Source: Lepidodermella squamata (lineage: Eukaryota; Animalia; Gastrotricha). Taken from it: 64,000 nt of DNA. The notes beneath the pieces are model-generated. The model saw only the letters and a program-made list of their open reading frames with translations. It was not told the origin of the DNA and did not search any database. The translations under genes and the position numbers were made by a program. The stretch is taken from NCBI GenBank assembly GCA_047495785.1, contig JBLDXI010000048.1:186001-250000 (forward strand), in the 5' to 3' direction. Shown one piece after another: positions 1 to 64,000 of this stretch (positions within the stretch are counted from its first letter, which is position 1; each line of letters opens with the position of its first letter).

Positions 1-989
1 GATGAAGTCCTCGTAAACATTGCTTCAATTTTCGCTTGATACAGACGAGATTTCAATCTATCTTTCTTGTCCTTAATCGCATCTAGCTCTTCGATATCGA
101 ATAACGAAGCTAATCTCTTCAAAACCAGCTCAGAAATACTGAAAATAACAAAATATGAACAAAATGAATGCATAATTTTAACGGAATTCTAACCAATTAA
201 AGTTCGCAGGTGAATTACTGACAACCGCTTCGGTATTCGTATGAATAAACGTAAGGCAATCAGTCACAAGTTCGTCCATTTGAAGAAAATCGGAAGAAAT
301 CAGAATTGAAATAACATTAGCTGGTTCCAAAACCGGCGGGCCCGAACTGTTAGTACCCTGAGAACTAGAGCCTGCCGGTAATTGAGATTCTGGTACGTCT
401 TTATGCACGTATTTCATCAACCAATCGAAAATAACAACGTCGCATTGAACACTGATGTCAACATCGTCTGGTTTCGAATCGTCCGTTAGATGAGCGGCGA
501 AGAACTTCATTTTAGAAACTAGCAACCATTTAGCGCAATAGAAATCCTGACTGCGGCGTTTCGCCTCGTCAACCACGTGTATTCGCAATAATGCAGATGA
601 GTAATTATCATTGCTTTTAGCCGCAGCATCAGGCGGCGAACCTTGAGCCATAGCGGGTTTGTCGCCTTCGTTTAAATACTCAGAAATTTGAACATCTGAC
701 TGACTAGCATCATTTGAATTAAGACTAGCGTCGAGCGTAAGTGGTGCATAGAAAGACCCGGCTCGGTCTAACGGAAATACTTTGTCGCAAAAGTCCTGCA
801 AAATAGATAATCGATAATGTTGAATGAAACGGGCAACGGTATATATCGGCTTACTTGATATGTACGCTTCGATAGGAATGGTAATTCCCGACACAATGCA
901 TCGAAATCACTTGGAGCTGGCCTCACACCACTACTACGTAGTTGGCTAAGCACATAAAAAGTGGCGGCTGACGACGCCGGATCGTTCAT
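1..989 (-). CDS. SANBR: SANT and BTB domain regulator of class switch recombination (KIAA1841/DUF3342) homolog, 3' end outside the window
   Basis: Exons 989-855, 795-194 and 138-<1, with GT-AG introns in consistent phase. Family motifs IHVVDEAKRRSQDFYC, DISVQCDVVIFDWLMKYV, NVISILISSDFLQMDELV, CISELVLKRLASLF..IKDKKDRLKSRLY. Confidence 0.9.
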
Positions 990-1980
990 TCGTACTCTGT
1001 TGATTGCTCACTCATAAATAATTAATTTTACGATACGGCCATGTTTGAGTTAGATCCAAGAGTTTATCTATCAATATCGTTAGGAACTAGTGAATGGAAA
1101 CAAAATAAATCACTGGAAAAATGCAAAAAAAGAAAATCAAGAGCCTACGAGAAGAAATATGATGGAACTTCGATTACTTGTGACCCAAGTAAACGGTTGT
1201 CGAGGGCTACAATTAATTCAAAGCCACATGCGAGCGCAAGTGACTAAACGATGACAAAGTAAACTTATGCAATTGCAAGAATCTAATTTGAGGGAAAATT
1301 TCTCGAGCGACACAGCTTTCCAAAATGCACCCCGAGTTGCCGAAAAGAGGATTGTTTCAGAAAAGCATTGCGAACTATTACCGGTTTCTCACAGCACCTA
1401 GTATCATCGAGACAGCAAAAGAACTCTCATTAGATAGCATTGAAGTAGCGCTGGAACAGTGCAAGTGTTCATTCTCGAGATCAAAGGGAATTCGCAAACG
1501 ATTTACTCGGATAACCAGACAAATGACGTCCGAAAACCGCAACACGCGTTACCTGAGCGCAATCAGAAAACTGAAATCAGCCTGTACCGTGTCCACGGAC
1601 GCGCGGGTTGCTCAATTCTTTTTCAACGGAAATAAAACACAATTTCCTTATATTGTTATTCGCAATTTTTAATGTTTTTTCCATAATTTAGTTTTTGTTG
1701 CCCCCTTGGCGACATGATTTTTTGCCCTTGAATGAGTCATCGCTGTAATCAATCAGCTGCTATCAGTTGTTTTGCGTGCAAAAGTACAACACAAAGAAAC
1801 ATAAGCAACTATTGCAATGTCTAGAGGCACTTAATCACCATTAATTCATGATAATATATGTTTGCTGATGCTCCCACAATGAATATTTATTGCGTCTACA
1901 TCAGTGAGGCCATCTGACCACCCTTGTTGTTTCAACACCTTTCGCCAACTCATCGTGTTAAATTCATTCACTCATAATCA

Positions 1981-3544
1981 ATGTCATCGAGAAGACCTTG
2001 CTCCCTATTCGAAATCCCCACTGCATCGCTTAAAGTAAGTGGAATGTCAGTTGAAGACTTCGCAGGTGTTCTGCGGAATGGTCGATCTTCTGGTTGTTTG
2101 GGCGATCATCTACACAACGATTATGTGATATTCGATTGCCGAAAGTATGAAAGATTTGCGGCGCATCATATATTCAGCGCACAATCTTTTGACAAAATGA
2201 TGGCGCTATATAACAATAACCTCGTTCAATTGGTCCAACATGTTACTGCTTCGTCGGCGGGTGGTAGCTATTTTCCCAATCAATCACTTAGCGTAACGAA
2301 AGGCAAGAAGAAGTTCATCATCTACGACGAAAATTCAACTGCTCTCAAGGAATGTGTGCCATATGTAGTGCCATTTGTAGAAGAGCTACAGGCGCATAAC
2401 AACGACGTATTTTTGTTAATAGGTTTGTACTCTTACCCTGGGCTTTTCAATTGTTTAACATCTGTGTTTTTAGGTGGCTTCTCGGCCTTCTCTTCTCAGT
2501 ATCCAGCGTTGTGTGTAAGCGAGGTTGTTTGTCTTCGGCCTGCGAATTTGTTCGCCGCCGAGCTACATGACTCTAACTCATTACCCGTGCAAAGCCCCGC
2601 TAAGGGAAGTGCAAATCTTGCGCGGAGGTTACTTTCACCGGATAAAACGTCGAGTTTGATACCACGAGCTTCAAGCATGTTAGTCATGTCCCCGGAGCAA
2701 AGTGGTCCTGATTTTTGCACCTTTCTTCCAAGCGAGATTTTGTCTCATGTTTTTATTGGTTTGTTCAGTTCAGTTTCAGGTTTTCGTTTATTTATTTTGC
2801 TATAATTTATTTTAGGATCCGAGTTCGATGCGAAGGATTTACGATTTTTGACCCAACATAACATCACTCATGTGCTTAATGTGACAACGCATATACCGTG
2901 TTTTTATGAAAATCGTCTCTCATACAAGCGTCTCCCAGCATGCGATACTGATAGCGATAACATAAGACAATACTTTGACGAGGCCTCGGATTTCATAGGT
3001 GCGTTTTTTGTTTTCAAATTTTCCGTTTCTCTTATCTTATCTCGCTAGCTTATTCATCGATGATATTAACCGGGTTAATTTTTATACCACAGATTCTGCC
3101 GAGAGAGCAGGGGGCAAGGTTCTTGTGCATTGTCAAGCTGGCATATCGCGTTCGCCATCCATTGTTTTGGCCTACTTAATAGGCCGTAAAAACATGGCGT
3201 TTTCTGACGCATATCAACTGCTGGCAAAACTGCGGCCGATAATCGCGCCCAACTTCAATTTCCTCGCGCAGCTGAACGAATTCGAATCGGAATGCGCGTC
3301 ATCGCGGCGGTCGAGCAACGGCCACGATGAAGTCGGATCGTCATCTTCCGTCAGTTTAAGCGGCTCGTCAGATTTCGACGATGACCCGTGCGATCCGTGC
3401 AATAACTCATCGGGGCGGGCTGGTTCGGCAAATAAAGTTATGATGCTAGTGCCGCTGCCGCCGAAACGATGCCGAACAGGGGGCTCGAACGACGGAACAA
3501 CTGTTCATCACCACCACCACAACGCAGAGTCGTGTTTTTTATAG
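1981..3544 (+). CDS. DUSP10: Dual-specificity MAP kinase phosphatase (rhodanese + DSP domains), DUSP10/puckered-like
   Basis: Exons 1981-2422, 2474-2758, 2816-2998, 3093-3544. Rhodanese motif DCRKYERFAAHHI; DSP motifs THVLNVTTHIP and YKRLPACD, catalytic VHCQAGISRS, and IAPNFNFLAQL. Subfamily assignment is less certain than the family. Confidence 0.88.
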
Positions 3545-4562
3545 CTTTTTGCGACTGATTTTGCTCATTATTTAAATTTGCGAAATTTTTGGGTTTACAA
3601 AAATGCCTGAAATTTGGCAACTAGAAAATAATAATATTTCTTTGTTTTATGATTATTATTCATATCTGTTAAATTGATTAATCGATTATTAATTTATTTA
3701 AGAGAAGTCAATAAGTAATTATCACCGGTTCATTTTTTGTTCTCGCGCTGTTTTTTTGTTGATTTATCCTTCGAAAAATTATGATCATCCATTTATTTCT
3801 TCTTGCAACTCTTACTTCGCGTCTCCAATATAACTTACAAAAAATGTGAATTGAAATGAGAAAAAACAACATGATACCGTGCTTTCCTCTCTCTCTCTCT
3901 TCTTGGTTTTGATGATCGGGAAACAATCGTTTTTTTCAGGAGGCCAATTGAACCAACCGTGCGTGCGATGGTCCAATGTGAAAATTAACCACGACCTGCG
4001 TTTACCTTGATCATAATTGTTGGCTACTTTTTTGACAAACGCGCAATGAGAAGGTTGAAAAAATCAATAAAATACCATTTTTTCATGAAAAACACCAATA
4101 GGCGTCGTTCTCGTAAATTTTATTCTTCATCTCAGTAAAAACAAGGAAGCGGTTCGTTCGTATAGTAAGCCGAAATTTCTCGTTGCAACAGTTGAATAGA
4201 AAAAAAAACAATGCGGCGATCGACCCGCCGCGCACAGGTGACGTGAGTATGAATCGATGAATAAATTATGACTCGAAATTGTAGACCGTGATTCACGACG
4301 CACCCTCAAGAAAAACACTAAACAACGTGCGCATGATGCTTCAGTGCGAGCGATTCAAAACTGCGAGAAATCGTAGAAAAAACGCCGACGTTTGTTTATA
4401 TACACTGAATACCTGTCAATTGCATAAATATCACAAATATTCAAGATAGGTAGAAGTAATGACGTAAAACCGTAGAAAAGGCGAGAAAATGGCGGAAATC
4501 ATTAAATAATAGTAAAAATCGATTAAAATTGATACTCATTTCAATCCAATTTCTTTTCAATA

Positions 4563-7500
4563 TCAACTGCGGTCGTAGTGGCGCAAATTTTCGCCCGTAA
4601 TATTCGCGCCACCGGAAGATTCGAAATGCTGATTGTAGCTATTGTTATTATTATTATTATTGAAAGAGGCGGTGTGGTTCGCAGCAGCATCAGCAGCGCA
4701 CAAATCTGAGCAGGAGGGGTAGCGGCCACGCATCGATGACCGGCCCGGCTGCGGTTTGATTTTCGACATAATTTTGTCAGATTCTGACAGGTCGACCTTC
4801 AAATCGCCGAGAATTTGCTGCGATCGCAGGATCAAATCGAACAGCTTGCCGCGTTCGAATTGCGATTGCTGCAATAAGTACAACAAAATTGGAATATAAA
4901 ACAGGTTTATTCACCGATGAGAATTCAAATCCCAATTAATCCGCGGACTTGCATATCCCACGGCGTAGTAAATTATTTGATTAGAATCGTGGGCCGTGAA
5001 AAACGAAAGAAAAATCAATCAAAATGAGGCGTGGCTTAGAGGATTGAAACTGCCAAATATAGTAAATCAGAGAAATTACCTCGAAAAATGAAATTAAAAA
5101 TTCCTCGTGACAAAAGATCTTTCAGAATCCCACGCGTATTAACTTTAAATTTTCATTTCCACAAAATTTGAAATTTTACTCCCTAAAATTTTTAGTTCCA
5201 CTTTTTCATTCATATTTTAATTTAGCTATTCAGGTATCGATGTTCACTCATCGTAAAAATACGCATGTGATCAGTGTAGGAATTTAAATTGGTGAAATTT
5301 TGAGATCATTCCATAGTGATGAGTCATAACCGCACGTTAGCGTGGGACTTGGCTAATATTGAAGAAAAACTGTCACATATCAACGCCTGGCAACAGACTA
5401 CACACACTCATACATATACACACTTAGTACATACAACAAAAATCTCTCATGCGTGGGTAAAGTAGCAATAATAATAAATTAGTAATAATAATAACAAAGT
5501 AAGTAGAACAAGCGAAGCCCATTTTTACTTGAATTTTGTTGTTGTCAAAAACATACCGTTGACAAATCATGCGCGTTCAAATCACCGTCAACGACATTTG
5601 ACATTGAGTACGTTCGCCTCGTTGCGTAATAGCCCGGGGCGAGGCCGTGGACCGGGCTTTGACTTCCAGCATTTTCGCCCGGCTCGCCGCCCATTGTGAA
5701 CCGGCGATGAGGGCTTTTCGAGCGCGACCGGTGCCGCGTTGCCGAGTAGGACGATGGCGCTTGCTGTTGTTGGGGGTTCTAAACACGGGTTGGATCAAAT
5801 AATGCAAAATACATGCATCAAACGTTTGGGATCAAGCACGATATTAAAATACCAATCAATCACCCTAATTATTTTGCATATAATCGATGAAACAAAGTCA
5901 CGGTGAATTTCATTGAAAAAAGGCTCCATATTTAAATAAAATTCGAGACAGCCGCAATTGATAGATCTAATTTTCCCACGCGAAATCACGACTGAAATGG
6001 CCAATTAACGCCGTACAAATTTTCCCACGGTTGACTTAATTAATGACTCATGAAAAGCCAAATATTTTAACTTTCATCGAAATTTGAGAAATTATTAATT
6101 TTGAAATTATACGGTTATTGCCAAATTTTCAACCATTTAATTTTTGATGATGATTGAATTTTTTTTTAAATATTTGTTTCATCGATATCAAGCGTCAAGC
6201 AAAGGTTAGAGTACCAATTTTTCACATCGAAACAATACGATTTAATCACCATGCCAAAACTATCACGGATTTATCAAATGAAATTTTCGTTATTACTAAC
6301 CTGGACGCATCGATAGGCCGCATTGAGCAGGTCTTCGTCGCGAATTCTCGCCGGCGCCGGACTGGCGGGCGGTGCGCCGTGAAAGGACGCCGATCTCGCC
6401 CCTAAATTACTCGTGAACGTAGCCAACGGGTACCGGTCCAGCAGCGTACACAGCCTTTCGAGGTTTCGGCTTATCCAGGCAATTTTGTCGGCCAGGAAAC
6501 GCGCCATAGCCGCTGAATCTTGCACTTTGTTCAAATTCAACGGCGTCGGGGGACTGTCGACAGCCTTTACAAAAAATTAAACATCAGATCTAAATATTTC
6601 AGTATTTTCAGATTTTTCGATTTTTTAATTCGATGAAAATCTCGATTTTTTTCAATTTTCGCTTTCAAATCGAATTGTTCAAACTTTCTCACAGTGAAAT
6701 TTTGTTTTCAATTCAGCGTCGAAAAACAGCGCAATTTTGTGGCCTTGCAATCCATGAAAAAAGGAAATTAATCTTATTAGCATTTTTTGAATGAAAAAAA
6801 ATCAATTATTTATCACCCGCATATCCTGAGTCACGAGAAATTGAAACTCACGGTGAATATTTTTGAATTAATTTTGCGTCATTCTATCCTTCCGCGTTTT
6901 CGCATGCCTGGTTCACTTTACTGCGGCTGTTATTAGCCTTTGAGTATTATACAGACGAGCGGTATAATGTCTAACGAGCGGTAAGCGGATATCCCCCAGT
7001 GGGCGCCTACTACACAGTGCTAATCTCTTATTTTCCGCTCTTGAATTTACCATCGATTTTTCGTTCACTTTTCGTCATCATCATAGCGGCCGCGTTTCTT
7101 ATTGATATAGGATACGAGAACGTCACTGGCCTTGAAATTTCGAGGCATATATCAAAAATTTATACTGGCTAATAATTTCCGGACAAATTCAATTTTTATC
7201 GGCTATTCAGTGATAAGAAATAAAGAATAATAATGTCTAGGGTACTTAATTTACCCTTGTGACAGATGAGAGAATCGATATGAAATTTTGAATTAATTTA
7301 GCCCGCAAGTACACGTGAACAAAATTTTTGTCCTCTTGAGTACCAAGATTTGAAGGTCAAAAACTACAACTACACCGATAAAAACACTTAATCCTAGCGA
7401 AAAACGTGAGGAAAAACGATGAATCACACTTGTGAAATTGTCATTACGCTTGGCTGTTGTGTTTCCGCGGTGAATTTGCGCGAAATATATTTCTCCATAT

Positions 7501-10500
7501 TATTTAAAATAGTTTCTTTGAAAATTAAGTCTCGTTCGTTTATAAGAAAATTTAGGCAAAGAGGCTCTACATATAAGGAATTAATTTTGCTAGTAGATTA
7601 TAAAATTGGAAAATTATTTAAAAACTTTCAACAGAACTTTCAATTTCAATCAATTAAAATTAAATTTTCAAATTTTTCACCGAGACGCAAATCACATTTT
7701 TGCTTCAATTTAAAATAAAAAAAAAATCGAAGCCAAAATTAGAAAATTACTAGAAAACATAAAAAACATTGAAAATTTCTTACCAAATTTATAGAAGTAT
7801 GTTGCGGCTCGCTGTCGACCTGAGGCAGAACTAGGGAGAGCGCGAACACTGTTTTGTCAACGACAGCGTCCAACTCGGCGGAGACGGACAAAAACAGCGC
7901 TCTCGCCTCGTCCTGGTTGCACCTGAACACCGTGCGAGACGAAACGAGCTGGTTCTTGAGCTGCGCCAGTTCCTCCTCGTAAGCGTCATCACGATCGCGC
8001 GAGACATTCTCGAGAGCTATTCTCGCCTTGCTCAACTCATCCATCAACCGAATGCGTTCTTGCCTCGCGGTTTCGAGCTCAGAATTCGTGAATTCCTGCT
8101 CTCGGTTCGCTTGAGCTAGCTGCTGCTTAGCCAACCGTAACTCGGCCTCGAATCGCTGCGTTTCCACCTCGAGGCTCTTCTTCGCCTGCTCCAACGACTC
8201 GTTTTCAACCGACGCCTGTCTCGCCTCGAGGCGAACCCGCTGCAGCTGCTCGGCCTCGGCTGCGAGCGCGCCGACTCGCCGTTTCAGTTCGTTGTTTTCG
8301 TGCTTCAACTGCTCGATTTCGCCGAAGAACTGGTGGTGGTGCTCGGCGTTCATCGCCAGTTGATTGGCCTGCTGCGTTTGAAGGGCGTCGCGTAGCTTCT
8401 CGAGTTCGAGCACTTTTTCGGCTTTCAGTTGCAACTCGAGGGCTAATTTCTCGTTTTGAGACTTCACCAAAGCGACCTAAAAATTGATAACAAGTTCATT
8501 ATTAAATTTCAATTTAGAATTTGTTGAATAGAGCAATAAATTTGCTGTTAAAATGTCTTGTTTCCACTTTCCACAAGGAATTTCTTTGCGAGAAATATCT
8601 CAAAATAAAGCAAATTCTGAGATCCCAGACTTTTTTTTATAAGAGCCGAGAAGCCACTCCCTGAATGGACAGCTTTAGGACTCGAAAAGCGAGACGGAGA
8701 ATCAGGCTCGGAATCCGCGGAGCCTTACTTTATGACTTTGTATGCTGAACACACTTAACCTCACTTAACAGATATTTGAACTGTTACAAATTTTGTTTCT
8801 TAAAGATTTATGTAGTAATTTATAATAAGCGATGTAAAATCGCCTCCTATTGCTGCCTCAGGCTCATGGGTAGTGGCACTGGCACGTGAAGCCGAAGCGT
8901 ATTTGCGTTCGGAATGGCTGGACAACAAGTGGCAAATTACCTGGTTTGAAGGCTACCCTTCAACTAACAACGGCAATGAGTCCTATAATGAAGTTATCAA
9001 GAGAGATTTCTCATTTCGGCACCGCATGCCCCTCGACAATCTGCTGGGTCTTACTCTCAAAATGAAATGCTGCCATCTTAGAGATGCGCAATGAGTTTCG
9101 AGGCACACCTGCGTGCTTGGATTGAAACTAGTTCACTCGGACGATGAGGAGATGCGAGTTCGCATCAAACGCCTCGCCTCGACTAGCGAGGTGCCCGCCC
9201 TTCTCGATGCCGCTCTTGCGTCTGTCGAGGCAAAATACCCGAAAATAGCAGAGCTCTACCAATATTTCGAGAAGAATTGGGTCGGCGACACGGCCAGCTA
9301 AGTGTCCCTCCAGAATTCGACTTCGAGCTCTGGAACATGGTGAAAATTCGCTACCTCGCACCGACAACTTTCACGAGGCTCAGCATCGGCAATTCATGGC
9401 GAGCAATGCCAAGAACCACCCGCGGCTCTGGCGCTTCATCATGGGTCTTCAAAAAAAGCAGAACCTGATCGAGGAGAGGGTAGCCGACTTTTAGCTATGC
9501 CGCGACGTCTCGACGCGATGCTCCGAGAAAAAAATACTTGGCCGCGAACGAGCCTTACGTTTTTAGACGAAATTTCCCGTTGGCTAAACGTTAAACGTAA
9601 CTAGAGTTTGATTTTGAAAAATAAAAATATGGGCCGGAGATGGTAGAAATATATGTATTATGTTGTTGGCTATTTCGGTCATCATCATATTTTCGCTATT
9701 GTGTCGGCCGGCCAGATCGCTTCGGCGTTCGGCGTGTTACTCGAGGCGGCCACGGTGAAATCGAAGCCAACACTGACCCGAGGCGTTTCAACAGTTCTGC
9801 CCACAATCTCACAGGTAACAAAACCACAACATGGCAGACGAGGAGAAGAATTAAATTCATTTTGAACTTTTAATTTTCGTGATTTTATGCACAATTAATG
9901 ACCTGGGTTAAGCTCAAGTCAAATTTATATTTCAAAATTTAATTCTAACTTCGTTTTTGATAAAAGTAAGACCGATATCGATTCCACGTATCGATTTTGC
10001 AAATCAGTGATTTTTTCCGATATCCGGCTGAGAATCGTTATCGGCTAGAGGATAACTCGAAGTAGACGGCTCATAGCTCGACATAGAGATTTGTCAAAGA
10101 CGTGGAACCAAAAATTTAGGGTGTGCACCTGTCAAATTCGAAAAAAATTCCACAAACCTGCGATTTGAGCTCCTGAACTTGCCGCTGCGACTCGACATCG
10201 CGCATCTGAGCCGCTTGTTCCGCCTTCAATTTCGCCTCGAAATCGGTGCTCAACTTGGCAAGTTTCTCATTCGCCGCCGCCAACTGCAGCTTTAACTCGG
10301 CCGACCGTGAACTCGCCGACTCGGCGTCGTTGCGCAGCCGTGAAATCTCCGCCTCAAGCATCGGCTGCCGCGCCTTCAACTCGGACGCGGCCAACACCTG
10401 CGAATTCGCCTCCTTCAACCGCGCCCGGCAGTCGTTCAGCTCAGACGACAACGACTGGGCAACCCGCCGCAACTCGGTTACAACCAAACTCTCGGCCGAA

Positions 10501-13500
10501 ATTTGCGGCTGATGAACAACAGCCGTTTGCGGCCGTTGGTTAGCCGTCGCTAAATGCTCGATTTGACTCGATAGATTTCGAACAAGTTGCTCGAGGCGTT
10601 TGCGCTCACTCTCAACCGCCAGCAATTTAACGTCCTCACTCGGTTTCGACGGTTGTTGAGCCGGTTCTTTTCGAATATTCGCAATTTGCTGCTTCAAATC
10701 GCCGATTTCTGACATGAATCTCTCCAGCAAAAATTCGGGCGGATTTTGATGAGGCTGTTGCTGCTGCTGTTGTTGTTGTTGATGATGTTGATGAGGCGGC
10801 TCAACAAAAAGTTGCGGGCTTTTCAACTGTTCCAGCCTATCGAGTTGGTTTCGCATTTGCGCCAATTCGTGTACCAGGTTATTTCGCCCGTTTTCCGACT
10901 GTTCGAGTTTCGATTTTAGACTCTCGACTTCGCGCGTCACTTGCTGCCGCACGCCGTCGATTTGGCTCAAGTGCTGCTGGGCCTGGCTGCTGTTTGGCCG
11001 CGGCTGGATCGGCGTTGGCGGTTGGTTTGCGCCGAAAATCAAGTAGCCAGATGCAGATTGTTGCACGGGATTTTGCTGCATTTGCATTGGCGTTGAGGTG
11101 CTGCTGCTTTGGAATTGCTGGATTGGGAAGGTGAGGCGGCGCGGGATTGCGCTGCTGTTGCCGATCGGGGATGATGCGTTGTCTAGCCGAGTGCTGAAAC
11201 TCGAGCTTTGCATCAAATTACGCTAGAAAATCAAGATCATTTCAAAAATTTCATGAAGTTGAAACGATTGTGAAAATAATGTTAAACTGGCAAAAGCTCA
11301 AGTCATTTCCAATTAAGATCAAAACAATTATTTATAAAGTGACCGGTCATTCAAATTAAAAACTGAATTAATGTAAAATGCCCACGATTACCTTGAAATT
11401 TTTCAATTTTCCGAGTGCAGTGCATATTTTTAGTTGGGGCATACGTCAAGTTTCAAAACGGTATTTCACTTTTCTCCGAATTTCGAAAAATTAATCTAAA
11501 CCTTGTTTCATTCCCAAGCAAAAATGTCAGTCATCTAGTTTCTAAACGTGCAGATTCTGCTTAATTTAGGGATTTTTGTCAACCGAGCTCAGCCTCCGAA
11601 TTTCTATTTAACTTTGGCCAAGTCGAAAAATCTATTTAAATTCTAAAAAATCCAACATCCAATTCAACTGCGTAGCCTTAGCTTTTTCTAAATAAATATC
11701 AATTTGCAAAATTGTGGGGAAATCTTAAGTGCATGAATTTTGTCCATTTCCTCCCGAATTGGACAGAAAATCGCAAAAGATCCATCCACTCGAAATTTAG
11801 GAAGGCTTTTGTACTAGAATATTTCAGATAGTAATTTTGCATGGTTAAGACTAAAAATTCGCTCGAAATCAGACTTGGATGGAAAATTTAGGGGTAATTT
11901 CCTTCGATTACTTCATTTTCTTCATAAATCGACCAACAATTTAGCTTTGAAATTTCGAAGTCCTATCACCACGTAACAATAAAATAGATAAATCGGACAT
12001 AATATAAACATGCATGTGGTTGTGAATAAAAATAAGGTAAGGTTAGGTAGGAAAAAAACCAAAGCAAAACTAAAGCGGACCTTATTGACGTCGACGGTGC
12101 TTGAAACAAGGTCAATGCCGGTAATCGATGACGAGAGGAGGTGGTTCGCGGCAGCCGCAGCGGGGTTGGCGATATTAACGTGCTGGCTATTAACGTAGTT
12201 GTTGGCTTCACAACACTGGCAACTGCTAGTCCCATGCAGGTTACAACCAGCGCACTGATCGCAGCACATGTCAGCCCAGGCAAAAAATAACAACAACAAC
12301 ACAAATTAGATAGAGTTCGGTGGGAAAATTCGAGACGAAATAACTCAAGCTCATAAACCACAAATTAAAATCAAGTAAGGATTCGTGCACTTGATTCCTC
12401 AAGGGACAATAAACCGGTGATATTTTTTCCATCTCCAGGCAGTGCGATTAAAAAATATGCGTGCAAGGTGAATTTTTCATAGTGATAATGAAGCGGTTTT
12501 TTCTTAGTTTTTCTCATTTTTTACCTGGCTGTTGATGAGAGGGATTTGCGTTACTACACTACTGCCGCCGTGGGTCGAATTCGACGACGACGACGAGACT
12601 TGGTCAAATGACGAAGAACTTTTCGAACGGAAACGTGATTCGAAAGTAGAAATACAGTTTACATTGAAATTTCAGGTCACAGAAATATTTTCGAAAAGGA
12701 GTTCACCGCAGATTATAAATTATTGCCTATATTTGATTATACTCACCCAGAGTATTATTACGCGAACACCCTGTATTTGAAATTTTACCTTGGAAACTTT
12801 CCACATTTTCAAAATTCAGACATTTCACATTTTTGAAATTTCTAAATGGAATTTTCAAGCTGTGATCAATTTTTGATTCTCCTAGAATTTCAGTTTAAAG
12901 CAGAAAATTCACTAATTTTGCTAGAAATAATATTCACGCCTTGAAAGAATTGCTAGAAGCTTAAATTTTACGGAAAAATATGGGAATTTAGAATGCAAAA
13001 AAATTAATCAAGATCTAAAAATTCTGTGTAAGACTCTATACTTATTCTGATAAGAGCGCAGAGTCAGAATAAATTTATTGGAAAGAGTAGAAAATATTTA
13101 AAAGTTGGCGGTGAGTTGTTTCACGGGAAATTATGAATAATTTGTACAAAATATCGAAATTGACTTACGTTTTGAGCTCGTTAAGAATATTCTCCGTCAG
13201 CTTCTCCTTTTCTTGGCTCAGTTCAGAAACAGACGCATTCAAACAGCGAATTTCATCGAGAATAAACTGCAGCCGGCTTGGCGACATGCACTGTCGTGAA
13301 ATAACAAGACAAAGCTTTAGCCTCTCAACTCTAATCAAAGCTCGACCGAAAACTAGTAAATTAGGGCCGAGTAAACAAAGCAGCTATGCATAATTTTATT
13401 ACTGAATGAAGAAACCCTAAAACTAACCGAATTCATCGAGTCGCCGCAACACGTGTGTTAATTTTTCCGATTACAACAACGGGAGGACTCAAGACAAAAC

Positions 13501-13853
13501 GAACTCATCGGCATTTCGATGAAATGTGCAACGCATTTATGCATTATTACATATAGATATGTCTGTATGTATATGAATGCGCACGCAGGCTATTGATCTT
13601 GTTGTTTATTTTTCGAGGACACGCCCCGCCCGCCCGTTTAATGCAACAATGCGCGGAGTGTTGCCCGCAGCTGCTATGCTTTCAACTTAGCAGGCCAAGC
13701 GAACGATGTATAATAAATAATTACGAACAGCGTAGTCTAACGTAACCGCCGCCGCTGTAAACAACGCAAGTGACTTGACTTATCAATATTAACTCGGTTT
13801 TTTCGCCTTCGTCTTACCTTTTGCGGCTGAGGAAGATGGCCAAAATCGTTCAT
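4563..13853 (-). CDS. Large (~1000 aa) coiled-coil protein, probably CEP128-like centriolar protein
   Basis: Phase-consistent exon chain of about 13853-13818, 13290-13169, 12618-12525, ~12257-12081, 11222-10158, 8476-7784, 6564-6301, 5778-5557, 4868-4563. Long heptad-rich exons. Segments SVSELSQEKEKLTENILNEL and LEQSENGRNNLVHELAQMRNQL recall CEP128 from memory. The gene is well supported; the identity is tentative. Confidence 0.7.
8870..9495 (+). mobile_element. Degenerate Mutator/MULE transposase fragments inside an intron
   Basis: Broken frames give W..W..GYPSTNNGNESYNEVIK, then LYQYFEKNWVG / PPEFDFELWNM / RTDNFHEAQHRQF..KNHPRLWRFIMGLQKKQ. These are typical of the C-terminal catalytic (TNN..E) region of MULE transposases, with stops and frameshifts. 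Confidence 0.75.
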
Positions 13854-15715
13854 TCATTCGTTTTAGTATAACAAGTAGTAGTTCTAGACGGGGCAGAACA
13901 TTCTTGCATTAATATTTTACGTACGTGTGCTGATCGCGTGTTTTAATTGGCTTTTTGACACGTTTTTCAGCCGGGCTTAATGGCCATTTAAAAACGGCAA
14001 TTAAGCACTTGCCCGACGCGCTCGTATCATTCAGGATTAACGGCCACGCACTGGAGTGGGGTCAGTTTTCATTAAATAGCCAATTAAAAGAATCTGAATG
14101 ATAAGACTAAATAGAAATGCATTTCTGCGACTCAGTCGATAGGCCGACGTGGATTAGGGTATAAATTATTGCCTCACTGATTGCACCGATATGTCGAGTA
14201 CAAAGGAGTGATCCAGCATTGCAAGATGCTGGCAAGCAAACATCAAAGAAGTGATATGGACATGAAAACCAAGCGTTGGTAGCTATTTTAGCGTTTACAA
14301 ACATCTTGCAAAATAAAAATTTACCGGATTTCCAGAATCAGCGGCAATGTTTTCAAGACAAGAATTCATTTCAACCATTTCAGCGGTAGAATCACTAGTA
14401 CACTCACATTTTAGCAAGTATTAGCAATAATGAAAGATATCGACTCTACGCTAATTTTGACTAAAACAGGAGCTACGGTGTTAACCGGTGGACGTTGTCG
14501 GTCTGTCTTTCAAACAGGCGGAGTTGGGCAGTCAAACGACTTAATGACCATTTAATCGTACCGGTGCGTGAATTCAGGCAAACAAAAGGAGAGTTGATGC
14601 GACAATGCTGTGAAATTACTTAGCTGAGAGCAATTTCTTCATTGATGGCTTATTTATTCTTCAAGTTTAAGTAGTCATAACATTTTTCATGACATCTAGA
14701 TACACATTATTATCGAATGCGCGACGGAGCTGCCGCTTAATTCTCCAAGTTCTTCCGAAGAATGCATATAAAATAAAAAATCCGAGGCCCTGAAACCTGG
14801 AAAGCTTGTTTTGATGCAGGTCAAGAAAATTGTCGCCCATTTCTATGACTAAATGTAGTGATAAGTACTTTGTCTGTGAATCAGCAGTTAAAAAATATTT
14901 ACCCAAATGACAAATACTAAGAAGTAACTCGCAATTTATATTCCACAGCCCACAATGCATAACAGAATCGCCGATTGGAATCGATATCGAGAATGACCAA
15001 ACACGTTTGAAGGAAGCTGCAGCAGATCGCGAACATAAATTGGAGGGCGGTGGTACTACTACTACTATACTACTATATATCGGGAAGCTAATATTTGGAA
15101 GCTTATCCGAATTTAAGAGGCCGAGGTATTAGCGCCAAGCTTCCGAGTTCACGGATTTAGAGAAAGCATTCAAACTTGAAACTTCTGTTTAAAGCAACTA
15201 TAAGAACACAGATGCGCTATTGAGATAGATCAAGGCTTACTCATGTTCCTCAAGACAAACAATAAAGATTCACAATCGGGAAATTCCGCAAAGCTCAAAG
15301 CTCATGATAAAACGCCGCGCTAAGAGGCTGATCTGAGAGTAAATACGAGTATAAAATAGAGTAAATCCGAGAGTAAATGTAGTTGGATTCGAAAGAAGGA
15401 GAAAGGAGGAAACTAACGTGAAACGCGTCAAATCTTTCCCCAGGGCGTGGCTCCTAATTCGGCAGTAGAGGCGCAACCTGATAATAGCAAATTGAAGCCT
15501 AACATTTGAGTTCAGCGGCGATCAAGAGACAGCTCAGGTGCGCGGTCAACGGTCACAGGTGAATGATGTTGTCAAGCCGCTGAGTCGAAATTCGCGCGTC
15601 GTTGGAGACGCTAACATTTCGACGCTGTAATAAAAATTGACGTTTAAATTTTGATAATCATGTACATTTGATTGCAATTCATGCATAATAAAAAAGCACT
15701 ATATTACAAAAAGTC

Positions 15716-15728
15716 GTTGCTAAGTAAC
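15716..15728 (+). promoter_or_regulatory. RFX X-box candidate upstream of DRC1
   Basis: GTTGCTAAGTAAC, about 95 bp upstream of the DRC1 ATG; fits the GTTRCY-N-RGYAAC palindrome typical of ciliary gene promoters. Confidence 0.6.
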
Positions 15729-15821
15729 GGCGGTACATGCTGACGCTTCCCCTAAAGTCGTCTTAGGTTTTCATCCCTCATCGCTGATTTCAAGCCTGTT
15801 TTGTCGCAACCCAAGTGGAAA

Positions 15822-18216
15822 ATGTCTAAGGATCAACCGGAACAGAACACTGGTCCCTCTTTGGATTCAGATAATCCCGAAGAAAGAATTGCTGCTCGCC
15901 GTGCGCGAATCAAACGACGCATTGAAGAAGCCAGGAGGTTAGTTGAAGTCACACTAATGCTTATTGCTCTATATTCTGAGGAATTTTTTACTCCTCAGGG
16001 CTGCCTTGGGCGAACTAATTGAAGAGAAGAAAGAGGAAATTGTCATTCGGCCTAGTGATACTCAGATTAATCTCAGTCGTCAACGCTTAGTGAAGCTCAC
16101 GACCGATGGCAATGAAATTATTACAAACATTCGCATTGCTGCCGATGCTCGTGAGTCGACTCGACGCGTTGAAGAGGATGAGCACCGCAGACAACGCGTT
16201 GATAAAATTGAGTCTGAACGAAAGTCTTGCAACGATAAAATGGCAGAGATTACCCGTAAATGGGAATCTGCTCTTCAGAAAGAGATTCCTGATGATCTGC
16301 GAAAAATGCTGCAACAGCAACAAATTTCCTGCGATTCTCTCATCGACGAGAAGAACAAGCTCATTTCTGACTTCCGAGCTGAGCTTACTGACTGCGATTT
16401 GACGTATGCAAGGGATCTTAAGCGATGGGCTCAAGATATTGATCTCTTGGTCGAGCGTATGGAAACTCAGTTCAGAACAGCAGCTCTAACCTACCGTCAG
16501 GAGTTGCTTCAAATCGAGCATGCTTTTGACGCAGAGCGCGCCGATATGTTGAATAAGCATGAAGCTGAGTGGAAATCTACGATCGATAAGAAGCGTCTTA
16601 TGGAAGAAGATTTCTTGAAGCAACGCGCAACTATGGTTGACGAATTCGATCAACAGCTGGACGTGATGCGGCGCCAGGATGCGGAAGATTATAATATCGT
16701 CAAGGCTAAGCTGGAAAGCGAGGTCCAACTTCTTGAGCAGCAACTGCAGCTCATGAAAGCGACCTACCAGCTGAATCAAGAAAAGCTCGAGTATAATATG
16801 CAAGTGCTCAAGAAGCGCGAGGAGGAAAATGTGGTAACGATCAATCTTCAGAAGCGAAAATTGACGAAATTACACGACACGCTGAATCGCTTACAGCAAA
16901 AACTAGAAAAGCAGGAGAAATCTTTCAAGGACGAAAATGAGACATTGACAGCTGACTATCAGCGCATCAGTGATTTATTACAGCAGTTAATGCACAAAGC
17001 CAATCAATTTGTCCAGGCCGATAATGAGAAATTCAAAGAGGTTTGGCTGATGAACGAAGAGGAATGTAAGTCGCTGGTGAAGCGGCTGATGGAGATGTCG
17101 CAAATCTTGTGTGAGCAGCAGCTCGGCCTGCCTTATCAACCTAAGGAGCTCAGCTTTTTGGACGCATTTGGCCGACCTGAGTTCTCTCAAGCCAGTTCTT
17201 CGAAGCAGCAAAGGTCTGCCAACGAAATCGTTAGATCGGTAATGCAAGATGCAAAAGAGGCGACGAATCGATTGCTTCCAACAGAAGAGGCAGCAGGTAA
17301 GGTAGTCCTGCGCCTCGGAGGTTTAGACGGCACGGAACAAGTTGAAGTAACATCGACTACTGTTAAACGCATTCTAGAACTCATATGCGACGAATCAGGC
17401 TTTTTGATTGAAGAGAAGCTGCAAAAGCTATTATCGCCTCTTGATAAGGACGATCGTAACTTGATCAAACTAGACGCTATTTTCCACGCCTTACGCATCG
17501 AAAACGAGGAAGACGTCGGAATCCTAGCGAAATATTTCATTCAAATGAAGCAGAAAAGTTTGAATGATCTTCTCGAAGGCGGAGAGCAAGCAGGCCTCGA
17601 AGCCGAACTACCTCAAGCTAAAGAAGTAGATGATGGATTTGAGGAAAGTTTCGACGCCGAACACGAACTCGAAGAGCAAAATGCGGAAGATAACGTCGAA
17701 CTCATCCACCCTAATGGTACGCTTCTAGCCATGCGAGGCTTCATCGATGAGTTCCAGCGGTATCGGGCGGCTACAGCTGCCGCGAGCGCTTCGAATCACA
17801 AGCAAAACACAGAATTCCGTCTGTCGCTGGACGAACATCCCTCGCGAGATCGAGCTCGGGATTCAGCCTTCTGGTCTCAATTTGGATCTTTCCCCGGTCA
17901 GAAGGATGAGCAAGTTTGGGACGCCCTTCTCGTGGCGTTTGATAAATATCAGTAAGCTTGACATCGCTGCATTAATTTCATTAGTGATTTGTTTCATTTT
18001 AGTTCTCAACTTGAATCTCGCTCGAATCTTATTCGCGAGACAGATTCCATGCGGCAGCAGAATAACGAGCTTCGAATTTTGCTCCATCAGTACTTGCAGG
18101 CTAAGGTGAATCAGGAGCTTGTCGTTCCTCCGGCGAAGGTCATGCAATTTGACGGCGCAACAGCGGCAGCCATCGGCGCACCCTCAAACACCATGCCTGC
18201 ACCCGGCCGACCTTGA
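15822..18216 (+). CDS. DRC1: Dynein regulatory complex subunit 1 (CCDC164)
   Basis: Exons 15822-15937, 15999-17951, 18003-18216. N-terminal GPSLDSDNPEERIAARRARI, central MKATYQLNQEKLEYN, LICDESGFLIE, C-terminal QQNNELRILLHQYLQAKVNQELVVPP. Confidence 0.95.
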
Positions 18217-19010
18217 TTCTATTAGAATATTTATAGTGATGTCTTATCTGTACCGCTTGCCGCTGTTTAAATATTGATGATAAGTAAAAAAGCGAAAATA
18301 TCGACCCGCCGTTGTCTTCTCAAGTATTCACCCACTCAGAAAACTGTTAAAAGGCGTGTTAATTAAAAATGCTATTTATTTCGAGTTGATCGATATTAGC
18401 GCTATTGCCAATCGATTTCTGGTCTAGATAAAAGCCGCACAAGGGCTTCAAGGGCGTACATTTCTGAGCTGAGTGGAAGACTCAGTTTTCGCACGTTGTG
18501 AATTTGACACCCATTCCAGGAACAAAAATGACCGTACTTTCAACGCACTTACTCGACCTCAGCATTGTCTAGTTCTTTCTACATAAAAACTAGGGCATGT
18601 AGCCTTCAGACATTTTGTAATTCGAAATTTAGAATAGAAGGACTAGCGACATTTCCATAAGCTAGAATTGGCCCCTTGACATTAAATTCATCCGCCGTAT
18701 TTTATTGCGCGGGGCTCGTTAATTATTCAACTCTGGCGGATTTGTAACGGATAATCCCAAGTTTTTATTTTAGCAAAAGTTATCAGCTAGAAATATTGAT
18801 TTTCTCAAATCATGTGTCTCGAGAATCACATGACATAAAGGCTTTTAATTTTAGGTCTAGATTACCGAGCTTCCTGGTTCCCAATCTCAGGTAATCCGGC
18901 TTAATTTCCGTCTTTATGCCACACCCCTGCTGATAAATCATTTCCTTTGCTTCAGCGATACTTTAAATATTAACTGTGAAATTTACGGTGTAGAGCGGTT
19001 TTTAACTCTG

Positions 19011-19667
19011 ATGACAGATGCTTTAACGCGGCAGTTGTCGCTCGGCTCGAAATGGGACCAAGTCGCGATCGAATCCGCATCGTCACCCGGGTATTACCTC
19101 CACATGGACTGCTCAGACATGCCGGAAGGCCGCGATGTCGAAATAGCTGAAAGCGGCGGCGGTTTCGTTCATTTCGTGCGTTACAACGTCACGTCTTCGT
19201 ACATTGACATCGAAAAACGCGACGACGCAATTGTATTCTATCTACACCGTCATGGTGATGGCAGTGTGTCTTTCGAATCCAGCAAATGGCCTGGTAAATT
19301 TCTTAGAATGGCCATTAGTAAGGTCAACCAGCGGGAGATCGGGGTAGTCAACTGCCAAAATGGCGCGTTTGCCTGGGAAAAGTTCGACCTTCAACGTCAT
19401 GGCAAAGTTGTGGCTGTCCGTTCGCAGCAATTCGATGCGTATTTGACAATTGGTGACCAGCTTCACGGTTGTAAATTGGGCTCGGCTCTTGTTGAAACGC
19501 ATAGACGTGCTGGGTTCATTCGGGCGAACGAATTGGCCCGTCACAGCGGACGCCGGCACAGTGTGATTTCGCTAGGTGAAGAGAAGGAAAGTTGTCCGAT
19601 GGGGAAGGAGAAGTTTATCATCACGAATCTCGTGCGTGGCTACTTGTCGGTTGCCAAGAGCAAGTAG
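19011..19667 (+). CDS. Fascin-like (actin-crosslinking-fold) beta-trefoil protein
   Basis: Three repeats of the form VAIES..PGYYL / VSFES..PGKFL / VAVRS..FDAYL ending in EKF-type motifs (VVNCQNGAFAWEKF, MGKEKF). The frame stays open back to an acceptor at 18955, so short upstream coding exons (e.g. 18855-18890) are possible. Confidence 0.7.
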   Translation: MTDALTRQLSLGSKWDQVAIESASSPGYYLHMDCSDMPEGRDVEIAESGGGFVHFVRYNVTSSYIDIEKRDDAIVFYLHRHGDGSVSFESSKWPGKFLRMAISKVNQREIGVVNCQNGAFAWEKFDLQRHGKVVAVRSQQFDAYLTIGDQLHGCKLGSALVETHRRAGFIRANELARHSGRRHSVISLGEEKESCPMGKEKFIITNLVRGYLSVAKSK

Positions 19668-19926
19668 TGCATATTGCCCAATCGAGCGTCTAGCAATAAG
19701 ATGCATGGCTTCATTATGATTTTTGTTTCCTGATTCACTTGAAATAAAACCAGAAGAATTGATTCTGCTGTTCTTCTTAGCTCAGCCCTCCCCAACTAGT
19801 AATTTCAAGAAAATAATTGCCGAAAATTCGTGTTTTATTCGCAAAAAGCCGTATTTGTACTACATTGAAATGAACAAGATGTATCAATGACTCATATTTT
19901 AGTTTAGAGATGGCAAGCTAGAAATT

Positions 19927-20225
19927 TCAACACCCAGAATTGGTGATGGCACCACAGTTCGGGAAGCCACCGAATCCACAGAATCGACAGCCCTGGCCCT
20001 GCCCACCAGCGTTGCAGCCCATACAGCCCCATTGATCGGTATTACAGGTGTAACACGAGCAGTCGTACTTGACCGATTGCCCACCAACATTGTGGCATGC
20101 TGGTTCAGAAAAAATCTAATTACGGAGAGTATGCAATAATGACCTCAATATTTACCAAAGCTTGGCTTTATGAAGCCGACTGCGCAGATAAAGGTGAAAA
20201 TCAGAACAACAAGACAGGGCTTCAT
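19927..20225 (-). CDS. Secreted 80-aa precursor of a 56-aa, 10-cysteine peptide
   Basis: Exons 20225-20156 and 20099-19927 with a 56-nt GT-AG intron. Product: MKPCLVVLIFTFICAVGFIKPSFA-CHNVGGQSVKYDCSCYTCNTDQWGCMGCNAGGQGQGCRFCGFGGFPNCGAITNSGC*. AATAAA on the minus strand near 19834-19839. Not present as such in the ORF track. Confidence 0.85.
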
Positions 20226-20468
20226 GATTAACAGTAAAATGTAAGTGAAGCAAGTTGTTTGGTTAAAGTGAGTATTTTGTTTCAAAATCATCAGCGTTAA
20301 ATAGGCTTGAATGGAAGCTCGAATCATTAGCTGTTGCGAAATATTACGCCTTATTGCTCATGCAACAACAGAGCCGAATTCATCAGCACGAATTCATTGG
20401 ATATCAGCCTATTTTGAATAGTTAGCCCGTTTTTTTACTGTTGTCACTTTGTTGAATCCTTACTCAAA

Positions 20469-20555
20469 ATGTCCTCTTTGCAAGTCGTCCTTACTATAGG
20501 CCTTTGCTTGGCTATGGCCGCATGTGAGGTGAAGTGGTGGAACGGTTGCGACTAA
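20469..20555 (+). pseudogene. Truncated paralog of the PAN/Apple gene at 21448
   Basis: MSSLQVVLTIGLCLAMAACEVKWWNGCD* matches the first ~28 aa of the 21448 gene. Homology stops at the TAA. Both copies share upstream CAGCCTATTT. Confidence 0.8.
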
Positions 20556-21447
20556 AAATTGAGACCGTAATTGAGACCGTCAGCAAGAAAAGCTATAAAA
20601 TCTCGAACAATGGTTGCAGGATGCACTATCGAAAAGTCATTTGGATTCGCTAAGACAAATCTTTAGACACTTTAAAAGCTTTTATTATCTATGGACGGAC
20701 TCAAATACTAAATAATGATTTTGGAAATGATGTTTCAGGTGGATCAACTCGGATGGACATCGCAAAAATATCCTCAATCCTGACTACAAATTCATGGGCG
20801 CAGCTTTCGTAACGAATGGCGCTACTTACCACACGCAGTTTTTTGGCAGCAGCGAAAGTGAACAATGCATGTAGCTCGGCTATTTTTAACAACGACTGTC
20901 CGCTGTAATCAGTTATGAAAGTGCAAAACCATTGTTTTTAAAGAAAACGGATGAAATAATGGCTTATGAGCCTGAGGAATTACCAAACTTCGAGCAGTGT
21001 GAACAAATTACGTAGTACATATCGTCGTTGGCGCGTCGCATGTATTATACTTATACAGTGAATTATCATTTGAGATATAGGAGAATTTGGCGCCACAGTG
21101 TAGCGGAAATTGTCGACCTGCAATCACCAAATGTTTCATGCTAAAAGCTGACCAGGCAGTAAAAAGCAAGCAAATATATACTTACTTACTGCATAGTAAC
21201 TTGCCTCGCACCACGTGATTTCCTCCGTATTTTTCCCGGCGATTTTCATCACGTGATAAGTGCGCTTCTCGTGAATTATGAGTCAGCTGTTACTGTATCA
21301 AATACTATGCACCAAGTATTACTTATCTCGCACCTGATACACATTCTGCAGCCTATTTAAGAGGACACGAAAAGCCGCTATGAATCGCATTTCCGCAGTC
21401 TATTTCTGTTAAGTCAAACAACATCGTAAACATTTTGGCTACTAGAA

Positions 21448-21840
21448 ATGTCTCTGTACGTCATGCTGATCCTTGGCCTTTGCTTAGGCATGGCTGCTTG
21501 CGAGGTGAAGTGGTGGCATGGCTGCGACTATCACGGCAACGATATCGGCAACGCGCCATCGACAGCGGATCGGTGCGGTCCGACCTGTGAAGCTGATCCG
21601 AAATGCAGTCACTTCAGTTGGACAGACTACAACGGTGGTACTTGTTGGATGAAATCTGGCTTCCATGAAGGCATGCAGTCAACGCCCGTCGATCATTCTT
21701 TCGTTTGCGGTTACTTTACGGAACGGGCTGGTGCTGCTGCTGGCGAGAGCGAGGACGGGCAAGATGGGGAAGGTGAAGGCGAAGGCGAAGGTGATGCCGA
21801 TGCCGACGGCGAAGTCGATGCCTCAAGCAAAGAAAACTAG
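21448..21840 (+). CDS. Secreted single PAN/Apple-domain protein with acidic Gly/Glu/Asp tail
   Basis: Signal peptide, then GCDYHGNDI..C...C.....CSHFSW....GGTCWMKSG..VCG (6 Cys). TATA-like CTATTTAA at ~21353 and AATAAA at 21878. Confidence 0.88.
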   Translation: MSLYVMLILGLCLGMAACEVKWWHGCDYHGNDIGNAPSTADRCGPTCEADPKCSHFSWTDYNGGTCWMKSGFHEGMQSTPVDHSFVCGYFTERAGAAAGESEDGQDGEGEGEGEGDADADGEVDASSKEN

Positions 21841-22184
21841 AACAGATAGTTTTTTGTTTTTTATGCTACAGCTTTTTAATAAAGCCTGAAACATTGTTGA
21901 AATTGATTTGATTTATTCAAACAATTTAGCCTCAGATCCAGGTAAATAAGTGGAACACAAATTTTCATGACCGAGCTCTCCTGATTGATGAATGAAATTC
22001 TTAAATTAAATAGATATTATTTCGCGCCCTCAAGGTATTTATCACATAAATGTATAGCTCAAGAGACTCCAAGCATTCGAAATTATTTAAAATTACGCGA
22101 GAACAATTTCAAGGTCAATGGAGTTGTGTAACAAAATATTCGTACTGACAAGGAGCTTTTCTGGAAATAATCTCGCACCAGCAA

Positions 22185-22256
22185 AGCAGAGTGGCGCAGT
22201 GGAAGCGCGCTGGGCCCATAACCCAGAGGTCTGTAGATCGAAACTACGCTCTGCTA
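22185..22256 (+). tRNA. Initiator tRNA-Met (CAT)
   Basis: AGCAGAGTGGCGCAGTGGAAGCGCGCTGGGCCCATAACCCAGAGGTCTGTAGATCGAAACTACGCTCTGCTA. A1-U72 pair, GGG/CCC anticodon stem, GATCGAAA T-loop, and a T6 Pol III terminator at 22265-22270. Confidence 0.97.
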
Positions 22257-22381
22257 AAGCTCCCTTTTTTACTGCTTCTTTTCGTCCACTTTGATTCGCA
22301 TTGATGCATACGCAAATTAGTTGGATATCTGTGATGTGTGGGATAATCGAAAGCGGGCACTGGCCTGCACCTTTGGCCACT

Positions 22382-22540
22382 AAACTTACCTGGCACTTGG
22401 ATGCGCCTCGATCATGAAGGGGGCCGCCCCAGGGCGAGGCGGGCCATTGCACTGCGGTCCGCTGACCCCTGCGCTCTGCCTCATCGGCGGAGTCGGGTGC
22501 AAAATATTTCACGTGGGTACCGGCGTTCGCGCCACACCCG
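22382..22540 (+). ncRNA. U1: U1 spliceosomal snRNA (variant Sm site)
   Basis: 5' AAACTTACCTGG; U1-70K loop GATCATGAAG; CCCCAGGGCGAGGC; U1A loop ATTGCACT; GCTGACCCCTGCG; SL4 GGGT..GGCGTTCGCGCC..ACCC. Confidence 0.93.
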
Positions 22541-23090
22541 TAAAATCAATACAAAAAATTGGCTTTGACCAGGAAATAGCCTAGGATCCTGTTCGATTAA
22601 ACGGACAATAGGTCAGCAGCGATATTCAGCAGCTTTTCATCATCGACCACATGAGCCCCCACGTTTCCTTTCAATTTCTTGATTACTGAACTCAAGATTT
22701 TCAACAATTCCGTTATTATGCCCTCGAGTTTTTTTGCTACTCCTTATTTCATAATCATAATTTGTTTGATTTGCACTAGAAAAAATCAAGTAAACAAGGC
22801 TTTGAGGCGTTACCAAGCGATCATCTTCATCTAATTGATAGCCGCCAAATTTTGGGTCATTAAAAAAGTCAAGAAGGCGCGTGCGGGAAATGGCGACTCT
22901 GGAAATACCAAAAGCCCTAACGCGTGCCATTGATAAGCCATTGAAACGGCGGTGCAAAACAAGCCCATTCGGCTGAAAGGGCTATTTAATGGTCTATTGA
23001 GCTTTGGATGACTTTTATGGGGACTCACTCTGCCACTTGCACTTGTATCCGTGAAGCTTTCTTCGGCAAACGAAATTGAAGCCGAAAAAA

Positions 23091-24852
23091 ATGGAAACAC
23101 GCCTCCTGGGCATGGAAGGTCTCGACAAGCAGATCAGGAACCGCCAAAAGTAAGCCAACCCTTCTAAGCCTGAAATAGGTTAATACATTTTACGATTAAA
23201 GGCTCGCATTTATCCAGAGAATAGTTGAGGATAAAGCGTTACAACGTCAGGTTGGTTATCTCAGTAAGGAAGAGGTGAGCAGTTTACGAGCGGCTGACCA
23301 CACAGAACGGCGGCTGAAGGATGAGCTTTACAACCTCTCAATCCGTACAAAGTCGATTAACGACGAGAGAGATGTAGTCGATCACTTTTTGAGTCGGGTC
23401 GAAACAATAGCAAAACGCCATGCCGCTCGCCAGCAACTTCAGTACGGCGCGACATTTTTTGGCTCAGAATCTTCAGAAGAAGCTGGTCATACGTCGATTT
23501 TAGGGCTAAAATCGAACGTTACGCAATCGTATTCTGAGAAGCGATTGCGGGTCATTTTACCGAGGCTGGTCAAACACAGAAAACAGTTGTTGGAGTCAAC
23601 TTTGCTTGACGTGGATAACGTCGAGCTGTTGCGGGCTTACAAAACCGCCAGAAGGCGTACTGGCCGAGATCGGGTGAAATCGGAGGCCAAGGTATGAGAT
23701 TTATAATTTTGTGAAGTACTAAGTCCTCAGCCCGCATTTATCGAACCTTGTACGAACCTTGCGACGAAAACCTTGTAATCCCAATGCATTAGTATCCATT
23801 CTAGTATCCCGCTGCCGATGATTTCATGATAGTGTGAGTTATACATTGAAAAGTGAATTGTTGAATCTACAGGTAATGGCAGTGCTACACTCCCGCGAGC
23901 CAACGGGCCTTGAAATTCCGATAACGCCGGCTTTAGTTGCCGTAGCAACAGCAAACGTAATTGCTCCATCTGGCGCGAAATTGGGCCACGGTCACGGTAA
24001 AGAGGAGTCGACGCGGGATGTTAAACGGTCAAAGCAACAGCAAAACGAACGAGCTCAGCAGAGCATCTTCGATTCAATCAACCTCGAAATCGATGAAGAG
24101 GAGCGCCGTAGAGTCGACCGCCTCAACATGTTACGCCTCATGTATATCGAACAATATTTCAATATTTGAATAGATGAATAATTACGATTAATTCAAGGGC
24201 GGGAATGACGACGTTAGAGCGGCCAGCCGGGGGTGATAATTGGAATAAGCAGCATTTGGCTCTCGGGGTAAACCCGAAAGCTCCCCCGCCGCCAGTTGAC
24301 GAGAACGCACCTACCCCCCCGCCCGACACGCCTGGCTGCCCGGGATTACGTGACCCATTACCATGCGAGCTGCCGAAACCGAAACTTCATCGGAAACTGA
24401 AGCCGCCTGTTACAAAATCGATGCCCTTAACGTCCAGACTGCTCTTTGGCAGATATCGCATTCAAAACAAAAAGATCGAAGATACTTGTTAGTTGAGAAT
24501 TGAAATTGACATTGTTATAAACCACTTTTAACTTTAATTAGTTCTCGGTAGCTGGAAAGAGCGAGTTTTAGCCGAAGATAAATGGCGCCTTGCTGACCTT
24601 CGCCGTCGCCAAGCCGAGGAGGCTGAAGCGAAGAAAAACGGAGGTGTTTTGCCAAGCCACAGAGCCGCCTTGATGGCCCAACGTCAGGCGCAGATGGCAC
24701 GAGCTGCAACCCTGCCAAAATCTCCTGTTTCACCCGATGATGATGAATCGACTCAGCCATCGGCACCTAGCACAAAACAGGGTCCTAACGAAGTCTTGGA
24801 TGCGGCTAATACTGTCGAGGTGAGCAATCAGCAAGAAACTCTTACGGCGTAA
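23091..24852 (+). CDS. Uncharacterised ~470-aa protein (helical N-terminus, Pro-rich C-terminal half)
   Basis: Phase-consistent exons 23091-23149, 23202-23691, 23873-24141, 24198-24487, 24542-24852 join four separate ORF-track pieces. AATAAA at ~24892. No family recognised. Confidence 0.7.
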
Positions 24853-25490
24853 CGAATATGTTGGTCAATCTTAAATGTAGAATATTTCCTGAATAAAGAA
24901 GGTTCATTAAAAATGAGACTCAAGGAAGAATCACGATAGCTTGCGAATTTCAAGAAATGTAATGGTTTGCTTCACAAATTCTACAGAAAGCTAGGCTCAG
25001 CTTTCGAATAACTTGGCCCGATATATCGATTTCGTTTTAGGCCTCCATCCTATTTTTCATCCGCAGATCACAGATTTGCAATACATGCCATGAATTACTC
25101 AGCCATTTCATCTGTGAGCTATATAGCTTTCGATGATAATAGATTTGGCATGTGACCTTAACAGCTTTGGTAGCCGTTGGCTACTCTGCTAAGCAAAATT
25201 GATCTTAGTGAATGTAATTTATTTCCGCCAAAAAATAAGGGGGCAGGGTTGAATCAACTTTTGTAGCGTATTGAAGTAAATTCTGAACCTTTTGATGCAC
25301 CTTTTTAGCCTTCAACACCAACGAAACACAAACAAAAGTTTTATTAAAAGAATTTCGAAACCGGGGATAAGCGATTCAACAGGAGATCTCATACCTCACA
25401 CTGTCATAAAAACAATTGTAATAAAATATTAAAAGTTGCTACGCCATAGCGGTTTCACTGAAACCTAGCTGTGTCCAAGTTGAAATGAGG

Positions 25491-28232
25491 TCACACTGCG
25501 TTGATTCTTTGGGCGGTTGGCACGCCGACTATGGTTCGATGCATGATCGGATTACGCAAAGGGGATAAGAAAACAGACAGGCCGACAGCGAGTGCATATA
25601 TCAAGCAGACAACTGCTACTACAAGAATTTGCGCATTCACGAACGGACTACTTTCAAGGAGAAAAACGATAGCTACCCCGCTGAGGAGAAGCGTAATCGC
25701 AATGATGATAGCCAACATCGCAGGTTTGAAAACGGCTCCATTGGCAACGTTTTCTCGCTTGATCAAATCCGCAGTAGCCATGGTTGCAACGAGACCGACT
25801 ACCAAAATTGCGACGTCGATTACTAACAAAGCTGCAATGAAATATATCTGATTGGTTGAAACACAAGAAATTCGACGGCTCTCCAAATAAGCATCGGAGT
25901 CGTAATCGTAAATTGGCGCTGTACCAAATGCATCTTGGTTCACCTCTCTCAAGGGTTCAGCTGCAAACCAGGCAGAAATTACGGCCAAATGAAGAGCAAA
26001 TGCGATTCCTGTCGATAGAAATACGTGCTTGTTTTTCGCGTCAGCTCTTATAATCATTTTTGGTACAACTTTCACTTTGTTACTTCCAACGCTCGCAGTG
26101 CGACCAACTCTTATAGAACCAGTCGATGCCCCTCGTTTCAATACAGGTTTTGAAGGAGCCTTGGGCACGGAGAGCATTTTTACCAGAGACAGTCTTTTGT
26201 GGACGATTGACATATTTGCGCTGATTATGAATCCTGTCAGACTTCCATGGATTAGGGGAAGTCCCAATCCGAGGAAAACAACCCGGAAGTAGCAAATTGC
26301 TGAGCTGCCTTGAGACACAAACAAAGCTGCAGCTGCATTGATGAGAACCAAGCCCAGAGAGACAATGAGTCGGTTATATTGCTTATCGATCAAAAAGACC
26401 TTTGCTGAAGCGATTACCTGCAATGATAGATAATAGTTGAATGATAGATAATAGTAATAATTTCTCCTCAGTTTTCATACATATTATGGGTTTATGGGGA
26501 AAATTATAGTGAGAGATACTGTCTTCGCGGTTCTCTACGAGAAACAAAAATTGTGGGTAGCCTCGTGGTAATTAGCTACGCCCACCGCCAGCTACAACAC
26601 TTCGTGAAACTTGAAGGTTTGAGATACTCTTGACAAATATGCGCTCTACTAATGATCCGATACGGGCATTAAACTAGAAAGGGAGATAAAAACCATAACT
26701 TGCACTTACAGTCATAATAGCAAAAGTGACGGCAAGTGCAGCGATGACTCCTGTTACCGATGTTGGCATATTTCCGAAATCTACCAGAAGCTTAGCTGAA
26801 TCGCGGGGAAGAACTTGAGGCAGTGCCAGGAACTGTTCCGAAACATATGAAGAGACATTGATTATATCTTCATTGACGCATGTCACTTGATGCGTGACTA
26901 CCAATCGAGAATCTCGAGGTGACCAATACGCCACTGACTGAGGTTCGAAATCATATTCCCCTCGGGATGAATATTTGAACTTCCCATAGCGTAAATTCCC
27001 AAAGTCCAACTTCTTTGCGCTGTTGTTGGCCATCATCATGACTTCATACGGACGGGTTTTATAGTCTCGTAGAGACATGTTTCTTTTCTCGAGAACTCTT
27101 TCCGTCTCATTCAGAATCATGATGGCTGTCAAGATACGATCATAGCAGAGGTGGCGAAAATCCGAGTCAGCAGTAACCACGCCGCCAGTGTAATTGCTGA
27201 ACAGAGCCTCAAACTCGGGTAGGGTGTGACCAAGTGCTGTTCGGCCTGTCATGGGGCGAAGAGCGTCCACAGGTGAGCCAATAAAGTAAGTCATCTTGAA
27301 TTGCTCCAGAATGACCGTCCGATTGCAACCAGGCAATATCTCAAACGGTAGGGTTGTGACGTCGATGAAGCTCAAAAACTGGAAGATGAATAGGTACCTC
27401 GGCCCGGTCATCCCGAACTTGTAGGCTTGGCAGAGGAATTTCAACCCAGCAGCTGCCTCTGCAGTTTCCATAGCGAATACTCGAATGTCTCTCGCTTTCA
27501 ATGGTGCTATGAATTCATCACTGAAATCTAGGCTTCCTTCGAACGCTTGAACCTCAAACCCATTTGCTTGAGCAATTTTGTAGAAAAGATTGGCTGTTTC
27601 GTAGTTGAACGAGTTGCCATTATTGAAAATGATGCCGAGCTTCCTGATCTTGGTCTGAGTTTTCAGGAAATACAGCCTAGCGAAAATGGGCAGCTCAGCT
27701 GGCGATCGAATTCGGTACATGTTGGGGTAGAGGCCACGGCGAGCCGTTTGGACGGGGGAAGTGCAGGATCCTGCGATCATGAGCATGTTCATGTAGCCAG
27801 CTGTCCCACCCCATGCTTTGCAGGCTGGGGAGAGGAAAGGTCCCATTGTCACCGGAGACGCATAGACATCAGTCATTGCTTCGGTTCGGCGAGCGAATTC
27901 GATTGCTTGGCGAACTGCCTGAGCACCGCCAGGTCCTGGAAGATAACTTAACTAAACGCTAAAAAATATAGAGGATGGTGCATACCTTCGTTGACAAAGT
28001 CTAGTTCGATGTGGTAGTCTGGTAGGATGTCGCTTCGCTTGTTCACAATATCGGCAACCATTTGCTGAGCAGCTTGGCACATTTTGTTGTCTCGCGGCTC
28101 GTAGCCAGTCATCATGAGGATTGACAGCATGGACAGGCGATGAGGCTTCCGTTGGAAGAGGTTATCTTGCTGCTGTTGGCTAAAAGCCAGCCTAGCACAG
28201 CTGAGAACCAAAATTACTGACCTTGCAAGCAT
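25491..28232 (-). CDS. GABA-B-like class C GPCR, copy 1 (signal peptide, Venus flytrap, 7TM)
   Basis: Exons 28232-27986, 27935-26710, 26417-25491. VNKRSDILPDYHIEL and YPNMYR VFT motifs; no cysteine-rich domain; seven TM helices with ICYFR (TM3), W..EPL (TM4) and the ECL2 Cys. Confidence 0.9.
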
Positions 28233-29845
28233 CTTGTTAGTTAATGTACAATGGAAAATTCTCGTGTACTGTGAAATGTCTAGATGAAATCTTTTGGTCA
28301 ATTTAGATTTTATAGCTGAGCCTGTTACGCAGACCCGTGTCACCGATTAGCCTGCCGTGTTGATCGCCCGATCCAGGCTAATCTGGGATCTCACTCTCGC
28401 TTGAATATTAAGTCTTGTACATGACGTCAATGCCTTTCCATGGAAATAACAAATGCGTCACAACCATGTTTTCCGTAGGTGCACCAGGTTATTATGATGA
28501 TGCTGTGAATTCTTTTGAAGTTTGCAGTAGCATACATCTATTTTGGTGGATAATAAGCGTGTGAGAGAGAAGATTGAATATCCACCTCTAAGACGAAACA
28601 TGCCGTGGAATAGCTGAGGTAATGTTTCTGAGAATTCATCACGATCCAAAGCTCTGTTGAAATTTCGATTTTGAAACGCCAACATGCCACAGACGTTCTG
28701 TTTCTAGTTCTAACAGAAATATAACAGAAATATCGAAGTGCGTGAGGTCGAATGTCCGAGACGAACAATACAGCAACTCGACATTCCTTTGATTTTCTTT
28801 CCCTCTGCCTTTCGATGACAGAGGACGGGTCAATCACTGCACATAAAAACAATAAATTTAAATTTCAAATCGTCGTGCCTTCATAATTGTCTTTTGAAAA
28901 AGACAATACTTGTCCAATTGAAATATACACGATACCTTATCATAAACTGGACAAATAGAGAAATGATTGGTAGAATCGTTAAATGAAAGTGATATTTGCA
29001 CTACGAACATTTATAATAGGAATTTCGACTGGCTGCCAAGGGTGGAAATTACACGCACACAATTGTCAAATCGGGATATATATCGATTAGGCATGATAAA
29101 TGAGGCATACACTCTGAGGAAGACTTGTAACTCAAACACATATTTAGAAAGCTCTGAAAGCCCGAACGTTCAAGTCTCAAGATGTGCACTTTCATCAACG
29201 CGAACCTAAATCAACGAATTTCAGAGGGCAATTTCTTTCGCGTTTCTCTCCTCCTTACCCCCTATTGTTGGATTCAAATTCAACTTCATCTCCCAATCGC
29301 GTGCTACGAATCGCAGATGTGAGCATGAATGTATGATGGTGTTTCTGGATTGGGTTTCTTATGCGTTTTTCGGATGAAATGAGCAGGGCTCAGCTCGAAG
29401 TCCATCTAACCACGCTAAGCAATATGTGGGCTAGGCATAATTGACCGTTTTCCATATCTTTCTTGTCATTTAATTATCAATTATTTCTTGTCATTCACTA
29501 TCTCTATTTTAGGGTACACATTGATTGTCACTGAAAAGATACCCAAAGATACGCCTTCAGACGAATAACCTCAATTTTTTAGATACAGCGCGTTGCTATT
29601 AAAGTAAACCTTGCCCTCCAATCACATAGTTAATTCACATCGCTAAGAAAGATTTCTTGGGCTTTCACCGTCATTTAAAATCTTATGAAAAAGCAAAAAT
29701 TGTTTACTGGACAAAAAATAAACCAAATAAAAAACCTTGAAAAACCTTGCAGCTATCATGAGTAGTCTTGACCCATCAAGGTCTTGCGTCTACAAAATGA
29801 TTGTCAATACCACAAAGCAAAAAGAATTGCGTTTTAAATCGCTGA

Positions 29846-32384
29846 TCAAGCGATATTTGAAGAAGATCGCCGAGCTGCGGCTGCTAGACGCATTGGTGGT
29901 ACAAACACAGCGGTTCCGATAGCAAACGAATATATCAGACAAAATGCAGCGATAGAAATGACAACGGTATTAGCACCAGTTTGAAGCACAAAAGCACAAG
30001 CGACGCCACAAACGAACAGCGAAACAGCGAGAAGAAGCCCGATCATCGCCGGTTTCACAATAAAGTCGTTCGCTACATTGAAACGCTTAATCAGCTGGCT
30101 AGTATGGCCCGTTGCTAGGAGCCCAGCCACCAGCAAGATGAGATCAATGAGTAAAATCGCCAAGATGAAATAGATCTGTCTAGGCGATTCACAGACAATT
30201 TTCCTCGTAGCGACATTAACATCCTGTATGGGATCGTAGATCGAGACTGCAGATCCAGGTTCTTGGGTGAACTCGCGCAATCTATCGAAAAAGAACCACG
30301 CTGCTAGTACGACTACGTGCAGCGCTAGAGAAATTCCAGTGACAATATTGACGAAAGAGCTGTTGACTTCAACATTGATTTTCAGCTTGGAAACAATGGC
30401 TCTTCGTTGCTGACCGTTGCTTGACGTTCGCGAGATTTTCCCTGCCTGTTGGTCAGATGGAACTGATGGGGTCTTGCCTACTGATATGCGAAAGAATCTC
30501 CCCTGCTGCATTTGGTCTGACTGGACTGATGGCGACTTCCCAAAGCTCTGGATCGACTGTATCGACCGCCTTTTTTTAGAAATTGATCGAGCGGCTCCAA
30601 ATATGAACCCTGTCAGGCTGCCGTGAACCAAGGAAATTCCGATCGCGAGAGAAGCGGCTCTAGCGTAGCATAATGCCGTGCTACCTTGGGAAACGAAAAG
30701 AGCCGCTGAAAAATCGATCAGAATCAAGCCAACCGCGACGAATAGCCGACTTGATTGCTTATCGTGAAGATTGACCTTGATCACAAGAATAACCTTAAGA
30801 AAAAAAAATATTAGATGCATGGTGAATATTAAAAGGGGATACACACCTTCAGAATAGCTAATATGCCAGATGAAACTGCGATTACTGCAGTTACCACGGT
30901 AGAAATAGTGCCCAAATTGATGACTGAAGCCGATGAGTCATTGGGCAAAGCTCGTGGTAGAGGCAAGAATTGCTCGGCGACGTATGATGTTATGTTGGTG
31001 ATATCATCGTCCACGCAAGTCACTTGATGGGTGACCACTAGGTGTGATACACTCTGCGACCAATAGGCCACGGATTGAGGCTCAAAGTCATATTCCGCCC
31101 TTGACGAGTATTTGAATCTTCCGTATCGTAGATTGCCGAAATCTAAGCGCCGTGCGCTTTCGTTAGCGACCATCATGACTTCATATGGCTTGGTCTTATA
31201 GTCTCGAAGGGACATGTTTTTTCTTCCTAGAACTCCCTCTGTCTCATTCAGAATCATGATGGCTGTCAAGATGCGATCGTAACAGAGGTGGCGAAAGTCC
31301 GAGTCAGCAGTAACCACGCCGCCAGTGTAATTGCTGAACAGAGCCTCAAACTCGGGTAGGGTGTGACCAAGTGCTGTTCGGCCTGTCATGGGGCGAAGAG
31401 CGTCCACAGGTGAGCCAATAAAGTAAGTCATCTTGAATTGCTCCAGAATGACCGTCCGATTGCAACCAGGCGATATCTCAAACGGTAGGGTTGTGACGTC
31501 GATGAAGCTCAAAAACTGGAAGATGAATAGGTACCTCGGCCCGGTCATCCCGAACTTGTAGGCTTGGCAGAGGAATTTCAACCCAGCAGCTGCCTCTGCA
31601 GTTTCCATAGCGAATACTCGAATGTCTCTCGCTTTCAATGGTGCTATGAATTCATCACTGAAATCTAGGCTTCCTTCGAACGCTTGAACCTCAAACCCAT
31701 TTGCTTGAGCAATTTTGTAGAAAAGATTGGCTGTTTCGTAGTTGAACGAGTTGCCATTATTGAAAATGATGCCGAGCTTCCTGATCTTGGTCTGAGTTTT
31801 CAGGAAATACAGCCTAGCGAAAATGGGCAGCTCAGCTGGCGATCGAATTCGGTACATGTTGGGGTAGAGGCCACGGCGAGCCGTTTGGACGGGGGAAGTG
31901 CAGGATCCTGCGATCATGAGCATGTTCATGTAGCCAGCTGTCCCACCCCATGCTTTGCAGGCTGGGGAGAGGAAAGGTCCCATTGTCACCGGAGACGCAT
32001 AGACATCAGTCATTGCTTCGGTTCGGCGAGCGAACTCGATTGCTTGGCGAACGGCCTGGGCTCCACCGGGTCCTTTTCAAACAAGAAACGATGAACAGAA
32101 GAATCGACAAAATTATTATACTCACCTTCGTTGACAAAGTCTAGTTCGATGTGGTAGTCTGGTAGGATGTCGCTTCGCTTGTTCACAATATCGGCAACCA
32201 TTTGCTGAGCAGCTTGGCACATTTTGTTGTCTCGCGGCTCGTATCCAGTCATCATTAGTATCGAAAGCATGGACAGACGATGAGGCTTCCGTTGGAAACT
32301 CGTTCCACTTTGCAGCTGGCCATTGACCTCGGCGATGAGGCTGAGTAAGGCCAGACCATATAGCGCTTGTGTTAGAAAAAACAT
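29846..32384 (-). CDS. GABA-B-like class C GPCR, copy 2
   Basis: Exons 32384-32126, 32072-30847, 30793-29846; same architecture and intron positions as copy 1. Confidence 0.9.
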
Positions 32385-32837
32385 TTTTGATATGAAAAAA
32401 TCGCAAATTCAAGTTTTCAAATATCGAAAAAGCGCACACCTTAAATAGCTGATAAAACGCAGCATTTGCGTCAGAGGTCTGGTCAAAATTAGCAGAGTGA
32501 GTTTCAGCACATATTTCTTGATGCATGTTGGTGCCTGAATACCCTGGTCGTTATAGTATTCAACAGTTTCTTCAGTTTAGAGCCCAAGCGAGTAAAATTA
32601 GCTCATCCATGCGGTGATGTTACTTGATTCGAAAATAACTTCGCGCGTGCGTCGGTGAGTTTACGTAAGACTGCGCGAAATATGCACCGAGATCAGCAAG
32701 CAATGACGTCAAATCAAGTTTTCAAAGTAGCTCGCCAACATTTTTCCACGTAACATCAACGCATTTGACAACGCAAACACGCCAAGTAACATGATATAGG
32801 CGAGTCCGGAGTGGTCGAGTTAGCATCTAGAAGTAAT

Positions 32838-32851
32838 GTTGCCTAGACAAC
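32838..32851. promoter_or_regulatory. RFX X-box candidate upstream of GPCR copy 2
   Basis: GTTGCCTAGACAAC within the palindrome ATGTTG..CAACAT, about 450 bp upstream of the ATG. Confidence 0.4.
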
Positions 32852-33097
32852 ATCATGGACATGGTAGTCGGGACATGGTAGCAATTTCAAAATATTCAAC
32901 CACAGTTGAAATGTCAGTTTATCTCCTTTTTGAATTTAGAATTGCATTATAATAAAATAATCCAATTCGATAAAATGATATTAATTCTACCTAAGTACTT
33001 ATTTTAGACAAAATGTTGTCGATAGTTCAATTATAGCATAAGTATTAGCTCGCTGCTATGAAGACATTTTACTTTGAAACCGGCGAAAATACCATTA

Positions 33098-33483
33098 CAG
33101 TGAAAGTTGTCTAAACCGGACTGGGGTCACGCAAGGCGGTTTAGACGAAGTCCGGATAATTTTATAGCGAATGAAGTCTGGACTGGGAAATATAAGGGGA
33201 ACAAAGTAATTTTTTTTTCAAGTTTTATGAACTTTAAAGTCATTCGAGTCATACCTTTCCACTTTTGAACTACATAGACCCTCGTCGCTAGATCCGGGAT
33301 GATGGGCCGATTGAAAATTCGCAAATTTTTCGAAGTGTCTCATGCCTTACAGGTGCCGTCATTTTCCATGCGCTATTGAGCCCGGTTTAGACAGTAAAAT
33401 TATAACGGAAACTCCACACTTTCGGATCGAGCCACCCGACAACGTCCGGTTTAGAGATAGTCCGGTTTGACAACTTTCACTTT
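33098..33483. mobile_element. MITE, Tc1/pogo-type
   Basis: Terminal inverted repeats TA-CAGTGAAAGTTGTCTAAACCGGACT and AGTCCGGTTTGACAACTTTCACT, with internal CCGGTTTAGA sub-repeats and no ORF. Confidence 0.8.
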
Positions 33484-34987
33484 GGCTCTTTCACGGCCGA
33501 ATTTTTTATCTCTGGAAGAATAAATATTTGACATCATTTCTAGTGGTTTTCGAAGGCCCTGATCACGATTTTGAAGCCTGCTTGCGTCTATCTATCACTG
33601 TTAAGACTTTTGCGGTGACAGCGGCAGAGACATTCGATTTTTCGAAATTGGCCCTCCAATATATACCGAGAAACGAATCAATAATTTTGTTTTCTAGACC
33701 TGGAGGCTGCCGTGATTATCACAAAAAATGCGGGAATAATCAACTTGCAAAGTGGCTAAATGGATAGTAATTAATAAATCTAAAATGAATAACAGAAACC
33801 TGTCAATTGTTTTGGAATGAATCCAGCAATATAATATATAATCTGTGATAATTTTTGTTTCACATTCTCTGGAAAATTTCAGCATAAGCTACCGTGGGAT
33901 TGTTTCGCGTTTTATCGAAAGCCTGTGTTAAAGACGAATTTCAAATAGTACAAAGACTGAGTATCAATTTTCTATGAAGACTATCAAGTTATCTTTCGAA
34001 TAAAGGGAATGAGTTATGATTGCCTTACCATAGGCGTCCTAAGAAATGATACTCCGCGTTCCCCAGGCATCATAATAAAGTTCAGCGAGCTGCGAATCGC
34101 TAAATTTAACTAATTTACGCCCATAGTCAATCGTCTAGGGTCTACGGCAGCTGCCTAATGACGGAGTGGTGACGCAAAAATCATGATCATTTACGCAAAC
34201 GTCTGTTGCGAGCAACGTCAGTGGACTGCTTAAAGTCGCTATATCCATAGCTGCTATGGGACTTCTTACGCAGGTACGCAGGTACCTGTCTTTTTTTGCT
34301 AGCGTTTAGTATTTCATGTCGAGGAGAATGGTAACATAGGTAATTAAATGAACGCTGAGAACACTCAAAATTTACCTGCTATTTATATGCAGCTGGTGCG
34401 AAGAATAATGAACGTGATTGGAGCACAACTTTTGAAGAGTGACACAGCAAGAAGCAAGTAAGGCCTCTTGGTTATTCGCTATACGATACAGCTGATGCGA
34501 TACGATTTCATCAGCTAAGCAGTTGAATGTTCATCTGTTCGATTGGTGCAAATTGAAAAATTGAAAAATTGAAAATTTGTAAATTTCAACTTTTCTACTT
34601 TTGGGTCTTTGACAGCTTTTAGAATGTTCAGCGAGTCGTGAACTCCTATTTACGATGGCTGAGCCAGACAGCTACAATAAGCTAAAGCTGTCAGGTGGAT
34701 ACAGCAACCATTCGCAACTTCATTGCACCCTTGTACCCCTTATTGTAGATATTTGATATTTTTAGCATTGATGGAAGTTAGTAAGAAGACATAAGTTATT
34801 AGCTATCAAATCGCAGATTGCAGGAAACCTTTGAGTTTTCAGTTTCAAGTTTCACCCTCGGATATTGTGCGCTGTACGCAAAATGTTTCACTTGCTGCTA
34901 CAAAGCGATACTTATAGACAGTTCCATTTAGGACTTTTTATTTTTAGATAAATGTTGAACACGGCTGAACCGGTAAGCACTTATGGA

Positions 34988-37456
34988 TCAGCTTGCAGTT
35001 TGATTTCGATGTTCAACTGATCCATTATCAGTTTCGGGTTTCAGCTTTCTAGCTGTAGCAGGAATAAAAACAGCGAATGAGTAAACTAAACAAATCGCCG
35101 AGATAAATGTTGTAACAGTATTCCCACGACTGCTGTTTTGAAGAATGAATACGATAGCAACGCCGCCGATGAAGAGCGACACAGCGACTATATTTGCAAC
35201 GAACATCGGCTTGATTTGATACACGTTATGGATTTGTTGCGATTTTACCAAGGGAGCAGTTGAGAAAGTGGCGAGTAGACCGATAAGTAGCATGGCCATG
35301 TCCACGACAATTAAAATCGTAACGTATATCGACTGATTATCTGAAATACAGTTGATGCTTCTAATTCCGAAGTACGCATCCTGCCTGAAGTCGTAGGCCA
35401 AAGCTAAGCGATCCAAGTCTTGCATTAATTCGGACAGAGTTTCAGTTAGAAACCAAGTAAGGATTATGATCAGATGAGTAGCTATCGAAATCCCAACTAC
35501 GAGACAGACAAACTTGCTGCTAATGTCGACTTTAATTTTGGATTTCGCTTCAACATTTTTCCGCTCAAGGTTGTGACTAGACGTTCTGTAGGCTGCGATA
35601 TGAGTTGATGGCCGAACTTGGATTAGTGGGTGCCTCTTAGCTGTAAGCGATCGTCTCGCGCTAAAAATGAACCCAACAAGGGTTCCATGGGCTATGGCGA
35701 GTCCAATCGCAAGGAAGAAGACTCGAGCGTAGCAAATCGACGAGCTACCTTGTGACACGAACAAAACTGCTGCTAGGTCGACATACACCAATGAGACGCA
35801 GATGAGAATGCGGCTCGGGCTTTTGTGATTCGCGTGGGCTCTAATTGCCAAAATTACCTTGGGTTAGAATTTTGCAATATTAAATAAGCGAACTTCAGAC
35901 GGAAAAGCGGTCATACCTTTGCGAGGGCAAGAATAAGTGCTAGAACTGATATCGCAGCTGTTGATGAGATCGGAATCGTATCAAACTGAATGATAAGTTT
36001 TGCCGCGTCTTGAGGCAATGGGTAGGGTAATTGGAGGAACTCAATGGCTGCGTATGAAGAAATGTTCGTGATGTTATCGCTGATACATGAAACCTGATGC
36101 GTGACAAGTAATCTTGAGGCATCAGCAGACCAAAACGCAACCGATTGAGGTTCGAAATCGTACTCAACCCTAGACGAGTATTTGAATTTTCCATAGCGTA
36201 GATTGCCGAAATCTAAGTGCCTTGCACTTTCGTTAGCGACCATCATAACCTCATACGGCTTTGTCTTGTAATCTCGTAGAGACATGTTTCTACTCTGTAG
36301 ATTCGTTTCAGTCTGATTGAGGATCATTATAGCGGTAAGAATGCGATCGTAGCAGAGATGACGGAAGTCTGAATCTGGAGATACAACGCCACCAGTGTAA
36401 TTGCTAAACAAAGCCTCAAACTCGGGCGAAGTGTGACCAAGAGCAGTTAGACCGGTCATAGGCCTAAGAGAGTCCAGAGGTGATCCGATGAAGTAGGTCA
36501 TCTTGAACTGCTCCAGTACAACAGTCCGGTTACATCCAGCAGAAATATTGAAAGGTAGCGTTGTTATATCGATAAAGCTCAACAGCTGGAAAATGAACAG
36601 GTACCTTGGTCCTGTCATTCCAAGCTTGTAGGCTTGACATAAAAATTTCAAACCCGCAGCTGCTTCAGCAGTTTCCATTGTAAACACGCGAATATCTCTT
36701 GCTTTCAACGGCGCCATGAATTCATCGCTGAAATCAAGACTTCCTTCGAACGCTTGTATTTCGAACCCGTTAGCCTGGGCGATTTTATAGAAAAGATTGG
36801 CTGTCTCATAATTGTAAGAATTCCCATTGTTGAAAATGATACCCAGCTTCCTGATCTTGGTCTGAGACTTTAGGAAATATAGCCTTGCAAATATCGGAAG
36901 CTCAGCTGGCGATCGAATTCGGTACATGTTGGGGTAGAGGCCACGGCGAGCCGTTTGGACGGGGGAAGTGCAGGATCCTGCGATCATGAGCATGTTCATG
37001 TATCCAGCTGTCCCACCCCATGCTTTGCAAGCCGGGGAGAGGAAAGGTCCCATTGTTACCGGAGACGCATAGACGTCAGTCATTGCTTCGGTTCGGCGAG
37101 CGAATTCGATTGCTTGGCGAACTGCTTGGGCTCCACCGGGTCCTTTCAAAAGAGAGTATAGTTGGCTTGGACAATTTATAGAAATGTATAATTTCCTCAC
37201 CTTCGTTGACGAAATCTAGTTCGATATGGTAGTCGGGCAGTATGTCGCTTCTATTGTTCACGATATCGGCAACCATTTGCTGAGCAGCCTGACACATTTT
37301 GTTGTCTCGCGGCTCGTAGCCAGTCATCATCAGTATTGATAGCATGGCTAAGTGATGACGCTTTACTTGATATGTCTCCTTATCAAGCCGGTCCATTTGG
37401 GATATACCCATTTCAATTGATAGCATCATGAAGACTGCCACTGCTCTGGAATTCAT
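34988..37456 (-). CDS. GABA-B-like class C GPCR, copy 3
   Basis: Exons 37456-37201, 37142-35917, 35857-34988; same architecture. Confidence 0.9.
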
Positions 37457-38181
37457 TTTACAAGGTTCGCGGTTTGGTTGATATCGAAAGTGAGCTTTTA
37501 GGTTGTAATCCTATGCAATCAAAAGCTGGGATATTTTACATTTTATTTATCTTTATTTGTTTATCGAGTTAGGGTTCCAGGAAAAAGAGGCAGTAAAATA
37601 TCATTGCGTTGGCGCAGTAAAATACAATTTTCTCCCTCCAGTTAAATATCACTTCCGATTTTTTCAATGTAATTTCGAAAACTAGCTTATGCCTAGTGAA
37701 GCCAGGATCGGTTAAATGCGCTTGAGAAATAATTTGAACTTGGGTGGTAAATTTGTTTCATATGCTTAGAGAATTCAATGCATGCTCATCGTGCGAAGTC
37801 CGCCGTATAAAAGCTCTTCGAAACAGGAAAATAGTTCCGAAAAAGTCGACTGCTTTAAGCACATTTGTTAATGCGGGGTTGACCTAGCTGGGCGATACAG
37901 CAGAAACTTTAACCTTATCCATACGACAGGTCTCAAATATCCTAGTAAAATCCATTATTCCCCATTAGAAATTCACATTTCATGCTTTTAGGCATTACTG
38001 CTGGGGAAGCTTTGTGGGAAACGGAAGGTATGTTTTTTTATATGCTGGAAAGCCTTGAAGGAATTGTTGAGTGTCTAATTTCAAAGAAATCTGCAGTGTT
38101 GAATTCATTTAATAAATTCCTATAAATCCTAAATAAAAGTTCGAAATGTGCATTTTGATTGCGCCCTGCAAGTAGAAGTAG

Positions 38182-38224
38182 CTTCTCACCGGATCATTTA
38201 TATTACAAATGATCCGGTGAGAAG
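38182..38224. repeat. Perfect 18-bp inverted repeat with 7-nt loop
   Basis: CTTCTCACCGGATCATTT-ATATTAC-AAATGATCCGGTGAGAAG. Confidence 0.9.
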
Positions 38225-38508
38225 AAACTATATGAAGCCAGCGGGACCTTTAGAATAAGAGTTATTATTTCCAAGAGTTCTTTAAATTAATCTAATGCAA
38301 CATTATTTTCTCAAAAGTTATTTATCGTCCGAATCCTTCAAGAGGAGATTCATTTGAACATTATTTGCACAACATAAATCATAAACTTGAATTTGTTTGC
38401 CGATCGGGAAAAGCCATGGAAATCAGGTGAAGATTCAGTCGTTTCTCGACGATTGTTGGGCAGGGGATACCTTACGCAGGCTTATAGTAATGTGATTCTC
38501 TAAATGAT

Positions 38509-41153
38509 CTAAATGATACTTGCCGAGCAAGCCTGGCGCAAAGGCTGGGCGAAAATCGCTGATCCAACCGTTAGCGAATAAATAAGACAGAAAATCGCAA
38601 CTGCGACAACCTGCGCATTGACATGAACACTGTTTGCTAGTAAGAATACAATAGCGATCCCACTGAGGAGTAGCGAAATAGCAATGATCACTGCTATTAT
38701 CACAGGCTTCAAATCTCTGACATTAACGACGTTATAACGTTTGATCAAATCTCCAATTGAAAGGGCTGCGAAGAGTCCAACGATCAAAATAGAAACATCG
38801 ATCAACACTAACACAGCTGTGAATTGAAGCTGGTTGGCTGAGTAGCAGAAAATGCGTCTTGTCCCTAGATGGGCATCCAAATTAGAGTCGTAGATCTGGA
38901 TCACTCCTTGCGGATCTTCTGTAACCTCCTTCAAAGGTTCTGAAGCGAACCAAACAATGACGACGATAAAATGAGCGATTAAGGAAGATGCTGTTGCGAT
39001 GCAAACAGCTTTGTCGCTGACTTCTGCCACGATGGTAGAGTCTATTAGCTTCGAGCTAGTTTGCCTACGCGGCTGCTTGAATTTTAGAGTCTGACGAGCT
39101 GTTTCGCCAGTTGAGAGCCGAGATTCGCCGACTGCTGATATGGATGGGCCGTGCGATAGTCGCTTGAGGATTATAGAACGACGGGCACTCAACGTAAAGC
39201 TAGCGAGACTACCGTGTGTGAAAGCAAGGCCCAATGTGAGGAAAACTATGCGGAAGTAGCAGATCGCTGAGCTGCCTTGTGATACAAACAAAGCAGCGGC
39301 TGCATCGATGGAAATTAACCCCACGGTTAGTAGAATTCGAACAATCCATTTCTTGGCAGCTTTTACCAGACAGTATACCTGCAACGATTCAAAATTTAGT
39401 CAATCATCAACTTATTTAGTCAATCATCAATGGGTTCGCCCTGCAAAGTGGAATCTTATTGGGGATCAAGAACTTGAGAAAACCTCAGACTTGAGAACAT
39501 TTTAGACAGGTTAGACCGAACCCATTTACAAACTACTTTGCAGAATCGCACATAACTATGTCTCGATTGTGAGTTCTTAGTCGATCAGAATTACTAGTTA
39601 AGTCATAAACTATAACTCACCTTAGCAGAGGCTAAAATACTCGAGAATGCTGCAATGATGCCAGTTGCCAACCTGGAAATAGCGCCGAGATCGATTAGAA
39701 TCAGAGCCGAATCGTTTGGCAGAGCTTGTGGCAAGGGGGTGAATTCCTCTGTCACGTAAGAGGATATATTTGTTATTAAATCACTGACACAGGACACAGG
39801 TGATTTGATGGGTAACGGATAGTTTCGAGGTTTGAGGCGACCAGTAAGTCACTGACTGCGGCTCATAGTCATATTCGACTCGAGATGAGTACTTGAATAT
39901 TCCGTAGCGTAGATTGCTGAAATCTAAGCATCGAGCGCTGTCATTAGCTACCAGCATAACCTCGTGAGGATTAGTTTTGTAGTCACGAAGAGACATGTTG
40001 CGGTAAGAGAGTACTCGCTCCGTTTCATTGAGAATCATGATGGCGGTTAAGATGCGGTCGTAGCAGAGGTGGCGGAAGTCCGAGTCCGGAGTGACCACGC
40101 CGCCTGTGTAGTGACTGAAAAGGGCTTCAAACTCAGGCAGGGTGTGACCAAGAGCCGTTCTTCCACTTATCGGTCTAAGAGCATCCAAAGGTGACCCAAT
40201 GAAGTAGGTCATCTTGAACTGCTCCAGTACAACAGTCCGGTTACACCCAACAGAAATTTTGAAAGGTAGTGTTGTCACATCGATGAAGCTCAACAGCTGG
40301 AAAATGAACAGGTACCTTGGTCCTGTCATTCCAAGCTTGTAGGCTTGACACAGAAATTTCAAACCCGCAGCTGCTTCAGCAGTTTCCATTGTAAACACGC
40401 GAATATCTCTTGCTTTCAACGGCGCCATGAATTCATCGCTGAAATCCAAGCTTCCTTCGAATGCCTGCACCTCGAACCCATTTGCTTGGGCGATTTCGTA
40501 GAAAAGCTTAGCTGTATCGTAGTTGAACGAGTTGCCATTGTTGAAAATGATCCCGAGCTTCCTGATCTTGGTCTGAGTCTTTAGGAAGTACAGTCTTGCA
40601 AATATCGGAAGCTCAGCTGGCGATCGAATTCGATACATGTTCGGATAGAGACCACGGCGAGCCGTTTGGACTGGCGAAGTGCATGAACCAGCGATCATGA
40701 GCATGTTTATGTAACCAGCTGTCCCACCCCATGCTTTGCAGGCCGGGGAGAGGAAAGGTCCCATTGTCACCGGAGACGCATAGAAATCAGTCAGTGCTTC
40801 GTTTCGGCGAGCGAACTCGATTGCTTGGCGAACGGCTTGGGCTCCACCGGGTCCTTTTGAAACAAGAAACGATGAATAGAAGAATCGAAACAATTATTAT
40901 ACTCACCTTCGTTGACAAAGTCTAGTTCGATATGGTAATCGGGCAGTATGTCGCTCCTCTTGTTCACAATATCAGCAACCATTTGCTGAGCAGCTTGGCA
41001 CATTTTGTTGTCTCGCGGCTCGTAGCCAGTCATCATCAGTATCGACAGCATGGTCAAACGGTTTTTCTTCGTTCTGCCATCCTGGAGTTCATCTGCTGAC
41101 AGAGCAGATGAAGAGTTCAGCAATATCAAAAAGAGTAAGTTTAAAAACTTCAT
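38509..41153 (-). pseudogene. GABA-B-like class C GPCR, copy 4, frameshifted at the end of the Venus flytrap
   Basis: Exons 41153-40907, 40853-39621, 39378-38509. A 7-bp tandem duplication (39786-39799) turns HQITCVSDL into HQITCVLCQ*. The remaining stalk and 7TM frames are intact. Confidence 0.8.
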
Positions 41154-42137
41154 AATCTTGAGCGGATAGCTAAAAATGTTTTTGGTAACCTTGAAATTTG
41201 TCGCTGCCTTCTTATAGCCTTCCGATTTTTTGATTAGCCAGATCGATTCAGGCCGCAACAAATTTATCATGTGAACGAACTTGAAGCAACCGACGTTAAT
41301 ATTAGGTATCTTTCAAATCATCGTAAACACGATTTACTCATATTCGCTTACTCGGGCACAGCCCGGATAATGGAAATCTTCCACCTTCAATACTGGACAC
41401 CTTTCAGCACTAACTTGTAAAATTAGCATTTATTAAAGTAAAACGGTGCCTTGATTCCTATTCGCTGTATTTGATCATCGCACCAATTGCCGCATTGCTA
41501 TTATGATTAAGCGCTCCATTTCTAAAAGGCCGTATATCAAAGCGATGATTTGTCTTTTAGCATGTCAAGTCTATAGTTTTGAGTTTTTCCGCTAATTAAC
41601 TCGCCAATATTTCCGTCATGTTCTAGGAAGTCCAAGTTAATAATAACGGTGAAGCTTCATATACACAATGTCGCCTAAACCACACCTCTCTTTCATCGAA
41701 GCTTTTTCCCACACTCAGCACGTTCGAATTTTCGATGACTGCCCGCGCATTTGTGTCTAAGTAGTCCTTAATTCTCCTGCTCAGCCCGACAATCTGTTAG
41801 CAAATGGAAGCATTTCTCAAGATCCTGTCAACATGTTTTGCTCATCACAGTTACTTGGGTGACCCTGTTTCCCGGTTCATCGTAGCAGACGTCGGGGGAT
41901 TCTAATTATAAGAGTATTCAGATATGCGGGGATGTCAGCGATCTGCGTACCCAAGTACTCACTTTGCGATAACATCCGACGTGCATTTCAGCAGCAAATG
42001 CAAAGGAGCCGAACACCTCTCAAAACGCACTTTGGATTAACAGGAAATATCAGTTTATTGAAAGAAACAAAGAATTCTTAAGATAAGCAATAGTTTGTCA
42101 GAAATATGCGATTGGTCCGTAGTTCTTATTGTCGAGA

Positions 42138-45100
42138 TCACGAGAATAAGCTTTTTCGATTCGCTTTCTTCGCAACAGCTACAGGTTTGTTCGACGTAGG
42201 CTCTACCACCACAGCTTTCACGCTCGGCATCATAGCGTCAATGCGCATAGGCTTCTTCGACATGAGCCCTGTCGGCGTAGCATCCGGCGCGTTTTCGGGG
42301 GCCTGTGACAACCGGAAAGGTCGGCGAATGACAGTGGGCGGAGCTTCGGGGTGCGGAATGGCTGCGTCCAGCGGCGTTGCGTGGACCGGCGATTTCTCTG
42401 GCGATTTGTCGAAAGAATGCTCGGTTATCGTTGAGTTGGCACCCGTATCACTGCTCGTCAACGTATCGTCGCTGCTAGGCTCTTCGTCAGCAGCTTCATC
42501 AGATCCTGCAAAAGGAGATTCAGAGGAATGCATGTGTCTTATTGGGAAATCGTACGATGGTACCAAATTTCATTTAATTCAATACCTAACCAGTTATTTC
42601 GGTTTTTAAGTGGTTTGGGTTGGGTTAGGGTTAGGTTGGGATTAGGTTAAGATTAAGATTATAGGCGGGGACTTAAAATTGGGGATTTGGAACCGATTGG
42701 AATAATTTGGTACTGAATGAAGTAATTTTGTAAGGAATTCACTATATCCCTGTCCCATTCAATACTTAGACGGCTTTTGACTAAGGATTATATTATGATT
42801 CCGCATCCCTTCCCCTTAGAAATACAAAAATGTACCCGAAAAAACCTAATGGTATAACGGTGTCGGTAAATCTCGATGTTTCCGGAATTTCAACGGTATT
42901 TTCATTGCGGCAATCAAGGGAACCCATGTTCCAATGTAAAATCCTCAAAAGGCCTCACCTGGTGCGTTATCTGGACCCACGGCAGCTCCCTCGTCACGCC
43001 CGACTTCATCCGAATCAGTGAATCGGTACCACGAAACATCCTGATCTTCATAACCCTCCGGAACCATGCAAATCTCATCGATATCTTCCTCGGCAAGATC
43101 TTCCAATCGGGCGATATCTTCAACCTCGTCACGCTCGACTGAATCTTGCCGCGCCTCTTCATCCAACGCAGCCTGCCACTGGGTGACTCCAGCAGGTGAC
43201 GGGTAGATGAACTGGGCGCATTTGCACGACGAGCAGCGAGGCGAATTAGTGAGCCGAACGAGACGGGCGCGATAGCCCGAGGCAGCCGCGCATCGTTTGC
43301 CGCAGAAGAACTCGTTGCGGTCGGCTTGACCCAGACCGCCCTTGCGATTCGTGACGGTCATCGTAGCTGATCGGCCGCAGTTGGAGCACGGGATTTCGGG
43401 GAGTAGCGACTCGGCCAGGATCCCACCGGTGCAATTGTCTCGGGGTGGCCTGATTAAGCGACACATCTGCAATTCGATGCGAGTCACGTCGTTGTCTTCG
43501 CCGAAAACGAGGCGAAGTGTGCGGCGCTCGAATAGCTCGCCCAGGTGAGTGTACAAAGGCTCGCGCATCGAGAAAGCAGGTCCAATGCAAACCTGAACAA
43601 AAAATGTCAAAGTTTAGGACGCTATTGGAAACTGAAAATGGGACCTAGTTCCGGACATTATTACGTTTACCAGCCAAATTTATGACATTGAATTTCAGAT
43701 TTGTATGAATTTCGAAAAATATGACCTCATTCTGGACAAATTTCAGAAATTTCACTCCATTTGTGAAAAAAATCGAAATTTCAGTTGAACTCATTTTGGA
43801 CATACTCGATTTTTGCCAACATCTTCCGCTTATTCTTTTAAGTCACCTCAACTCACTTTTTCGTGTGGCTGGGCGTAGAATACTGCGATGGGTCGATCGC
43901 CAGCTTTGCCTTGGCGACTGTCATTGTCAACGTAGATTGTCGCGACGTGGTCACAAGCGCGACACGGTGCGAACCATTTCGCCGCAACATGCGACGCCAT
44001 TTCGGCAAACGTCGAATTCTCTCGCGCCCAAACGTACAGCGACATGACGCTCTCAGCGCCCGTGGCCTTGAACAAAATGGCGCCTTGGGTGCAGCCGTCG
44101 TTGGGGTCAGGGTCAAGAGCGTGGTCGACGCCGAGATGCCGCGCCACACCGCAGTCACTAAGTAGTAATTTGCAGCAAAGGCAGCGCGTCACGGATCGTG
44201 AACTCAGCCACGCTCCGATGCGCCCGGCTGTTGAGCCACTTGTAGCTTCACTGACTGAAAAAGCCATAAAAAACAATCAAACTTATTGAAGAAATCGAAA
44301 AGTTAAAATATGCCTATTTATTAGGAATATAATTTGAATTTGAAATATTTGTCATCGAAGGAATTTCAAATTACATATTTCCGATTTCATGAAATTTAAC
44401 TGAATTAAAATATACATGAATAGCTTTCTCATTTTCGAATTTGTTTGAATTTCAAAAATTGAAAAATTAAAAATTAAAATTTACTAATTTTTCAAACTTT
44501 AGGAATTTTTGAAATTTTGAAAGTGTTTTCGGACTTCGCCAGTTTTCCAGTTTTAGAATCAATGCTTCAACCATAAATGACTAGCCTAAATCCTGATCGA
44601 TATCTCCAGTCGCATAGCTCAGCAATTCGGTCGGTCTGTAGCCAGGAATCCAGCCATCCATGCCTTTCTTGGTGGCCACCTTGCTCGCTGGCATGACTCG
44701 TTCGACCGCAGGTACCACGTCATCGAAACTTGCGTCCTGTTCATTCTGGTCACCGAGCGGCACTGCGGAATCGTCGCAAATCTCGGGGCGATTCTCAACT
44801 GCCGGGCCGAATCTAGCCGCTAGTTCGATGATGCCTGGCAGTTTTTCGAGGGCACTGATCATATCGCGGCGCGTTGATAGCGGCGATCGTTTCTTGACAC
44901 CGGCGTTCCGCTTGACTGGTTTTGATTGCTCTTGAGATTCGGGAATTACTACTTGTTCGTCGCTGGCGAGGGGCAAGCCGCGATCTCGGCACAAATTTTG
45001 AAGGTCGAAGTCATTGAGTCTGGCTAATTTTAGGCGTTTTATTAGCTGAAGCTGGAAAAATTGAAAATATTGATGAACGAATAATATTCAATATTCAATA

Positions 45101-45423
45101 AATTACAAGTAATTCCTAATTATAAGTCCGAAAATTTATTTGATTTAAGGAAAATTAAATTTGTCGAATTTCGAGATATCAAGAGCCTATAAAATTCAGC
45201 TTTAGCTGCGAAAAAAATCAAAATAAATCTGTAAAATATTGTTCTTGGAGGAAATTCGGAGAAGCTACATAATTGCTTTTTATTTAGTCACCTTGAGTCC
45301 GGAAGTTGACAGCTTTAGGGTTCGAAGTCGAGTTCTCAGCTCATCAACGGTCAACTGTTCCAGGTAAAGGACGCCATCGGCAGCTGTGGTATTCGAACCG
45401 TTACTATTTTTCACAGGCGGCAT
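42138..45423 (-). CDS. 665-aa SAP-domain protein fused to a Cys/His-rich domain resembling prokaryotic pRiA4b-ORF3/MM3350-like Zn-finger proteins
   Basis: Exons 45423-45292, 45051-44586, 44254-43857, 43592-42959, 42505-42138 total 1998 nt in frame (intron 2 has a GC donor). SAP motif LTVDELRTRLRTLKLSTSGLK|LQLIKRL; core CLCC..RHL, W..C..CDH, LAESLLPEIPCSNCGRSAT, LTNSPRCSSC. Confidence 0.75.
42559..42713. repeat. Small TIR-bounded intronic element containing degenerate TTAGGG-like repeats
   Basis: GGTACCAAATT ... AATTTGGTAC inverted ends flank GGGTTGGGTTAGGGTTAGGTTGGGATTAGGTTAAG. Confidence 0.6.
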
Positions 45424-46087
45424 AGATCAGCAGTTCTTCAAGGCTGGTGAGATCTATTTGACTAAGAAAAATGCAGAACCGCTTGGTTTTAGGCTTTGTA
45501 GCTAGTAAAAGCTAGAGTTCGCTTTTGCCAAGAAAATGACGCACGCGATTCATGCGACACGTGGCACAACAACTACATACCAAGTCTCAGCTAGAAATTA
45601 TTTCTAGAAATAAAATATGTTCAAATTATTTTAATATTTGTCGGATATTTTATACGATTTTATTAATACCCGAGTTCGTTGCACGAGATTTGCGCAATTG
45701 GAACGTAGCGCAGCTGAGTGGAGATGACCAAATCGAGCGCGGAGAATCCAGATATTAATGTATTACGATATCAATAAATATCGCATGAGCACAGCTACCA
45801 ACGCTATATTTTTCAAGCGGATGATATATATTTAGCTTATTATTTAATTCGTATAGCGGAATCAGATTTGCCTTTTGCGTGGCCAAAATTGACCGGAAGC
45901 TGAAACAAAATTAGAATAATTTATTCGCCCAAAAATGCCTTTGCAAACATTATTTCGAAATTTTTATAACTAATTGAACAAATAAATTATTATAAAATGT
46001 ATAAAAAGTATCACTGGAAAAACTGCTAGAAAAAATGATGACGCTTATATTAGGCCGATCATCAACTGATTCGGTACACATACGGTA

Positions 46088-46984
46088 CCGTCAGTTGGGG
46101 CTATCCGGACGGCGAAAAAAAATTACCCCCTGATTTTTTTGCATTTTTACACGTTTCAGAAGGTCCTGATTCCAATGGCACCAGGATTCCGAATAGCCCC
46201 ACGGATGGGGCTATTCGGACAGGTGTGGGGCTATTAATGATACAGTGGTCGAGTGGCTTTGGATGTGCTTCTAGAAAGCACAGCAAAGTACAAAACGAGG
46301 GTTCAAGTCCAGGCCACGAAACAATTTTTTTTCCAAACAGAAGTTGGAATTTTTTGCAATTATTCGAATGCATTTTTAGCTTAATTTTAATTTTTCAGTT
46401 TTTTTAATTAGCAGTAGTATTAGCGAATTTTGAATTCATGCCACGAGCACTAGCCATTCGGTTAACCCAATGAAAAGTTTTACAAACCTCTTAAATTTGA
46501 AGTATGCCTCAATTGCTGAGAAACTTATCAACTACAAAGCTCATTAGAATATTCCAATTCTGCCGCATTTCTCTGTTCCGATTGCCCCACAACCTCATTT
46601 TTTCGTGGGGCTAAAAGGACGCAATTAATTAGACAAAAGTATGAGTCGAATCGGGGCGGTTTAAATTTTCATGGGTTCCCCATCACCTGTAGGTTCAGAA
46701 AAAATTAATCGCAGGTCCAGCAAAATTCTCATCTGGTCCAGGTAATTCAACGCAGAACAGTGCTTAAACTGAGTTAAACTTACACCTGAAAGGTAAGCCC
46801 ATATCTTCACAACCACTTACTCTCAGGTCATGAAATTTTTATGGCATGTGGGTCGTCTTTCCCCCTAACTCCATGCAAAATTTCATTGCTAACGGTCGGG
46901 TAGTTTTGGAGCCATGCTCCTTCTCCCGTTTGCATGAACATTCGTCCGAGTAGCCCCAATGACCCAGATTACCCCAACTGACGG
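46088..46984. mobile_element. 897-bp non-autonomous DNA transposon (TA target-site duplication, pogo/Tc1 superfamily type)
   Basis: TA-CCGTCAGTTGGGGCTATCCGG ... CCAGATTACCCCAACTGACGG-TA. Internal GGGGCTA repeats, an internal tRNA-like segment, no transposase. Confidence 0.85.
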
Positions 46985-48264
46985 TACTTGATCGGTCAAT
47001 GTTCAATTTTGCCAAATTTCCAATTTATTCTGTGGTCATCTCTCCCTCAAAAGCGTACGCTTTGGCAATAGAATGTTCGAAGAAATTCCGGAAAACGCCC
47101 GGCGGTCAATTAAAATTGACACCTTAAAAATGATAACGAATGACGGTAAAAATTAAACGGCATATTACGGCTAGCTCAATGGTACCTTTGAAAAATAATG
47201 TACCTAGTATATTGAAAATATTCATATAACTGTCATTAGTAATATTACTTTATTTTTTCAAAAATTTTGGATACAGTTGGAATGTTGGAAAATAAATATA
47301 TAAAGTTGAGCACAATGCCGTTGATGCTGAGTTGAAAGCTAGAAAAATCAAACCTAACGTAAACGCTGTTATTTCGGACGAAAACATAGTTTTCAGATCT
47401 AGAAAAATCAGGAAAAAAATTAAACAAATATGGCAATTTCAGAGAATGAGGGGGGGGGGGGGGCCGTATTCGCATGTCTCTGCGAAATTTCATAATTTTC
47501 CCCATGTTACCTTGATTTTATAAAAATGGTGCAAGGTTTTGATGAATTTGGACACCTCATTAGCATATTCATAATTGTCGGGATGTGTGCAGAAATTTTA
47601 TTGAAATTCCGAAAAAATATGCGCACATGGTGCCAAGAAACTGATGACGTCATCCAAACTCGATTCAAATTTTTTTCCCGCAAATTTTAGCTTAATGCAT
47701 TCATTATGTCCAAAAATGCCCCACGTCGGCTTAATCTTTGAGCTCACCTGTAAAAAAATCCCAGCGCCAAATGTCCCATTTTTTTTTACAAGTCGACGCT
47801 TTGACGCCAAAGTTTTTATTTTTTATAAAAACAGGAAATTTTCAGAATACTTTTTATTTGGTACCGTTGGAAAGCGCGTCTTTTAAGGCACCTCGAGATT
47901 TTAATTGCAATTTTTTCAACCTCACTTATAGAAAACAATTACGCTTAGAAGTCGTTTTGCCCAATAAATTAACCACGCTTACGGTATGAACATGGCTAAT
48001 ATTTTTCGAGGTTATTCCGAGTGAAACATTGACCTGGACATCTGCTACCGCCAAATATCCTTGTTATCGAAATGTTGTTGTTTTTTTTGGCAAAAAAATG
48101 ACACGCGCCAGGAAACCGTAAGTAACTCGCGTGCGTGCAACACCTGGAAGAAAATTTCAAATTTCCCTCGATGCCCCTGTTTCAGAATTCAACTGAAATA
48201 ATCTTCAAGATTTTTTGTTTTTACTATTACTTTCTTTGCGAAATTTTAATATTTAGATTTCTAA

Positions 48265-51200
48265 ATGCAGCTTCCCGGTATTTTTATCGCTTTGGTAACG
48301 GCTGTCCTTATGGCGACGAGGACGGTTGTATGCGCGCTTCAAAGCAATGTAAAAAGAGATGCGGTTTTATAAAGTATCTTTTATCATAACTGCTATCTTT
48401 TAGGTTGAGTCTGAAGCAGCTCTAACGGTGAGAAACGAGTTTTATTTGCGCAATCTCGGTTCATCTCAGGTTGGGCACGTATAATTTAACGTTTTTTTTT
48501 CGCACGCCCATCGATTGAAATTGCACGCTAAATTGCGTCGTTAGAATTTACCGCGGCCAATATAAAGGCAAATTTGTCGCAACACAGAAACACCGTCCTT
48601 TGTCCTTTCAAATTTTCGCTTTAGGGCCAAGCTACCGGGTCGTATTATCGAAGAATTTTTATAAGGGTCTTACTTTAGTGGAACCAAGTTTTGGAATTTT
48701 TAATGGGCCTACAGCCTACAACCTTTTTTCGAAACTTTCAAGAATGTCAAGATTGATTAGCATAATTTTAAATAATCTATCATAAAATGCAGGGTAAAAT
48801 TCTGTATAAGACGCATTCTCTACTCTAGAATTCATACGTTGCCCTAATTTCGTTGAAATTTTCGACCTTTTGCTTAGCTAAAATTAGGTTCTGCAATGGC
48901 AAAATTTGGTCCCGCTAAAATATATTCTAGTTTTATAATACCAAGCCAAAAACACAGTTTTGGTTTAAACAAAACCAAGGATTGGGTACCAGAATTACGG
49001 GGAAAATTCGATAGTTATAGATAAGAACGTTATGCCAGTGGAATTTCCAAATCAATTCAAAGATATTTTAAGGTGCGGACAAAATTGCCCATTTGAATAA
49101 CCCACTTAATTTTATTTTACCTAGCATCAGGTCATTTAAAATAAGCCGCGCCTCCTGGGCATTTCCTAACTTGTTGTCGCCCTCATTTTCATTTGAAAAA
49201 CCTCATTGTGATTTTACCTGGGTGAGGAGATAATACAAAGGATGAGGCTGATATCGATTTAAGCTCCGATTTTTCTACCTTTAAATTGAAAATAGCACAA
49301 GAGCCGATTGGAAAATATGAATAACGTAAACTTTCTCCTTGCAGCCAGGTGCCAGTCTGTTCAAGTCGCCGCGAGACGGCGAAGATGCGATGCCGGTGCT
49401 GAGCGATGCTCTCAACGAATCACTATGGTCAAACCCCGTGCCATTCATGATTTTCCCCCAGCCGCCGTTGAGTAAGTCTAGACGAGGAAGCTATAGGGGT
49501 AACCCTGGAGGAAAACATGCCCTTGAAAGTCATAGTTAGCTCTTGCTCGAAAACATGTCAAATTAGGTGAAACGGTGGCCAAGTTGCTTCTGATATTCTC
49601 GAGGTAGATGGCCCTGTTGAAGCTCACAGTCGGAATTGGTCCTTCGATGCTAACGTCCTGCTTGTTTTGTGTATATATCTAACAGCTAGTGATTTGGAGG
49701 CGAGTTGGCGAGCCAATTTGCGACTTGTCGAGGAGAACACGTGCATTCGATTCAAAGAGATCTTGTTTTCAGACTACTTCAATCCAGATGGAACAGAAAA
49801 CGGTAGGCCACTACCTGCAGATCGATGGTTCCGCGTTGTTAACGGGTGCGTCAATTGAAATAATTATTTCTATAGTTCGCCATTTTACCTCAAGAAAACC
49901 ATATATACTTACCTATCGCAATTAGTCGAGAATTTTCTACATTAGTACCTCGTCGTCATATGCTTTATACCTTCATCTCAAACTCAGGTTTTCTTTGACT
50001 ACTAAAACTGTGTGAAAAATAAATTGTGATGCTATAATATGTACTTATAACCCTATATAACCCTATATAACCCTATATTCTTCCTTTATAGTGAATACAG
50101 CGCCGAGTCTGGTTACCATTCAGCTTTCACAACACAAAATGCTCAATTCGATGCGGCACCAGTAAGTTATATGGGAATATACCAATTTGAGATTTCATCC
50201 ACGATAGAGGTAGTTGTAAGTGTGCTACTGCTTCCGATCAACTGGCTGATCGGCTTTATTTATATTATTCATGAAAATGATATTCCTAGGTTTCGCAATA
50301 ATTTGTTGTCTCTTTCTTTGCAGCTTGCCGCCAAAGCTTTACTGATAACGCTCGGATCTGTAAGTAATTGAAATTTCTTTCCAGAATGCTCAAAGAATAC
50401 TTTCTTTATGTGGTTCAGAAGCAGGAACACTTTTCTTGCTTTAGATTTAGTTTATCAGGGGGACTGGCGGCTTGTTGGTACGATTTTTACGATTTTAGCA
50501 CTATAGGACTCGAGTTCAAGTTCATGAAATAATTTTCATGAATTGCCAAAAATTGCGCTCAGGAGGCTTGAAAATGAATCTTCACCACTGATTTGAATCT
50601 GCGTTATTTGCAGAATTACGACTTTAATCGCTATGACCGTGACGATTACCTGACAGTAACAGGTGGAAACAGGTTGGAATCGCAATAATCTTTCGTCAAT
50701 TCGTCAATATATTTTCTCGTTTTTTATTAGTTACTTTCCTGCCAACTTTGTCAAGTTCTTGCGAGAGGACTCGGAAACGTTCGACATTCCTTTCGATTAT
50801 GGATCAGCTTCTATACCTCACCCGAGCATCCTAGCCAAACCCAGCCGGTATACCATCTTACCGAAAGACTTGCGTTACATTGGAGCCATGAACTCGGGAT
50901 CGATGTCGTTTAACAATCTCAAGTACCTGAACTACCGATATAACTGCTTAGGTGAGTTGAAGCGATGTAATCCAACTTGAATGATCCTGACTTTTCTAGA
51001 GACAAACTGTTCCAACTCGTCGTCGGTCAACTGTACGAATGGGGGCTACCAGAACCCGAACAATTGCTCGCAATGCCTGTGCCCACCTGGGACCGGCGGG
51101 CGGCTCTGCGCAGACTTGCCTCCCTTCTTGCCTAAAGAAACTTGCGGCGGGGTTATTCGCATGACTCAGTGCAACTTGATGTACATTGACTCGCCTAATT

Positions 51201-53098
51201 ATCCGAATGCTTATCCAAATGGGAGCATTTGCTCATGGCGCGTGATCTCCTCTACGGTACGGCTCTTGAAACTATCTCGATAGTCGTTAATTGAAACTTG
51301 ATTCCATTCCTAAACAACAGCCTGGCCTAACTTTCGGATTTGACGGAAAACCAGATATAACTTCTGGAAATTCTGGTAAGATTTGGTTAGCTTGCTGCTT
51401 AGACGTTGAACGATCTGAAAGGTCAACCAGGAAAATGCCTTGCTAATGTCCTGTAGTTAGTAGTTAGTGCACGGAGGAAGATCCTCAATTATAGGAGGCA
51501 TTTTCAGGCTCAAATTTTATGACCAAATGGTCCTGGCAAATGACAAAATGGTCTTTTCGGGTTTTTATCATGGTCATGAGAACTGAGAACTGGAGGCGGT
51601 TTCGATACCACCTTCGCAAACTGGTAGTAGGGTTTTTCACGTTACCGTTTCTTGCTTCTTCCTTACATCAGGTAATCAACATCATTAAAAAGTGAACTTT
51701 GTCCACAGGCGGATGGCAGTTTCAGTCTCAAGACGACTACTGCGAAGACTACGTCGAATTCCTAAACGCGGGCGACGGAACTCAGCCATACTTACGCATT
51801 TGCTCCTATGGCGTGAGCAGCGGTCGGATCTACGAAGTCAACGGTACAACCGCTGTCATTCACTTCAAATCGAACGCAGCAACGCCCGGCAAAGGATTCC
51901 GCCTTTATGTTTACGCCAAATGCCCCGGAGTCGACGATCGAGAGGTGAGCCTCACGCCGTCCGGGTACGATTACGAGGGGTCGAAGAATACATCTGTGAC
52001 TGGGAAATCCTGCCTGCCATGGCCGGAAGCAACTGAATTCTACGATGGTCTCGCGTATCCCAGAGGCTCAATTCTAGCCTCGAGCAATTACTGTCGCAAT
52101 CCGACGTCGAACGCTAATGGGACATACTGTTACGTCAGTGCGAACACAACTGAGCCTTGCTCAATCCCGAGAGCTGTAAATTCTGGGACAACTACAAGTT
52201 AGCATTAATTGCTTTATCGTAGGTATTGTCGGGCTCATAATTCTCTATTTTCTCAGGCAATACGACTACTCCAGCTGCTCAATTGCTTAGCCGTTGCGTC
52301 AACTCGAAGACCAACGAATTCGAAGCTTGTCGTTCGACTTGCTCTGCCGGAGAAACTACGCTAAAGCGTAACGGTGTACTGGACTCGACTACTTGCCAAC
52401 AGGGGGTGAATTGGTTTGATAAAAATTGGGGAAATGTAAAAAGGGCCCAAACTAGCTTACTAACACTAAATTTGGCTTATTTTATTTTGCAAAGTCGAAC
52501 TTTTGCTTTTCTGATTGATACAAATGTCCCTAGGGCCGCCGGGGTGATTTTTCCGCGAGTTGTCCTGATTAATCTCATTTTCTTATACATATTTATTTGC
52601 TTAATATATCTTTGCAGAACGCCAAAAAGTGTTACAATAGCTTGACCAATGTCTATAGTTGTACCCCGGGTAACACTGGGTGTGGCAGTAATGCTACGAC
52701 CGTCGTGAGTTGATGGTTTCCAGTGACCAGTGAAGTACCGTTATTTCATTATCCATTTCAGCCTCCGATGTTTAATGGCTACAAAAGTTTCGCTCGCAAC
52801 TGGTTGGCTTGCAATCACGTTTATGGCTATGTAATGTTTCAAAATATCACAATTGTGAAACACTAATAATGTGAAATTTCGCCATCAGAAATACAATCGT
52901 TGCTACCGAAACGTCACGTCTCCTTCTTCAGGCGATTTCGTCGATTGTCGCCGAACTGTATATGGCTGCCGGAATGGTGTCGAAGTTTGTTGCCATACAT
53001 TTTGTAACTTACTCGCTTATAATTTAATCAATTTGTTCCAGAAACGAAGGATTGACGAAGGCGAATATTTGGACCCTTTCTCGTGTTACAAATTCTAA
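48265..53098 (+). CDS. Secreted astacin-like (catalytically degenerate)-EGF-CUB-Kringle-Cys-rich protein
   Basis: Multi-exon: 48265-48327, 48404-48469, 49345-49471, 49686-49845, 50092-50209, 50324-50359, 50614-50672, 50731-50951, ~51000-51256, ~51672-52194 and further short exons to 53098. Motifs LWSNPVPF, EENTCIRF, RYDRDDY, PFDYGS, CTNGGYQNPNNCSQCLCP, SPNYPNAYP, NYCRNP. 3' exon boundaries are approximate. Confidence 0.85.
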
Positions 53099-54110
53099 TT
53101 ACGGTCTACAATCTCGCTGACTTTTCCTCAATAATGAGTCTTGGAATAGAAGCTTAATTGTATTCTTCGCATTGTGCTGAAATATTGCTCTAGTGATACT
53201 ACGTCAGAAACATCAGTTATTTATTAGCCGCTGAATTTAGAAGTAAAAATCCTGTCTTCTTTTAACTTTTACCTTTGATGCATTTATTCCGATCGTATGA
53301 CAATTCAGCGTTCCCCGTTCCCATTTCCCATTTCAAAGCCATCTCAGAAATTGGAAAAAAGCCAGGAATACCGATTATATGACGACTCAACACATGATGT
53401 GAAAATTCGAATCCCTTTATGACAAAAATTGGCGTGGAAAACAAAACCTGGCATATTCATAGTCTTAAGATGGATCCCGGGGTGCGTTTCATTTTTTCAA
53501 TTTGAAAAAAATAACTGATCACAAAAAATGATGAAAAGGGGTCAGTGCAACACACCTGCGCATTAAGATATGAACAAGCGAGAACCATCGATGTGTATAG
53601 GATAATGAATATGTAAAAGAGATCGCACCGAGGCCAACGCTCGCGTCAACAACATTTAAGGGCAGTACACGTCGCCGTAGTAGCGTTATTTACCTATCCC
53701 TACAGTCATATACGCAAGTGCAGCCCATCACATCACGCATATCCTCTCGTATACATGCAGAGGTATACTTCCATATTACGTTATACTAATATGTAATTTC
53801 TCAAGTTTAGCGTAAAAAACGAGCCAAACCTAATTTAGGTTCACATAGTCACAAACCAATCCTTGGGATTTTATCGCACCTCTAACCTATCGAGGTTGGA
53901 GACCTTTCTCACTAAACCTGTTCCTACCCATTAAAAACGTGTGACAAGTTACAATTAAGCTGTATGCAGTATATAGGGTCTGCGCCTATACAGGAAAAGA
54001 TTCATCAGTCGTAATATCAGACTGACACTGCATCCGGCGGCATATTTAGGGGCATTTGGCGGCAATTAAGCAAAATAAAGGCCTGCGATCAAGTACTAAG
54101 TACGAATCAG

Positions 54111-54228
54111 GAGACAATTCAGCCAGTCGAGGATTCAGCAAATAATCAAGATTTTACTTGGCCCTAAATATCTTACTATCACTTTCTGAAGTTTCTTCAT
54201 GCGGAATAGGCACTGGCTGAATTGTCTC
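54111..54228. repeat. 118-bp element with perfect 17-bp terminal inverted repeats (probable mini-MITE)
   Basis: GAGACAATTCAGCCAGT at 54111-54127 and ACTGGCTGAATTGTCTC at 54212-54228. Confidence 0.7.
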
Positions 54229-54827
54229 AAGCTGAAGTGTCGTTGCTTTACTTGGTATCTTGGAATTTTGGGCTCAGATATCCCGTGCTGATCTGTCGCT
54301 TGGTTCTTTCATGCTCCTAAATTATACCATACTTATGAATTTCTAAAGAGATAAATGGGCTGCATTCGCTAATCTAATCTGTCATTGCAAAGGCAAAGCA
54401 CCTAATACCCGCCTCCTTTTTCCCTTTTCAGGAAATAGCCTGCACCTCCAAACCCTGGTTATCACTAGATACAAGATTTTAGAATTTCATTCTCAAGATT
54501 GCACCCAAAAAACATGTCTTATTTAAAGCTGATTGAATAGAGCGTGGATCTTTGGGTAAACTTTCGTGTAAAAGCTAGATTTAGAAATGCACCATACTAC
54601 ATATGTAATATACTCATTCTTGACACTTCAGAAGTCTAACTGAACTTTCTTGGTATTTCCATCCCAGTTTGGTCCACATAGTTCAACAATGTATTTATCC
54701 ACAAAAATCTTCGAAATCAGATTGGGGTTGTCCGTAAGCTCGTCCGATTTCCTTGTGAAATTTGGATGGAATAAGTAGTCAACTGGAAATATATTTTGTT
54801 GATGTCTCTATTTAGGGCACACTCTTA

Positions 54828-56001
54828 ATGACGGACAAGGTCGAAGCCGTGAGCCGGTCGCAATCTTTACCAGTTTTGGTAACAGACCGCCGGCTATCTA
54901 ATTCACAGCCTTCGATCAACCAACTGCGAAGTCCGTCGCCAGTCCGCGAGGTGCTCAGCCGCTACCTGGACAGAATTACTAATTTACGACTAGCAAAATC
55001 CCGCCCAGCCCCAGTTGTGAGTGATAAAGCTCCTGTAACAGAGGATCCGTCAAAAAACCCGAGGAAGCGGCCTTCATTTCGGATATTTTCCGCGGCTGTA
55101 TCTTCGATTTCGCGAAGTTTCAGCTCAACACCCTCGGCGGAGGAAAGCACCGTAGTTACGGATGTGGACCTAGCGGCGTTTTACCAAATCGATGCAGCGT
55201 CTCTTGTTCTAGGCCTGCCGATGCCTGAAGCGCAGGCCGCTTCGCAGTTGGCACTGCAAAAGTGCATCGTCTGGCCGCAGGAATCGACTTCTGCCGTATG
55301 CTCCAAGTGCCGCTCGCTTATCGAGACAAATTTGCGGTATCGGGCGGGGCGGTTCGCTCGCGCCTCCGCGCTGGTGCTTGCCAGCACAGGGTGAGATAAT
55401 TATGCCATTCATTATTCATTGATCGTTTGAGAAGTAATTCCACGTCTGATGGGATGATTGTTATTTTTCTTAGCATCTTATTAATATTGCGCTGCACTCT
55501 CTTTGACGAGGGACATTTCGTTAGTTTCCCATGCAATGATGAGCATCGCAGTAGGAGAGATAAATCTCGCGACCGTTGGTAAAAGATGGATTATTGATAG
55601 GGCTTCTCCTCGATATGTTGTGTTACCGAAATAGTGGAAAATTTCAATGGGCACCGTTTGTGTTTTTTGGTTACTATTATTCAAAATATCTGTAAGTAGT
55701 AAATGAACGAGGAGATTTAAAGAGATTCAGACTATTATAAAGGCGTCCGAGCTCATAGGCGATTTCAGGTTTTGAAGCTCGCTTCAGAAATTGTGAAGAC
55801 ATACCTTTCTTTCGGCTTCGCATTCAAAAGTTATCATTTTTCTTGTTACCTAGGATTGGCATTCTGGGCTTCTTCATCCTGCCGTTCTGCTGCCACACGT
55901 GCCTCGATGTGCGACACCACTGCCCGGTCTGCAATGAACTGCTCGGCATCCACGAACGCCGCTTTCCCGCCTCGTTGAAGCAATTTAAATGCATCGTGTG
56001 A
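54828..56001 (+). CDS. LITAF-domain protein
   Basis: Exons 54828-55390 and 55854-56001. CSKC, hydrophobic segment, then ILPFCCHTCLDVRHHCPVCNELLG (the two CxxC half-sites of the LITAF Zn domain). Confidence 0.88.
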
Positions 56002-56281
56002 CCTGTGACAACCCTAGCGATGAATTTCACTCCACTTGTCTTTTCACAATTTTTTTAAAATAAATTTTGTCACAATATTCGGTTATTCTAGCTTTATTCT
56101 TTTAAAACAATCAACATTCAACAAATTCAGAAAAAGTAGAAAAATCAAATGCGGAATTGATCGATCTGCGAAAGCAAAGTCTTCAATCAATATATAGGAA
56201 GCTAAGAAGCATAATCATTATCATCTCTAGCAGGGAAATCAAAGTAGTCACTTTTTAGCTTTCGGCGTGGGCCTTGAAACT

Positions 56282-58064
56282 TCAAGGCCGTCCATTCGAA
56301 CTGGTGAAGTGGGCAGCTTCTCGCCACGCTTCCGTGTTGATCGAAACGACGCGAGCTTTCTGGAAACCATTGAAGGTCGTAGCGCAGCATGAAGTGTAAG
56401 CGCCCATGTTCTTGAATACCAGCCAGTCGCCTTCTTCGAGATCAGGCAGCTCAACTTCACTCAGGATTAGGTCCATTGAGTCGCATGTTGGACCCCATAG
56501 CGAAGAAGGGTGGCGCGGTAGGGCGTCTGCTTCATCTGGGGTCAGGAAGCGTCCACTTTTGGTCCAAACTCGCGGTGGGCGAACTTGATGGGCGTGGTCG
56601 AAGAACAAGCAGTTGAAGGACCCATAGACGCCATCTGAAAAAAGCAAAAATTATAGCTGGTCATTCAAACAGAATAAGCCAGATAAGGGAAACCATGAGA
56701 GCCTCTACTTACACTGGATCCAGGTAGTTTCCTGACGGCAACTTGAACTCAAATTCTGAAAGCCTCCGAACCATAACCCCAGCTGTATGCTCCAAAACTA
56801 ACCCAATTCAGAACCCTAACTCCCATAGGACTACGTCTAAGGCCTTATATTTACTCTAACCCTAAACTAAGTCCTAATCCTAATAGGCCCAGGAACAGCA
56901 CTAGGAACTAATCATTTTTCTACCCAAAACTGATTCTAGCCCAACCCTTATCCTACTTTCTTCCCTTTTTGGAATCAGGCTTTGTGGAAGGAGCCTAATA
57001 ACGCTAGGAAACTCACCGTTCAGATAGTACATGGAGGTTTTCGTGACCTCGCCTGTTTCCGGATTCTTCTCAGTAGTAACCCTACGAGACGTGACGCTAA
57101 CAGCCAGCGTAAAAGCAGCAGTTGCAAAGAAACGACCCGGCTCAGCGATGACACGCAGATGCGGGAAATCCTGCGACGGGAAGAACTCATCCAACGAAGC
57201 ATTCACCACCTTAGCGATGGATTCGAACCGTATGTCATCTCCATTACTAACGCCTGGATATCCACCGCCGATATCGAGGATGTGGAAAGCTGAGCCAAAG
57301 CCTAGCTGTTGGGCTGTGTCGAAGACGTAGCGGGCGGATTTAATCGCGCTTTCGTACAGCACAGCGTCGTAGCAGCCAGAGCCTACGTGAAAGCTGACGC
57401 CAACAACGCTCAGTTCCATGGATTTCGCCGCGGTAAGGAGAGACTCGACCGCAGTTAGGGCCGCGCCAAATTTCACGCTGAATCTGCAAGCGGATTTCGA
57501 ATCATCAGTAGCGATGCGAAGGATCAGCTCGGCCTCTGGGAACTCAGCCTTGATCTTGACCAGCTCGAAATAGTTGTCAAAGGTCATGAGTTTGACCCCC
57601 TTCTCACGGGCGTATTGGATGTGGGAGGCTGGTTTGCAGGGGTTGGCGTAGACGATGCGTGAAGGCGATACCCCCATATCTAGGACAGCTTTCAACTCGG
57701 CCTTTGAAGCGCAATCGAACCCAGTTCCAAGTCGCTCGAGAGTTCGAACGAGAGTTGGATCAGTGTTGCATTTCACGGCGTAGAACGGCTCGACACGGTT
57801 GAGTTCACGCTTCCACGCGTCGAATTGGTCGACGACGCGTGACAGGTCGAGCAGGATAACGGCGCGTTCTGCATCGGCGGTTTCAAGTTCGCGAGTCATG
57901 GCGTCCTCTACGGAGATCGAAGGCTGTAGTTGGTCGCCATCGTCTGACGGCGACTCGATCGCCGCGCGGCTGTGGCGCTCGAGCAGTAGGTGTTGATGCT
58001 CGAAGCTGCGCGCAGCGGTGTACGGTTCCAGCGGGACATTATTGCGCTGGCCTACAGTCAGCAT
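56282..58064 (-). CDS. ODC1: Ornithine decarboxylase
   Basis: Exons 58064-57017 and 56634-56282. PFYAVKCN (PLP lysine), SFHVGSG, DIGGG, EPGR, DGVYGSFNC, GPTCDS (catalytic Cys retained), MGAYT. Confidence 0.95.
56795..56955. repeat. Degenerate CCCTAA-like repeats in the ODC intron
   Basis: AACCCTAAC, TAACCCTAAACTAAGTCCTAATCCTAAT and CCCAACCCTTA scattered over about 160 bp; probably a repeat-element remnant. Confidence 0.45.
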
Positions 58065-58563
58065 ACAGAAGGCGGCAGCTGCGTCGAGCTCTCGTGACCT
58101 GTTTAGTATGACAAACTAAACGTTAAAAACGAAGCGCAGTCTTGAAAATCGAGAATAATATTCAGTTGCGGCGTCACGCTTCACTGAGCACGTCAAGTTT
58201 TTTCGTCTTACGAAAGTAATAATGATGGCATTCAACACGCAAAAAATGGTCAGTATAGATCGAGTGGGCGAGCAGTGTGAAGAGATGGTCGCTAAGATTT
58301 TTCTTTATGGAGGTGATCAATAGAGCGCAGCACTTTGGCAACTCCCGCTGTGTTTGCACAATGAGGTGTCTCTACTGGCACGCATTCAAATCGATTGCGA
58401 AAATACATTAGAGGTAGCTATTAATAAATCGGGTAACCCCCTTTCGAACGCATTCTTTCGGAGTCAATTGAACCCAAACCAAAAGGTTTAAATACTCACC
58501 AGAGTTGCTGCTGCTGTTTGTGCGGCGATTTACGAGCGTATTTTCCTGTGACATTGTGTTCAT
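58058..58563 (-). promoter_or_regulatory. Spliced upstream ORF overlapping the ODC start codon
   Basis: Exon 58563-58500 (G|GTGAGT donor) joined to the acceptor at 58098 gives MNTMSQENTLVNRRTNSSSNSGHESSTQLPPSVC*. The stop lies within ATGCTGA. Confidence 0.6.
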
Positions 58564-60009
58564 TGTGTCTCGAAGTTGCCGTATGCTGGCGTCTGTAGTG
58601 CAGAATGGCAGTTTTACTCATGCGATCTTGGAATAAGATCGTCTACGCAGCCGCAATTAACTGGACTTGTTGAGAGTCGGATGACGCGGGACTAGCCCAC
58701 TTACTGTGTCTGATGCTCAGATGGCTACTGTCGAAACTGAAGAATGAAAATGGGGTGAGAATCTGCTGCGCTTTTATTCGTGTCCCTTATCAATCTGACC
58801 GTATTGCGCCACTGATAACAAAATGACTGACTAAAGCAAATTTCATCAATGACGTAGTATAGCGTTGTAAAAAATAAGTCGAACCCATTCGCTTTGAATT
58901 GCTGCTTACTAATCGAGCGTTCACTGCAGAGTCAAGCAGCTATGGAAAAGTGTTTCGCGAAACTATAATATGTCATTATATTGTTGCAGAACTCGATTTC
59001 TGATTTCAGCCAGGATTTTGGTAAACATGAGTGACTTATTTTGTTCAAAATGAGATAGGTTTCATACTTTTCCACAAATTTACCTCAAGTCACACCTTAT
59101 TTCCGATTTTAATTTCTGATTCATCAACTTCTTATCATTAGGTTTGATTCAACCTGGAAAAATTGGTTCAATCCCACCCTAAATGCTTAAACAAAGGAAT
59201 GGCGTCATCCGATTGAGTGCTTATCTTTTGGAGCGGAGTCATTTCTGTTGATATTTTTTTCTACGACTGCCACCCAAAGTTGCTCGACAATTAAAGCAAC
59301 ACTCTAGACAATTTTGTCTATCTACGAAAATGCGTATTGCGTCTTGAATAAACAAGCCCATGTGACGACGTCAAAACCGGCTACAGCACGCCATTACTCA
59401 CGTGGATGAGCGATTTTCGTGACTAAAATAAATTATCTTAATTTAAAATAGGCGTAGCTCAAAAGTGAACTATGGACCTTGGCAAATTTCAAAGCTCAAA
59501 GAGCAGATGAATTCGCATTACTGGTTCATTGCCAAGTTCCTACTGCCCAGACAGAGATTTAGGCCGAAAAATCCGAAGAATCATCATTCTCCTATTTCTT
59601 CTGCCACATCCTGTCGAAGCTTGTGCTTCTTACCTACCTCAACTAAGGCTGATTCCTCCATTAGAAACAGGCTTATAATTCTAATGTTTGAGGTCGACCA
59701 AAATCACACTACATCTGGGATTATACTATTGTGCAATAGGGGAGGGAGTTGGGTTAGCATCAAGCGTGCGGATGATCTACAGGACGAAAGATCCAAAGAT
59801 CCACTTTCTCAAGGCTAATATTTCCAACCTATGTGCCATTTCATTAACCACAATGTTATGAAGTTTAGGGAAAGTCTCTTGTAAGTCAGCTGCTTTACTG
59901 GATAAGGCAATAAGTTTTATATTCAACGACTGCCACTGAATCGAATTATTCATGACGTGGCCTTCCGACTTGTCAACAATGGTCACACAATTCTGTTATT
60001 TTCTAGGCA

Positions 60010-60667
60010 TTAGGCAGTTTTTCCAGCTGGTTTGTTGAATTCCGTCAGTCCGGCCACTCCGCCTTTGAACAGATGCGCCAGGACGCAAAGGAGTGTTAGC
60101 AAGGTGGGCACTTGGGTTAGCATGAAGCCCAGGGCTCGAGCTCTTGGACTCAGTTTGTAGCCAATTATGAACGCAACGCGACCAAGTACAAACAGCAACG
60201 AGAGAAACGGGATGAATCTGTGAAAATGAAAATGGACATGATCAAAAGTTTAGCTGGAATGTCCTCGAAAATTACTTGGCTGTTGTCTCGTTGAGGACTG
60301 TGCTGAATGACAATAGAACAGATGCATGCATAACAAATTGTTCGAGGGTGTTGACAAGAATGCGCTGGTCCAACTCAATTATCGCTTCATTTCCTGATGT
60401 GGGATCGACGGCTGCCGATGAAAATCTGCCACCGGACACAGCCGCCGCAGCGTAGAAAACTGGCGTTATCGAAAAGGCTAGGCATCGCAAAGCGAGGCCA
60501 ATTCTAGTTTCCAGCTTGTCGGCTCCTTGGAATTTAAGGTCAAGATTGTCGACTACTTGAAGCCCGACGGCAATTATGGCAATGGCAGTGCCGATTTGGA
60601 TGAGCAGCGGCAGGCGATATGCGAAAAATCCAACTTCTGGCTCTTTTCTAGATCCTTCATTCGACAT
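60010..60667 (-). CDS. TMEM79-like MAPEG-superfamily membrane protein, copy A
   Basis: Exons 60667-60276 and 60217-60010. RILVNTLEQF, FVLGRVAFIIGY, RALGF motifs. Confidence 0.85.
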
Positions 60668-61335
60668 TATTTCCACGTTAATTTAGTAATAAAATCTAAA
60701 ATAGTTTCAGAATCATGATTCGGAAATGTTACAACTTCAAATTCATTTCTTTGAAACGTAATAGGAAATAGGACCACAGTAATGCGCTTCCCAAAATTTA
60801 GAGGCTGATCTAGTATCGATGAGAACCGATTCGCAGAGAGCAATGTGAATTATATTATAGCTTGGCCCGTTGTTCTAACGTAGTACTGCTCTACTTTACG
60901 TTGGAATACCCTTTGAACAAAAATATATATGCTATTATATAACATGCAGTAAGGGCAAAAAATGCGTGTAAACACAGGCCGCTTCTGTCAACTGCCGTGG
61001 TTCATACTGTGTCGGCGATAACAATCACTCGCCCATATATGAGGCTAAACACAGGAATATTTTTTTCTGAAGCGCAGAAAAATACAGTTCAACGAATGTT
61101 GAGAGTGATGTGTTAAATCATGTATTACGCCTTATCTTTACAGGGCAGCGGGTCCCAAACTTTCTGACTTGTATTACACAGTATGGTGAAATATCTGGAC
61201 ACTTTGACTGACGTAATAATATTAAAGGTACGGCAATTTTCTGTCCCATTACTGGCTTTTATTACTTCGATCATTGTGATCATCCTCATCATTCATTCAT
61301 ATCAAGCTAGATCATCAACTTCGTCTCATGATCAG

Positions 61336-62030
61336 TTAATGAGCATTTCCTGTAGGCTTGCTGCTGAAATCGGCCAGTCCAGCGAGTCCGGCATTGATAA
61401 CATGTGCCAATACGCAACCGAGGGCGAGCAGTGTTGGCAGCAGAGTAAGAGCGAAACCGAGAGCGCGGGCTTTCGGATGCAAGCGGTAGCCGATGAAGAA
61501 AAACACGCGGCCCAGCACGAAGATGAAAGACAGCAAAGGAATGAACCTGAAAAGATAGATTAATTAAGAAAATAAACAATTTGATAAATATTCCACGTAA
61601 TTCAAGGTAATTTTGAACCTAAGGCTTACTTTGAAGTGGATTCGTTGAGATAGGTGGCCGGGGACAGTAGCGCAACAGCATGAATTACAAATTGTTCGAA
61701 GGTATTGGCGAGAATTCGCTGGCTCAATGCTACTCGTTCCTCGTTTCCAGACCCAGGGTCGACAGCCGCCGACGTGAAACGCCCGATTGCTACCGTCAAA
61801 ATTGCGAAGACTAGCGCTGTAACGGAGACGGCAAGGCAACGCAGGGTTAGACCAATTCTCGCTTCAAGCTTGTCAGTTCCCGTGAACTTGAAGTCTTGAT
61901 TGTCGACCCATTGGTAGGCTACAGCAATAAAGCCGATAGCTAGTGGGTATTGGATGAAGTATGGAATTCGGGACGTGAAAAAGCCAGCTTCTTCCTTGGC
62001 CGCAGTGTTCGATGGCCTGCCTCTAGGCAT
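61336..62030 (-). CDS. TMEM79-like MAPEG-superfamily membrane protein, copy B
   Basis: Exons 62030-61630 and 61546-61336. RILANTFEQF, FVLGRVFFFIGY, RALGF; same intron position as copy A. Confidence 0.85.
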
Positions 62031-62698
62031 GATTAATGTAGAGACTAGTTTTGAATAACGGAAATAGAAAATACTGATGTTATGACCAAGCCCTATTATG
62101 TGAAAAAAAATCCATCGACCTTTGGAACCTATTTAATTTATGGCGAAAACTTAGAGAAATATATCTTCCGATACATCCATAACTTGATTTTCAGCCCAAA
62201 AAATAGGGAAAATGCGCAATTTCTCGCAGGATCTAATCATACAATTTGAGCGCGCGTTTCCGAAAATTGAATTTGTAGTCACCGAAAACCCGAAATTTCG
62301 ATAATTTCCATTCACGATTTATTTCCTTACTACTACGACTTTTTTGCAGGCGGCTTCAGGTCCGGCGCGTGCCAAATAGCACCAACTCCCCCGAATATTT
62401 TTTGAATTAGCGTCAAAAGCTCGTTATGAAATAAGCAGCCAGTGACAATGTCACATCGCCGTGCCTTCCATAATAAAATTAGTCGAATCGGAAAGGTCTT
62501 CTCACAAACAACTTTCTTATTTTTCTCATACGCAGGCGAGGAAACATGAACAGCAAAAAGCATATGTATACATCGCCGTTCGCAAACTGATTTCTTTTTT
62601 CCTTTTTCATGCGGTTAACCGTAACATTTTCAATACTTCCTTTTGATAAGAAGGAATTTAACATAGGAAAAACTTAAGTCGCACACCGGATTTCAAGC

Positions 62699-62712
62699 GT
62701 TGCCATGGAAAC
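62699..62712. promoter_or_regulatory. Near-perfect RFX X-box
   Basis: GTTGCCATGGAAAC, between divergently oriented TMEM79-like B and the astacin-like gene. It may derive from a repeat. Confidence 0.4.
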
Positions 62713-62994
62713 ATGGCTCCAAATAGTAAAGTTATTGAAATTCATGTCGAGCAAAAATTCAGCCCGACGATCATTCAGCAAATAACTCTGATCGGCCATA
62801 TGGTTTTATTGGCATTGGCTTTTCAAAAAAATGAGCTAAATAATGTCAACTGGACGTTCGTCCGTTATCGCCCGTAAACAACGGCGCACGCGTTGTTTTT
62901 CTGACGACCTGCGCAGTTAAATTAAATATCATTCACAAATTTATATTTATTCATTTTTCATTGGTGTGTAGTTCGATTAAACTTGGACAAGGTT

Positions 62995-64000
62995 ATGAAC
63001 GCATTGTATCACTTGTCAATCAGCTGTGTCGCTTTTGGGCTGATCGGGCCAGTTCTTGGTATACCGAAGAATGCTGGGCTATGGCCGAATGCCACCGTGA
63101 AATACATCATTGATACGAAGTATTTGAGTGAGCTCAACTTAGGAAACTAATTAAAAGCATAGATTTCCTCTCATTTTTCTCTAAACCGATATTTTTAGAT
63201 AATACACTTCGGAATTTCCTAGTACCCAATTACTCATTATTTTTTTTGATATTTAATGTTTGCAGGTCCATCGAACGTCAGAAACATCGAAGCGGCGATG
63301 GCCATTTGGTCTCAATCTACGTGTATAACTTTCACTCCACTTCCAGACCCGTGGTCACCGGACTTTGATGAGACTACGCCGAACGTCTTGATATTCAGAA
63401 TAGGCCAAGAGTGAAATCTCAGACTTCTCCTCAATTTTAATTATTCACCTTGTACTTTTTAGTTGCTTCGCGAAAGTTGGCATGACTTCGCCGCCGAATA
63501 ATATCATTATGGGACGCTACTGCGCTGAGCACGTATGGCTTTGATATAAACAGCCTGATTTAATCTCTTAATCAATTTTTTAATTTCAGGTGCCACCAAT
63601 CGCCGCCGCAATAGGCCGAGCCTTGGGATTGGCAAGTTATTCTGCGATATTTAATCATTTTTACACTATATTCTATGTATTTCAGAACTATGAACATGTT
63701 CGGGCAGATCGAGACGCCTTTGTCACAGTTCAGAATGCAAACGTTCCAGCGTAAGGCTTTGATTCAATTTAAATATTTGCTCCAACAAACCCAAATGCAT
63801 AATGTAGGGATTCAGCATCGTTGTTCGCCATCGATAACAACGACGAAGACTACGGCACTTTCTACGACACCGAGTCGAGCACGCACCCGAGTTGGTTCTG
63901 GAAAAGCACGCCCGACAAACCGACGATTTTAACGCGTGATCCTCGTGAGCAGTACAATCTCGGCCAAAAGCAGTTCATATCATTCATCGACTTTCAAAAA
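62995..64000 (+). CDS. Secreted astacin-like protein with degenerate Zn site, 3' end outside the window
   Basis: Exons 62995-63127, 63266-63410, 63463-63532, 63590-63631, 63686-63750, 63808->64000. LWPNATVKY, WSQSTCITF, CFAKVG, IGRALGL|NYEHVRADRD, NLGQKQFISFIDF. Intron 4 is GC-AG. Confidence 0.88.

Follow-up and report, generated by a model that had tools for sequence, protein, structure and literature searches.

The window, i.e., the whole stretch of 64,000 nucleotides analysed here, contains between positions 25,491 and 41,153 a group of neighboring receptor genes that are nearly identical in the first three quarters of the ligand-binding domain and strongly diverged in the membrane-signalling half. 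Which process produces such a pattern, and what does it mean for the encoded receptors? A preliminary description, made from the sequence alone, had proposed one constant flytrap (VFT) module that is kept by selection plus gene conversion and joined to divergent 7TM modules, in reversal of the usual class C design. We favor, with a probability of roughly 0.8, an old tandem array of GABA-B-like genes whose 5' block evolves in concert, whose flytrap core is under strong purifying selection and whose 3' part evolves independently; the intact genes would share one sensor.

Gene models and the second copy of the locus

Based on ORFs and splice sites, we find four tandem genes (g1 to g4) on the minus strand of 25491-41153, each with three exons and GT-AG introns:

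25491..28232 (-): g1; exons 27986-28232, 26710-27935 and 25491-26417; about 799 codons (ORFs, splice sites, Pfam, hydropathy)
29846..32384 (-): g2; exons 32126-32384, 30847-32072 and 29846-30793; ICL2 of 73 aa (ORFs, splice sites, Pfam, hydropathy)
34988..37456 (-): g3; exons 37201-37456, 35917-37142 and 34988-35857 (ORFs, splice sites, Pfam)
38509..41153 (-): g4; exons 40907-41153, 39621-40853 and 38509-39378; disrupted (ORFs, splice sites, alignment of nine copies)

This recovers the four-gene class C GPCR array described before, with Pfam placing ANF_receptor in exon 2 and 7tm_3 in exon 3. Three exon-2 ORFs (g1, g3, g4) were scanned for ANF_receptor, and all three exceed its Pfam cut-off; 7tm_3 lies above its cut-off of 33.5 bits for g3 (34.2) and g4 (37.9) and below it for g1 (24.7) and g2 (29.2). 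Gene g1 is composed, in this order, of a signal peptide, a GABA-B-type VFT, a stalk, a 7TM region with a basic ICL2 of 61 aa and a 20-aa tail. By hydropathy, exon 3 contains six hydrophobic segments, and a further one closes exon 2; the ICL2s comprise 38-73 aa and are basic in all four genes (net +5 to +14). The signal peptides are unlike between g1 to g4. Protein searches and fold work were done on single exons, and the computations omitted the codon that intron 1 interrupts.

A fifth copy (k5) is located on contig C34, unlinked to the array. The 7TM of g3 is sister to that of k5 (67% aa identity), and the array 7TMs are mutual closest relatives within the genome. The locus itself is also found a second time: C10:2245000-2305000 aligns collinearly with the window, the identity being about 96%. 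Both locus copies contain four genes in equal order and spacing but show different mosaics. Between C10 and the window, partner genes reach 97-100% identity in stalk, 7TM and intron 2, compared to only 80-95% in the VFT core. When probing C48 against C10, position 50 kb is 100% identical, position 450 kb matches in repeats only and position 900 kb has no C10 partner; the doubling appears to be confined to the first ~250 kb of C48. The C10 copy is probably the other haplotype, the alternative being a very recent segmental duplicate, and the gene-conversion argument given below holds for both. Unseen at first reading were k5 and the second locus copy, a 7-bp duplication in g4 and the boundary of high identity within the flytrap.

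The preliminary description counted four genes; of these, only three are intact, since g4 is frameshifted:

39794..39800 (-): 7-bp tandem duplication (CCTGTGT twice) in exon 2 of g4 (alignment of the nine copies)

The resulting frameshift leads to a TGA stop at the border of VFT and stalk. The C10 counterpart of g4 (h4) is without this duplication and instead misses one T in mid-VFT, i.e., the frame is broken in both locus copies. The allelic 7TM comparison of g4 and h4 shows 10 non-synonymous versus 9 synonymous differences. Gene g4 is probably a young pseudogene; if expressed, its product would be a truncated, secreted VFT-only protein.

Receptor type

Pfam, a family profile and fold matches agree in that g1 to g4 encode GABA-B-type class C GPCRs, which bears out the earlier class C assignment. 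The family profile matches GABA-B1 (GB1, E=1e-36) and GABA-B2 (GB2, E=7e-24) with alignments that run through VFT and 7TM, and GPR156 weakly. The predicted model of g1 exon 2 (pLDDT 92.4) has the GB2 and GB1 flytraps as closest folds (TM-scores 0.70-0.77), with mGlu flytraps among the best; within the fold alignment, the array flytrap is 14-18% identical to GB1/GB2. C547 and C663 of the 7TM region are invariant in the family alignment and are read as the TM3-ECL2 pair. No NCD3G match, i.e., no cysteine-rich domain, was obtained in the Pfam scan of the array ORFs.

Single-sequence searches reach less far. A word-index protein search gave no match at E<=1e-10 for the g1 flytrap exon and none at E<=1e-5 for an intronless family member of 772 aa, and a single-sequence PDB search gave no match, such that GABA-B was reached by the family profile only. 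An exhaustive representative search returned 89 matches, the best of which is 35% identical and stems from ENA metagenome contigs.

To compare the binding pocket, we take the GABA contacts of GB1 to be W65, S130, G151, S153, H170, Y250, W278 and E349 (GB1b numbering, which is said to go back to Geng et al. 2013). The HMM alignment shows a constant numbering offset of 21 for all eight residues, which checks this numbering. At these positions, the array carries E, K, S, T, R, A, S and F, i.e., by alignment-based mapping seven of the eight contacts are replaced, with S153 to T as the sole conservative one. The GABA pocket is thus predicted not to be conserved in the array. In GB1-GB2, a C-terminal coiled coil mediates pairing and masks ER retention; such a coiled coil is absent from g1 to g4 because their tails after TM7 comprise only 9-20 aa.

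Identity along the genes

From MLSILMMTG through the end of exon 1, the four proteins show 98-100% aa identity, followed by 92-100% within the first 250 codons of exon 2, i.e., to about the YDRILTAIMILN motif (VFT core overall 90-100%). Identity is 80-86% in the last 90 flytrap codons, 47-60% in stalk and TM1 and 38-49% in the 7TM exon, in agreement with the divergent signal peptides, stalks and 7TMs described before. The intron 1 sequences of g2 and g4 are 94% identical; intron 2, in contrast, is unalignable between paralogues. The homogenised zones are as follows:

27183..28157 (-): homogenised zone of g1; intron 1 flanked by the 3' two-thirds of exon 1 and the opening ~250 codons of exon 2 (sliding identity, nearest-neighbour scan, sliding pS)
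31320-32297, 36390-37372 and 40101-41078 (-): equivalent homogenised zones of g2, g3 and g4, respectively

Thus, the idea of one constant flytrap module holds for the near-identical core but not for the module as a whole, since the homogenised zone stops within the folded VFT, at about codon 250 of exon 2.

Genes g1 and g2 share a tract of 737 bp, with a longest perfect run of 562 bp:

27161..27897 (-): g1 copy of the tract; one mismatch to g2, at 27335
31298..32034 (-): g2 copy of the tract

The near-identity with one substitution had already been noticed. The true g1-g2 register is 4137 bases; the coordinates first given were therefore off by one base. Within the VFT core, g3 and g4 differ from the other copies by 90-95 synonymous versus 18-22 non-synonymous differences, so their largely synonymous divergence was correctly described.

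Gene conversion between the array genes

Sliding pS between paralogues climbs from 0.19 to 0.8 along exon 2. That is, dS is clearly non-uniform, while uniform dN and dS along the gene had been named beforehand as what would refute the proposal. Over codons 1-175, allelic and paralogue pS are equal (0.18-0.51); afterwards, allelic pS drops to 0.04-0.12. A scan of the VFT core in 120-bp windows often places a paralogue other than the partner gene closest (one mismatch for h1-h3, zero for g1-g2), and trees from the two halves of exon 2 conflict with strong support. A GENECONV-style permutation test (2000 permutations) gives p<0.0005 for 16 array pairs. The same test for conversion tracts with the unlinked k5 finds 0 of 8 pairs significant (all p>0.2). 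Interlocus gene conversion in the array is directly supported, in that mosaic tracts, a homogenised intron 1 and a paralogue identity above the allelic one bear out what had been proposed. Since the two locus copies bear different mosaics, copying between linked genes is still under way. A signature of GC-biased conversion appears to be absent or weak, i.e., GC3 is not clearly raised (0.49-0.60 in the core, 0.44-0.49 in the 7TM), and unconverted family members differ similarly slightly.

Could purifying selection without any DNA exchange lead to the same picture? The stronger constraint on the flytrap compared to the 7TM throughout the family would fit. Nevertheless, protein-level selection explains neither 737 bp with one mismatch nor a common intron 1, and also leaves the four-fold rise of synonymous divergence along one exon and the larger distance of partner genes compared to paralogues unexplained. 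These four observations refute the selection-only reading, to which we assign next to no probability.

Another candidate is a single partial duplication or exon shuffle, in which 7TM genes that existed before and had already diverged received the flytrap segment in one copying event, exchange having ceased thereafter. We consider it very improbable. It would yield a low 5' dS and a saturated 3' dS, but the tract ages are unequal, with a VFT-core dS of 0.035 for g1/g2, 0.47 for g3/g4 and about 0.9 for the remaining pairs. Furthermore, short tracts vary by pair and between the locus copies, so exchange events post-date the split of the copies. The array 7TMs, being each other's closest relatives in the genome, were hence not recruited from elsewhere.

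Finally, repeats that were collapsed, an assembly path that switched between paralogues or the mis-assignment of reads in polishing might mimic conversion. The double presence of the locus and the shortness of the tracts are compatible with such an artefact, as is the fact that read support on the stretch comes from contigs and not from raw long reads. On the other hand, both locus copies show four genes in matching order and spacing with each its own mosaic, and switching paths between paralogues would lead to the loss or doubling of unique 7TM and intergenic DNA, neither of which is seen. Most paralogue tracts differ by 5-20%, which is too much for misplaced reads. Moreover, independently built contigs from a public run, which are short and were compared over 26400-32399 (6,000 letters), match 29345-30918 and 31298-31632 with zero differences. 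An artefact is therefore highly improbable as well.

Selection and family context

We observe an omega of about 0.04 for the VFT core and about 0.39 for the 7TM. VFT-core dN is 0.03-0.04 versus a dS of 0.85-0.95, and likewise for k5; the selection on the flytrap that had been proposed is thus also seen against an unlinked copy without conversion tracts. The 7TM exons of the array show saturation at synonymous sites and a dN of 0.44-0.60; for g3 versus k5, the 7TM dN is 0.208 and the dS 0.538. In the control family pair L019/L020, dS is even along the gene (1.01, 0.91, 0.79), and omega is 0.05 for the VFT and 0.26 for the 7TM.

At least 112 matches to the family are found in this genome. In 120 of 120 pairs among 16 other members, conservation is higher in the VFT than in the 7TM. 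Regarding the "reverse design", the stronger conservation of the flytrap is confirmed, but it is family-wide and not specific to the array. Judged from these sequence comparisons, the distinctive feature of the array is its extra homogenisation beyond the family-wide flytrap constraint.

We think it somewhat more probable that this homogenisation is a by-product of the flytrap constraint than that it is itself selected: the constraint would keep the DNA similar enough for recombination. An adaptive modular design as put forward in the preliminary description, in which homogenisation is selected, one ligand site and dimer interface are kept, and heterodimers with different 7TM/ICL2 outputs form a combinatorial code, seems unlikely. 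It would agree with core identities of 92-100% here versus 61-81% in family pairs with 43-50% 7TM identity, and with an omega of 0.04 at the low end of the family. Class C receptors such as GABA-B and mGlu are obligate dimers via lobe 1, and this dimer surface falls into the homogenised zone. However, the boundary of the zone lies inside a fold and not at a module border, conversion continues in g4 regardless of its broken state in both locus copies, and the unlinked k5 shows equal protein conservation without detectable conversion. We are similarly doubtful about a selected system of one sensor with several outputs, in which conversion is maintained, co-expressed subunits would form all pairwise heterodimers and the divergent 7TM/ICL2 parts would route one cue, possibly with g4-like copies as secreted decoys.

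Discussion

In the concerted-evolution scenario that we favor, the tandem array of four genes and the dispersed fifth copy on C34 go back to ancient duplications. A block of ~975 bp, which starts in mid exon 1, includes intron 1 and reaches to around codon 250 of exon 2, evolves in concert, with linked genes repeatedly exchanging short tracts of about 60-550 bp and very strong purifying selection (omega about 0.04) acting on the encoded flytrap core. The remainder of each gene downstream of this core, from the last quarter of the flytrap via stalk and 7TM (including the long, basic ICL2) to the tail, evolves independently, the 7TM under weak constraint (omega about 0.4), while g4 is probably decaying.

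For the intact genes, we infer practically one ligand-binding cleft and lobe-1 dimer surface, combined with three different TM/intracellular modules, such that one and the same cue, other than GABA, is probably sensed by the intact receptors. Differences between them would lie in coupling, regulation or expression site, and by analogy to other class C receptors they should work as dimers. The array illustrates how a receptor family can be split lengthwise into a ligand-binding half, which recombination and selection keep as a shared sequence pool across loci, and a signalling half that diverges freely. The family of more than 100 GABA-B-like receptors in this animal is unlikely to diversify via its ligand pocket, and a sensible search is thus for few ligands and many outputs and not for many ligands. 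In addition, flytrap-based trees and orthology calls will mislead for these genes, such that the 7TM exon is needed instead.

GABA-B is an obligate heterodimer in which one subunit binds the ligand and the other couples to the G protein. The array shares with GB1/GB2 the composition of VFT, short stalk and class C 7TM without a cysteine-rich domain as well as the TM3/ECL2 cysteines. It differs by its low flytrap identity, the replaced pocket positions, the missing coiled coil, a basic, Ser/Thr-rich ICL2 insert of 38-73 aa and the size of its family. In V2R/OlfC/T1R-type families, the flytrap is diversified, the 7TM is kept and a cysteine-rich domain is present. While the family of the array is also a large, tandemly arrayed and lineage-specific class C family, here the flytrap shows an omega of 0.04-0.05 and the 7TM of 0.26-0.39, and no cysteine-rich domain is found.

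A large private expansion of GABA-B-like receptors with variable binding pocket was reported in 2017 (bioRxiv 10.1101/120998), whose authors doubt that GABA is the ligand of every such receptor. Compared to that expansion, the present family is much larger, the nearest outside proteins of the array being only 35% identical, and domain-restricted concerted evolution as in the array is not described there.

Regional gene conversion is known from clustered protocadherin arrays (Yu et al. 2007, PMC1852091; Noonan et al. 2004, as cited therein). There as here, conversion homogenises one coding part of tandem receptor paralogues while the divergent remainder carries gene identity. A rise of GC3 is reported for protocadherins (PMC1852091) but is not clear in the array. 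Furthermore, protocadherins have a homogenised membrane-proximal ectodomain and a diverse recognition end, whereas the array combines a homogenised recognition domain with a divergent transmembrane signalling half. The polarity is thus opposite to both textbook class C chemoreceptor families and protocadherin clusters. We regard the array as a clear new case of an evolutionary process that is already known, rather than as a novel kind of system.

Gene Structure and Receptor Identity

The window holds the following genes and open frames.

15964-17955, plus strand: open frame of 663 aa containing an NYD-SP28 (sperm tail) domain, unrelated to the array
21448-21840, plus strand: small open frame with a PAN_4 domain, unrelated to the array
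25491-41153, minus strand: array of four genes (g1-g4), three exons each, GT-AG introns

Within g1-g4, intron 1 measures 50-58 bp and intron 2 53-292 bp. Each gene has a signal peptide of its own, encoded by exon 1 together with the first strand and helix of the Venus flytrap (VFT), i.e., the ligand-binding domain; exon 2 provides the remainder of the VFT, a short stalk and TM1, and exon 3 TM2-TM7 with a tail of just 9-20 aa. In all copies, exon 3 also carries a basic, Ser/Thr-rich ICL2 insert (38-73 aa, net charge +5 to +14; 26028-26210 in g1). The insert varies in length and sequence, and an alignment of 16 family members shows little conservation at this position. It occupies the part of class C receptors that touches G proteins.

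The preliminary description assigned the array to the class C receptors; domain, profile and fold matches agree and place it with the GABA-B receptors. The Pfam domains are ANF_receptor for exon 2 and 7tm_3 for exon 3. A PDB search with a single sequence gave no match; a family profile, built from 16 intronless members of the same genome, matched GABA-B1 (E=1e-36) and GABA-B2 (E=7e-24) across both domains and GPR156 weakly. For the AlphaFold model of the g1 exon-2 VFT (pLDDT 92.4), the best solved folds are the VFTs of GB2 and GB1 (TM-scores 0.70-0.77). According to the HMM alignment, 7/8 GABA-contact residues of GB1 are replaced in the array. These eight residues, which we take to be those listed by Geng et al. 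2013, all fall at one constant alignment offset, which checks the numbering. Furthermore, the array receptors lack the coiled-coil tail, while GB1 and GB2 lack the ICL2 insert. Judged by sequence, the array receptors are GABA-B-like in fold and not in ligand or pairing device.

Locus Copies and Gene Integrity

The genome assembly (121 Mb, 151 contigs) contains at least 112 matches to the array VFT. One of its contigs (C10) holds the same four genes (h1-h4, the partners of g1-g4) in a block of more than 55 kb that is collinear with the window at ~96% identity. On a larger scale, the end of the contig carrying the window (C48:1-250000) is doubled in the assembly as C10:2.24-2.50 Mb, the two copies being 96% identical near the array and 100% identical at C48:50001-52000. 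For C48:900 kb, no partner was found on C10. The C10 block looks like the retained second haplotype of this C48 end, with a homozygous stretch; the conversion argument would hold just as well for a segmental duplicate of very recent origin. Since the C48 end is present twice, family counts from this assembly include some doubled loci. Elsewhere on the same contig (C48:450001-452000, locus L040), we observed a ~790-bp element with more than 20 copies on many contigs (95-99% identity) and a ~435-bp element, bounded by short inverted ends, in many copies (88-96% identity), both of which look like young mobile-element families.

A fifth subfamily member, k5, is unlinked (C34:171249-174159, inside loci L034/L039), intact and of the same three-exon structure. 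Its sister is g3, and the 7TM regions of the two are 67% identical in protein. Its VFT core, i.e., the first ~250 codons of exon 2, is 90-95% identical to every array member, yet without conversion tracts.

Not all four genes of the array are intact: the frame of gene 4 is broken in both assembled locus copies, by different lesions. In g4, a 7-bp tandem duplication (39794-39800) results in a stop at the VFT/stalk border, which would leave an open frame of signal peptide and VFT alone. Its partner h4 (about C10:2267470) is without this duplication and has lost one T mid-VFT. The 7TM regions of g4 and h4 differ at 10 non-synonymous and 9 synonymous sites, those of g2 and h2 at 3 and 18, respectively.

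Identity Gradient and Gene Conversion

Protein identity among g1-g4 declines steadily along the gene.

Protein identity among g1-g4 by gene part
Exon 1, conserved part: 98-100%
Exon 2, codons 1-250: 92-100%
VFT, final 90 codons: 80-86%
Stalk and TM1: 47-60%
7TM exon: 38-49%

The near-identical VFT start and the diverged 7TM of the preliminary description are confirmed. The near-perfect match of g1 and g2 also stands, with a single base difference between 27161-27897 and 31298-32034; only its coordinates had been one base out of register, which leaves the finding unaffected. The homogenised zone does not coincide with the VFT module as had been assumed, since it begins within exon 1 and leaves out the last ~90 residues of the VFT fold. 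Its limit looks like a DNA-level limit rather than a domain border.

Partners are 97-100% identical in flanks, intron 2, stalk and 7TM, but merely 80-95% in the VFT core. For 120-bp core windows, the closest sequence is often another paralogue (0 mismatches for g1-g2, 1 each for h1-h3 and g3-h4), while downstream of ~27140 it is the partner in every case. Intron 1, which lies within the homogenised zone, shows 94% identity between g2 and g4; intron 2 and the promoters are not alignable among g1-g4. Sliding-window and GENECONV-type analyses bear out the conversion suggested earlier. Based on 562 variable sites, a GENECONV-style permutation identified runs of 17-143 matching sites for 16 within-array pairs (p<0.0005), and 0/8 pairs with the unlinked k5 were significant. 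Synonymous divergence is non-uniform: the mean pS between paralogues climbs from 0.19 where exon 2 begins via ~0.5 midway to 0.8 (saturation) at its end. Allelic pS matches paralogue pS over codons 1-175 (0.18-0.51) and drops to 0.04-0.12 thereafter, such that the four loci act as one shared sequence pool across the first VFT half. Maximum-likelihood trees of the two exon-2 halves disagree, i.e., in the core tree g1 and g2 cluster with each other rather than with their partners and k5 is separated from g3, while for the exon-2 remainder all partner pairs are recovered (96-100% support) and k5 groups with g3. Gene conversion has occurred among these genes, and recently.

Identical tracts could in principle also stem from assembly collapse or path switching. 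Over 29345-30918 and 31298-31632, the contigs of a public run show zero differences from the window; they do not reach across the repeats, and their depths are not usable as copy number. The main counter-argument is that two independently assembled locus copies keep the same gene order with different mosaics.

Selection and Family-Wide Conservation

The VFT is held by selection as well as conversion, as the preliminary description had it. Within the core, dN is 0.03-0.04 and dS 0.85-0.95 (omega ~0.04), with the same values against k5, which is without conversion tracts. Summed over the partner comparisons, exon 1 and core show ~195 synonymous and 25 non-synonymous differences. The 7TM is loosely constrained compared to the VFT core (g3 vs. 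k5: dN 0.208, dS 0.538, omega 0.39).

A conserved VFT joined to divergent 7TMs is indeed present, but is not a design peculiar to the array. Among 16 other family members, the VFT is more conserved than the 7TM in 120/120 pairs (median identity ratio 2.07), and in a close pair of members (L019/L020) dS is uniform from one gene part to the next (1.01, 0.91, 0.79), with omega of 0.05 in the VFT and 0.26 in the 7TM. Thus, a conserved sensor with a fast 7TM is a trait of the whole family. What distinguishes the array is the dS discontinuity and an excessively similar core: family pairs with 43-50% identical 7TMs have 61-81% identical VFT cores, compared to 92-100% in the array. Recruitment of the 7TMs from elsewhere is ruled out, since their closest relatives in the genome are each other (41-49%), followed by sequences at 30-32%.

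Proposed Explanation and Comparison with Known Systems

The 5' block evolves in concert, by short-tract interlocus conversion among linked copies atop strong purifying selection, and the 3' half diverges freely. The three intact genes would present a single ligand site and a single lobe-1 surface on three different transmembrane/ICL2 modules. Being class C, the receptors presumably act as dimers, and the intact ones may couple differently, be regulated differently or be expressed in different places. We favour, at roughly 60:40, homogenisation as a by-product of VFT constraint, which would keep the DNA alike enough for recombination, over homogenisation that is itself selected. We lean this way because the zone ends inside the fold, the decaying gene still participates, and k5 is conserved without conversion.

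No close family relatives were found among 1.84 billion representative proteins, the best match being 35% identical and from metagenome contigs. The closest outside VFT relatives (31-35% identical) are located on ENA metagenome contigs (L043, 525-4180; L044, 3262-10976); a Cys-loop channel gene adjoins on one contig, and GT92 and GT10 (fucosyltransferase) genes are near on the other. Our literature search found no report of regional conversion in a class C VFT. Both ingredients have known counterparts, i.e., lineage-specific GABA-B-type expansions with variable pockets (10.1101/120998) and, in protocadherin clusters, tandem receptor genes of which one part is kept alike by regional conversion (PMC1852091).

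Follow-up and report, generated by a model that had tools for sequence, protein, structure and literature searches.

How a gene embedded in an animal genome could come to encode what appears to be a prokaryote-type zinc module behind a SAP domain is the question raised by a minus-strand locus of the gastrotrich Lepidodermella squamata, lying in the 64,000-nucleotide stretch of DNA analysed here (hereafter the window). Its five exons join in frame (45423-42138) into a coding sequence of 1,998 nt that specifies 665 amino acids, with an in-frame TGA two codons 5' of the ATG. GC content is 50-58% in the exons vs 24-38% in the introns. The features are as follows.

45292..45423, minus strand: exon 1, aa 1-44; start codon, initial two thirds of the SAP domain
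45052..45291, minus strand: intron 1, 240 nt, GT-AG, phase 0, within the SAP domain
44586..45051, minus strand: exon 2, aa 45-200; end of the SAP domain, basic NLS-like stretch, conserved helical motif
44884-44925, minus strand: basic NLS-like stretch in exon 2
44821-44883, minus strand: conserved helical motif LSTRRDMISALEKLPGI in exon 2
44255..44585, minus strand: intron 2, 331 nt, GC-AG
43857..44254, minus strand: exon 3, aa 200-332; N-terminal half of the MM3350/PF07929-like core, including W-x3-C-x2-C-x-H
44121-44183, minus strand: C2H2-type finger in exon 3
43593..43856, minus strand: intron 3, 264 nt, GT-AG, phase 0, splitting the prokaryote-type module
42959..43592, minus strand: exon 4, aa 333-544; C-terminal half of the core, Cys-rich zinc module, start of the acidic tail
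43218-43424, minus strand: Cys-rich zinc module in exon 4 (CxxCG..AT, FFCGxRC, NSPRCxxCxC)
42506..42958, minus strand: intron 4, 453 nt, GT-AG, containing a high-copy repeat
42138..42505, minus strand: coding part of exon 5, aa 544-665 and stop codon; Pro/Ser/acidic low-complexity tail, basic C-terminus
43224..44195, minus strand: whole prokaryote-type module, aa 220-455, intron 3 included
42054..42137, minus strand: 3' UTR, reached as far as 42094 by X1 contigs (see below); AATAAA signal at 42054-42059

An earlier note on this DNA had proposed a gene of five exons joined in frame. Its exons and motifs stand, each quoted motif lying where it had been placed, and the end of exon 3 is corrected to 43857 in phase 0. 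All four junctions, including the splicing of exons 1-2 to exon 3, are present in the intron-free contigs of a public sequencing run that is presumed to be RNA (X1), and X1 depth is zero within the introns. The splicing of intron 3 is seen as a joint at 43590/43855 in two contigs (264 nt skipped), and that of intron 2 as a joint at 44254/44586 (331 nt skipped, with GC..AG ends on the minus strand). At the junction of exons 1 and 2, a loose contig end at 45292 reads AGCTGAAG, the final 8 letters of exon 2; another, at 42509, carries a variant allele of the exon 4 end. With X1 taken as RNA, the gene is transcribed and spliced. The exon variants listed comprise 14 synonymous and 5 non-synonymous changes, and selection on the gene is purifying.

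Flanking genes are of animal type on both sides (ANF_receptor/7tm_3 and Astacin/CUB/Kringle), and the window also contains a U1 snRNA; this and one tRNA are the only Rfam matches. Copy number and flanking terminal inverted repeats (TIRs) had been suggested as a check for transposon cargo: neither a paralog within the window nor inverted or direct repeats, TIRs included, around the gene were found, and sequencing depth in run X2 is the same over the gene as over its flanks. An origin as transposon cargo, contaminant or assembly artefact can hardly be credited in the face of these results, of the spliceosomal introns and spliced contigs, and of the animal genes to either side, even if some Mutator-like transposons of prokaryotes carry PF07929-like passenger ORFs (PMC3942029) and a high-copy repeat occupies part of intron 4 (X2 depth above 2,500 at 42484-42725). 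Integration into the animal genome is marked by linkage to host genes, by spliceosomal introns and by spliced contigs (X1, presumed RNA). The locus is a real, single-locus animal gene, neither a contaminant nor a transposable element.

Among 1.84 billion representative proteins, phmmer with exon 4 as query found a single true cluster (P0001), from a metagenomic eukaryote, and no prokaryotic matches; three further matches were repeat-protein artefacts. Broad, vertically inherited metazoan orthologs, named beforehand as grounds for abandoning the idea of an acquired gene, did not appear in that search, the libraries for which cover annotated proteins and gave no self-match for the window's own protein. 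A search of JGI metagenomes, GTDB genomes and IMG/VR with the eukaryotic alignment yielded no relatives. The metagenomic ortholog is 29-44% identical to the window protein and shares with it introns 1 and 3, in both position and phase; introns 2 and 4 are absent from the ortholog. Its contigs show no microsynteny with the window, the ANF_receptor genes near both loci being unrelated. Conserved between the two proteins are the finger residues C224, C227, H239 and H244 and, in the acidic tail, a hydrophobic patch, IDEI..(V/T)PE.

The N-terminal SAP domain suggested earlier is borne out by Pfam: PF02037 matches exon 1 by itself at 24.5 bits, above the cut-off of 23.9, over model positions 2-25 of 37, with the remainder of the domain (LQLIKRLK) encoded in exon 2. 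The ortholog's exon 1 gives a SAP match of 22.7 bits. A second short helical motif, LNDFDLQNLCRDRGLP, is present as had been noted but lacks conservation in the ortholog; it is the downstream LSTRRDMISALEKLPGI that is conserved instead. Beyond SAP, scans of the five exon peptides with Pfam and NCBIfam found nothing. No RING, zf-MIZ, PINIT, zf-FCS or other finger model of Pfam matched the exon peptides or the ortholog ORFs, and the PF07929 model itself, at E values up to 1, matched neither the window exon peptides nor the ortholog ORFs, the core being halved by intron 3 and scanned as halves. PDB sequence searches with exons 3 and 4, and a length-limited word-index protein search with exons 4 and 3, returned nothing.

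Two leads from a language-model Atlas were set aside. For exon 3 it proposed Terminase_3C or unnamed phage proteins (0.93-0.94), a lead dropped because the ortholog's equivalent piece matched small C2H2-like clusters instead. For an FCS/MYM finger (PF06467) the score was just 0.76, Pfam gave no match, and the spacing is C-x2-C-x24-C-x3-C vs the CxxC-x19-22-FCSxxC of such fingers. AlphaFold2 models of single exons reached mean pLDDT values of 41 (exon 3) and 32 (exon 4), from alignments of 2-3 rows.

The order of motifs had been likened to that of a bacterial and archaeal family with kinship to pRiA4b ORF-3 and MM3350, and that family is real. Searched as degenerate DNA in prokaryotic genomes, VVNSPRxGVC was found at no fewer than 120 loci, and members of the family match PF07929, with scores from 13.6 to 34.9 bits of which some (34.9 and 30.8) exceed the cut-off of 26.6. 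These are stand-alone proteins of about 225 amino acids, forming a subfamily of PF07929 / pRiA4b ORF-3 / MM3350-like type that spans no fewer than 3,988 prokaryotic clusters and 19 phyla. They have a C2HC finger at the N-terminus, then an MM3350-like core that bears CC-G-H and, at the C-terminus, a Cys-rich module with VVNSPRxGVC at its end. The family profile matches PDB 2i1s at an E value of only 0.35, and that of the N-terminal finger matches the RAD18 UBZ at 9e-4; in IMG/VR the family profile found nothing. Long fused prokaryotic ORFs carry SEC-C, DUF6930 and a probably read-through aminotransferase, and give no functional hint.

Homology of the animal module to this family was assessed quantitatively with an HMM of 232 nodes built from 84 prokaryotic ORFs only, the family having been picked after the motifs had been seen. 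With the spliced protein this prokaryote-only model aligns at 33.6 bits (E 1.4e-12, Z=1) over residues 220-455, across the junction of exons 3 and 4, and HMM positions 8-214 of 232 run collinear with the protein over 204-207 aligned positions. For comparison, the best of 1,000 composition-matched shuffles reached 4.3 bits. The ortholog scores 19.6 bits (E 2.6e-8), and hhalign reports a probability of 98.4% (E 5.9e-15). In a six-frame scan of the window, cut into 1,248 pieces, the unspliced ORFs of exon 4 and exon 3 were the sole two matches. Since neither the Pfam PF07929 model nor phmmer from the eukaryotic side found a match, the homology link is carried by the purpose-built profile together with hhalign. 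A profile match of this kind had been asked of the prokaryotic connection from the outset, and the comparison supports residues 220-455 as a full-length, strongly diverged homolog of the prokaryotic family.

Of 44 strongly conserved family columns, 19 are kept: the C/C/H of the finger, W293, C297, C300, H302, C401, C404, C429, N-S-P-R and C455. Shared with the zinc-rich family, in the same order, are a CxxC-x11/12-H finger, a β-strand segment, T[LF]..[LM]......W...C..C.H., a [YF]-G/D...T.[LI] strand, L[LA]..(x3)P.[IV].C..CG..AT, F.C...C and NSPR...C. In the finger (CxxC-x11/12-H-x3-C/H) C224, C227, H239 and H244 are all present, the fourth ligand being shifted by one position. The core motif LD.FLR.IWLECCGHLS.F keeps W293, C297, C300 and H302, with two residues inserted between the cysteines, and has its D, R, E, S and F replaced. 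Of the YDFGSTT strand motif, the window protein keeps only D365 and T369, the ortholog Y-D, and the invariant G is gone. The C-terminal module keeps C401, C404, G, A408, T, C429 (and C433), N-S-P-R and C455, having lost the second CxxC pair, the N of ARN, VV, G-V and Y.G. The conserved polar residues D286, R290, E295, S304 and N394 are replaced; both eukaryotes have other residues where the family has its invariant polar D, R, E, S and N and, in the tail motif, G-V. Relative to the family, whose solved relative is PDB 2I1S, the animal protein has C-x2-C-x-H for CC-G-H and a His as fourth finger ligand. The animal gene adds introns, an N-terminal SAP domain and a 205-residue acidic tail, whereas the prokaryotic genes are solitary.

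Might the likeness have arisen by convergence or chance among Cys-rich motifs, in a protein assembled from lineage-specific eukaryotic fingers such as a C2H2 and an FCS/MYM-like one? The Cys/His columns do supply much of the HMM score, Pfam PF07929 finds no match, and the CxxC...FCxxxC arrangement recalls FCS/MYM fingers, to which the weak Atlas lead also pointed. Models of zf-FCS and other fingers nevertheless fail to match, and the ortholog matches the profile independently. The likeness extends collinearly over more than two hundred positions and takes in non-ligand motifs (TF..M...V..KW vs TL..LD.FLR.IW; LAESLLPEIPCSNCGRSAT vs LLARNePPeikCeeCGkpAT; NSPR), at a score far above every shuffle and with the high hhalign probability given above. 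Convergence is very improbable on this evidence.

The route by which the module reached the animal is read from its distribution. We infer transfer from prokaryotes from the contrast between the thousands of prokaryotic clusters and the one eukaryotic cluster among 1.84 billion representatives. In a tree built with 84 prokaryotic rows, the two eukaryotes group together (SH-aLRT 100), and the stem leading to them measures about 8.5 changes per site, a length at which their placement is unreliable. Because this stem is saturated, the tree does not resolve a donor clade. These same features, the very long stem and the lack of a definite donor, would also suit a module that was ancestral in eukaryotes, or acquired very early, and lost nearly everywhere, with no lineage-restricted transfer. 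The two intron positions common to distant orthologs lend themselves to such a history, as do protein libraries that cover annotated eukaryotic genomes and in which the window protein itself had no self-match. It is nonetheless improbable, given a solitary eukaryotic cluster set against a family that spans so many prokaryotic clusters and phyla, and given that the eukaryote-type patterns had no match in JGI metagenomes.

Under the preferred reading, acquisition, a prokaryotic gene would have entered an ancestor common to Lepidodermella squamata and at least one other eukaryote. Spliceosomal introns would have followed, including the one that interrupts the prokaryote-type module, and the module would have become fused to an N-terminal SAP domain and a long acidic, disordered C-terminal tail. 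To judge by the two intron positions shared with so distant an ortholog, the event would be an old one. The earlier proposal of a horizontally acquired, intron-gaining, SAP-fused gene is thereby supported: the profile match, the restricted eukaryotic distribution and the splicing of exons 1-2 to exon 3 all fell out in its favour, transfer being read from distribution. Taken overall, with history and binding role included, we consider it probable that this is a SAP-fused animal gene derived from a prokaryotic PF07929-type gene.

As to what the protein does, prokaryotic members have no recurrent gene-neighbourhood partner, PADLOC found no defence-system match for the exon peptides or the prokaryotic family, and we found no functional study of PF07929 in the literature. 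Because neighbours, defence matches and literature give no lead to the function of the family, the mode of action proposed here is drawn from architecture alone. The protein, predicted to be nuclear, would be held on DNA or chromatin by its SAP domain; its zinc module would bind nucleic acid or protein with the ancestral activity not retained, and the acidic tail would contact basic partners such as histones. Nearly all metal ligands have been retained in the module, and most family-invariant polar residues lost.

Conversely, the module may retain the activity of the prokaryotic family, as an enzyme or ligand sensor that SAP only delivers to chromatin. Purifying selection on the gene is consistent with this, as is the conservation of the main zinc sites, W293 and NSPR across two distant eukaryotes. 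We regard it as unlikely, since neither eukaryote keeps the invariant polar residues or the tail G-V, and one CxxC pair has been lost. We put forward tentatively, as a possibility somewhat short of an even chance, that an invertebrate lineage took up the whole of a prokaryotic PF07929-type zinc protein and turned it into a chromatin factor tethered through SAP, its binding role being new rather than ancestral.

The combination of SAP with Cys/His zinc modules is found alike in the chromatin and DNA-repair proteins RAD18 (RING-UBZ4-SAP) and PIAS (SAP-PINIT-SP-RING-SIM-acidic tail). The present protein differs from both in having no RING, zf-MIZ or PINIT, in an H-x4-H finger vs the H-x3-C of UBZ4, and in domain order; by this comparison the likeness is one of design only, not of membership. 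Horizontally acquired, intron-bearing genes are known in bdelloid rotifers, nematodes and others. Like such genes of small invertebrates, the Lepidodermella locus combines a prokaryote-type module set among animal genes with gained introns and expression (X1, presumed RNA). Unlike them, it is highly diverged, has an untraceable donor and, instead of persisting as a metabolic enzyme, has been joined to a chromatin-tethering motif.

The case suggests that a transferred gene may diverge past the reach of Pfam and of single-sequence searches of billions of proteins, and yet have its origin recovered by a targeted profile. Because standard searches overlook so diverged an origin, surveys of foreign genes in animals may miss genes of this kind. 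Intron 3, lying within the acquired module and common to two distant species, would be an example of post-transfer intron gain. For the family, the gene links a very large prokaryotic group without functional assignment to a eukaryotic chromatin context of SAP domain, zinc fingers and acidic tail, a context that offers a testable hint at nucleic-acid or protein binding by its members. Should the protein indeed be a captured chromatin factor, it would provide the first experimentally tractable eukaryotic entry into a family of at least 3,988 clusters.

The SAP-domain gene, with its prokaryote-type zinc-rich module at residues 220-455, lies on the minus strand and is assembled from five exons which join in frame into a coding sequence of 1,998 nt (665 amino acids), with an in-frame stop two codons 5' of the ATG.

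Exons of the window gene and its polyadenylation signal
45423-45292, minus strand: exon 1
45051-44586, minus strand: exon 2
44254-43857, minus strand: exon 3
43592-42959, minus strand: exon 4
42505-42138, minus strand: exon 5
42054-42059: AATAAA signal, around 80 nt 3' of the stop codon

Exons have a GC content of 50-58%, against 24-38% in the introns, of which 1, 3 and 4 are bounded by GT-AG and the second by GC-AG. Splicing was assessed with contigs from the public sequencing run X1, which are confined to the exons: depth is zero in introns 1-3 and near zero in intron 4. All four junctions are present. The joint 43590/43855 skips 264 nt in two contigs and the joint 44254/44586 skips 331 nt, with coding-strand ends GC..AG; of two loose ends, one at 45292 has the letters AGCTGAAG, with which exon 2 finishes (its final eight), and one at 42509 matches the exon 4 end, with slight allelic differences. 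Since joined, intron-free contigs are the pattern expected of a transcriptome, X1 is read as RNA, although the nature of the run is our guess. The earlier note's view of an intron-containing gene, with exons 1 and 2 spliced in frame to exon 3, is thus borne out.

Intron 4 also carries a high-copy repeat (42484-42725; word depth 2,500-5,400 in a second run, X2, against about 68 in the flanks) with degenerate telomere-like GGTTAGG/GGTTGGG runs at around 42600-42660, where further contigs join with differing letters. Over 42512-42794, X2 holds an identical copy and a second, roughly 93-98% alike (contig record 9), which has 72 other letters in place of 281 nt of the intron and is perhaps an allele, a homeolog or another locus.

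The earlier note had pointed to a bacterial and archaeal family sharing the motif order of the module. Its motif VVNSPRxGVC was back-translated to a degenerate 30-nt pattern and scanned over a prokaryotic genome collection, yielding at least 120 loci where chance, by our own estimate (35 bits specified, 1.2e12 positions), would give about 35. The ORFs that finish with this motif are for the most part 210-270 amino acids long and are similar over their full length, and the loci listed comprise 113 bacterial and 6 archaeal records from at least 19 phyla. An N-terminal CxxC-x11-H-x3-C finger is followed by TL..LD.FLR.IWLECCGHLS.F, YDFGSTT.L.LKV and LLARN.PP..C..CG.PAT, then by two more CxxC pairs plus H.C, and finally by LPVVNSPR.GVC.Y.G. 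Pfam PF07929 (PRiA4_ORF3) covers the mid-part in two of five members tested (34.9 and 30.8 bits, cut-off 26.6), and a profile search brought up at least 3,988 clusters; almost all of them bear the PF07929 annotation and are called 'hypothetical' or 'plasmid pRiA4b ORF-3 family protein'. The family to which the earlier note pointed therefore exists. Its members have no conserved gene neighbours and match no defence-system models, their fusions give no hint on function, the profile found nothing among IMG/VR viruses and the literature yielded no functional study.

Homology to this family was measured with an HMM built from 84 complete prokaryotic ORFs only. The spliced window protein scored 33.6 bits (E 1.4e-12 at Z=1; HMM 8-214 of 232, residues 220-455), and its spliced eukaryotic ortholog, described below, 19.6 bits (E 2.6e-8 at Z=1; HMM 11-214, residues 170-403), compared with 4.3 bits for the best of 1,000 shuffles of both. 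The alignment of the window protein is collinear, with every motif paired, the finger included.

Pairing of the window protein with the prokaryotic family in the HMM alignment
Window AILFKATG..SLYVWAR, family lhlkvegk..ywlhlev
Window TFAEMASHVAAKWFAPCRACDH, family tlkklDefLrdiWleCCgH
Window VFGEDNDVTRIELQM, family YDfGstTeLklkv
Window ILAESLLPEIPCSNCGRSAT, family llarNeppeikCeeCgkpAt
Window FFCGKRC, family llCeeC
Window LTNSPRCSSC, family pVVNSPRvGVC

A two-sequence eukaryotic alignment compared with the prokaryotic one by hhalign gave 98.4% probability (E 5.9e-15, 204 columns). In a six-frame scan of the window, just two of 1,248 stop-to-stop pieces matched: the ORFs of exon 4 (21.6 bits, E 7.9e-6) and exon 3 (14.3 bits, E 1.3e-3). 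The match is therefore independent of the splice join. Because the family was picked after its motifs had been seen, E should be multiplied by the number of families that could have been picked; even with 25,000 of these it is about 4e-8. AlphaFold on the separate exons, with alignments of two to three rows, returned pLDDT values of 32 and 41, and the fold of the module is presumed from homology.

By standard searches alone the gene looked like an orphan. Pfam recognised the SAP domain of exon 1 (24.5 bits against a cut-off of 23.9) but no other family in the exon peptides, for which NCBIfam gave nothing. PDB sequence searches and word-index protein searches with exons 3 and 4 were also empty. 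A score of 33.6 bits corresponds to an E of about 0.01 against a library of billions, so ordinary searches miss the link in both directions. With phmmer, the first 150 residues of exon 4 had a single true match among 1.84 billion representative proteins, P0001 (295 amino acids, 44% identity, E 6e-30); three further matches were repeat-protein artefacts, and the window protein itself was not recovered. The protein libraries do not cover unannotated eukaryotic genomes.

P0001 and two near-identical cluster mates lie on ENA metagenome scaffolds bearing eukaryotic genes (sphingolipid desaturase, GDP-mannose dehydratase, an ANF_receptor gene). These were gene-called as if prokaryotic, so every exon is listed as a separate ORF; on one of them, L002, three tandem CTP_transf_like (PF01467) genes adjoin the ortholog at 644-4787. 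Placing the window gene model on scaffold L001 by tblastn uncovered a complete ortholog at 29-44% identity, comprising SAP, a conserved LST[KR]RDM..ALEK.PGI motif, the Cys/His region and the acidic tail. Its short introns (about 53 and 62 nt) occupy the exact positions and phases of window introns 1 (inside SAP, ...GRK|) and 3 (H-x-K|); the ortholog lacks introns 2 and 4. Searched with the eukaryotic alignment, JGI metagenomes, GTDB genomes and IMG/VR yielded no additional relatives. The SAP domain claimed at the outset is hence present in both proteins.

Conservation reaches 85% or more of the prokaryotic ORFs at 44 columns. The window protein retains 19 of them: C, C, H and L in the finger; W293, C297, C300 and H302; D365 and T369; and, in the C-terminal part, C401, C404, A408, C429, N448-S-P-R451 and C455. 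Both eukaryotes carry substitutions in LD.FLR.IWLE (the invariant D, R, E), HLS.F (S, F), YDFG (G) and ARN (N), in the VV and G-V on either side of NSPR, and in the Y.G at the terminus. The second C-terminal CxxC pair is absent from the window protein (V412, R415), and new cysteines at 376, 452 and 457 are conserved in both eukaryotes. The metal scaffold has been kept, the family's polar invariants have not.

Might the gene be a contaminant or transposon cargo? Its surroundings argue against both.

Genes around the window gene
35.9-41.3 kb, minus strand, downstream: class C GPCR exons (ANF_receptor, 7tm_3)
50663-52202, plus strand, upstream: exons encoding successive Astacin, CUB and Kringle domains
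22185-22256, plus strand: tRNA gene
22382-22541, plus strand: full-length U1 snRNA gene (101 bits)

With animal-type genes on either side, a U1 snRNA on the same stretch, no second copy in the 64-kb window and no direct or inverted repeats found bracketing the gene, either origin is unlikely. Apart from the repeat in intron 4, X2 depth is even over exons and introns and equals that of the flanks (about 62-107 and about 68, respectively). The gene is therefore no multi-copy element, and the possibility of transposon cargo raised earlier found no backing in copy number or terminal repeats. Just upstream, two 24-nt stretches 855 nt apart (46085-46108/46964-46987) form an inverted repeat with 88% complementarity, which may be a small MITE-like insertion. 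The tRNA and U1 genes are 130 nt apart, and the Astacin-CUB-Kringle gene is distinct from an astacin-family gene at 63.6 kb. Among 19 exon variant sites listed from X1 and X2, a subset only, 14 are synonymous and 5 non-synonymous, an excess that fits purifying selection.

In annotated protein libraries the family has at least 3,988 prokaryotic clusters, with at least 19 phyla among the loci listed, versus one eukaryotic cluster. From this distribution, and from a full-length prokaryote-type unit set between eukaryotic parts, we infer transfer from prokaryotes to a eukaryote. In the tree both eukaryotic sequences group together (SH-aLRT 100), and their stem measures about 8.5 changes per site, a length that deprives their place among prokaryotes of weight and allows no donor to be named. 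An intron inside the module is common to both, so the intron-bearing gene predates their split; the sequences point to an acquisition that is old and domesticated rather than recent. Prokaryotic Mutator-like transposons carry some PF07929-like ORFs as passengers (PMC3942029), and such an element would be a conceivable vehicle.

As to function, SAP is N-terminal in both eukaryotes, accompanied by conserved Cys/His sets; in the window protein a basic stretch, KPVKRNAGVKKRS, follows SAP, and the tail of 205 residues (net charge -24, with many D, E, S, T and P residues) includes a conserved IDEI..PE patch. SAP would anchor the protein to DNA, the zinc module would offer a binding surface and the acidic tail would engage basic partners. 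We tentatively favour such a binding module on chromatin; that the module instead retains the ancestral activity of the prokaryotic family seems rather doubtful. At profile level, the C2HC finger with which the prokaryotic proteins begin resembles human RAD18 UBZ (E 9e-4), the WRNIP1 and Sgf11 fingers matching more weakly, a curious likeness to a ubiquitin-binding finger given hosts without ubiquitin.

Overall, the original observation is confirmed, and its interpretation supported as regards homology, introns and SAP fusion. Prokaryotic genes acquired and domesticated in animals are known; what is new here is the apparent recruitment of an uncharacterised family and its fusion to SAP, in a protein that may act as a binding module on chromatin.
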